Of a stretch of 38,456 bases of DNA, positions 1 through 38,456 are shown piece after piece. This stretch comes from Bacteroidales bacterium. GTDB lineage: Bacteria > Bacteroidota > Bacteroidia > Bacteroidales > CAIWKO01. The notes beneath the pieces are model-generated. The model did not search any database, was not told the origin of the DNA, and was given only the letters and a program-made list of their open reading frames with translations. Location: the NCBI GenBank assembly GCA_035389045.1, contig DAOORA010000041.1, positions 1 to 38,456 of the forward strand, in the 5' to 3' direction. The stretch's first letter is position 1. Every line of letters starts with the position of its first letter. A program made the translations under genes and the position numbers.

Positions 1-1597
1 TTAGTACCTTATTTTTAATATTGATGTATTTTTTGGCATAATATTCAATAGCAATAAGCTGGAATCAGCATCAGTTCTTTAATTTTCTGAGCCATTATGA
101 TGGTTTCTTTTCCAATTTTTGTGATGTAATATTTGTACGAATCGGTTGCCCTTTTTATTAGCCCGTGTACTATTAGCCGTTTTATTAGTCTGCTTATTTT
201 CCCACTATTAAACCCAAGTAATTTTCGCATGTTTTTGTTTCTGAACCCATTGATATTAAACTCACCACGAACAATGGCCGTTAAAACAATTAAATCATCG
301 GCACTAAAGAAGTTAAAACCCTTGTAGTTCCGATTATTCTCGCTTTTAGACGAGGTAACTTTCTCAAGTCTTTCTCTTCCAACTTCTTTATTGTCGAACG
401 CCGAAATAAATTCCAGATATCTTCTGTTTGAAGCTTTCAGATTGTCTGTCAAAAAGGAAAGGCTATAGATGTTTTTCTTTAGCCGAGCTGTCTCATAGGA
501 CGTTGTCCCGTCACGGTGTACTACCTCCCGGAAGTGTTTAAAAAAGCTAATATCGTTTGATGTTGTTTCTATGCGCAACATCTTACTGAACTTGTCGTAC
601 ATTTTTATCGACACTGATCCCATCGTATGTTTTATGCGGCTTCCTTCGATGCGCACATTGTAATTGTTGCCAATTTCGCCTTGATACCTTGGATCAAGTT
701 TATGCCCCAAAAATGTCGCGATGTTTTCAGGTTTTACCGTGTGTATGGCTGTGGCTATAAGTTCACTATAAATCTGTTGCAAATCTTCCTGTTTTTTAAA
801 CACAATATCAGTGGCATATTCTGCTTGCATCACGCTCCAATGATATCTCTGGTTAAAATCTTTGTAAACCGGACAGAATTGCCATGCAAACTCATCTAAT
901 TTGTGGTGAAGTTTCTCCACACTCATATTGTCCGATAGTTCTTGTGCTTTACCGACATCTTCTATACTATCAAATGCATTGTCCATCATGGTATATTTAA
1001 TCCCTGCCTGTTTCAATTCTGAAGCCAGCAAATTGTGACCGTTGATATAGACCTGCAAACGGAAAGGACACCATGTGGGTACGCGAACATATCCAAGACC
1101 AATTTGTGGGTCAATAAAATAAAAATAGTAATGTAAACATTTGCCCAGATCTGGCTTTAAGAATGTTTTACCCGTTTTCTTGTCGTGCCATGGTTTGTAT
1201 GTGTTACATGCCTCCATGACTGAGAGGATATGGACGATGCCAGAGTGATCGCCACGCTGTTTTATCTTCTCCGAAATAATGGACTCCTTCCTGATGCTTG
1301 ATTTGCGGATAAACTCAATGCTCAAACCGTTCTCTTTTGCTATTCGCTCGGCATTGGTTCGGATTACATCTTTGAACGGTTCAGCAAACTTGGGATAATC
1401 AAATATTTTCACCCCGTTCCGATACATAAAAGTTGTCATTCCCTGACTAAAGGAAATCTCTGGTATCGTGCCAGTTAAAATCAGCCTATCGTAACATGAA
1501 AGCACAAAGGCTATTTCGCTTTTGTATGTGTCTGTTAATAGTTTCATGCTATAAAGTTACGATTTTTACCTTTTTGGTTCTGGCTTGTCCAGGTTAG
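1..1597 (-). mobile_element. Putative IS-like element with a single Rep_trans-like/wHTH transposase gene; left end may be cut by the window edge
   Basis: A single ORF fills the segment. TTAG occurs at 1-4 and 1594-1597. A GC-richer motif TTTTGGTTCTGGCTTGTCCAGGTTAGG (1572-1598) sits just upstream of the ORF and resembles ends I recall for this element family. No terminal inverted repeats seen. Confidence 0.55.
45..1547 (-). CDS. Putative transposase (family often auto-annotated as 'MarR family regulator'); Rep_trans-like core plus C-terminal winged helix
   Basis: 500-aa ORF with motifs CYDRL..TG, CLHYYFYFIDP..GL.YVRVPTWCPFRLQ...NGH, QAEYATDIVF and IKMYDK....LRIETT. C-terminal GFRNK...ISRLIKRL..HGLIK......KYY.T..G resembles a winged helix. 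Confidence 0.7.
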   Translation of the reverse strand: MKLLTDTYKSEIAFVLSCYDRLILTGTIPEISFSQGMTTFMYRNGVKIFDYPKFAEPFKDVIRTNAERIAKENGLSIEFIRKSSIRKESIISEKIKQRGDHSGIVHILSVMEACNTYKPWHDKKTGKTFLKPDLGKCLHYYFYFIDPQIGLGYVRVPTWCPFRLQVYINGHNLLASELKQAGIKYTMMDNAFDSIEDVGKAQELSDNMSVEKLHHKLDEFAWQFCPVYKDFNQRYHWSVMQAEYATDIVFKKQEDLQQIYSELIATAIHTVKPENIATFLGHKLDPRYQGEIGNNYNVRIEGSRIKHTMGSVSIKMYDKFSKMLRIETTSNDISFFKHFREVVHRDGTTSYETARLKKNIYSLSFLTDNLKASNRRYLEFISAFDNKEVGRERLEKVTSSKSENNRNYKGFNFFSADDLIVLTAIVRGEFNINGFRNKNMRKLLGFNSGKISRLIKRLIVHGLIKRATDSYKYYITKIGKETIIMAQKIKELMLIPAYCY

Positions 1598-1703
1598 GTT
1601 GTATAAAAAAGGATAATGCAGACAAACAATGTTGTTTTGTCGATTATATCTGATATAACGTCGATTTCATTACTATTTAATTCCTTTGGGTTCTAAAATT
1701 ACA

Positions 1704-1711
1704 TAAATTTG
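1704..1711 (+). promoter_or_regulatory. Bacteroidota sigma-A -7 box (TAAATTTG)
   Basis: Matches TAnnTTTG 40 nt upstream of ATG 1752. The nearest TTTG (1685-1688) gives a 15-nt spacer, which is shorter than canonical. Confidence 0.45.
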
Positions 1712-1954
1712 TTTATCACTAAAAAAAAATAGAAATTAACAAGCGGATATCATGAAACAAATTATCCATGTAATTGTATGCATTGCACTTTTGACTTCTG
1801 CAAAAGTAAATGCCCAGCAGCAGGAATTGTATACATTTTGTACGGGAAGCAGTTATGCTTATTTATTGGATACCTCGTCCACTTCTACGTCAAGTTATTA
1901 TGCCCGGTGGAATATTGGAACAACACCTTATACGGCACATTTCCAAAAAGATAC

Positions 1955-2683
1955 ACTACGGCAGCAACCTGCGTATGGACCTATACCGCCTCAAATATGC
2001 ATCACGATCTTTGTCCAATGCCGAATGGCAATGTCCTGGTACTTGTGCGTGAAACCAAAACCACTGCACAGGTTCAGGCCGTGGGTGGCAATGTTACCAG
2101 CGGTACATATTATTTTGATATTATCCGGGAAATTAAGCCAACAGGTACAACAACCGGAACGGTGGTATGGGAATGGAAATTATGGGATCATTTATGTCAA
2201 AGTAAAGGCTCTTCTTACCCAAATTACTATTCAAATGTGGCCAATTGTCCTCAACGCTGGAATATAAATTGTAATCTCACTACCGATGGTTTTCACCCTA
2301 ATGGTGTTGATTATAATCCCACATTGGACCAGATTGTATTCAGTTCTCATAATCAGGATGAGATTTTTGTGATAGACCATAGTACGACGACTGCTGAGGC
2401 TGCAACCAGTTCCGGCGGGAATTCCGGTAAAGGCGGTGACTTTCTGTACCGCTGGGGCAAACCTCAAAATTATAATTGCACCGCCAATGGCAATGGGATC
2501 ACGTTGAATGTTATCCATGATGCACGTTGGGTGCCTTCAAGCAATGCCGATTACCCGAATTATATCAGTTTTTTCCACAACGGAGGATGCAGCAGCGGGA
2601 AAGCATGTGTATTACATCTGCCTCCGTATAATGGGTATAATTATACGTATACTGTTGGCCAGGTCATTGGACCTACAACTTGA
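1955..2683 (+). CDS. ASST-like beta-propeller fragment (middle piece of the disrupted gene)
   Basis: Part of ORF 1778-2683 carrying HHD, HxN, GGDFLYRWG and HD motifs; it has no signal peptide of its own. Confidence 0.55.
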   Translation, partial: TTAATCVWTYTASNMHHDLCPMPNGNVLVLVRETKTTAQVQAVGGNVTSGTYYFDIIREIKPTGTTTGTVVWEWKLWDHLCQSKGSSYPNYYSNVANCPQRWNINCNLTTDGFHPNGVDYNPTLDQIVFSSHNQDEIFVIDHSTTTAEAATSSGGNSGKGGDFLYRWGKPQNYNCTANGNGITLNVIHDARWVPSSNADYPNYISFFHNGGCSSGKACVLHLPPYNGYNYTYTVGQVIGPTT

Positions 2684-2710
2684 ATAACCCCGACAACACC
2701 TTCCTTTTCT

Positions 2711-5272
2711 GTGGGAAGCATGGGCGGCTGCACGACACTGGAAAACGGAAACATATTGGTAACCAATCCCAATACCCGCTTTTATGAATGTAACGGCACC
2801 GGAACAACGTATCAGAATGTAAGTGTAAGCACGGTTCAGTCTGACAGGCTAAAAAAATGCGAGGTATTGGGACCTTTTGTCACCGCTTCGGCATCGCCTG
2901 CGACTTTATGTGCCGGTAGTACATTGTCATTGACTTCTGCAGCATCGGCGCCCATGCAAAGCAATCCTTCGTATACTTATTCATGGACATCCAGCCCTTC
3001 AGGCTTTACATCCAGTCTTCAGAATCCCACTGTTACTCCGGCGACAGCCGGCACATACACCTATACCGTTGCCGTGTCAAGCGGTGGCTGTACCGGAACG
3101 GCTTCTGTACATGTAGTCGTGAATTCACCCACTGCAACTGCCAGCGTGAGCATTGGTGCCAGTCCCGGCGCTTCCATATGCTCCGGAACCGCTGTGACCT
3201 TTACAGCCACACCAACCAATGGGGGCACGTCACCCACCTATCAATGGAAGAAGGGAGGAACGAGCATTTCCGGCGCCACAAATTCAACCTATACTTCAGC
3301 ATCATTGGCCAGTGGCGATGTTATAACCTGCACGATGACATCCAATCTTGATTGTGTTTCGGGCTCGCCGGCCACATCCAATTCAGTTACCATGAGTGTG
3401 ACATCATTATCACCGGCCAGCGTGAGCATTGGTGCCAGTCCCGGCGCTTCCATATGCTCCGGAACCGCTGTGACCTTTACAGCCACACCAACCAATGGGG
3501 GCACGTCACCCACCTATCAATGGAAGAAGGGAGGAACGAGCATTTCCGGCGCCACAAATTCAACCTATACTTCAGCATCATTGGCCAGTGGCGATGTTAT
3601 AACCTGCACGATGACATCCAATCTTGACTGTGTTTCGGGCTCGCCGGCCACATCAAATTCCATTACGATGACAGTCACTGCTTTCCCAATTGCGGAAGCA
3701 GGAACAAGTGCAACCTATACAGGGACACCCGTAATAATAGGTGATCCTTCCAGTGGCCCCGGAACTTTCAGCTGGTTACCAACGGCTGGCTTGAGCAGTC
3801 CCGGCATAGCACAGCCATCAGCATCACCATCTGTTACAACAATCTATACCTTAACTGTGAACAACAATGGTTGTACGGCTACCGATGCTGTAACTATCAC
3901 TTTCGGAGGAATCGGACATACCATCAGCGGAAAAACCCGCTACGCAGCAAAAGCAAATACCGGCAACCCGGTACCTAATCCACCCACCTATAATACAGTT
4001 ATTTATAATATTGATAATGTGATTGTTATATTAAAAAGCAACCCTGCGGGAACGGAAGTTGCCCGCGATACCAGCGATGTGTTCGGCAATTATCAGTTCA
4101 GCAACATCGCAGATGGCAATTATATTCTTTCTTACGACAGGTATACTGCCGATACGATGCAGACATGCAATGATGTAAACGCAATAGATGTGGCGCTTGT
4201 GAAGTATTTTATCGGCGCTGATACCATGACTGATCCCTCGAGGAATTTTTCAGCAAAATATAAACGGGCAGCTAATGTAGATAATAATACGGCGATCAAT
4301 GCGATAGATATTGCAAGGATAAAAGGTAAAGTAGGTTCACCCTATAATGTTTCCAAGAACTTTCCCAAAGGAAACTGGGTGGCTATTGACACTGCTGTTA
4401 CGGTCGCCGGATCCGACATGAACATTACACTGAAAACCATCTGTTATGGTGATTTCAATGCATCCAGCACCAAATACCGTGACTCACTGGTCAACTGGAG
4501 CATGACCAAGTCGCTGTCACAGAATATCATCGCAGTATCAGAGGATTACATCACAACCGCTGACCCGGACTATTTTGAAATTCCCCTGCGGATAAGTACA
4601 AAAATGAATGATTTTTCGGCATTAGGCCTTGAACTGAATTATCCGGATCAGTATTACCAACTGGAAAATGCTGTGATGCAGGGTGCGGATAAATATGCCG
4701 GCACGGGGAAAATCAACCCCACTTTGGAAGAGATCATGGCCGGCGATGATGACCTGCTGGTGACTGATGAAGACGGCGTGATCAGGGTGGTATACGCCAC
4801 GACAGACCATTTTGATGTAGCCGCCAATGACGAAGTGATCCGGCTGGGTTTCCGGTCGCTGCAGGCCATGAATCCCGGAACTTTGGAATTTTCGTTATCC
4901 GGCACAGGTGTGATTGCTGATCAGTACGGCGAAGAAAATGAAGATGCCTATTTATCGATGCCCAAAATAATGGTACAGGGAAACAAGGCGGAAGCAGGAT
5001 TTGAATTTGAAGGCTTTCCCAACCCGTTTACCAATGAGGTGGCATTAAAATACAGTATCCCGGAATCCGGTAATGTAAAACTGATGGTTTATAATTCAAT
5101 AGGCGAGGTGGTTATGGAGGTGGTAAACGAAAGCCAGGCTGGCGGAAAACATACGGTGCGTTATTCACCGGAGGGCTTTCCGGCCGGCATGTATACATTT
5201 AAACTGGAGTATACCGGATACGAATCAAAGTGTAAAGTGTTGAAATTAATTCATTGCCCTCTGTATAAATAA
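2711..5272 (+). CDS. Residual C-terminal ORF of the disrupted gene: Ig-like repeats + dockerin/cohesin-like cassette + T9SS type A CTD
   Basis: 853-aa ORF with no signal peptide, in frame with the upstream fragment; ends FPNPF...Y.....G.VKL.VYN..GE.V...G.Y..KL.....KVLKL. Confidence 0.6.
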   Translation: MGSMGGCTTLENGNILVTNPNTRFYECNGTGTTYQNVSVSTVQSDRLKKCEVLGPFVTASASPATLCAGSTLSLTSAASAPMQSNPSYTYSWTSSPSGFTSSLQNPTVTPATAGTYTYTVAVSSGGCTGTASVHVVVNSPTATASVSIGASPGASICSGTAVTFTATPTNGGTSPTYQWKKGGTSISGATNSTYTSASLASGDVITCTMTSNLDCVSGSPATSNSVTMSVTSLSPASVSIGASPGASICSGTAVTFTATPTNGGTSPTYQWKKGGTSISGATNSTYTSASLASGDVITCTMTSNLDCVSGSPATSNSITMTVTAFPIAEAGTSATYTGTPVIIGDPSSGPGTFSWLPTAGLSSPGIAQPSASPSVTTIYTLTVNNNGCTATDAVTITFGGIGHTISGKTRYAAKANTGNPVPNPPTYNTVIYNIDNVIVILKSNPAGTEVARDTSDVFGNYQFSNIADGNYILSYDRYTADTMQTCNDVNAIDVALVKYFIGADTMTDPSRNFSAKYKRAANVDNNTAINAIDIARIKGKVGSPYNVSKNFPKGNWVAIDTAVTVAGSDMNITLKTICYGDFNASSTKYRDSLVNWSMTKSLSQNIIAVSEDYITTADPDYFEIPLRISTKMNDFSALGLELNYPDQYYQLENAVMQGADKYAGTGKINPTLEEIMAGDDDLLVTDEDGVIRVVYATTDHFDVAANDEVIRLGFRSLQAMNPGTLEFSLSGTGVIADQYGEENEDAYLSMPKIMVQGNKAEAGFEFEGFPNPFTNEVALKYSIPESGNVKLMVYNSIGEVVMEVVNESQAGGKHTVRYSPEGFPAGMYTFKLEYTGYESKCKVLKLIHCPLYK
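3140..3660 (+). repeat. Near-perfect tandem duplication, period 276 bp (92-aa Ig-like domain)
   Basis: 3140-3384 vs 3416-3660: 245 bp with 2 mismatches by hand comparison. Confidence 0.95.
4433..5256 (+). repeat. Long direct repeat, copy 1 (cohesin-like + CTD coding region); partner at 11918-12741
   Basis: Ungapped offset of 7485 bp; about 17 mismatches in the first 240 bp compared by hand. Confidence 0.92.
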
Positions 5273-5387
5273 CACTAATGGCATAATATCATAGCCCTGC
5301 CATTACAAATGTGATTCTTGTCTTACTATTCTTGTCATCAAAACATACTTATTCATGGATTGTTTGGTGGGTTCAATTTTATTGTTT

Positions 5388-5527
5388 GGGCCCCCGAAAA
5401 GTGATTACTTCGACAATAAGCATTGTTACAACTCTTAAGAGTGTACTTATTTTCAGCGTCTTGCCCTTTAAGTGACAGGGGCAAAAGGCGCTGAAAATCT
5501 TCAATTTTGACTTTTCGGAGTGGGTTC
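5388..5527. mobile_element. Degenerate MITE/REP-like element with terminal inverted repeats and internal hairpin
   Basis: Outer IR core CCGAAAAGT (5394-5402) / ACTTTTCGG (5510-5518). Inner imperfect IR ATTTTCAGCGTCTTGCCC (5449-5466) / GGGCAAAAGGCGCTGAAAAT (5479-5498). Palindrome ACTCTTAAGAGT (5431-5442). No ORF. Confidence 0.5.
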
Positions 5528-5555
5528 TTATTTTCCTTATTAAAACTTTTTCAGT

Positions 5556-5593
5556 AAATACAGGCAGTTGTTATCTTAGTGCCTGTATTTTTT
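5556..5593 (+). terminator. Probable intrinsic terminator
   Basis: AAATACAGGCA (5556-5566) / TGCCTGTATTT (5580-5590) perfect 11-bp stem, running into a T tract. Confidence 0.55.
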
Positions 5594-5751
5594 GAGAAAA
5601 TGATTGAAGACATTTTCTCACTTTGTACACGAAATTTTTCTTTCCCGCCAGGGCTTTATTTCAATGATCATTGACATAATGTGGTCCTATGTGTTGGTAA
5701 ATGATAAATATTTTAAGTGATTTTAAAAAAAAATTGTAGTTATTAACATTG

Positions 5752-5783
5752 TTTGCTTTTTCTTATATACATGACTATATTTG
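5752..5783 (+). promoter_or_regulatory. Bacteroidota sigma-A promoter (-33 TTTG, -7 TATATTTG)
   Basis: TTTG 5752-5755, 20-nt spacer, TATATTTG 5776-5783. Supports a start at ATG 5855 rather than TTG 5753. Confidence 0.7.
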
Positions 5784-5854
5784 TCATTAATACTCAGAAA
5801 TTCCTAAATCAAAAGAAGTGCGGCGCCAGCACTATAATCACTGACAAAATAAAT

Positions 5855-8800
5855 ATGAGAAAATCTATTATTATTCTGATAGCATTTTTAACTTTTGCTA
5901 TTATTGCAAATGCTCATCGTGTTGCGAAAAACGGCACTAAGGGAGGATATATGTCCTGCTTTGCTATTGGTCGTTCAGATGTTTATACAGGAACTCATAG
6001 CGGGGATGTCTTCAAATCCTCAGCGAATGGAGCTGGTCGGTCTGTGATTAATTATAGGAATGCTTCATACTCATCCAATACATTTTTAGGGAATGGATCA
6101 GAAACAGGCATTGTAAATTATGAAGTGTGCAGCGGAACAGGATACTCTTTGAACAATATGGGTTTAATACATGAAAATTCATATAATTATGCATTGTATA
6201 AACAAAATTCCGGAACACAATGTAATGCAATACCTGCAATGACAGGAAATACAATTACTTCAGGAACATACCCCTGTCCGTCATTAAACTATTTTGCCGC
6301 AAAGGCCATAAGCATTGCCGGTACTTACAATGATATAGGTTCTGACGGCATGGTTATCACCACCAGCGATTTTGACGATGCCAATTCAGCACCACAGAAT
6401 ATCGGGTTTTCCTTCGATTACAATTGTCATACGTTTGATCAATTTATATTAAATACTAATGGTTTTATTAAATTGGGAAATATACCACCCTCAACAGCAG
6501 CATTGTTTTTTGATGGCGCCCAGACATCCGGCAATGGAATATTTAACAGTGCCGATACTGCTGATATAAACCTTATTGCAGCTTTCAATCACGACCTGAT
6601 GGCCGGAACAGCTACACCTGAATACAGGGTATATACCTCCGGAACCGCCCCATACCGTGTTTGCACCATTCAGTTTAAAAATGTCAGAGATAAAACAGCA
6701 ACTCCTGCCCAGCAATACGACAATATGCAGTTTCAGATCAAACTATATGAAACCTCAAATATTATTGAATTTGTTTATGGCGACTGGACGCCATCAGCCA
6801 ATGCTTCAGCATATAAAACATCAGCATGCGGGCTTAAAGGTTCAAGTAATTCAGACAATCAATTACTGGCGGTCAATAAAGGTTCAGCTCAGGCATGGAG
6901 TGCGGTTACTTTTTCTAATGCAAACTATTGGACGACTGCAACATTAAATTTCGGCAACCCTCCTGACCGGCCCAAACCCGATGCCGGCAGAACTTTCAGG
7001 TTTATTCCTGTTTATGACATTGACCTGGTTGTCGGTGATATTTTCGCTTTGGGTGAAGCTTCGCTGTATCATTCAAACCCGCAGAAGATAGGTGTTAATA
7101 TAAAAAACTCAGGTTATAATGACCTGACAAATATTCCTGTAACATTAAATATATCTGGGGCGAATACATTTGCAGATACTCAATATATATCCGGTTTGAA
7201 TTCGGGAGAAAGTGCCGTAGTTTATTTTTCTGATTTTTCAGCTGTTTCAAATGGCAGTACAATAATTACGGTTTCTTTACCGGATGATGATTACAATGCT
7301 GATAATACAAAGTCCTGGTCTCAAAATACTAATGATAATATGTGTAATTATTCATCTGCGGCAGCAGCTATCAGCGGTTACGGTTTTACACAGGGTTACC
7401 AGGGTGTATTATATGCAAAATATCACGTTAGTGGCAGTGCAAAAATTAATTCTGTCAAGGCATTTATTTATAATTACGCATCAAATATCGGAAACACCGT
7501 CTATTGCCTGGTTTTAAATTCATCAGGGGCTATTGTAGGTCAATCTGATAATTTTCTTATTCAATCAGATTCCATGGGAATGTGGCATACTTTTCCGATT
7601 CAGACGCCTCCGACGGTGACCGATGATTATTATTATGTCGGACTGGCTGTTCCATCAGGTATTGCAACATACTATCCCATGGGATTACAGAATGAAAATC
7701 CTTCGCGTCCGGATGCATATTTTTATTCAGCTATTGATGGAAGCGGGCTGACACAATTAGATCCGGGAACATTCCCCTACAGGTTTATGGTGGGCTCTGT
7801 CCTTTCGCCGGTATCCTGTGCCGGATTGAACTATCCTGCCGTTAGGGCACAGTCTGTAGCGGGCACCTATGTTGATTTGGGATCAAACGGGGCAATAATA
7901 CCTACGGCAAACTTTGATGACGCCAATTCATCTGCACAGGATATTGGTTTTTCCTTCAACTACAACTGTCAGACGTTCAATCAATTTATATTAAATACTA
8001 ATGGATTTATTAAACTTGGAAATACACCGCCTTCATCGGCAGCATTGTTTTTTGACGGAGCCCAGACATACGGTAATGGTGTTTTTAACAGTACTGATTC
8101 TGCCGATGTCAACCTTATTGCAGTTTTCAACCACGACCTGATGGCCGGAACAGGAACCCCGGAATACAGGCTTTACACTATAGGAACTGCTCCATACCGT
8201 GTTTGCACCATTCAGTTTAAAAATGTCAGAGATAAGACAACTGCACCTGCGCAACAATATGATAATATGCAGTTCCAGATCATACTATATGAAACCTCAA
8301 ACATTATAGAATTTGTTTATGGCGACTGGACGCCATCAGCCAATGCTTCGGCATATAAAACATCAGCTTGCGGGCTTAAGGGCTCAGGCAGTGCTGATAA
8401 TCAATTACTGGTGGTCAATAAAGGTTCTGGATGGGCCTGGAATGCTGTAAATTTTTCAAATTCAAATTATGTCACCACTTCAACGCTGAATTTTGGTAAT
8501 CCTCCTGACCGTCCTAAACCTGATGCCGGCAGAACTTTCAGGTTTGTCCCTGTTTACAACAATGACCTGACAGTACGTGAAATATACACTATGGGCGAAG
8601 CTTCATTGTATTATTCAAATCCACAGAAAATTTCAGTAAACATAAAAAATTCAGGTAATAATAATATGATAAATATCCCGGTAGCACTAAACATTTTCGG
8701 GGCAAACACATTTACTGATGTTCAATATATTTCAAGTTTGAACCCGGGCGATAGTGCCGATATTTATTTTTCTGATTTTTTTGCTTATACCAACGGCTCC

Positions 8801-11800
8801 ACCTATATTTCAGTTTCTTTGCCAAATGATGATTATTCAGGTGATAATTCAAAAACCTGGACTCAAAATACCAATGATTATACATGTAATTATTCTTCTG
8901 CTGATCCGGCAACTAACGGGTATGGATATGCGCAGGGATACTCAGGAATATTTTACGCAAAATACTATGTAAATGGCAGTGCAAAAATTAATTCTGTTAA
9001 AGCCTTTATTTATAATTATGCCGCAAACGCAGGTAATGCTGTTCAATGTGTAGTGTTAAATTCATCCGGTGGGTTAATCGGTCAATCTGATTATTATAAT
9101 ATTCAATCCGACTCGATGGGAATGTGGCATACTTTTCCGATTCAGACACCACCTGCTGTTACAGATGATTATATTTATGTTGGGTTAGCCATTCCATCGG
9201 GGATGACGGCCTATTACCCCATGGGAGTGCAAAATGAGAATCCATCACGTACTGATGCATATTATTATTCTGCTTTTGATGGTTCCGGGCTGACGCCATG
9301 CGATCCGGCAATATTTCCATTCAGGTTTATGCTGGGTGTTGTTTTTTCGCCGGCATCCTGTACTCAACTGGATTATCTTGCTTCAAGAGCACAGTCTGTC
9401 CCCGGCACTTATGTTGATTTAGGATCCAACGGAACTATAATAACTACCGCAAACTTTGATGATGACAATTCAGCAGCCCAGGATATCGGTTTCCCATTCG
9501 AATACAATTGTCAGACGTTCACACAGTTTATTTTAAATACCAATGGGTTTATTAAACTGGGAAACACCCCTCCATCTGCAGCAGCATTGTTTTTCGACGG
9601 TGCACAGACAGCCGGCAATGGTATTTTTAACAGTACGGATCCTGCCGATGTTGACCTTATTGCAGCTTTCAACCACGACCTGATGGCCGGAACGGGAACT
9701 CCCGAATACCGGGTTTATACTTCGGGAATTGCACCCTACCGCGTTTGCACGATACAGTTCAAAAATGTCAGGGATAAGACAGTTTCACCGCTTCAGCAGT
9801 ATGATAATATGCAGTTTCAGATCAGGCTATACGAAACGACCAGAATTATTGAGTTTGTTTATGGGGACTGGACACCATCAGTGAATGCCTCCGCTTATAA
9901 AACATCAGCCTGTGGACTAAAAGGCTCAAGTAGTTCTGACAATCAATTACTTGTAGTCAATAAAGGTTCGGCTCAGGCATGGAGTGCGGTTACTTTTTCT
10001 AATGCAAACTATTGGACGACTGCTACATTAAATTTCGGTAACCCTCCTGACCGGCCCAAACCCGATGCAGGCAGAACTTTCAGATTTATACCTCTTTATG
10101 ACAATGACTTACTGGTAAGTGAAATTTACGCTATGGGAGAAGCTTCGTTGTTTCATTCAAACCCGCAGACAATTTCAGTAAATATTAAAAACTCTGGCAT
10201 TATTGACCTGGCAAATATTCCTGTGACATTGAATATATCCGGGGCGAATACATTTACAGATACTCAATATATCTCAGGTTTGAATTCAGGAGATAGTATT
10301 TCAGTCAGTTTTTCTGATTTTAACGCAGTTTCAAACGGTGTTACCACTATTACTGTTACTTTGCCCGATGACCAATGTAATGATAATAATACAAAGACCT
10401 GGACACAAAACACTAATGATTATATATGTAATTATTCATCTTCTGAAACAGCGACTAACGGTTATGGTTATTTGCAGGGCGATGAAGGCGTATTTTATGC
10501 AAAATATCATGTAAGTGGGAGTACAAAAATTAATTCTGTCAAAGCTTTTATTTACAATTATGCTTCAAATATCGGAAATGGTGTTTATTGCCTGGTGTTA
10601 AATTCATCAGGGACTGTTGTCGGTCAATCAGATACTTATATCATTCAATCAGATTCCATGGGCATGTGGCATACTTTTCCGATTCAGACACCGCCGACGG
10701 TAACCGATGATTATTATTATGTCGGCCTGGCTGTACCGTCAGGCAATGTGACTTATTATCCGATGGGTTTACAGAATGAAAATCCACCGCGCCCTGATGC
10801 ATATTTTTATTCGGCAATTGATGGAAGTGGGTTATACCCCTGCGATCCGTCAACCTTTACATTCAGGTTTATGATCGGAGCTGTTTTGGCACCACTTCCG
10901 CCAGTGGCTGGTACTGCTTATTCGGATACCATCCTGTGCTCCGGCAACCATGCCTCCATTCATTTGAATGGGTTTTATGGAAGCATACACTGGCAGGAAT
11001 CTGCTGACGGCGTTATGAACTGGACTGATGTGTCGGGGGGGGGCGGTTCGGACAGTGCCATTTATATTACTTCAGATTTAAGTTTAACAACATATTTCCG
11101 TGCAACGGTGACACAGCCGCCATATCCTGCTGTGTATTCAAATGTGATTACAGTTTCTGTCAATATAACGCCGTTGGCCGATGCAGGCGCTGATGCCACC
11201 TATTCAGGTATCCCTGTACAGGTTGGCGATACCTCAAGCGGACCAGGAACATTCAGCTGGGCTCCGGCAGCCGGATTAAGCGATCCCGATATTGCCCGGC
11301 CTTTTGCATCACCTGCAACAACTACGACATATACTTTAACAGTTGATAATAACGGCTGTACCGCCACCGATGAAATTACGGTTACATATGGGAATTCCGG
11401 GCATTCGGTCAGCGGCAAAACCCGGTATGCTGCCCGGGCAAATGTCGGGACGCCGGCGCCCAACCTTCCGACATATAATTCAGTAATTTACAACCTTGAT
11501 CATGTAATTGTGATATTGAAAAACTATCCTTCAGGATCTGAACTGGCAAGGGATACAAGTGATGTCCTCGGGAATTTTCAGTTTATCAACATTCCTGACG
11601 GTGAATATTTGCTGACCTATGATAAATATACGGCTGATACCATGCAATGGGGCAATGATATTAACGTTGCTGATCTGGCCATGCTGAAATATTTTATTGG
11701 CAGTGATACGATCCTGGATCCTTCAAGAAATTTTTCGGCAAAATATAGAAAAGCGATAGATATAGATAATAATTTGTATATAAATGTTGCTGATGTGGCA

Positions 11801-12742
11801 AGGTTAAAAGCAAAGATCGGATCGCCTTATAATGCCGGTAGAAACTTTCCGAAAGGAAACTGGGTGGCGCTAAATAAAACTTTTACGGTTGCCGGGTCTG
11901 ATATTAGTCTTACGCTGGAAACCATCTGCTATGGTGATTATAACGCATCCAGCACCAAATACCGTGACTCACTGGTCAACTGGAGCATGACCAAGTCGCT
12001 GCCACAGAATATCATCTCAGTATCACAGGATTACATCACAACCGCTGCCCCGGCCTATTTTGAAATTCCCCTGCGGATAAGTACAAAAATGAATGATTTT
12101 TCTGCCTTAGGCCTTGAATTGAATTATCCGGATCAGGATTTCAAACTGGTAAATGCTGTGATGCCGGGTGCGGGCAAAAATGCCGGCACGGGGAAGATCA
12201 ATCCGACTTTGGAAGAGATCATGGCCGGCGATGATGACCTGCTGGTGACCGATGAAGACGGTGTGATCAGGGTGGTTTATGCTACGACTGAGCATTTTGA
12301 TGTGGCAGCCAATGACGAAGTGATCCGGCTGGGTTTCCGGTCGCTGCAGGACATGAATCCCGGAACTTTGGAATTTACGTTATCCGGCACCGGTGTGATT
12401 GCTGATCAGTACGGCGAAGAGAATGAAGATGCCTATTTATTAATGCCCAAAATAATGGTACAGGGAAACAAGACGGAAGCAGGATTTGAATTTGAAGGCT
12501 ATCCCAACCCGTTTACCAATGAGGTGGCATTAAAATACAGTATCCCGGAATCCGGTAATATTAAACTGATGATTTATAATTCAATAGGCGAGGTGGTTAA
12601 GGAGTTGGTAAACGAAAGCCAAGCTGGCGGAAAACATACGGTACGCTATTCACCGGAGGGCTTTCCGGCCGGAATGTATACTTTTAGACTGGAGTTCAAC
12701 GGAACTGAATCAAAGTGTAAAGTGTTGAAAATGATCCATTGA
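5855..12742 (+). CDS. Giant T9SS-secreted surface protein: three 514-aa repeats (beta-rich domain + CARDB/Ig-like + beta-sandwich), Ig-like domains, dockerin/cohesin-like cassette, T9SS CTD
   Basis: Signal peptide MRKSIIILIAFLTFAIIANA at 5855. Repeat units start at 6275, 7817 and 9359. C-terminus YPNPF...KCKVLKMIH. Confidence 0.88.
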   Translation: MRKSIIILIAFLTFAIIANAHRVAKNGTKGGYMSCFAIGRSDVYTGTHSGDVFKSSANGAGRSVINYRNASYSSNTFLGNGSETGIVNYEVCSGTGYSLNNMGLIHENSYNYALYKQNSGTQCNAIPAMTGNTITSGTYPCPSLNYFAAKAISIAGTYNDIGSDGMVITTSDFDDANSAPQNIGFSFDYNCHTFDQFILNTNGFIKLGNIPPSTAALFFDGAQTSGNGIFNSADTADINLIAAFNHDLMAGTATPEYRVYTSGTAPYRVCTIQFKNVRDKTATPAQQYDNMQFQIKLYETSNIIEFVYGDWTPSANASAYKTSACGLKGSSNSDNQLLAVNKGSAQAWSAVTFSNANYWTTATLNFGNPPDRPKPDAGRTFRFIPVYDIDLVVGDIFALGEASLYHSNPQKIGVNIKNSGYNDLTNIPVTLNISGANTFADTQYISGLNSGESAVVYFSDFSAVSNGSTIITVSLPDDDYNADNTKSWSQNTNDNMCNYSSAAAAISGYGFTQGYQGVLYAKYHVSGSAKINSVKAFIYNYASNIGNTVYCLVLNSSGAIVGQSDNFLIQSDSMGMWHTFPIQTPPTVTDDYYYVGLAVPSGIATYYPMGLQNENPSRPDAYFYSAIDGSGLTQLDPGTFPYRFMVGSVLSPVSCAGLNYPAVRAQSVAGTYVDLGSNGAIIPTANFDDANSSAQDIGFSFNYNCQTFNQFILNTNGFIKLGNTPPSSAALFFDGAQTYGNGVFNSTDSADVNLIAVFNHDLMAGTGTPEYRLYTIGTAPYRVCTIQFKNVRDKTTAPAQQYDNMQFQIILYETSNIIEFVYGDWTPSANASAYKTSACGLKGSGSADNQLLVVNKGSGWAWNAVNFSNSNYVTTSTLNFGNPPDRPKPDAGRTFRFVPVYNNDLTVREIYTMGEASLYYSNPQKISVNIKNSGNNNMINIPVALNIFGANTFTDVQYISSLNPGDSADIYFSDFFAYTNGSTYISVSLPNDDYSGDNSKTWTQNTNDYTCNYSSADPATNGYGYAQGYSGIFYAKYYVNGSAKINSVKAFIYNYAANAGNAVQCVVLNSSGGLIGQSDYYNIQSDSMGMWHTFPIQTPPAVTDDYIYVGLAIPSGMTAYYPMGVQNENPSRTDAYYYSAFDGSGLTPCDPAIFPFRFMLGVVFSPASCTQLDYLASRAQSVPGTYVDLGSNGTIITTANFDDDNSAAQDIGFPFEYNCQTFTQFILNTNGFIKLGNTPPSAAALFFDGAQTAGNGIFNSTDPADVDLIAAFNHDLMAGTGTPEYRVYTSGIAPYRVCTIQFKNVRDKTVSPLQQYDNMQFQIRLYETTRIIEFVYGDWTPSVNASAYKTSACGLKGSSSSDNQLLVVNKGSAQAWSAVTFSNANYWTTATLNFGNPPDRPKPDAGRTFRFIPLYDNDLLVSEIYAMGEASLFHSNPQTISVNIKNSGIIDLANIPVTLNISGANTFTDTQYISGLNSGDSISVSFSDFNAVSNGVTTITVTLPDDQCNDNNTKTWTQNTNDYICNYSSSETATNGYGYLQGDEGVFYAKYHVSGSTKINSVKAFIYNYASNIGNGVYCLVLNSSGTVVGQSDTYIIQSDSMGMWHTFPIQTPPTVTDDYYYVGLAVPSGNVTYYPMGLQNENPPRPDAYFYSAIDGSGLYPCDPSTFTFRFMIGAVLAPLPPVAGTAYSDTILCSGNHASIHLNGFYGSIHWQESADGVMNWTDVSGGGGSDSAIYITSDLSLTTYFRATVTQPPYPAVYSNVITVSVNITPLADAGADATYSGIPVQVGDTSSGPGTFSWAPAAGLSDPDIARPFASPATTTTYTLTVDNNGCTATDEITVTYGNSGHSVSGKTRYAARANVGTPAPNLPTYNSVIYNLDHVIVILKNYPSGSELARDTSDVLGNFQFINIPDGEYLLTYDKYTADTMQWGNDINVADLAMLKYFIGSDTILDPSRNFSAKYRKAIDIDNNLYINVADVARLKAKIGSPYNAGRNFPKGNWVALNKTFTVAGSDISLTLETICYGDYNASSTKYRDSLVNWSMTKSLPQNIISVSQDYITTAAPAYFEIPLRISTKMNDFSALGLELNYPDQDFKLVNAVMPGAGKNAGTGKINPTLEEIMAGDDDLLVTDEDGVIRVVYATTEHFDVAANDEVIRLGFRSLQDMNPGTLEFTLSGTGVIADQYGEENEDAYLLMPKIMVQGNKTEAGFEFEGYPNPFTNEVALKYSIPESGNIKLMIYNSIGEVVKELVNESQAGGKHTVRYSPEGFPAGMYTFRLEFNGTESKCKVLKMIH
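6275..10900 (+). repeat. Three tandem intragenic repeats, period 1542 bp
   Basis: C..L.Y.A..A.S..GTY, FILNTNGFIKLG, FNHDLMAGT, QQYDNMQFQI and NFGNPPDRPKPDAGRTFRF recur at exact 514-aa spacing. Confidence 0.95.
11918..12741 (+). repeat. Long direct repeat, copy 2; partner at 4433-5256
   Basis: See copy 1; identity extends up to the stop codon. Confidence 0.92.
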
Positions 12743-12785
12743 TCCGTTGTGGTGCTGGTGATCGTAAAACCGACAAAAGAAATTT

Positions 12786-12805
12786 AACAGGCCATCAAGC
12801 CTGTT
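12786..12805 (-). terminator. Possible terminator hairpin between convergent genes
   Basis: AACAGGC-catcaa-GCCTGTT directly after the stop of the TPR gene; T-rich tail on the minus strand. Confidence 0.4.
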
Positions 12806-14967
12806 TATTGCCCTGCAGGCTTATATTTCTCAGATTTTGCAAGATATTCGGCGGCGGTTTCTTTATCGCCCATGATACGGTAAGTTTCTGCGATGTTCAG
12901 GTATATCCCGTACTTGTCGGGTTTGATGTCAAGCGCTTTTTTAAAATAGTAAATGGATTTTTCATAATCATGCCTGATCCCATAAACGATACCCAGATTT
13001 TCAAGCGATGATACATTTCCGGGATCAATATTTATTGCTTTTATAAAGCATTGCTGAGCTTCATCGATCATATTCAGGTTTTCTCCGTAAATCTCACCTA
13101 ATTTGCTGATGGCATCCACATAATCCGGTTTTATTTGTATGGCTTTGTTGAGTATTAATATTGCTGAATCAAATTTATTCAGGCCTTTGTAGGCTACTCC
13201 GAGCCCGAAATAGGATTCGGCGTTTTCCGGTTCATATTTTAAAAGCAGATTGTAGTTTTTCAACGCTTCGCCATATAATTTATCACTATTGGCCATAATA
13301 GCGACATTTTTTAAATTATTAAGGGCAAATTTATTTTTAGGGTTGAGCAGCAGGCATTTGAGATAATAATCACGGCTTTTTTCATATTCTTTTTTTTTGA
13401 AATATGCATTACCGAGCAGCAATAGCGCATTGGAATTCTGAGGGTAAATCTCCAGGGCTTTCAATAAATATTTTTCTGCCTGGTCAAGATATTTCTGTTT
13501 CTGAACATCATTTTCGGTGGAATCGGCTTTTTCTATCAGCCTGCCACCTGCCGAGGTGTTGCATTTGGTACTGTTGGATGAAACACGGACATCGGTGGTG
13601 AACAAAGTAAGATCATCCATCCATACACGGTTACGTGCGACAGTTTTAACAGCATATCCGGTTAAAATGACCAAAAAAACAATGAGGGCAGTAGTGCGGA
13701 ATGTTCCGGAATTGTTGATTTTCTTCTTCAGTACAACGGAGATAAGATAGGCAATGATGATGGTGAAACCAAGCAGCGATGTGAACATGAAACGTTCGTT
13801 CATAAAGGTGCCAATGTTTATTACAAGATTGGAAACTATGGAAAAACTTATAAAGAAAAATAAAATGCTAAAGGCAAAAATGTTTTTTTTCCTGATCCTG
13901 ATAAATGAAAAAATCAATAAAAATCCGAATATGGCCAACGACAACAGCGGCCTGGGGTCGGAAAAACCAATAATGGGGATTTGTTTGGGATAGTAGTCGT
14001 GTGTTAACGGATGAGGGAAAATCAGCAACCACAGGTATTTGAGCCAGGTGAGTAGGATGGTGGCGTATTTTTGCATCAGCGAAGCGCCGACAAAGGGATC
14101 ATTCAACAACTCGGTAACACGTGCGCTGGTGATGCCGGCCCCGGTCACGCCTATCCTTATGATGAAATAAGTCAGAAAGGCAAGCAACAACGGAAGTAAA
14201 GTGAATATATAATCTTTTAAGCGTGGATTGATGAAAACGTAAAGAATAAGCGGAATCAGGGCTATAAAGGTCAGCGCATTTTCTTTGGATAAAACCGCCA
14301 GTAAAAAAAGGAAAAAATTAATTATTAATAAATACAATTTTTTATTTTGCATATATTGCAGAGTGATATACGCAGTCAGCAAAGAAAAGAGCAGGGAAAG
14401 TATTTCATCGCGGCCTTTGATGTTGGCAACTACCTCGGTATGCAACGGATGTGCCGCAAAAAGCATAGAAGCAATGAAGGGGATACTCAGAAACCAATGG
14501 TTTGCTGTGAAGTTCTTGAACAACCTCAAAAGTATTATGTACAAAAGCATACAGGTCAGTGCATACAGAAGAATATTGACAAGGTGTCCGATAAAAGGGT
14601 TGAAGCCGAAGAGTTCTTTCTCAACAGCAAACATCACTTGTGCTAACGGGCGGTAGCGCCCTCCCGGCAGCAAACCTTTTTTTTCACCGAAAAAGCCGAC
14701 AAATGCGTCGTTGCTAAAAATTTCCCCTATCCCTGAAACGCCCTTCTGGGTATACGTATTTTGGGTGATCACCAGGGAATCATCCAGTGCGTAGTTAAGG
14801 TCAAGGGTGTCGGCGTATAACAGTAAAGCGAAAACAAAGACTACCCATTTGATGTATGAGGCATGCCAGGTGTCTTTCCGGGATTTTTGTTCAGTGTTTG
14901 TTTTTCTGCTATCCGGTTTCTTTTTGGCCTTAACTCCGCTGTGCTGATTTTGTTGTGCAGCCACCAT
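12805..14967 (-). CDS. TMTC-like membrane glycosyltransferase (GT-C fold) with C-terminal TPR repeats
   Basis: YALDDSLVITQN (DD motif), YRPL, HPLHTEVVANIKGRDE, LSKE, ERFMF.S..GF, RN.VW; many hydrophobic helices; multiple TPR repeats (A....P....A...LG). Confidence 0.85.
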   Translation of the reverse strand: MVAAQQNQHSGVKAKKKPDSRKTNTEQKSRKDTWHASYIKWVVFVFALLLYADTLDLNYALDDSLVITQNTYTQKGVSGIGEIFSNDAFVGFFGEKKGLLPGGRYRPLAQVMFAVEKELFGFNPFIGHLVNILLYALTCMLLYIILLRLFKNFTANHWFLSIPFIASMLFAAHPLHTEVVANIKGRDEILSLLFSLLTAYITLQYMQNKKLYLLIINFFLFLLAVLSKENALTFIALIPLILYVFINPRLKDYIFTLLPLLLAFLTYFIIRIGVTGAGITSARVTELLNDPFVGASLMQKYATILLTWLKYLWLLIFPHPLTHDYYPKQIPIIGFSDPRPLLSLAIFGFLLIFSFIRIRKKNIFAFSILFFFISFSIVSNLVINIGTFMNERFMFTSLLGFTIIIAYLISVVLKKKINNSGTFRTTALIVFLVILTGYAVKTVARNRVWMDDLTLFTTDVRVSSNSTKCNTSAGGRLIEKADSTENDVQKQKYLDQAEKYLLKALEIYPQNSNALLLLGNAYFKKKEYEKSRDYYLKCLLLNPKNKFALNNLKNVAIMANSDKLYGEALKNYNLLLKYEPENAESYFGLGVAYKGLNKFDSAILILNKAIQIKPDYVDAISKLGEIYGENLNMIDEAQQCFIKAINIDPGNVSSLENLGIVYGIRHDYEKSIYYFKKALDIKPDKYGIYLNIAETYRIMGDKETAAEYLAKSEKYKPAGQ

Positions 14968-14975
14968 GAAAAAGC

Positions 14976-16643
14976 TTATTTAAAAGGAATTATGAGGCTT
15001 TTATCTGCTTTAATACTTTTCTCTTCAGTCATATCATTGACTTTTAAAATCCTTTTTTTGTCAACCTGGTATTTTTTTGCAATGACATCAATGTTTTCTC
15101 CTGACTTAACCAGGTGATTGGCTTTTGTCGGGATATCCAGCTTTTGTTTTTCCCGGATGTTATCATTGGCTAATTTATTCTTCTTTTTGATGAATTCTAT
15201 TTTTACACCAAATTTTGAAGCTATGGTTCCCAAAAATTCACCTTTTTTCACGGAATAACTGATCCATATCGTATCCGTCTTAGGAGGTACCTCATTTTCT
15301 ACTACTGCAGCGTTCTTATTTTTTTCAACTGTTTTTAAGGTATCCACTGTCACGGCAGTATTGGTATCATTAATCCTGGTGGTTCCGCTTTGTTTGATAA
15401 AAAGATCCCAGAATACAAATGCAATAAATACCACTAAGGCAATAACAGCAATCATATTGATTTTTTTCTTCAGGCCGGGTTTTTCTTTCAGTTTACGATA
15501 AAATCCAAAACGATCAAGGAAAGAATTCTTTTCCTGATCCTGAACAGTATCTGTATGGGGCTTTGGCTCAATATACTGTGGCTCTTGTTCATTATTAAGA
15601 CCGCCAACGACGGTGTCAACAACGTTTTCCGTATCCCTGGCTGTTTGTTGAACATCATCGGCAATGGGTTCCATGGCCTCAGGTTCCTTGTTGTATTCCG
15701 GTTCGGTAACGACGGGTTCGTCATAATTTAATGGTTCTGAGGCAGGTTGTTCGAAATCAACATCCGGTTCGGTGTCCACAGGTTCATTAGTGATTTCCGG
15801 TTCGGCTAAAGGTTGCTCTTCATCTTTTTTAATTGGTCTTAGTTCTTTGGGTATCTGATAAAGCGCTACGAACTTTGATTTTTTATTAGTAACATTGTTA
15901 AAATAAATAAGTTGAACGGTACTATTATCGGTTCCATCTTTTTCATTTGCCCGTTGAACCAGTCTGTCGGCTTTTTCCTGGATTGTCAGGGTGCTGCTGA
16001 GGATTTGAGCAATATCATGATCTTCGAGCATGTTAAAAAGTCCGTCGGTGCAGATCATCATAATATCATTCAGCGCCGGTATTGCCGGAGAGGAGCAAAA
16101 TTCAATTTCAATATTCGGGCCGGTGCCAAGCACTCGGGTTATTATATTACGATCCGGGTGTGTTCTGCCTTCCTGCTCAGTTAGTACACCATTATCAATA
16201 AGGTGCTGGATACGCGAATGATCACGCGTAAGCCTTTGGAGGCGTTCGTCCGAAAAAATATATATCCGGCTGTCACCGACATGTGCATAATGCACTTTGT
16301 CATGACGTATCACCGCCAACACGATGGTGGTTCCCATGCCTTGGTATTCCTTGTTTTCCCTGGATTTTTTATAAACCACGGCGTTGGCAAATTCAATAGC
16401 TGCTTTTAAGGCATCTTCCGGTACATCAAAATAATGATTTTCGAGGTATGCGCGTATGCTGTTTACTGCAAACTCCGATGCGACAGCACCGCCGGCAGCG
16501 CCTCCCATGCCATCACATACAATAAAGACGTGTCCGTTGATGCTTTCAAATTCTGCGTAACAATCCTGGTTTTCAAGCCTTACTAACCCGGTATGCGTGG
16601 AAACACCATATTCGAAAGCTTGTGAATCTTTTGTCTTTGACAT
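14976..16643 (-). CDS. PP2C-family (Stp1/PrpC-like) Ser/Thr phosphatase fused via acidic linker and TM helix to two LysM domains
   Basis: G.VR..NQD, VCDGMGG..GG.VAS, GMGTT, HVGDSR, TRDHS, RNIITR.LG, CTDGL, G.DN.T. TM segment MIAVIALVVFIAFVFW. LysM repeats YSVKKGE.L..IA.KF and HLVKSGE.I..IAKKY. Confidence 0.9.
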   Translation of the reverse strand: MSKTKDSQAFEYGVSTHTGLVRLENQDCYAEFESINGHVFIVCDGMGGAAGGAVASEFAVNSIRAYLENHYFDVPEDALKAAIEFANAVVYKKSRENKEYQGMGTTIVLAVIRHDKVHYAHVGDSRIYIFSDERLQRLTRDHSRIQHLIDNGVLTEQEGRTHPDRNIITRVLGTGPNIEIEFCSSPAIPALNDIMMICTDGLFNMLEDHDIAQILSSTLTIQEKADRLVQRANEKDGTDNSTVQLIYFNNVTNKKSKFVALYQIPKELRPIKKDEEQPLAEPEITNEPVDTEPDVDFEQPASEPLNYDEPVVTEPEYNKEPEAMEPIADDVQQTARDTENVVDTVVGGLNNEQEPQYIEPKPHTDTVQDQEKNSFLDRFGFYRKLKEKPGLKKKINMIAVIALVVFIAFVFWDLFIKQSGTTRINDTNTAVTVDTLKTVEKNKNAAVVENEVPPKTDTIWISYSVKKGEFLGTIASKFGVKIEFIKKKNKLANDNIREKQKLDIPTKANHLVKSGENIDVIAKKYQVDKKRILKVNDMTEEKSIKADKSLIIPFK

Positions 16644-16669
16644 ACTTACTTGCGTTATAGGTTAAAAAG

Positions 16670-16677
16670 CAAATATA
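16670..16677 (-). promoter_or_regulatory. -7 box (TATATTTG) for the phosphatase-TMTC operon
   Basis: CAAATATA on the plus strand, 26 nt upstream of the start at 16643. Confidence 0.5.
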
Positions 16678-16768
16678 CAAAAGAAAATATGTGAAAAACT
16701 CAAAATGAAAAACGAGTTATAACAATAATGTTGTTAGTAAATGGGGAACGAAAAACCTGTAACGGCTT

Positions 16769-18307
16769 TTAAAAACTGTATTTCAGTTTCAGAAAAATAT
16801 CGTCGTTGCGGGTGACTTTGCCAAAACTTGTTGTCCGGTTACCATCCAGCAGGTGGGCACCCAGGATCAGTTCTGCATTATCCACCGGTTTATAAGAAAT
16901 TTCTGGCATATATATCCAAGCAATATTTTTACTGAAATATTTGTAATCATTTACCTGTATGCCACCGTTGAGTATACCTATTTTTAGCCTGCCGTTATCC
17001 GAAGTCCACTGAAATGATAACATATAATAATCATTGAGCTCGTGTGGGCCACGTTCGTGAGTAAATCCATGCAGGTACTGAAAATTCAGATAAAATCCAT
17101 GTTTAAAGGTATAATCGAGCCCGGCAACAAATTTGATATAGGGTTTGTTGTCCAGCACCAGCGAATCAGACATGACAGAATCTTTGCTGATTCCCAGACC
17201 GGGTACGGAATAATGCAATGTTCTTTTCATATAATTTTTTTGCGGAAAAAAACACGCTGCTTCCCCCCATATTCCGACACCTTTTATGGATCCGGCAAAA
17301 TCAAATCCCAGGACTTTCATGACCGGAAAGGAAACGGTTGTCTTTATATCAATGGTGGCATCAGCGCGGACCTGGGGGGCGAACATGAACGTATCTATGG
17401 TAATATTGCTCTTCATTTCGGCAGGCAGGGGGAGGGCGTCACGGCCGTATACATAGCTGACCGAAAGGTCAAAACTCCCGAAACTTTTTTTTACTTTCAG
17501 GCCGAAGGAAGGATAATGTTTAATGGTTTTCTGAGGCAGCGCCAGCGTATCGGAGATAACGCCCGGCGTAAGGTATATCGGAATTGCGAGGCCTGGGACA
17601 AAGGTGGTGTCAATAATCATTTGAGGTATCTCATATGCAGGCATGAAGGCGGGCGTCCATTCCGGGCCGGGTAATACGGAAGGTGTAAACCAGGGTATCG
17701 CTACACCGGTAAAAGTAAAACTTTCGAGATAGTAGGTCAGTTTTATTGCGTTGGAACCAAGGTGCCGGCCAAAGTCCCAGATGTCTTCCATGTCATAAGG
17801 GTTCAGGTTGTCGGTAGGATTGAGCCTGTCTGCTGTCCCCCAGGCAATTCGCTGCCGGCCAATCCTGACGTCGAAATTTTTGGTGAACAGTCCGTAAATG
17901 TCAACATATGCTTCCCGGAGATCGGCATCAAAATTAAGCACTTTCTTTTTATCAGACAGATCACTAATGTTTTGGATTTCGGGGAAGTGATAACTTCGCA
18001 GCCATACTTCCGCATACATTTTGCTTTTTTCTCCGGGTTTGTATTCAAGTTGGGCATCAAGACGGTATTCCTGATAATTCAGTTTTCCTTCCAGGAATTT
18101 AAGCCTGTCGTCCGACTGTATATAACCAAAAACCTGCAGCCTGGGTTCTTCAGACGGTTCGCTATAATTTTCAGTCTGTACAGGCTCGTCAGCAGGGTAT
18201 ATGAAGGATGTATCAGGCAGTGTGACAGCGGACGTGTCCTGTTGGGCTGCGATACGATGGACTGTCAGAATCAGCAGCATGACACAGGCAATGATTTGAG
18301 GTTTCAT
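16769..18307 (-). CDS. Outer-membrane beta-barrel protein (DUF1302-like)
   Basis: Signal peptide; LREAYVD, RIGRQRIAWGTAD.LNPTD.LNP.D; C-terminal FLKLKYSF barrel signature. Confidence 0.75.
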   Translation of the reverse strand: MKPQIIACVMLLILTVHRIAAQQDTSAVTLPDTSFIYPADEPVQTENYSEPSEEPRLQVFGYIQSDDRLKFLEGKLNYQEYRLDAQLEYKPGEKSKMYAEVWLRSYHFPEIQNISDLSDKKKVLNFDADLREAYVDIYGLFTKNFDVRIGRQRIAWGTADRLNPTDNLNPYDMEDIWDFGRHLGSNAIKLTYYLESFTFTGVAIPWFTPSVLPGPEWTPAFMPAYEIPQMIIDTTFVPGLAIPIYLTPGVISDTLALPQKTIKHYPSFGLKVKKSFGSFDLSVSYVYGRDALPLPAEMKSNITIDTFMFAPQVRADATIDIKTTVSFPVMKVLGFDFAGSIKGVGIWGEAACFFPQKNYMKRTLHYSVPGLGISKDSVMSDSLVLDNKPYIKFVAGLDYTFKHGFYLNFQYLHGFTHERGPHELNDYYMLSFQWTSDNGRLKIGILNGGIQVNDYKYFSKNIAWIYMPEISYKPVDNAELILGAHLLDGNRTTSFGKVTRNDDIFLKLKYSF

Positions 18308-18333
18308 TTTTTATTGTTGAAACAAAGCAAAAA

Positions 18334-19077
18334 CTACTTAATTAATTCCCTTTCGGTAAAGACATCATCGGAAAAACCATTATCAAACTTGGCCGAAGTA
18401 ATGGTCATTTTGGTTTTTGTACCGCTTTTCTTGTCTTCCATTACAAGTTCTTTGGCGATGGTGTATCCACCAATTTTTACTATATTATTATCGGTAAGTA
18501 CTTTATATAGTTGCCCACTTTTATCGTAATGCTCTACCTTTACCGGGTAGTTGTCTGTGGTTCTCACATACATAATGAGTTTTGAATAATCGGTAATGAT
18601 TCCGGCTTTGGGATTCAGTTCCAGAATATGATAACCATTAGCCGTACTTTTGAGTTTGGGCAACCATCTTGAAGAATATTTTTTGGCTTCCATATCTTCG
18701 TATGAAAAATCCGTTCCGGCAAATTTTGAGTTTTTGACTGAAGATGCTATTTTCCTGGTTTTGCCAAAAGCGGGCAGGTATACAGTGAGGTTGTCATTGG
18801 GTAACGAAAGGAATCCGATACCTTTCTGATCGGAAGGCGTCAGGAATTTTACCAGGCGCTTATCGCTTCCTTTCTGTTTTACGTTCATGGTGCGTACACT
18901 CTCACGGGATGATTTGTCGAATATGGTGATGGTGGTTGATAAGAACTGATCTTTGGGGGCATTGATAAGATTATCCACTTTTAGCAGAATTGCGGAAGCA
19001 TCCTGTGCAGCAGTTTTTAGTTGTGCGGACATAACCAGCAGCGACGATAATACCGGGATTAAAAATATTTTTTTCAT
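18334..19077 (-). CDS. Outer-membrane lipoprotein-sorting (LolA-like) protein
   Basis: Signal peptide; F..P.D.KG..FL, YLPA..K.RKI, F.GTDFSYED, YDK.G.L.K, F...F.ER.L. Confidence 0.85.
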   Translation of the reverse strand: MKKIFLIPVLSSLLVMSAQLKTAAQDASAILLKVDNLINAPKDQFLSTTITIFDKSSRESVRTMNVKQKGSDKRLVKFLTPSDQKGIGFLSLPNDNLTVYLPAFGKTRKIASSVKNSKFAGTDFSYEDMEAKKYSSRWLPKLKSTANGYHILELNPKAGIITDYSKLIMYVRTTDNYPVKVEHYDKSGQLYKVLTDNNIVKIGGYTIAKELVMEDKKSGTKTKMTITSAKFDNGFSDDVFTERELIK

Positions 19078-19099
19078 GGTTAAATTGAATTGGTAGGGG

Positions 19100-21385
19100 T
19101 TAATTTAATCTGGTTATTCTTATTTCATTTTCTTTTACAAGTTTTAATTTAAACAAGCTGAGAAAAGCGGGTAAGACGGTTATAGCGCCTAATCCGCTGA
19201 AAAACATGGTGATGGCTATGAGTATGCCAAAATTAACAAGGGGAAGGAGATTCGCGAAGATCAGCACAAGAAAGCCAAGCATCACGGTCAGAACGTTGAT
19301 AGAAATCGGTTTTCCAGATATCCTGATCGCGAATGCAATGGCATCTTCAACGCTGCGGCCCTGTATGATATGGTGTTTGTATTCGGTAATGAAATGTATG
19401 GAATAATCAATTCCTGCACCAACGGTGATACTTGCAATAAGAATAGTGCAGATATCCAGCGCCATTCCTGACAAACCCATGAAACCAAAGATGATGATAA
19501 TGGTAAACAACAGGGGGATCATTCCGATAAAAGCGCTTCGCGGTGACCGTAACAATATAACCATTGAAATGAAGATGAGCACCAGGGAGAGTATAAGACT
19601 CTGAAGGAGGTTTTTCATCAGGCTGTCGTTAAATTGTGAGTAAACACCTGGAAGGCCGGTCTGTGCAAAGGCTGCTTCGTCTGAATTCTGAACGGAGAGA
19701 ATTTTATTTATTGATGAAAACATCTCTTTATATCTTTTGGTATCCACATTACAGGCATAAGCCTGTATAATGGCTTCTGTCTTGTCATTGTTGATCATTT
19801 GCCTGAGCATCTCATCCCCTTCGATAAGAAACATCAGGTTTGCAACTTTATCGCGTTTGTCAGGTAGTTGTTTTCCTTCGCCCATACAATCGTTCATTTC
19901 TTCCAGGAAATCCACTACACAGGAAACATTCTTTATGTCGGGCTGATCTTCAAGAAAATCCTGTACTTTTTTCATTTTCATCAGTGTCGCCGGGTCCTGT
20001 ATGTCGCCACGAACCCGGACCATAATCGGTAACGATCCCCCGAATTCATTATTCATGATCGAAGCAGTTATACGAATATCTGTTTCAGGTCTGAAATAAT
20101 TGAGAATGTCAATTTTATTTTTCAGAAACGGCATGCCGGCGATCATCACCAGGACAAAAATCAGCGATATTACAAGAATCTTTTTTGGATGATAAATAAC
20201 CATATCAGATAGCTTTTCGAGAAAGCGATCTATGGGTTCGAAATTTTTAAATATGAAGGATTTATGATGAATTTTTTCAACGGGGAGATACGACAACAGG
20301 GCGGGTGTAAACGTGACATTGATGATTAAAATAAACAATACCCCTAAGGCGGAAAAAATACCAAACTCATTGATAATATTGAGATAGGCGCCAAAAATGA
20401 ACGACAGGAATCCCATAACGGTGGTTATTCCTGATAGTAAAACTGCTACTCCTACGCGGCTAAGAGCTTCTGAAGACTGTCTGAGTTTATCTTCCGGGGT
20501 CCTGACTACGGTGCGAAACCTATTGTAAACATGTATTCCATAGGCACAACCAACAGCAAAAAGTACCACAGGAATGGCGTCAGATATAGGCGACAAACGG
20601 ACATCAAAAATACTCATCAGCCCCATACTCCAGATAACCCCCATAGCCACAGCTATCACGGGAATAATCACGCCTCTGACAGACCGGAAGCTAAGAAATA
20701 ATACAACACTTAGCAATAAAATGATCAATGGAGTGAGCAGTAAGAGGTCTTTTTTGATATAATCCATTATACTGAGGAACTGAAAAGGAAGTCCTTCAAA
20801 ATAGAATTTCTCAGGATAATGCTTTGAAGTAACCAGTTCTTTAATACTCTCTGAAACTTCGTTTTTATCGAAATCCACATTGTATTTACATATTATTACG
20901 GTATATCTGGAATCAGCCGAAACAAGCCGGCCCTTATACCATGTTTTTGACATGGCATATTCTTTTATTCTTTTACATTGTTCATCGGTTTGCGGTAGGG
21001 AGTTTTCATCAATGAGTCTGCCTAAATCAAAGCCGTCTTCTGTTTTCTTAATGTCCAGCACATTGGTAATGCTGGTGACATAATCAATGCCCGGCAAATG
21101 CCTGGCACTTGTGGTGAGGTCATTGATGTTTTTCAGGGTTTCGACTGTAAATACTTCTTTTTGTGCTTCCACAATGATGATAGCCATGGATTTGGAAGAA
21201 TAGTTTTTTCCTATATTATTAAAAATGGCAACCACAGAATCGTTTTCGGGCAAATACGTAGTGATATCAGGATTAATTTTTATGTCTTTCAGAAAAAAAG
21301 CCATCAATGCTGTAATGAGAATGAAAACAACAATGATCAGGGCTCTGAGCTTAATTACAACTTTTGAAAATTTCTTCATAGGCAA
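19100..21385 (-). CDS. MMPL/RND-family exporter
   Basis: Two repeats of periplasmic domain + TM bundle; G..YGIH..NRF, GAGIDYSIHF, TT..GF.S; 761 aa. Confidence 0.9.
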   Translation of the reverse strand: MPMKKFSKVVIKLRALIIVVFILITALMAFFLKDIKINPDITTYLPENDSVVAIFNNIGKNYSSKSMAIIIVEAQKEVFTVETLKNINDLTTSARHLPGIDYVTSITNVLDIKKTEDGFDLGRLIDENSLPQTDEQCKRIKEYAMSKTWYKGRLVSADSRYTVIICKYNVDFDKNEVSESIKELVTSKHYPEKFYFEGLPFQFLSIMDYIKKDLLLLTPLIILLLSVVLFLSFRSVRGVIIPVIAVAMGVIWSMGLMSIFDVRLSPISDAIPVVLFAVGCAYGIHVYNRFRTVVRTPEDKLRQSSEALSRVGVAVLLSGITTVMGFLSFIFGAYLNIINEFGIFSALGVLFILIINVTFTPALLSYLPVEKIHHKSFIFKNFEPIDRFLEKLSDMVIYHPKKILVISLIFVLVMIAGMPFLKNKIDILNYFRPETDIRITASIMNNEFGGSLPIMVRVRGDIQDPATLMKMKKVQDFLEDQPDIKNVSCVVDFLEEMNDCMGEGKQLPDKRDKVANLMFLIEGDEMLRQMINNDKTEAIIQAYACNVDTKRYKEMFSSINKILSVQNSDEAAFAQTGLPGVYSQFNDSLMKNLLQSLILSLVLIFISMVILLRSPRSAFIGMIPLLFTIIIIFGFMGLSGMALDICTILIASITVGAGIDYSIHFITEYKHHIIQGRSVEDAIAFAIRISGKPISINVLTVMLGFLVLIFANLLPLVNFGILIAITMFFSGLGAITVLPAFLSLFKLKLVKENEIRITRLN

Positions 21386-21389
21386 AATT

Positions 21390-21989
21390 TCATACTGTTT
21401 TTTTTCTTGTAACTATGCCGTAAAAAAGTATATCTAACAGATTATCAACATGATGTTCAACCTGTCGCATATCTTTTTCTTTCGAAATAGCATATTCAAA
21501 TCCTTTCATGGCCATAATTATTGCTCCGGCTATGAACCTGATGTTTTTGCTGACAAACTGCCCCTGGTCAATGCCAGTTTTGATTATTTCCGATATCATT
21601 TCAAGTTCCTGTTCATCATATTGCTTACGGATCCTCTCCAGAACAGGAAGGTTTTCAAGATATTCCTGCTGAATAGCGCTGTAAAAATTAACCGTGCTAT
21701 GAAATAATTCCATTCTTTTTAATATGTACCTCCTCAACTTGTCCGGGGGATTTTTTTCTGTTTCAAGCGCACGGAATAACTCTGCCCCCATTTTGCTGAC
21801 TTCGTATGCAAGAACGGCCTCAAAAATCTCTTCCTTATTTTTATAATAATAATAGAGCGCACTCTTACCTTTTCCTAAATATTTTGCAATGTCGTCGAGG
21901 GTTGTTTTTTTATATCCATATTTACTGAATATTTCCTGTGCAGCCCTGACGATAGATTCTTTTATACCCCAACCGTTTCCGGAATTCAT
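21390..21989 (-). CDS. TetR/AcrR family transcriptional regulator
   Basis: IV.AA.EIF...GY.KTTLDDIA..LG.GK.ALYYYY.NKEEIF helix-turn-helix. Confidence 0.95.
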   Translation of the reverse strand: MNSGNGWGIKESIVRAAQEIFSKYGYKKTTLDDIAKYLGKGKSALYYYYKNKEEIFEAVLAYEVSKMGAELFRALETEKNPPDKLRRYILKRMELFHSTVNFYSAIQQEYLENLPVLERIRKQYDEQELEMISEIIKTGIDQGQFVSKNIRFIAGAIIMAMKGFEYAISKEKDMRQVEHHVDNLLDILFYGIVTRKKTV

Positions 21990-22000
21990 AGTATTTATTT

Positions 22001-22055
22001 TTTCGACTATTTGATTATAATGTTCAAATATACAAAAGTTTTAATTCCGATGCAA
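22001..22055 (-). promoter_or_regulatory. Promoter (-7 TATATTTG, -33 TTG) with overlapping candidate TetR operator
   Basis: CAAATATA 22025-22032 and CAA 22053-22055 (20-nt spacer); inverted repeat TATTTGA (22008-22014)-N9-TCAAATA (22024-22030). Confidence 0.55.
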
Positions 22056-22146
22056 GTCTTTTTAATATTTTATTAAAGTCATGGAAGCTTATGGAGCCTT
22101 TTAGAGGAATTGACCTGCAGTTTTTTATTCAAATCCTATAAAGGAT

Positions 22147-23058
22147 TTAATATCTGAGCGCGCCGGTAATTTCTGTTATTGAGTTTATATGATGGCGTGA
22201 GCAGTAATCATGGAGTCCGCTGATGATTTTTCCACAAACGGAAGGATCAACAAAATTTGCGGTGCCAACCTGGATGGCAGTGGCGCCTGCAAGCATAAAT
22301 TCTATGGCATCGGTGGCATTCATGATTCCACCCAGGCCGACCACGGGAATTTTTACAACCCGTGACACCTGCCACACCATACGTAGTGCAACAGGTTTTA
22401 TGCATGGACCTGACAAACCACCCGTTACGGTTGACAGCACTGGTCTTCGGGTTTCAGCGTCAACAGCCATGCCAAGCAGTGTATTGATCAGCGATATGCT
22501 GTCAGCTCCGGCATCTTCTACAGCTTGTGCTATCTCCGCGATATTGGTTACATTGGGTGAGAGTTTAACAATCAGTGTTTTGTTGCTGGCATTACGCACT
22601 GCTTTTGTTACCGAGGCAGCAGAAGCGCAGCTGGTTCCGAAAGCCATCCCCCCTGTTTTGACATTCGGGCAGGATATATTAAGTTCCAGGGCGGGAATAC
22701 CATCCAGATCATTCAGTTTTTCAGCTACCGCTACGTAATCGTCAATTTCTGATCCTGAAACATTTACAATGATGTTGGTGTTGTATTGTTTAATTTCAGG
22801 GTAAATCTGATTGATAAAAAAATCGATACCTTTGTTTTGCAAGCCCACTGCATTCAACATCCCCGAAGATGTCTCAGCCATGCGCGGGTAAGCGTTACCT
22901 TCGCGGGGTTCTAAAGTTGTACCTTTTATTATTATTCCTCCCAGGGAGTCGATGTCAACAAAATCACCGAATTCACTGCCGTAACCGAAGGTTCCCGATG
23001 CTGTAAGAACGGGATTTTTCAACTTCAGTTTGCCAATAGTTACCTTCAGATCTGCCAT
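22147..23058 (-). CDS. pyrD: Dihydroorotate dehydrogenase family 1B, catalytic subunit
   Basis: [66 protein letters not shown]. Confidence 0.97.
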
Positions 23059-23819
23059 TTCAGTTGATTTATATTGAATACCGGGCCATCAGTACATACA
23101 CATTTGTTTCCATGAATAGTTTCTGTAATACAACACAGGCAGGCGCCTATACCGCAGGCCATTGTATTTTCGAGCGAGACTTCGCAGTCCGTATTGTTTT
23201 CTCTTGCCACATAGGCAAAAGCTTTTAACATAGGCAGGGGGCCACAGCAAAATAATCTGTCAAAGGTGTTCAATTTTTTCATAACAGGGTTGACTGTGAT
23301 AAATCCTTTATCGCCCCGGCTTCCGTCATCGGTTGAAATATGTATCTCGCCATATTTTTCAAATTCCTCTGTCCGTAAGATATCTGAAGAAGTGCGGCCA
23401 CCTAATAAAATGGTCGTTTTTTTGTTTTTCTGATGCAGGCAGCGGGCAAGGTAGAGCAAAGGGGCTATTCCGCAGCCGCCACCGGCCAACATCACCTTTT
23501 CCGCATTTTCGGTGTTAAATGAATTGCCGAGCGGGTAAACAAGGTTCAGTGTTTCGCCTGCTTTCATCAGCGAAAGGCTGCGTGTTCCGCTTCCAATAAC
23601 TTTTATCAGCAGGTACAACAGGTTATTTTTATAGTCAACATCATGAATGGATATCGGACGCCGTAAAAACACTGCCGGATTGTTATCTATTTTGATCTCC
23701 GCGAACTGGCCTGGATTCATCACTGGCAGTGGCGGGTCATCGGTGAGCACTACCATGAAAAACTCATCGTTGAGTTTATGGGTACTTACTATGACCAGAT
23801 CCTGAATAAACTTTTTCAT
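23046..23819 (-). CDS. pyrK: Dihydroorotate dehydrogenase electron transfer subunit
   Basis: [39 protein letters not shown]; overlaps the pyrD start. Confidence 0.95.
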
Positions 23820-23854
23820 CGTTATAGGGATAAAAAAAAGCCCGGTCGACGGAC

Positions 23855-24343
23855 TTATTCTTCTTGTTCTTTTTGATCTTCGTTTATATTAGTTTTTTCT
23901 TCAGGCATTTTTTTCAGTTCTTCTTCTTCGGAAACTTCATCTTTTTTTTCCGTCTTTTCAGAAAAATCAAGCAGGTTGTTTGCTATTAACTGATTATACC
24001 AACTGATGACTTTTCTTATATCTGAGGTATAAACCCTGTCTTTATCGTAATCGGGGAGGATCTGCTCAAAATATTCACGGAGTTTTATATCATCCGTTTT
24101 GTGATCGATGGTTTTACCACCCTGTTCCCTGTCGTAAATAAGTCTGAAGACCTCTTTCAGTGGTTTTTCGGTTTCTGTTGTGAATATAAAAATATCCTCA
24201 AGGTTACTTATTTTGTCGGAGGGATATACAGGTATTCTCTTTTTGTCGATGAGTGATTCAACGATAAGGCCTGTTTTGGTATGGGCAATAGTTTTGAATA
24301 ATCCCGGCCTGCCGGTTACTGATAGTATTTCCTTTAAATCCAT
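23855..24343 (-). CDS. DUF5606-family conserved Bacteroidota protein
   Basis: L..ILS..G.PGLFK, IVESL.D.KR, L.DI.IFT, LP.YD.DRVY.SDI.K...WYN.L; acidic tail. Confidence 0.8.
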   Translation of the reverse strand: MDLKEILSVTGRPGLFKTIAHTKTGLIVESLIDKKRIPVYPSDKISNLEDIFIFTTETEKPLKEVFRLIYDREQGGKTIDHKTDDIKLREYFEQILPDYDKDRVYTSDIRKVISWYNQLIANNLLDFSEKTEKKDEVSEEEELKKMPEEKTNINEDQKEQEE

Positions 24344-24475
24344 AATTATTTTTTCCGCAAAAATAAAAAATAAAGTGCAAACAAGTCAATAATCCTTACA
24401 CTTAATATTATGAGGCCATCGTGATGCAATTATTTGTACACATATTTTGACCTTCAGGGAATTTTTTGATAGGGC

Positions 24476-24513
24476 AAAAAAAAAGGTGTTTCTGCGGGAG
24501 AAACACCTTTTTT
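24476..24513. terminator. Intrinsic terminator (bidirectional form) downstream of the 24529-29208 gene
   Basis: AAAAAAGGTGTTTCT-gcggg-AGAAACACCTTTTTT perfect stem with A/T tracts on both sides. Confidence 0.9.
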
Positions 24514-24528
24514 GTTGAAAAAAAAGAA

Positions 24529-27500
24529 TTATTTACTGATCAGTTTTAATATCTGACATTTTGAAACATCAGTTCCGGTAAATTCAAGCTTAAACGTGAA
24601 CATACCACCAGACAACTTTCCGGCAGGGAATTCGAACGTATGTTTTCCTGCTGCTTGTGATTCATTAACGAGTTCCGTAACAAGTTCACCGATAGTATTG
24701 TAAACCTTGATCTTCACGGTTCCGTTTTCCGGCAGATTATAGGTCAAAGTGGCCTCTCTTCCGAAAGGATTCGGGTATGCAGAAAATTCAAGATCTCCAT
24801 CGTTGTTGTTCTGAACAAAGATCTTCGGCATGGTCAGGTATGCATCTGTGTTTTCTTCGCCATACTGGTTGCCGATCACGCCTGTTCCGCTTAACGAGAA
24901 ATCAAGTTCGCCGGAATTCATGGTTTTATTGGAGATAAATCCCAGAATGATCATCTCGTCATCGCTTGCTACATCGAAATGATTGGTAGTAGCAAAGACT
25001 ACCCGGATGACTCCGTTTTCGTCCGTTACCAGCAGGTCGTTATCTTCAGCAATGATTTCCTCTAACGTAGGATTGATCTTGTTCATGTTCTTATTACCGG
25101 TTTTGGGCATAGAAGCGCTGACCAGTCTGAAATCTTTGTGTGGATAATTTAATTCAAGTCCCAGCGCGGAGAACTCATTCATACCGGTGCTGATACGCAA
25201 AGGTACTTCAAAATAGGAAGGATCGCTGGTGGTTACATAATCGTCAGCAACGGTAATTATATTCTGTGGTAATACCTTGGTTGTGTTCCAGTTAACCAAC
25301 GAATCGCGGTATCTGGTGCTGGAGGCATTAAAGTCACCGTAGCTGATGGTTTTGAGTGTGATGTTCAGGTCGGCGCCGGCAACGGTAATACCTGTGTCAA
25401 GTGCCACCCAGTTACCTTTGGGGAAGTTTTTGGATGCGTTTAACGGGGAGCCGATCTTAGCTTTTATTCTGGACAGGTCAATGGCATTGATAGCAGTGTT
25501 ATTATCAACATTGGCTGCCTTTTTATATTTGGCTGAAAAATTTCTGGAAGGATCAACCAGTGTGTCAGCTCCTACATAATATTTTGTGATAGCCAGGTCA
25601 ATGGCGTTGACATCATTGGCCCACAGCATGGTATCGGGAGTGTACTTGTCATATGAAAGGATATAATTTCCGTCAGCGACATTAGTGAACAGGAATACGC
25701 CTGATGCATCACTTGTATCTCTGGCCACTTCCGTTCCGCCGGGGTTATTCTTTAATATGACGATCACATTGTCAATGTTATACATGACCGCGTTGTAGGT
25801 AGGGGGATTGGGAGCCGGGGAACCATTGTTTGCTTTACCGGCATAACGTGTTTTTCCACTAATGTTATGGCCGGTTCCACCAACGGCGGTTATAGCAATA
25901 TCATCAAGCAGCAGGTTCCACATATCTGCAGCGCTTTTGCAATGGAATCCAATATAATAATTACCTGTCGTTGTTACTGTGAACGGAGTGGTTGACATAA
26001 GATAATTAGTGTCTGATATGGAGGTGAGATCCGTTAAAAGCGTGGTCATTCCGGGAACGTTGTTTGTAGTACCGATAAATACATCCATAGCTTCAGGATA
26101 TGCATTGCTCATGGCTCTGTAATAAAAATCCAGTTGATAGGGAGTGCCTGCAACCATACTTATACATTTGGTAAAAAGCCAGTCATTTGCTGATGAATCG
26201 GTGTTGTACCCGTATAATGCAAAATTATTACCGGTGTGCGCGTATACGGCGCCGGTGAAAATTCCCCATGTATAGCCATCAGTATTGGCATCATCTAACA
26301 TCCAGCCTGTAAGGAACTCCGAATCTTCAAAGCCCATGGTGTATGGTATAGATGCTGCTCCTGAATGGATGTAAATAATGGCTGTATCATTGGTAAGGTC
26401 ACCATCTCCGGATATTCCGGTATAGGCCATTATAATATAATCGCCGGGGACAGAAAGGTTAGCAGCATTGGCGCCTGTAAAAGTATAGGTTCCGGTGTCG
26501 CCGGGTGCAATACTGGAGGTATAGGTAGCCGTGACCGGCGTATTATTATTGATCTGGTAGGAAACGGGGAACCCGGTAAGTGCATTAGCGCCGTTATTTA
26601 TTATATTGATGGTAACATTTTCGGCAGAGGATAATGCGCTGCATGATGATACAGGTGCAATGATCTCAGATACTTCGCCATCATAAGGAGGAACGATGGT
26701 CACAGAAATATCATCCAGAAGCAGATAATACATGTCAGCCGCGCTTTTACAATGGAACCCTATATAATAATTTCCGGAAAAAGGAACGGTAAAGGTGTTG
26801 GATGACAACATGTAATAATCGTTAGATATGGTGGGCAGATCTACTAATGTGGTAGCCATACTGGTTATGTCAGGTGACATTCCGATATACACATCCATTG
26901 ATTCAGGATATAAAGCACCCATACCACTATAATAAAAGTCAAGTTTATAAGTATTTCCCGGTATCATGTTTATACATTTGGTGAACAACCAGTCATTAGC
27001 TGCGGAATCAGGGTTGTAAACGTATGCAGCAAAATTAGTGCCTGTATGCGAATAGGTTGTGCCGGTATAGATACCCCATGGATAACCATCAGCATTGGCA
27101 TCGACCAGTGACCAGCCTGTTAAGAATTCATTATCTTCAAAACCCATGGAGTAGGGTAGAGTGGCTGCACCTGAATGTATAGCAATAGCCGCGGTATCGT
27201 TCGAAAGATCGACGTCATTGGTTATAGCTGTATAGGCGAAAATAATGTAATCACCGGGAGCAGAAAGGTTAGCGGCATTGGCACCGGTGAAGGTAAAGGT
27301 GGCAGAGTCTCCCACAGCAATGGTTGAAGTAAAGGTGGCGGTAACCGGAGTGTTATTGTTTATCTGGTAAGAAACCGGAAAACCTGTCAGTGCTGTTGTG
27401 CCATAATTTTTGATTTTAACCACAATGTTTTCAGCTGCCGACAACGGGGTGCATGAAGATGCCGGCGCAGTGATCTGTGCAACACCACCATCGGGCACGG

Positions 27501-29208
27501 GACCTGAAGTGACAGAGATATCATCAAGAAGCAGGTAATACATGTCAGCGGCGCTTTTACAATGGAATCCTAAATAATAGGTACCTGTGGCGGGAACGGA
27601 AAAAGATGTTAAGGATGCCTGATACGTAACATTGCTGATGGATGGCAGGTCTACCAGCTGGGTAGTCATACCTGCGGCATCATTTGTTGTTCCGATATTT
27701 ACATTCATGGCTTCCGGATAACTTGCATCCATAGCTCTGTAATAGAATTGAAGGTTATATGTTTGGCCTGCGTTAAGATTTAAACATTTTGAAAACAACC
27801 AATCGTCGGCTGCGCTGCTAGAATTCCAGTGATATCCTGCAAAATTAGTTCCGGTGTGGGCATAGGTGGCGCCAGAGAAAATCTGCCAGAAATAACCATC
27901 CGAATTGGCGTCCAGCAGTGTCCATCCCAATAAGTTGTCTGTATTTTCAAAGCCCATGGTCATGGGTACGTTGTCTGCACCTGAAAACAGGTATGCAGCT
28001 GCAGTATCGTTGGCAAGGTTGGCATCACCGGAAACGGCGGTATAAGCTTCTATCAGGTAATTACCCGGCGCAGAAAGGTTTGCAGCATTGGCACCTGTAA
28101 AGGTATAGGTTGCCGAATCGCCGCCGGCAATAGAAGATGTATAGGTAACGGTGACCGGAGTGCCGTAGTTGATCCTGTATGAAACAGGGAATCCGGATAT
28201 TGCTGAAGTGCCGTAATTTTTGATTTTTACCACCACATTTTCCGAGGATGATAATGCTGAGCATGAAGAAACAGGGCTGGTGATCTCTGCAACTCCTGCA
28301 TCTACAGCAAGAGGTTCAGCAACAGAAATATTATCTAATGCCATCAGGTCGCCATCAGCGCCGCTGACCTGCCATGCCAGCATGAAAGGAGTTGATTTGT
28401 AAGCGCTTATGTCAAGAGAGATTTCACGCCATACCCAACCTGAAAAAGAGGGGGTATTGTTGGCATCCCAAAGTAAAGTCCAGGTAGAGCCTCCATCGGT
28501 GGAAATCTTGCACTGCAGGGTTGCACCGGGATTGCCGCCACCGCCGGCAGGAAGATACGTATAACTGTAACCTGCCCAGAATTTAAGAACCAGCGATGAG
28601 GCTCCTGATGTACCTGTGATGGAAGGTGTTTTCAGCCATTCATTCTGGGTTTCGCCTGGAAGGGAGTATGGACAGATAGCAGAGAGAACACTGGCAGGAT
28701 CAATAGTATAAAAGTCAGTACTGTCCTGGACCCAGGTTTTAGTTGTGATCACAATGGTTTGTGCCCATCCGCTTGGCAGCCAGGTGCCTTCGAAACCCTG
28801 TGTCAAATAATTGACTTTGGCGCCCGAACTTTTCCAGAACACTTTGCCCAATGGCTGAGCGCCTTGGGCAACCATAGAAGCCTTGGGGGCTTTGGTGATA
28901 AATGCCGTGCCAGGGCTTGTTTTGGCCGTTAGTGTTGAATAATTGATTTTGGCCTTCGTGATGCCGGTAGTAGCAGTATTGACTGATTTCTGGCTGTTAA
29001 TCTGAAACTCAGGACCTGTCACAATTTTTGCCACCGATGGCTTAATTCCATCTGCTTTGTTCGTTTTGTGACCGGTTCTCTGGATCGGTGAATCCATTAA
29101 GGTTTTGTCTACTGATGCCTTATTCAGACTTGTTTTGCCAGTTTGTTTCTGGCTAAAACCAACCATGGCAATACTGAGTGCCAGGAGAAAGAGTGTGAAT
29201 TTTTTCAT
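24529..29208 (-). CDS. T9SS-secreted protein with four cleaved-adhesin (choice-of-anchor J)-like domains, three CARDB/Ig-like domains, dockerin/cohesin-like cassette and CTD
   Basis: Signal peptide MKKFTLFLLALSIAMVGFS; GFE...GW...DAN.DG..W...DWL...YY.GFH...LLDDI.V domains; C-terminal YPNPF...KCQILKLISK. Confidence 0.88.
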   Translation of the reverse strand: MKKFTLFLLALSIAMVGFSQKQTGKTSLNKASVDKTLMDSPIQRTGHKTNKADGIKPSVAKIVTGPEFQINSQKSVNTATTGITKAKINYSTLTAKTSPGTAFITKAPKASMVAQGAQPLGKVFWKSSGAKVNYLTQGFEGTWLPSGWAQTIVITTKTWVQDSTDFYTIDPASVLSAICPYSLPGETQNEWLKTPSITGTSGASSLVLKFWAGYSYTYLPAGGGGNPGATLQCKISTDGGSTWTLLWDANNTPSFSGWVWREISLDISAYKSTPFMLAWQVSGADGDLMALDNISVAEPLAVDAGVAEITSPVSSCSALSSSENVVVKIKNYGTSAISGFPVSYRINYGTPVTVTYTSSIAGGDSATYTFTGANAANLSAPGNYLIEAYTAVSGDANLANDTAAAYLFSGADNVPMTMGFENTDNLLGWTLLDANSDGYFWQIFSGATYAHTGTNFAGYHWNSSSAADDWLFSKCLNLNAGQTYNLQFYYRAMDASYPEAMNVNIGTTNDAAGMTTQLVDLPSISNVTYQASLTSFSVPATGTYYLGFHCKSAADMYYLLLDDISVTSGPVPDGGVAQITAPASSCTPLSAAENIVVKIKNYGTTALTGFPVSYQINNNTPVTATFTSTIAVGDSATFTFTGANAANLSAPGDYIIFAYTAITNDVDLSNDTAAIAIHSGAATLPYSMGFEDNEFLTGWSLVDANADGYPWGIYTGTTYSHTGTNFAAYVYNPDSAANDWLFTKCINMIPGNTYKLDFYYSGMGALYPESMDVYIGMSPDITSMATTLVDLPTISNDYYMLSSNTFTVPFSGNYYIGFHCKSAADMYYLLLDDISVTIVPPYDGEVSEIIAPVSSCSALSSAENVTINIINNGANALTGFPVSYQINNNTPVTATYTSSIAPGDTGTYTFTGANAANLSVPGDYIIMAYTGISGDGDLTNDTAIIYIHSGAASIPYTMGFEDSEFLTGWMLDDANTDGYTWGIFTGAVYAHTGNNFALYGYNTDSSANDWLFTKCISMVAGTPYQLDFYYRAMSNAYPEAMDVFIGTTNNVPGMTTLLTDLTSISDTNYLMSTTPFTVTTTGNYYIGFHCKSAADMWNLLLDDIAITAVGGTGHNISGKTRYAGKANNGSPAPNPPTYNAVMYNIDNVIVILKNNPGGTEVARDTSDASGVFLFTNVADGNYILSYDKYTPDTMLWANDVNAIDLAITKYYVGADTLVDPSRNFSAKYKKAANVDNNTAINAIDLSRIKAKIGSPLNASKNFPKGNWVALDTGITVAGADLNITLKTISYGDFNASSTRYRDSLVNWNTTKVLPQNIITVADDYVTTSDPSYFEVPLRISTGMNEFSALGLELNYPHKDFRLVSASMPKTGNKNMNKINPTLEEIIAEDNDLLVTDENGVIRVVFATTNHFDVASDDEMIILGFISNKTMNSGELDFSLSGTGVIGNQYGEENTDAYLTMPKIFVQNNNDGDLEFSAYPNPFGREATLTYNLPENGTVKIKVYNTIGELVTELVNESQAAGKHTFEFPAGKLSGGMFTFKLEFTGTDVSKCQILKLISK
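25880..28302 (-). repeat. Three tandem intragenic repeats, period 810 bp (270 aa)
   Basis: D.(G/E)V..I..P.SSC units start at 28302, 27492 and 26682; TFTGANAANLS.PG.Y and GFHCKSAADM recur in each. Confidence 0.92.
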
Positions 29209-29224
29209 ATTTATAAATTTTTTA

Positions 29225-29254
29225 CAAAATTATAATAAAAAAATTACTGTACAA
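29225..29254 (-). promoter_or_regulatory. Promoter (-7 TAATTTTG, -33 TTG)
   Basis: CAAAATTA 29225-29232 and CAA 29252-29254 (19-nt spacer), upstream of start 29208. Confidence 0.5.
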
Positions 29255-29288
29255 TTTTTATATAAAAATTAGTGAAAATAATAATAAA

Positions 29289-30104
29289 TTACAATTTATT
29301 ATATTGTATCTTGCTGCAAATCAATTTATTAATTCCAAGACCGAACAGTGCAAAATCATATTTCACAGGGTCTTGCGGATCGAATTTTTTCAGGGCGTCC
29401 GTAAGCATTTCAACAGCAGGCCAGTTATTTGTTTTTATTTTTAACAAACCTAGCTCCCGTGCTATATGCCCGGTATGCACATCCAGCGGGCAATAAAGTT
29501 TATTAGGTGGGATTTCTTTCCATATACCGAAATCAACATGACTGTCATCGGATCGTATCATCCACCTGAGAAAAAGGTTGATCCGTTTACAGGCTGAGTT
29601 TTTCAAAGGGCTCGCAATATGTTTTTCACAGCGGTGAAGGTGTGGCGTCTTTAAAAAAACATTTCTGAATGATTCAATAGCCGGGGAAAGATCGCCGTAT
29701 TGTTTGAAAGCTGAGGTAAAAATCTTCTCCAATCCTTGATGTTCAAGGTAAATATTCCTGAGGGATAAAACAAAGAACCGGCAATCATCACCGTTAAAGG
29801 TCCTGTATATAAAACTCCTGAAAGGATCGAGTTCTTTTTTTGTAGCATGAGTAATAAAATCATAGGGGGCGTAGTCCATCATCTGCATCAGTTTTTTGGC
29901 GCTCCGCAGGATCTGTGATCGTTGTCCCCAGGCAAGTGATGCAGAAATAAATCCGGCTATTTCTATATCTTCTTTTTTTGTAAAAAGATGCGGAACAGAA
30001 ACGGGATCATGCTCTATAAATGTCTGATTATTATATTCTTCGTATTTTTCGTCAAGCAATTCTTTTAATTCAGAAAAGCTGAACTTCTCCGCGGGATAGT
30101 TCAT
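29289..30104 (-). CDS. TIGR02757 / DUF2400 family protein
   Basis: FI..DP...PH.F....DIEI.G......AWG.R, SACKR.N.FLRWM.R, VDFG.W, PLD.H, DP.DPVKYDFALFG.G. Confidence 0.9.
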   Translation of the reverse strand: MNYPAEKFSFSELKELLDEKYEEYNNQTFIEHDPVSVPHLFTKKEDIEIAGFISASLAWGQRSQILRSAKKLMQMMDYAPYDFITHATKKELDPFRSFIYRTFNGDDCRFFVLSLRNIYLEHQGLEKIFTSAFKQYGDLSPAIESFRNVFLKTPHLHRCEKHIASPLKNSACKRINLFLRWMIRSDDSHVDFGIWKEIPPNKLYCPLDVHTGHIARELGLLKIKTNNWPAVEMLTDALKKFDPQDPVKYDFALFGLGINKLICSKIQYNKL

Positions 30105-30148
30105 AAATACGATTTACTATGTTACGTGCACCTATCATATATACCTTG

Positions 30149-31657
30149 CTATTTTATGTCTTTTTCCCCGAAAACGATAGCCGTATAAATGTAGATTTCT
30201 GCATCTTTCCATCCGGCCCAGCCCAGCCCCGCCTTGTCCTGTGCACAATGTCCCAGAAATTCTTCTTTCGTCCATCCGGTTTCGGTAGCTACCTGCGGCA
30301 GGAATGTGCCGGCTTTGCCGTTTTTTATAATATATATTCCATGCCTACCTATTTCGATCTCATCAATGGATTTGATGAGTTTCAGGGGTGAAAGGACCGA
30401 GATTTCAAGGTCAATAGACTTTAGCTCGTTTGCGGTGACTTTATTGAAACGGTAATCTTCTGTTGAAGCTGCCTTAGTCATGTCCTGTACAATAAGGTAC
30501 AAAGGTTTCTTTGCTGTAAATTGCCCTATACAGCCCCTGAGTTTTCCGTTTTTGTGCAAGGTGACAAAAGCACCGCAATTTTGTTTTATGGTAGCGGAAA
30601 ATCCCGATGCGTCAATATCGGGAGTTTTTCCGTTTTGGATGTATTCATTTAAAGTTTTGCGTGCTATATCAATCAGGTATTTTTGGTCTGTTATAGTTAA
30701 GCTAAAATCCCCTCTATTTTCTATTTTCCCTGCAATGGTCATGGCGTTATAACCTACAACACGTGAACTGTCGCCATAAGGTTGAATATCACCTGAGTTT
30801 TTATACTGGAGTTTGCTGATGCTGACACCCTTGATATTTTCAGTAATGTAGAGCAAGGTAAGAACAGATGACCATCCGCAAAGGCTGGTAGCCAGGTTCG
30901 GGATGTTTAATTTCTCATTTGATTTTAAAACTTCCAGAAGTTTTTTTGACGAATTGCTTTCAATAGCTTCAGTAGTAAGTTTATCAACCATTACAGCATC
31001 CTTATATCTTGGGTAATGAGAAAAATCAGTGCTTATAATGAACAGGTTTTTATTGTTAAAGTAGGGCGACAGCACTCTGGCTATCTTTTCACATGTGCCG
31101 GCATCATTTGTCCCGATTACGATAGGAACGATACGGAAAGGTTTTTTCATTTTGTATTGCAGAAAAGGGAGCTGAACTTCGAGGCTGTGTTCAAACCAGT
31201 GGGCATCTTTATAATTTTTGAAAACGGGATTCTCTTTTATCAGTTTGTTAGCCAGGGCGGTATCTACTTCCACAGTCCCCAACGGCGTTATGAAATTGCC
31301 TTCACAATAAACGGAAGCTGCATCGAAATAGCTGCTGTGGCTTGAACCAATCACAAAAATGACTTCATATTCTTTGTTCTCATCCACCTGATTGAATGCG
31401 GTGGCAGCCACTTCTCCGGAAAATACGTATCCTGCATGGGGTGAAATAAGGGCGAGCAGATCCGAAACCTCGCGGGACAATGCCTGATCGAACAGCTTTT
31501 TCAGGTCCTTGTTAAGTGTGGCGGGGTCGCCGGCATAAAACTGTCCTGCAACGGCAGCTTTGCGGTCGTTGTGAGGCTGTTCTTTATTCTGTGAATTACA
31601 ACTTTCGGCCATCGTAATTGTGCTTAAGAAGGTTAATAATATCAACATCCGGATCAT
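30149..31657 (-). CDS. amrB: AmmeMemoRadiSam system protein B (MEMO) fused to protein A (AMMECR1)
   Basis: R..AVAG.FY, PHAGY.FSG, EHS.EVQLPFLQ, S.DFSHY, CG, Y.NSGD...VVGY; then GAFVTL...G.LRGCIG, D.RF, EISVLSP, G.HG.......G.FLPQVA.E..W, L......KAG. Confidence 0.92.
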   Translation of the reverse strand: MIRMLILLTFLSTITMAESCNSQNKEQPHNDRKAAVAGQFYAGDPATLNKDLKKLFDQALSREVSDLLALISPHAGYVFSGEVAATAFNQVDENKEYEVIFVIGSSHSSYFDAASVYCEGNFITPLGTVEVDTALANKLIKENPVFKNYKDAHWFEHSLEVQLPFLQYKMKKPFRIVPIVIGTNDAGTCEKIARVLSPYFNNKNLFIISTDFSHYPRYKDAVMVDKLTTEAIESNSSKKLLEVLKSNEKLNIPNLATSLCGWSSVLTLLYITENIKGVSISKLQYKNSGDIQPYGDSSRVVGYNAMTIAGKIENRGDFSLTITDQKYLIDIARKTLNEYIQNGKTPDIDASGFSATIKQNCGAFVTLHKNGKLRGCIGQFTAKKPLYLIVQDMTKAASTEDYRFNKVTANELKSIDLEISVLSPLKLIKSIDEIEIGRHGIYIIKNGKAGTFLPQVATETGWTKEEFLGHCAQDKAGLGWAGWKDAEIYIYTAIVFGEKDIK

Positions 31658-31761
31658 AAATGAATGTATTTATACAAAAATACAAAATTTTGTGTTATTA
31701 TATGTTTTGGTTATTAGTGAAATTAAAAAAATAACTTATTTTTGAAACTTCAAAATTTTAT

Positions 31762-32478
31762 ATGACAGCAACACATACCCAAGTCAGCAGCAACACTATC
31801 ATACAACTGGATAAAGTGCCTGTTTTTCAGGATAATGTTCTTATCCTCGATAATGTTTCTATGGCAATTGAGCGAGGTGAGTTTGTGTATCTTATCGGCC
31901 CGACAGGAAGTGGAAAAAGCAGCCTGCTGAAGTTGATTTATGCACAATTGCCGGCTAAAGACGGCATCGCCAGAGTCGCCTCCATTGATCTGCGCACCAT
32001 AAAAACAAAACAGATACCTTTTTTGCGGAGGAAGCTGGGTATCGTTTTTCAGGATTTTCAGTTACTTACCGACCGTACGGTAGATGAAAACCTTTTGTTT
32101 GTTTTGCGTGCAACAGGTTGGCATGGCAAACAGGATATGCAGAGCCGTATCACAGAAGTTTTGGAAAAAGTAGGACTTACGGGCAAAGGTCCTAAAATGC
32201 CCAACCAGCTTTCGGGTGGCGAGCAGCAGCGTGTGGGTATAGCACGTGCTTTGCTCAACCGACCAGAAATTATTATTGCAGATGAGCCTACAGGTAACCT
32301 TGACCCTGTTACTTCAGAAGACATCCTGGAATTACTTATGAACATCAGTAAAACCGGCACAGCGGTATTTATGGCCACTCATGATCACCTGCTGTTCCGC
32401 AGGTTTCCCGCACGCACACTGTGTATTGAAGAAGGCCGTTTGCTGGAAAAGCGGGTGCATACCGAATTGAATCAATAG
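31762..32478 (+). CDS. ftsE: Cell division ATP-binding protein FtsE-like ABC ATPase
   Basis: GPTGSGKS Walker [52 protein letters not shown] -7 box at 31737-31744. Confidence 0.9.
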
Positions 32479-32480
32479 TT

Positions 32481-33605
32481 TTACGGAAAAAGAAGATTTA
32501 CCATTGCTGCGGCATTATAGTCGTTTGAAAAGCCTTTGTGCAACAGAATTTCTTCCCGTTTTGCATTTTCCGAGGCATTATATTCTCTGGAGAAGAGGTT
32601 TTTGATCTCCGATTTGAACTCCCCAGCAGTTTCGCAGCAGATGCACAAACTTTCGAGTCCTGTTTTTCTGATCATTGGCGGGTTGACCAGGCAGAATCGT
32701 CCCCTGTACAGTGCAGCCAGAAGTTTTAGTTTTATGCCGGTGGACTGAAATGTGGGCAGTATGTTTACATGTGCATCGGCAACCAGTTTATAAATATCTT
32801 CGCTGGTCAGTCCGGTTTTCAGTATGATGTTGTTTCTTCCGTTTACGGCGCTTTTTAACTCTTTGGAAGGTTTGTTTCCTGCTATATACAATTTAAATTT
32901 CAGGTCGTCGAAAACCTGTCTGATAAGGAATAATGCCGCTTCATTGTTTTCACCGACGTCTAAGCTGCCATGATACAACGCAAATGAACCTTTGCCCGGT
33001 CTGGAAACAATTTTCTCATGGGGATGAAAAGCGGAAATGGTCGTTACATTTTTAAATTTTCTGGAATAATAATGGGCATCATTATTTGAGATTACTGCAA
33101 GCCCGTCAGCGTATTCCAGTATTTTCTCAAAACGTTCCAGTTTGCCGGCTTCATTGAGATAATAGTACCTCCTGAACATGTTTTTCTCGATTTTTCCTAG
33201 GTTCTGATAATACTCATGTTCAATATTATGGGTACGTACAATTTTACGGCGGTTCCTGATTTTTTTATGGTTCAGGAAGTAACAGGAATGAAGCCCTTCA
33301 AAAAGAATGGGGTAATTATCTCTGAGGATGTTTTTCAGCAGTTCCTCCGAATAGCGTGTGGCAACGATGTATGGCAGGCTGCTGAACAGTTTGGTTTTAG
33401 AATTGTCGCGTTTATAGTAGAAAACTTCGGTACATAACTCATCAAGCAGGGGTGAAGGTTTGCGGTCGTATTCAAAGCAATGCAGATGGATTTTTATTCC
33501 TGCTTTTTTAAGACTTTTCAGTTTGTAAAAGATATCGATAGCGCCTCCATAATTCACTGGCACAGGTATGTCGAACGCAATGATATGAACGTGTTTTTCA
33601 GGCAT
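32481..33605 (-). CDS. Glycosyltransferase (GT-B, family 4-like)
   Basis: H.IAFD.P.P.NYGG.ID.FYK, R.HNIEH.YY, TG.KLKLL.AL..G. Start taken at ATG 33605, overlapping the upstream stop; the ORF track extends it to 33623. Confidence 0.8.
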   Translation of the reverse strand: MPEKHVHIIAFDIPVPVNYGGAIDIFYKLKSLKKAGIKIHLHCFEYDRKPSPLLDELCTEVFYYKRDNSKTKLFSSLPYIVATRYSEELLKNILRDNYPILFEGLHSCYFLNHKKIRNRRKIVRTHNIEHEYYQNLGKIEKNMFRRYYYLNEAGKLERFEKILEYADGLAVISNNDAHYYSRKFKNVTTISAFHPHEKIVSRPGKGSFALYHGSLDVGENNEAALFLIRQVFDDLKFKLYIAGNKPSKELKSAVNGRNNIILKTGLTSEDIYKLVADAHVNILPTFQSTGIKLKLLAALYRGRFCLVNPPMIRKTGLESLCICCETAGEFKSEIKNLFSREYNASENAKREEILLHKGFSNDYNAAAMVNLLFP

Positions 33606-34713
33606 GTTTCTGCAAAACAGCAATAAGTTTTTTTTGTTCTTTTTCCCAATTCAGGTTTTCGGATGCAAGTTTAAGTTTTTTTTTCCAAATTTCACGTGAT
33701 TTTGTATCTGCAAGCATGAAACGGATCTTTTCAGCGATGTGTTTTGGGTCGTGGGTTTCTATACAGCATCCGATACTGTAGTCTTCAATAATATTTTTCA
33801 CTTCGACCAGCGGAGAGGCCAGTATGGGAATCTGTGCATGAATATAATCAAAAAGTTTGTTGGGCAGGCTGAACCGGTAATTGATATTGGTGTCTTTATC
33901 GAGGGTAAGTCCCAGGTCGGCGTTGGCTGTGTATTGATAGAGATGTTCCGGCGATTGCCTTGGGATAAATAATACTTTTTCGTTTAAATTATTTTTTTCG
34001 ACATATTGTTTCAGCAGCGGAATGACATCACCGTTTCCAACGATCAGCAAGCAGGTGTTTTCTAAATATATCATAGCTTCCACGGCTTCTTCAGCGCCCC
34101 GTTGTATGTTGATGCCCGAGCCCTGAAGGATGACCAGTTTTTTGTGCTCAGGGAGACCTAAAGCAGTTTTCGATGTTATGGGTGATATGCAGCGGTTTTC
34201 TGGTATGTTTCTGATGACGGTGAATTCCTTTCCGTATTCGGTTTTATACAGTCCGGCTATTGATTTGTTCACCGTGATCAGTTCGTTTAAGCGGGGGATG
34301 ATCAAGCTTTCAATTTTTTTCCATACTTTTTGCACCACGGGCCGTCCTGTGAGTTCGGGAACTCCTGTAAAATATTCATGGCTGTCATATACCAGAGGGA
34401 TGTTTTTAATTTTTGATATCAGATAATTGGGCAACAGCGTATCGAGGTCATTGGCAAAAAGAAGATCCGCTTTTCTTAAGAGCAATAAAAAGAACAACCT
34501 GGTATTGAAAAAAGCATAAAAGAAGGGGCCTTTTTCGAATAACATGCTGAAGCGAAACATTTTATATTTTCTTACAGGCAGGGCAGGGCTGTCTTTTTTA
34601 CGGCGTCCGGCAAGAAAAACCTCATAGCCAAGTGATACCAGCGTATTGCAGGTTCTGTCTACCCGCTGGTCGGTGACAAGGTCGTTGATAACCGATACAA
34701 TGGCTTTTTTCAA
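33598..34713 (-). CDS. Glycosyltransferase family 4
   Basis: NDLVTDQRV, ANDLDTL, YDSHE.F, I.RG.EE, Y..SLPNKLFDYI.A..P; TTG start; TAACTTTG -7 box at 34727-34734 (minus strand). Confidence 0.9.
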   Translation of the reverse strand: MKKAIVSVINDLVTDQRVDRTCNTLVSLGYEVFLAGRRKKDSPALPVRKYKMFRFSMLFEKGPFFYAFFNTRLFFLLLLRKADLLFANDLDTLLPNYLISKIKNIPLVYDSHEYFTGVPELTGRPVVQKVWKKIESLIIPRLNELITVNKSIAGLYKTEYGKEFTVIRNIPENRCISPITSKTALGLPEHKKLVILQGSGINIQRGAEEAVEAMIYLENTCLLIVGNGDVIPLLKQYVEKNNLNEKVLFIPRQSPEHLYQYTANADLGLTLDKDTNINYRFSLPNKLFDYIHAQIPILASPLVEVKNIIEDYSIGCCIETHDPKHIAEKIRFMLADTKSREIWKKKLKLASENLNWEKEQKKLIAVLQKHA

Positions 34714-35280
34714 AAATAATTTTTTGCAAAGTTATATTAAAAAAAGTACGGGGATCCTATGTTTTTATATTCTTTTAGAGCTAAAAATTAATATGAATTA
34801 TTTTACCAGTTATTTATGAATTAAATATAAAATAACACTGTATAATGCGATATTCTATTGAAAGTTAAGTTTTATAATTGTACGATTAATCGCATGACAA
34901 AATGGTCATCATTTTATTAAATTAATATTTAAATCTATTTGTTGTATATTCATTGGATAAATTAATATCTATTGGGTAATAATTTAAAAATAATAATAAA
35001 AAATTTTTATTGTATTTATTTTTTTATATTTGAAAGATTTTTAAATAAAAAATAAGTAAATCTATGCATAAAACAATTATGATATTTGAAATGTTTTTAT
35101 AATACTTGTAATTATTCACTGATAGCTGGATTAAAAACAAAAATGACTATTAAATTCTTAAAATCTAAAACAAAAATGGTATTTTTTTATTTTCGAATAT
35201 TATTCTAAATGGTTGATTCACTTTATTTTTATATTCTTTTTTTCATAAGAAGTAACTATAAATAATTAATAATTGACAAT

Positions 35281-38200
35281 ATGAAAAAATATATGCAAAC
35301 AAAAACTAAAGCATTATTAGCACTAATGGTTTTTTTGACCTTTGGTCAAAATGTATATTCCCAATGTACAGCCAATAATTCTGCTTATAGATATTCAACA
35401 TCTACAATCTATACACCAACAGGATCCTGGGGTTCCGTAACCTGGTCCAATGGTCATTGGCAACCTTTCTATGTATGGGATTCATATATTGTTCAGATAC
35501 GAACCTGTGATGCATCCTGGGATACACAATTAACCTTATATGGTTCAAATACTGCCGGTAGCAGTATAGCCTATAGTGATGATTGTTCTTACGGTGCATG
35601 TTCAAGTCATACTAATAACTCTATTATTGCATTTAGAAATGACGGTTCTGCTCAAACCGGACATTTACAGTTAAATAAGTATTCATGCAATTCAGATTTG
35701 GCAAATTCAACTACGGTTTATTATAGAGATATTCAGGAAACGCCATATATTTCCGGCGGAGGTATTACTATCTGCATTGGAACCGGTGTTACGCTTACAT
35801 CAAGTATGTCAACCTATAATGATGATTATTTAGATATTCAGTGGGGAACATCATCAGGAGGTACAGAAGTAAGTCCCGACGCAGGTTCGGTAACGGTTTA
35901 TCCGACAACTACCACTACATATTACATGAGGGGCGCTGTAAAAGCTTGTGGTACTCCGGGTACCGTATACACTGATGTTGCCAGTACAACGATTATAGTA
36001 AGTGATTCGCTGCCTGACACCAATCCATTTATTACTGCATCAGGCGATACTGTCTGTTATGGCAGCGCCACGATGTTAAATGCCTCAGTACCCGGCTGTA
36101 TGGTTTATTGGTATACCGATTCCTGTGGAGGTAATCTGTTGGGTACAGGAGATTCGATAAGCGTTACTCCTTTATCAGCGACCACCTATTATGCAAAAGC
36201 TGTCAACGGCTGTGGCTCGTCAGGCTGCAGCAGCATTACGATCGGGGTAAATCCTGTTCCAGGTCCGGTATACATCAGTAGAGATTCTGCTGAATGTACC
36301 GGTAGTAATATCCTTACCGCTTCAGGTGGTACGGGAGGCACTATATACTGGCAGGGAACAGTCAGCGGCGGCACTTCTACATCTATGCCATCCATTCAGC
36401 AAACGGTAACTAATTCAAATACTTATTATTTTAGGGCACGTAACAATCATTGCTGGGGAACACAGGGAAGTATATCGGTTACCACGTCCATGCCGGAACC
36501 TGTAACTGTCAGCGGCGGCGGAACTTACTGTGCTAATGCATTACTTACCGCTACAGGAGGTACCGGAGGCACCATATACTGGCAGGGAACAGTTAGCGGG
36601 GGTAACTCTACAGGAACACCGGGAACCTCCCAATCTGTTACTTCATCAGGAACCTATTACTTTCGTGCATACAATGTTGTCTGCGGGTGGGGTGCTGAAG
36701 GCGCTGCCACTCTGGTTGTTATTCCCAATGCAGCGGTGACCTCCGTCACAGGGACATCACCTATGTGTATCGGAGACAGCGCTGTCTATACTGCTAACGG
36801 TGTGGTACTTGGCGGGGGCGCGGGAGCATGGTCAAGCAGTAATACATCCGTGGCTACGGTGGCGTCAAACGCTACTGTTACAGCAGTTAGCGCAGGCACT
36901 GCCAATATCATCTATACCATCACCGGAGGTTGCGGAGGGACAAAGTCTGCCCTGAAAACAATTACAATTCTTCCCAATTCCGCTGTCGCTTCGGTTAGTG
37001 GTAATTCACCCTTATGTTCCGGAAGTACTGCACCTTATACAGCCAATGGCATTGTACTTGGTAGTGGAACAGGCGCATGGTCAAGCAGTAACACTGCCGT
37101 TGCAACGGTAGCTGTTAATGGCAATGTTACTGCGGTTGCTGCAGGAACAGCCAATATCGTTTATACCATTACCGGAGGATGTAATGGAACTAAATCTGCC
37201 CAACAAACACTTACTGTGAATTCTGTCCCCAATGCGGTCACGGTCAATGGAGGCGGCACATTCTGCGGAAGCAGCCCGACGCTCACTGCCGATGGCGGTA
37301 CAGGTGGAACTATCTACTGGCAGGGCACGACCAACAACGGTACTTCCACCGCTACTGCGTCCACGTCACAAACTGTGAGTGTTAACGGAACTTATTATTT
37401 CAGGGCGCTCAGTGCAGGCGGTTGCTGGGGACCTCAGGGATCGGCCAGTATACTGACCAGTCTTCCTGCAGCAGTGACGGTCAGTGGAGGTGGAAGCACC
37501 TGTAGTTCACGTACGCTAATTGCTTCCGGTGGTACCGGTGGTATCATCTACTGGCAGGGCACCACCAGCGGCGGCACTTCTACAGCCAGTGCCTCAACTG
37601 TAAGAACCGTTACTTCATCAGGCACTTATTATTTCAGAGCATTGAATGGCTGTGGATGGGGTTCCGGGGACAGTGCAGTGGTGATTGTTTATCCTGGCGC
37701 CGGTTCGGTCACCGTCAATGGTGCAGGCACATACTGCGGCAGCCAAACCCTCACAGCCACCGGTGGTACTAATGGCACTATATACTGGCAGGGTACCACC
37801 AGCGGAGGAACATCAACACTGACACTATCAACCTCGCAGTCTGTGACTTCTTCGGGAACATACTACTTCAGGGCATATAATGCCAACTGTGGCTGGGGAA
37901 CCCAGGGAAGCGTACTGGTATCCATACATACCCCTTCTACTGCGCCAACAGGTATCACGGGTATGTCATCCATTTGTACCGGAAATTCTCCTGTCCTGAC
38001 TCAGAGCGGAGGAACACTTGGCATCGGAGGCGTATGGTACTGGTATTCGGATAGCTGTGGCGGTAATTTAATAAGCAGTGGCTCAGCCTCTGTTACGGTG
38101 TCTCCGGTCAGCACCACCACCTACTATGTCCGTGCTGAAGGTATTTGTAATACCACCTCATGTGCAAGTATGATGGTAACCGTAAACCCATCTCCTGGCA

Positions 38201-38456
38201 TCGTGACGGTGAATGGCGCCGGGACTCACTGTGGAAGCGCAAACCTAACGGCGACAGGTGGTACCAATGGCATCATATACTGGCAGAATACAACCAGCGG
38301 TGGAACCTATACGGCAATGCCGTCTACATCTCAATCTGTTTCTTCGTCCGGAACATATTATTTTAGAGCATATAATTCTTGCGGATGGGGAACCGAAGGC
38401 TTTGCATCGGTGACGATAAATCCTGTACCAGGCATCGTGATGGTTAACGGAGCCGG
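35281..38456 (+). CDS. Large secreted Cys/Gly/Thr-rich Ig-like repeat protein (adhesin-like), 3'-truncated by the window; absent from the ORF track
   Basis: Hand translation from ATG 35281 (MKKYMQTKTKALLALMVFLTFGQNVYSQC) stays open to the end (~1058 codons). Six GGT.G.IYWQ.T..GT...TYYFRA...WG repeats, two Big_2-like WSSSNT.VATV...VTAV.AGTANI.YT domains, and WY.DSCGG...TTYY domains. Confidence 0.9.
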   Translation, partial: MKKYMQTKTKALLALMVFLTFGQNVYSQCTANNSAYRYSTSTIYTPTGSWGSVTWSNGHWQPFYVWDSYIVQIRTCDASWDTQLTLYGSNTAGSSIAYSDDCSYGACSSHTNNSIIAFRNDGSAQTGHLQLNKYSCNSDLANSTTVYYRDIQETPYISGGGITICIGTGVTLTSSMSTYNDDYLDIQWGTSSGGTEVSPDAGSVTVYPTTTTTYYMRGAVKACGTPGTVYTDVASTTIIVSDSLPDTNPFITASGDTVCYGSATMLNASVPGCMVYWYTDSCGGNLLGTGDSISVTPLSATTYYAKAVNGCGSSGCSSITIGVNPVPGPVYISRDSAECTGSNILTASGGTGGTIYWQGTVSGGTSTSMPSIQQTVTNSNTYYFRARNNHCWGTQGSISVTTSMPEPVTVSGGGTYCANALLTATGGTGGTIYWQGTVSGGNSTGTPGTSQSVTSSGTYYFRAYNVVCGWGAEGAATLVVIPNAAVTSVTGTSPMCIGDSAVYTANGVVLGGGAGAWSSSNTSVATVASNATVTAVSAGTANIIYTITGGCGGTKSALKTITILPNSAVASVSGNSPLCSGSTAPYTANGIVLGSGTGAWSSSNTAVATVAVNGNVTAVAAGTANIVYTITGGCNGTKSAQQTLTVNSVPNAVTVNGGGTFCGSSPTLTADGGTGGTIYWQGTTNNGTSTATASTSQTVSVNGTYYFRALSAGGCWGPQGSASILTSLPAAVTVSGGGSTCSSRTLIASGGTGGIIYWQGTTSGGTSTASASTVRTVTSSGTYYFRALNGCGWGSGDSAVVIVYPGAGSVTVNGAGTYCGSQTLTATGGTNGTIYWQGTTSGGTSTLTLSTSQSVTSSGTYYFRAYNANCGWGTQGSVLVSIHTPSTAPTGITGMSSICTGNSPVLTQSGGTLGIGGVWYWYSDSCGGNLISSGSASVTVSPVSTTTYYVRAEGICNTTSCASMMVTVNPSPGIVTVNGAGTHCGSANLTATGGTNGIIYWQNTTSGGTYTAMPSTSQSVSSSGTYYFRAYNSCGWGTEGFASVTINPVPGIVMVNGA

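Follow-up and report, generated by a model that had tools for sequence, protein, structure and literature searches.

The first 1598 nucleotides of the window, by which we mean the whole 38,456-nt stretch of Bacteroidales DNA analysed here, are most likely a copy of an unrecognised insertion sequence (IS) family, the single protein of which couples a Rep_trans-like tyrosine nickase of the TBP fold (residues 1-385) to a MarR-like winged helix-turn-helix domain (wHTH; residues 390-500), and which would move by nicking within CT^AA. We put the probability of this reading, taken as a whole, at about 0.7. An earlier note on this DNA had suggested that the gene represents a poorly characterised Rep_trans-type class of single-strand or rolling-circle IS: mobility, fold and motifs uphold the suggestion, whereas sequence profiles do not, and the movement of the element by the nickase as single-stranded or rolling-circle DNA is probable. 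The literature searched contained no description of such an insertion-sequence family.

Ends, target and mobility of the element

When compared by blastn with 24 full-length relatives, similarity starts at about window position 1598 and stops at position 1, and the flanks outside 1-1598 are unrelated across the 20 loci compared. The whole conserved block (1..1598, minus strand) also forms a separate unitig of 1598-1599 nt in Logan contigs of the metagenome runs X1 and X2. Some 1.6 kb in length, it holds one gene, the proposed transposase gene (45..1547, minus strand), which starts with ATG and encodes 500 amino acids followed by a stop codon. Read on the minus strand, the element extends from C-CTAA at its left end to ...GGTACTAA at its right end, and the mobile unit, counted between equivalent points of both CTAA sequences, amounts to 1593 nt. 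Among the 25 repeat pairs found, none joins the two termini as terminal inverted repeats.

The left junction CCTAA (1594..1598, minus strand) is at least partly derived from the target, as judged from an empty site in genome G041 and from metagenome flanks, and contains a candidate nick site, CT^AA, between positions 1596 and 1595. It is followed by a miniature hairpin or palindrome (1580..1592, minus strand), in which the stem strands CTGG (1592-1589) and CCAG (1583-1580) enclose the loop ACAAG (1588-1584). Over 51 loci this stem is paired in 204 of 204 cells and covaries in two of its four pairs (T-A in 28 vs C-G in 23; C-G in 47, G-C in 2 and T-G in 2), and the miniature element L032 carries it in the further variant CCAG/CTGG; instead of folding into a hairpin, the covarying stem could be bound as a palindrome in duplex DNA. 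Past the hairpin, and before the gene begins, comes a conserved box, AACCAAA(A/C)AGG (1569..1579, minus strand); the alignment of the 51 loci from several phyla shows no variation in columns 26-32 and 34. The non-coding right end (1..44, minus strand) comprises a ...GCCAAAAA... box and, at its terminus, TAAGGTACTAA; window 4..1 is the right CTAA, and the contig terminates exactly there. The right terminus is the same in 18 of 20 aligned loci, the other two ending in CTAC, and its consensus [TG]TAAG[GA]NNCTAA is kept across phyla. A right subterminal hairpin is strong in some relatives (-28.5 kcal/mol and z -16 in L047) and weak in the window's copy (z -0.9), and scans of window 1-1800 for Rfam families and terminators yielded nothing notable.

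Mobility is apparent in G041, where one copy of the element interrupts another repeat, two uninterrupted copies of which supply the empty site. The empty site has a single C-CTAA and the filled site has CTAA on either side, an arrangement that fits both a CTAA duplicated on insertion and one carried by the element. When the 21-nt left-end core was used as a metagenome query, at least 122 loci were recovered, 120 of them with a usable upstream flank; among the matches listed, all 120 of these flanks are different, CCTAA stands directly 5' of the element in 100 and C occupies position -5 in 115, while positions -20 to -6 carry at most 0.32 bit. The earlier note had asked for copies to be counted and empty sites sought, and, besides the G041 site with its one CTAA, between 1 and 29 matches per genome were found: one in the binned source genome, which has only one copy of the element, two identical and intact ones in G041, six in G044 and 29, mostly fragmentary, in G045. 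Copies with internal deletions are present in G034 and G451 and miniature elements consisting of the ends only in L032 and L258, and miniature elements also stand head-to-tail with full elements, sharing a single CTAA.

The metagenome runs likewise place the element in several contexts, for in X1 its unitig continues in two ways on the left and in two on the right, in X3 and X4 its flanks are unlike the window's, and in X2 the window's flank occurs without depth; the copies in runs X1-X4 differ by 0-1 letters. The window copy's own empty site was not found: on one flank, homology to G002:C197 extends as far as window 1605, past which G002 runs into a further repeat that is present many times over in G000, and the other flank was not found. 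Searches for further empty sites gave none for L086 and none for a Paraburkholderia copy. No circle junction was seen, and the natural right-left junction string of L032 had 0 exact matches in metagenome contigs. The sampled words were next to absent from the RNA runs, which are uninformative on expression. Short, with defined ends, a mobility gene only, several contexts and an empty site, the element has the features by which an IS is generically defined.

Fold and conserved residues of the protein

The catalytic domain (residues 1-385; 393..1547, minus strand) is a TBP-like double repeat of the Rep_trans type. The structure models have pLDDT values of 94.7 and 96.1, the latter for the AF2 model of residues 1-390. 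In Foldseek the top four matches are chains of 4cij (RepSTK1; E 1.3e-5, probability 1.0), followed by RepDE and TBPs, so that the best matches are neither of the RNase H/DDE fold nor plain regulators, two of the outcomes that the earlier note had put forward as refuting its suggestion. In VIA the seven best matches are all TBP-fold proteins, with Z 8.9 for TBP, 7.5 for RepDE (4cwc_A; rmsd 4.7, 181 aligned) and 7.0 for RepSTK1 (4cij_A; rmsd 4.8, 196 aligned). Since the Z scores for Rep_trans proteins are moderate and that for TBP is higher, the agreement in fold could, by itself, reflect no more than a TBP-like fold common to both.

The relationship escapes sequence profiles. PF02486 matched neither the protein at E<=10, nor 64 relatives at E<=1, nor genome G000, and profile-profile comparison by hhalign with 11 Rep_trans proteins was not significant (probability 0.4%, E 0.15), a restricted hhalign over regions chosen by the analyst giving P 0.006 only; the protein is thus a structural and motif relative of Rep_trans and not a Pfam member. 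In agreement with the failure of the earlier note to recognise DDE, HUH or tyrosine or serine recombinase motifs, searches of Pfam and NCBIfam at E<=10 matched no transposase, HUH or recombinase family (NCBIfam returned 0 families), and Pfam transposase families were found in none of the 64 relatives. ISDol1, considered as a candidate identity, was dropped because the literature that mentions it is uninformative and no NCBIfam transposase model matches. A protein atlas returned unnamed clusters only, with scores <0.9, and a homodimer prediction for two full-length copies (score 0.24 against a mark of 0.42) points neither way.

The C-terminal winged helix noted earlier is real. This MarR-like wHTH (residues ~390-500; 48..380, minus strand) matches MarR/ArsR-type proteins in VIA with Z 9-10, one match (Z 9.9, rmsd 2.2, 84 aligned) covering 397..500 of the model, and in Pfam gives weak matches to MarR and HTH_27 below the cut-off (E 0.03-0.2; for MarR, 12.1 bits vs a cut-off of 24.6). 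The MarR-type fold is confined to residues ~390-500 of the 500, while MarR regulators are proteins of ~150 aa that comprise a wHTH and dimerising helices; together with the score below cut-off, this sets the protein outside the MarR family. Pfam HVO_A0261_N, matched by 29 of the 64 relatives on the wHTH only and below cut-off, was likewise rejected.

Conservation was assessed by aligning 64 full-length relatives that are 28-55% identical. The two motifs quoted in the earlier note, QAEYATDIVF (residues 241-250) and IKMYDK....LRIETT (residues 313-329), are present in the translation and are no chance matches: their key residues belong to an invariant set comprising D20, E243, K315, Y317, R325 and E327, with D247 and K319 conserved in >=90%. 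The Rep_trans motifs which that note had cited agree with those given in the part of the published account that covers them (Carr et al. 2016, PMC4797284), and they form invariant columns in our own alignment of the 11 Rep_trans proteins. By motif and order, K315-x-Y317-x-K319 corresponds to R189-x-Y191-x-K193 of RepDE, and a local hhalign pairs SIKMYDK with FIRIYNK; Tyr317 (codon 597..599, minus strand), on strand 312-319 of the model, is the putative nucleophile. Similarly, R325-x-E327 matches RepDE R212-x-E214 and Q241-x-E243-x-A245-x-D247 matches R140-x-D142-x-A144-x-D146, the register of E243 with D142 being also that of hhalign, with low mact; Glu327 (codon 567..569, minus strand) and Glu243 (codon 819..821, minus strand) are accordingly proposed as metal ligands. 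The putative third ligand is Asp20 (codon 1488..1490, minus strand) on the first strand. As the VIA alignments start with model residue 13 at RepDE 39 and model residue 12 at RepSTK1 1, D20 would, if the first residues align without gaps, fall on RepDE D46 and RepSTK1 D9, which are metal ligands, as are RepDE D142 and E214, according to the relevant part of the same source (PMC4797284). D20, E243 (QxE for RxD), Y317-x-K319 and R325-x-E327 follow the order of Rep_trans motifs N', I, III and IV on matching strands; in the Rep_trans enzymes these motifs build a metal site of three carboxylates together with the tyrosine. In the first repeat R21, E112, Y141, Y143, R155, N169 and N190 are also invariant, without counterpart in Rep_trans; the pair Y141/Y143 may provide a second nucleophile, and if it does, both ends could be served by a single, pseudo-dimeric monomer.

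A proposed route of transposition and the alternatives

The strongest link to the Rep_trans enzymes, missed by the earlier note, is that the CTAA which brackets the element is their published nick sequence: for Rep_trans origins and MOBT relaxases alike, the pertinent part of one study gives CT'AA as the conserved nick site, and it reports strand-transfer activity for RelSt3 (PMC9371924). Rep_trans enzymes nick there, beside or within a hairpin, and form a 5'-phosphotyrosine link; the CTAA that brackets the element and the one copy in the empty site are consistent with this. The following route is proposed. The hairpin at the left end and the AACCAAA box would be recognised by the protein; Tyr317, with a divalent metal that D20, E243 and E327 coordinate, would nick the coding-sense strand at CT^AA of the left junction and become linked to the 5' phosphate. 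At the CT^AA closing the element, a second nick or a strand transfer would then free the strand as a single-stranded circle in which one CTAA is restored; the strand would be peeled off, or else displaced as rolling-circle synthesis proceeds from the free 3' OH, and the donor would be resealed or copied. Finally, the circle would be inserted into a CCTAA target by the reverse reaction. In this route the nick position inside CTAA, the active strand, the single-stranded circle and the roles of individual residues are inferred.

With Rep_trans (PF02486; pT181 RepC/RepD, RepSTK1) and MOBT (NicK, RelSt3, Tn916 Orf20) the protein shares the TBP-like double-repeat catalytic fold, and an N-terminal Asp, [DE]xAxD, [KR]xYxK and RxE in the same order on beta strands; CTAA is again present where the DNA must be cut, a small hairpin adjoins it and a separate helix-turn-helix serves DNA recognition. 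As to differences, it shows no detectable sequence-profile similarity to the Rep_trans proteins, has Q-x-E in place of R-x-D, has 8 residues instead of 21 between the Tyr and RxE strands and misses the helix with E196, while the CTAA of the element lies 1 nt 5' of the stem and not in a hairpin loop, and the element is a 1.6-kb single-gene repeat in chromosomes and megaplasmids that does not serve a plasmid, phage or ICE. A similar domain layout is that of Rep-Arvir (DUF7845, PF25227), archaeal virus and plasmid initiators in which, as far as the available part of the description goes, a TBP-fold nickase known by structure only is followed by a MarR-like wHTH and a downstream hairpin acts as a cis element, the tyrosine context being KHYYM in contrast to ours (PMC13107129). 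PF25227 matched none of the 64 relatives at E<=1.

Among known transposons, the IS200/IS605 elements, small and without inverted repeats, have a hairpin near the end, are inserted 3' of a short fixed target that is not duplicated, and have a similar short sequence at the other end. The present element resembles these peel-and-paste systems in its small size, its lack of inverted repeats, its left-end hairpin and its fixed CCTAA target with a like sequence at the other end, but their HUH Y1 TnpA has an unrelated fold and was not matched by the TBP-like protein in Pfam or NCBIfam; the latter has no HUH motif, carries its tyrosine on a beta strand, counts 500 aa vs ~150 and possesses a wHTH, and the same tetranucleotide stands at both junctions. 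IS91, ISCR and the Helitrons (HUH Y2) are likewise devoid of inverted repeats and use a tetranucleotide target, and as in these the head-to-tail arrangements could stem from missed termination; speculatively, the invariant Y141 and Y143 might even parallel a two-tyrosine enzyme, yet here too the fold is unrelated, and the element lacks helicase and Zn-finger parts.

The same element and protein might move as double-stranded DNA, CTAA being cut with a 4-nt stagger and duplicated with no single-strand or rolling-circle step. IS5-type elements provide a precedent, since they are target-specific cut-and-paste elements that duplicate a YTAR tetranucleotide, and the CTAA on both sides, with one in the empty site, is formally a 4-bp direct repeat and fits such movement equally well; the left-end stem is also a duplex palindrome. 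We nonetheless regard duplex movement as unlikely, because the element has no terminal inverted repeats and the protein no DDE/RNase H fold, its sole enzymatic structural relatives being single-strand nickases, because the tetranucleotide that would be duplicated is the Rep_trans nick site, and because miniature and full elements share a single CTAA when head-to-tail.

A further alternative is that the protein primarily initiates replication of, or acts as relaxase for, a minimal integrated rolling-circle replicon or mobilisable element, whose dso or oriT would be the left end and whose integration would have left the chromosomal copies as by-products. The fold and motifs are those of Rep_trans initiators and MOBT relaxases, Rep-Arvir has the same layout, and some contigs are exactly one unit long (for example L027, 1751 bp). 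Assemblers, however, produce unit-length contigs from repeats, and in every context seen the element is inserted into a chromosome or into a megaplasmid of >=199 kb with its own replicon; the 50,697 phage records hold no match to the protein, and a single-protein search of viral contigs found no close relative. Together with the conservation of both ends, the multiple and decayed copies and the miniature derivatives, this makes a replicon quite unlikely. That the gene encodes an immobile cellular MarR/ArsR-type regulator, as the annotations of its relatives have it, or a TBP-domain conflict-system protein, is highly improbable: the wHTH makes up the last ~110 residues only, the defined ends, the empty site and the 120 different flanks contradict immobility, the gene was not found in the congeners searched, and PADLOC gives a weak match of wHTH type only. 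One of the 64 relatives, for its part, weakly matches the TBP-TOTE conflict-system domain (E 0.05), which speaks the other way. The preferred reading is accordingly that of an IS moved by a Rep_trans-like nickase.

Distribution and significance

Relatives of the gene are numerous, with >7971 among 90%-identity clusters and 6601 clusters at 50% identity (E<=1e-3). Those sharing 50-87% identity come from MAGs that bear the labels of at least 10 phyla and keep the same ends, as does the Paraburkholderia megaplasmid copy. Closer to the source genome the gene was found in none of 17 congeners, none of 22 genomes from its family and none of a further 300 sampled from the phylum; with the defined ends, the empty site and the varied flanks, this argues against a conserved syntenic locus, the other outcome that the earlier note had given as refuting its suggestion. 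As the earlier note had said of the usual label, the relatives are annotated in their sources as MarR, ArsR or predicted transcriptional regulator, and 13 plasmid records label the gene ArsR regulator or hypothetical protein.

The known Rep_trans enzymes either initiate the replication of plasmids and phages or act as relaxases for conjugative elements. In the part available, a 2026 paper regards the fold as one of replication initiators (PMC13107129), and a 2017 review of Rep_trans enzymes names, in the sections accessible to us, no transposase among them. We consider it somewhat more probable than the contrary that this is the first IS family with a transposase of the TBP-fold, Rep_trans-type tyrosine nickase kind, cutting CT^AA and inserting at CCTAA in many phyla under the mistaken labels MarR and ArsR, and that it constitutes a class separate from the DDE, DEDD, HUH, serine, tyrosine-recombinase and Cas1 enzymes. 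If so, a new enzyme class would be added to transposition, and the HUH families would be joined by another, independent instance of a rolling-circle nickase turned transposase, while thousands of 'MarR/ArsR regulator' annotations would be corrected. The element is missed by automatic IS detection, with consequences for how much mobile DNA is estimated to be present in environmental genomes, and its short fixed CCTAA target and simple ends make the system directly testable in vitro.

Boundaries, insertion sites and copies of the element

The gene at window 45-1547 (minus strand) encodes 500 aa in a single open reading frame. When the first 2300 bases of the window were compared by blastn with 79 related loci from species-representative genomes, similarity to relatives was found to start at window 1598, 51 nt upstream of the ATG, and to extend as far as window 1, the contig end; outside these two positions the sequence is unrelated between loci (20 loci with flanks). 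Read on the minus strand, the left end consists of C-CTAA-C, a 4-bp stem CTGG, a 5-nt loop ACAAG, the stem arm CCAG and a box AACCAAA(A/C)AGG, while the right end terminates in ...TAAGGTACTAA, and no inverted repeat joining both termini was found. The same end pattern recurs in relatives at only 50-60% protein identity, with MAG labels of Pseudomonadota, Nitrospirota, Acidobacteriota, Chloroflexota (Dehalococcoidia), Bacillota, Planctomycetota, Desulfobacterota and others, and a 44.5%-identical copy with the same ends, its gene annotated as an ArsR regulator, is carried by a Paraburkholderia phytofirmans megaplasmid. Elements of the Bacteroidota subgroup measure 1590-1601 nt; others reach as much as 1926 nt.

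In the left-end stem, pairing holds for all 204 cells (51 loci), and two of the four pairs covary (T-A 28 versus C-G 23; C-G 47, G-C 2 and T-G 2), counts that are inflated by the kinship of the sequences, the selection pattern for these loci having held the inner two pairs, and no others, fixed. A stem variant CCAG/CTGG occurs in one miniature element (L032). A dimer binding to a palindrome in duplex DNA would be expected to give the same covariation. One Paludibacter copy has, on its upstream side, a pair of sequences resembling the left end (L018:2483-2600), spaced 89 nt apart; the outer one has a diverged stem, TTGG/CCAG, and may be a solo-end remnant.

Genome G041 contains two identical intact copies, one of them inserted into a different repeat. 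Where that repeat stands uninterrupted, at other places in G041, it provides the empty site, ...attaac-CTAA-aaagtt..., and at the filled site 1593 nt are added with CTAA at both junctions; CTAA brackets the element and the empty site holds one. The copy count and empty-site search proposed in the earlier note gave 1-29 matches per genome, with 1 match in the window's own genome (G000), 2 in G041, 6 in G044 and 29, mostly fragmentary, in G045, together with the empty site in G041. The host repeat (L089:933-1454 and 3044-4467 on G041:C28, uninterrupted at G041:C9 and G041:C15) has at least three copies in G041 and relatives in G405, and is possibly a further mobile element with no relation to this one.

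A 21-nt left-end core, picked without the CTAA, was found at no fewer than 122 metagenome loci, 120 matches having 40 nt upstream. Among the matches listed, all 120 upstream flanks differ, CCTAA stands directly 5' of the element in 100 and CTAA in 104, C occupies position -5 in 115, and no position from -20 to -6 exceeds 0.32 bit. These varied flanks and the upstream preference mean that (C)CTAA sites in many unrelated places serve as targets for insertion of the element. Internally deleted copies with both ends kept are present in two genomes (G034, G451), and miniature elements of about 140-160 nt, comprising the left and right end only, occur at L032:2680-2830 and over the whole of locus L258 (reverse strand), each head-to-tail with another left end and with one CTAA common to both. 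A copy from a Pseudomonadota MAG has a perfect tandem of 9.5 units at L024:4552-4627, the unit CTAAGTAC being the final 8 nt of its right end, CTAA included; in another locus, L025, the last 7 nt of the right end are present twice.

In the Logan contigs of four metagenome runs the element is a separate unitig, of 1598-1599 nt in X1 and X2. That of X1, possibly the source sample, has two continuations at each end, which accounts for the contig of the window ending right at the terminus. The copy in X3 and X4 is one letter different, with flanks unlike the window's, and in X2 the copy without differences again stands as a separate unitig and there is no depth over the flank of the window's copy, Logan contig depths not being equivalent to copy numbers. 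The gene was found in 0 of 17 same-genus genomes, 0 of 22 same-family genomes and 0 of 300 further genomes in a sample of the phylum. In the congener G002, a short repeat (L130:2250-2498) adjoins the homologous site; it has 13 matches on other contigs of G000 (C12, C87, C111, C6, C4, C1, C16 and C122).

Next to the insertion, two overlapping ORFs in different frames (window 1752-2267 and 1778-2683) may represent a frameshifted or split gene; they lie just upstream of a large secreted-protein ORF (2711-5272), inside which about 256 nt are duplicated in tandem (3140-3395 versus 3416-3671, 98% identity). Over window 35001-38456 the G+C content climbs, being 0.32 at 35-36 kb and 0.50-0.53 at 36-38 kb, within ORF 35281-38454, which continues past the window end.

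Protein family and fold

Residues 1-390 had no match in Pfam, NCBIfam, PHROGs or a PDB-chain sequence search, and in the same collections the C-terminus gave weak MarR, HTH_27 and SarA-type matches, all below cut-off; transposase models of Pfam and NCBIfam likewise had no match. This is a very large family: scoring of the best 7999 candidates gave over 7971 clusters (90% identity) that match the protein, and a full HMMER pass returned 6601 clusters (50% identity) at E<=1e-3 and 717 at E<=1e-30. Where the source names these relatives, they are called MarR or predicted regulator, hypothetical protein or uncharacterized membrane protein. In 80 of the top 120 database clusters the longest contig is no more than 2500 bp, which fits a repeat, short contigs being common in that collection anyway. 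Thirteen plasmid records hold a homologue, labelled regulator or hypothetical protein; phage records gave no match and viral contigs no close relative.

An alignment of 64 full-length relatives, at 28-55% identity to the query, has invariant D20, R21, G103, E112, Y141, Y143, G150, P161, N169, N190, E243, K315, Y317, R325 and E327, with K87, R155, D247 and K319 among the positions conserved at 90% or more. Both motifs on which the earlier note relied, QAEYATDIVF (residues 241-250) and IKMYDKFSKMLRIETT (residues 313-329), are in the translation, and because invariant or highly conserved residues fall in them they belong to the conserved core of the family.

AlphaFold2 models built with this alignment reach a pLDDT of 96.1 (residues 1-390) and 94.7 (full length). 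Two similar alpha/beta repeats make up residues 1-385 of the model, and the C-terminal winged helix of the earlier note is present at residues ~390-500 as a MarR-like domain, with Z up to 9.9 in VIA structure comparison. The suggested Foldseek search against the PDB placed the four chains of the Rep_trans initiator RepSTK1 (4CIJ) first, at probability 1.0 and E values of 7.6e-5 (whole model) and 1.3e-5 (domain), followed by RepDE (4CWE, 4CWC) and many TBPs. In the VIA search, which is independent of Foldseek and covered 48,161 chains, the top seven chains were all TBP-fold proteins, with TBPs at Z 8.9 and 8.2, RepDE (4cwc_A) at Z 7.5 (rmsd 4.7, 181 aligned) and RepSTK1 (4cij_A) at Z 7.0 (rmsd 4.8, 196 aligned). 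The TBP fold is ascribed to Rep_trans enzymes in PMC13107129.

Proposed active-site correspondence with Rep_trans

According to Carr et al. 2016 (PMC4797284), the metal ligands of RepDE (RepSTK1) are D46 (D9), D142 (D116) and E214 (E196), and the nucleophile is Y191 (Y179), within R189-x-Y-x-K193; RepDE strand 6 carries R140-x-D142-x-A144-x-D146 and strand 11 R212-x-E214. Invariant columns in our own alignment of 11 Rep_trans proteins agree with this active site. Q241-x-E243-x-A245-x-D247, on the first strand of the second repeat, corresponds to the strand 6 motif, K315-x-Y317-x-K319 (strand 312-319) to R189-x-Y191-x-K193, and R325-x-E327 (strand 323-330) to R212-x-E214. On the first strand of the model, D20 would fall on RepDE D46 and RepSTK1 D9, provided that there is no gap between, since the VIA ranges start at model 13 for RepDE 39 and model 12 for RepSTK1 1.

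PF02486, the Pfam model of Rep_trans, matched neither the protein, nor the 64 relatives, nor anything in genome G000, and hhalign of the family alignment against the 11-protein Rep_trans alignment was not significant. With sub-alignments chosen beforehand, the best local pairing was SIKMYDK with FIRIYNK (P 0.006), and relaxed settings also paired QAEYATD with TRLDLAFD. The relationship of the family to Rep_trans is one of structure and motifs, outside the Pfam family PF02486. The family's first repeat has invariant residues, including Y141 and Y143, that lack a counterpart in Rep_trans.

Proposed model of transposition at CTAA

Laroussi et al. (PMC9371924) give CT'AA as the nick site conserved between Rep_trans origins and MOBT relaxases, and for RelSt3, a MOBT relaxase, they describe formation of a covalent intermediate and strand transfer. 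Together with CTAA at both junctions, these enzyme data support a model in which Y317 would nick the coding-sense strand at CT^AA at both ends, the strand would exit as a circle with one CTAA, via peeling or rolling-circle displacement, and the reverse reaction would bring the circle into a CCTAA target. Both the miniature elements in head-to-tail order and the tandem 8-mer are compatible with re-use of the terminal CTAA or with a missed termination. The junctions would be accounted for equally well by a 4-bp target duplication from a staggered cut, a possibility against which the fold of the protein speaks.

A full-text literature search found no Rep_trans-type or TBP-fold transposase or insertion sequence, and a prior description may exist in subscription journals or ISfinder, both outside its scope; the part available of a 2017 review (PMC5714925) gives plasmid and phage replication and ICE transfer as Rep_trans roles, and nothing else. 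Bounded ends, empty site, varied flanks, fold and motifs all support the earlier note's reading of a Rep_trans-like insertion sequence. The single-strand or rolling-circle details of transposition are less certain, and we put at about 0.7 the probability that window 1-1598 is an insertion-sequence copy whose transposase combines a Rep_trans-like tyrosine nickase, acting at CTAA, with a winged-helix DNA-binding domain.
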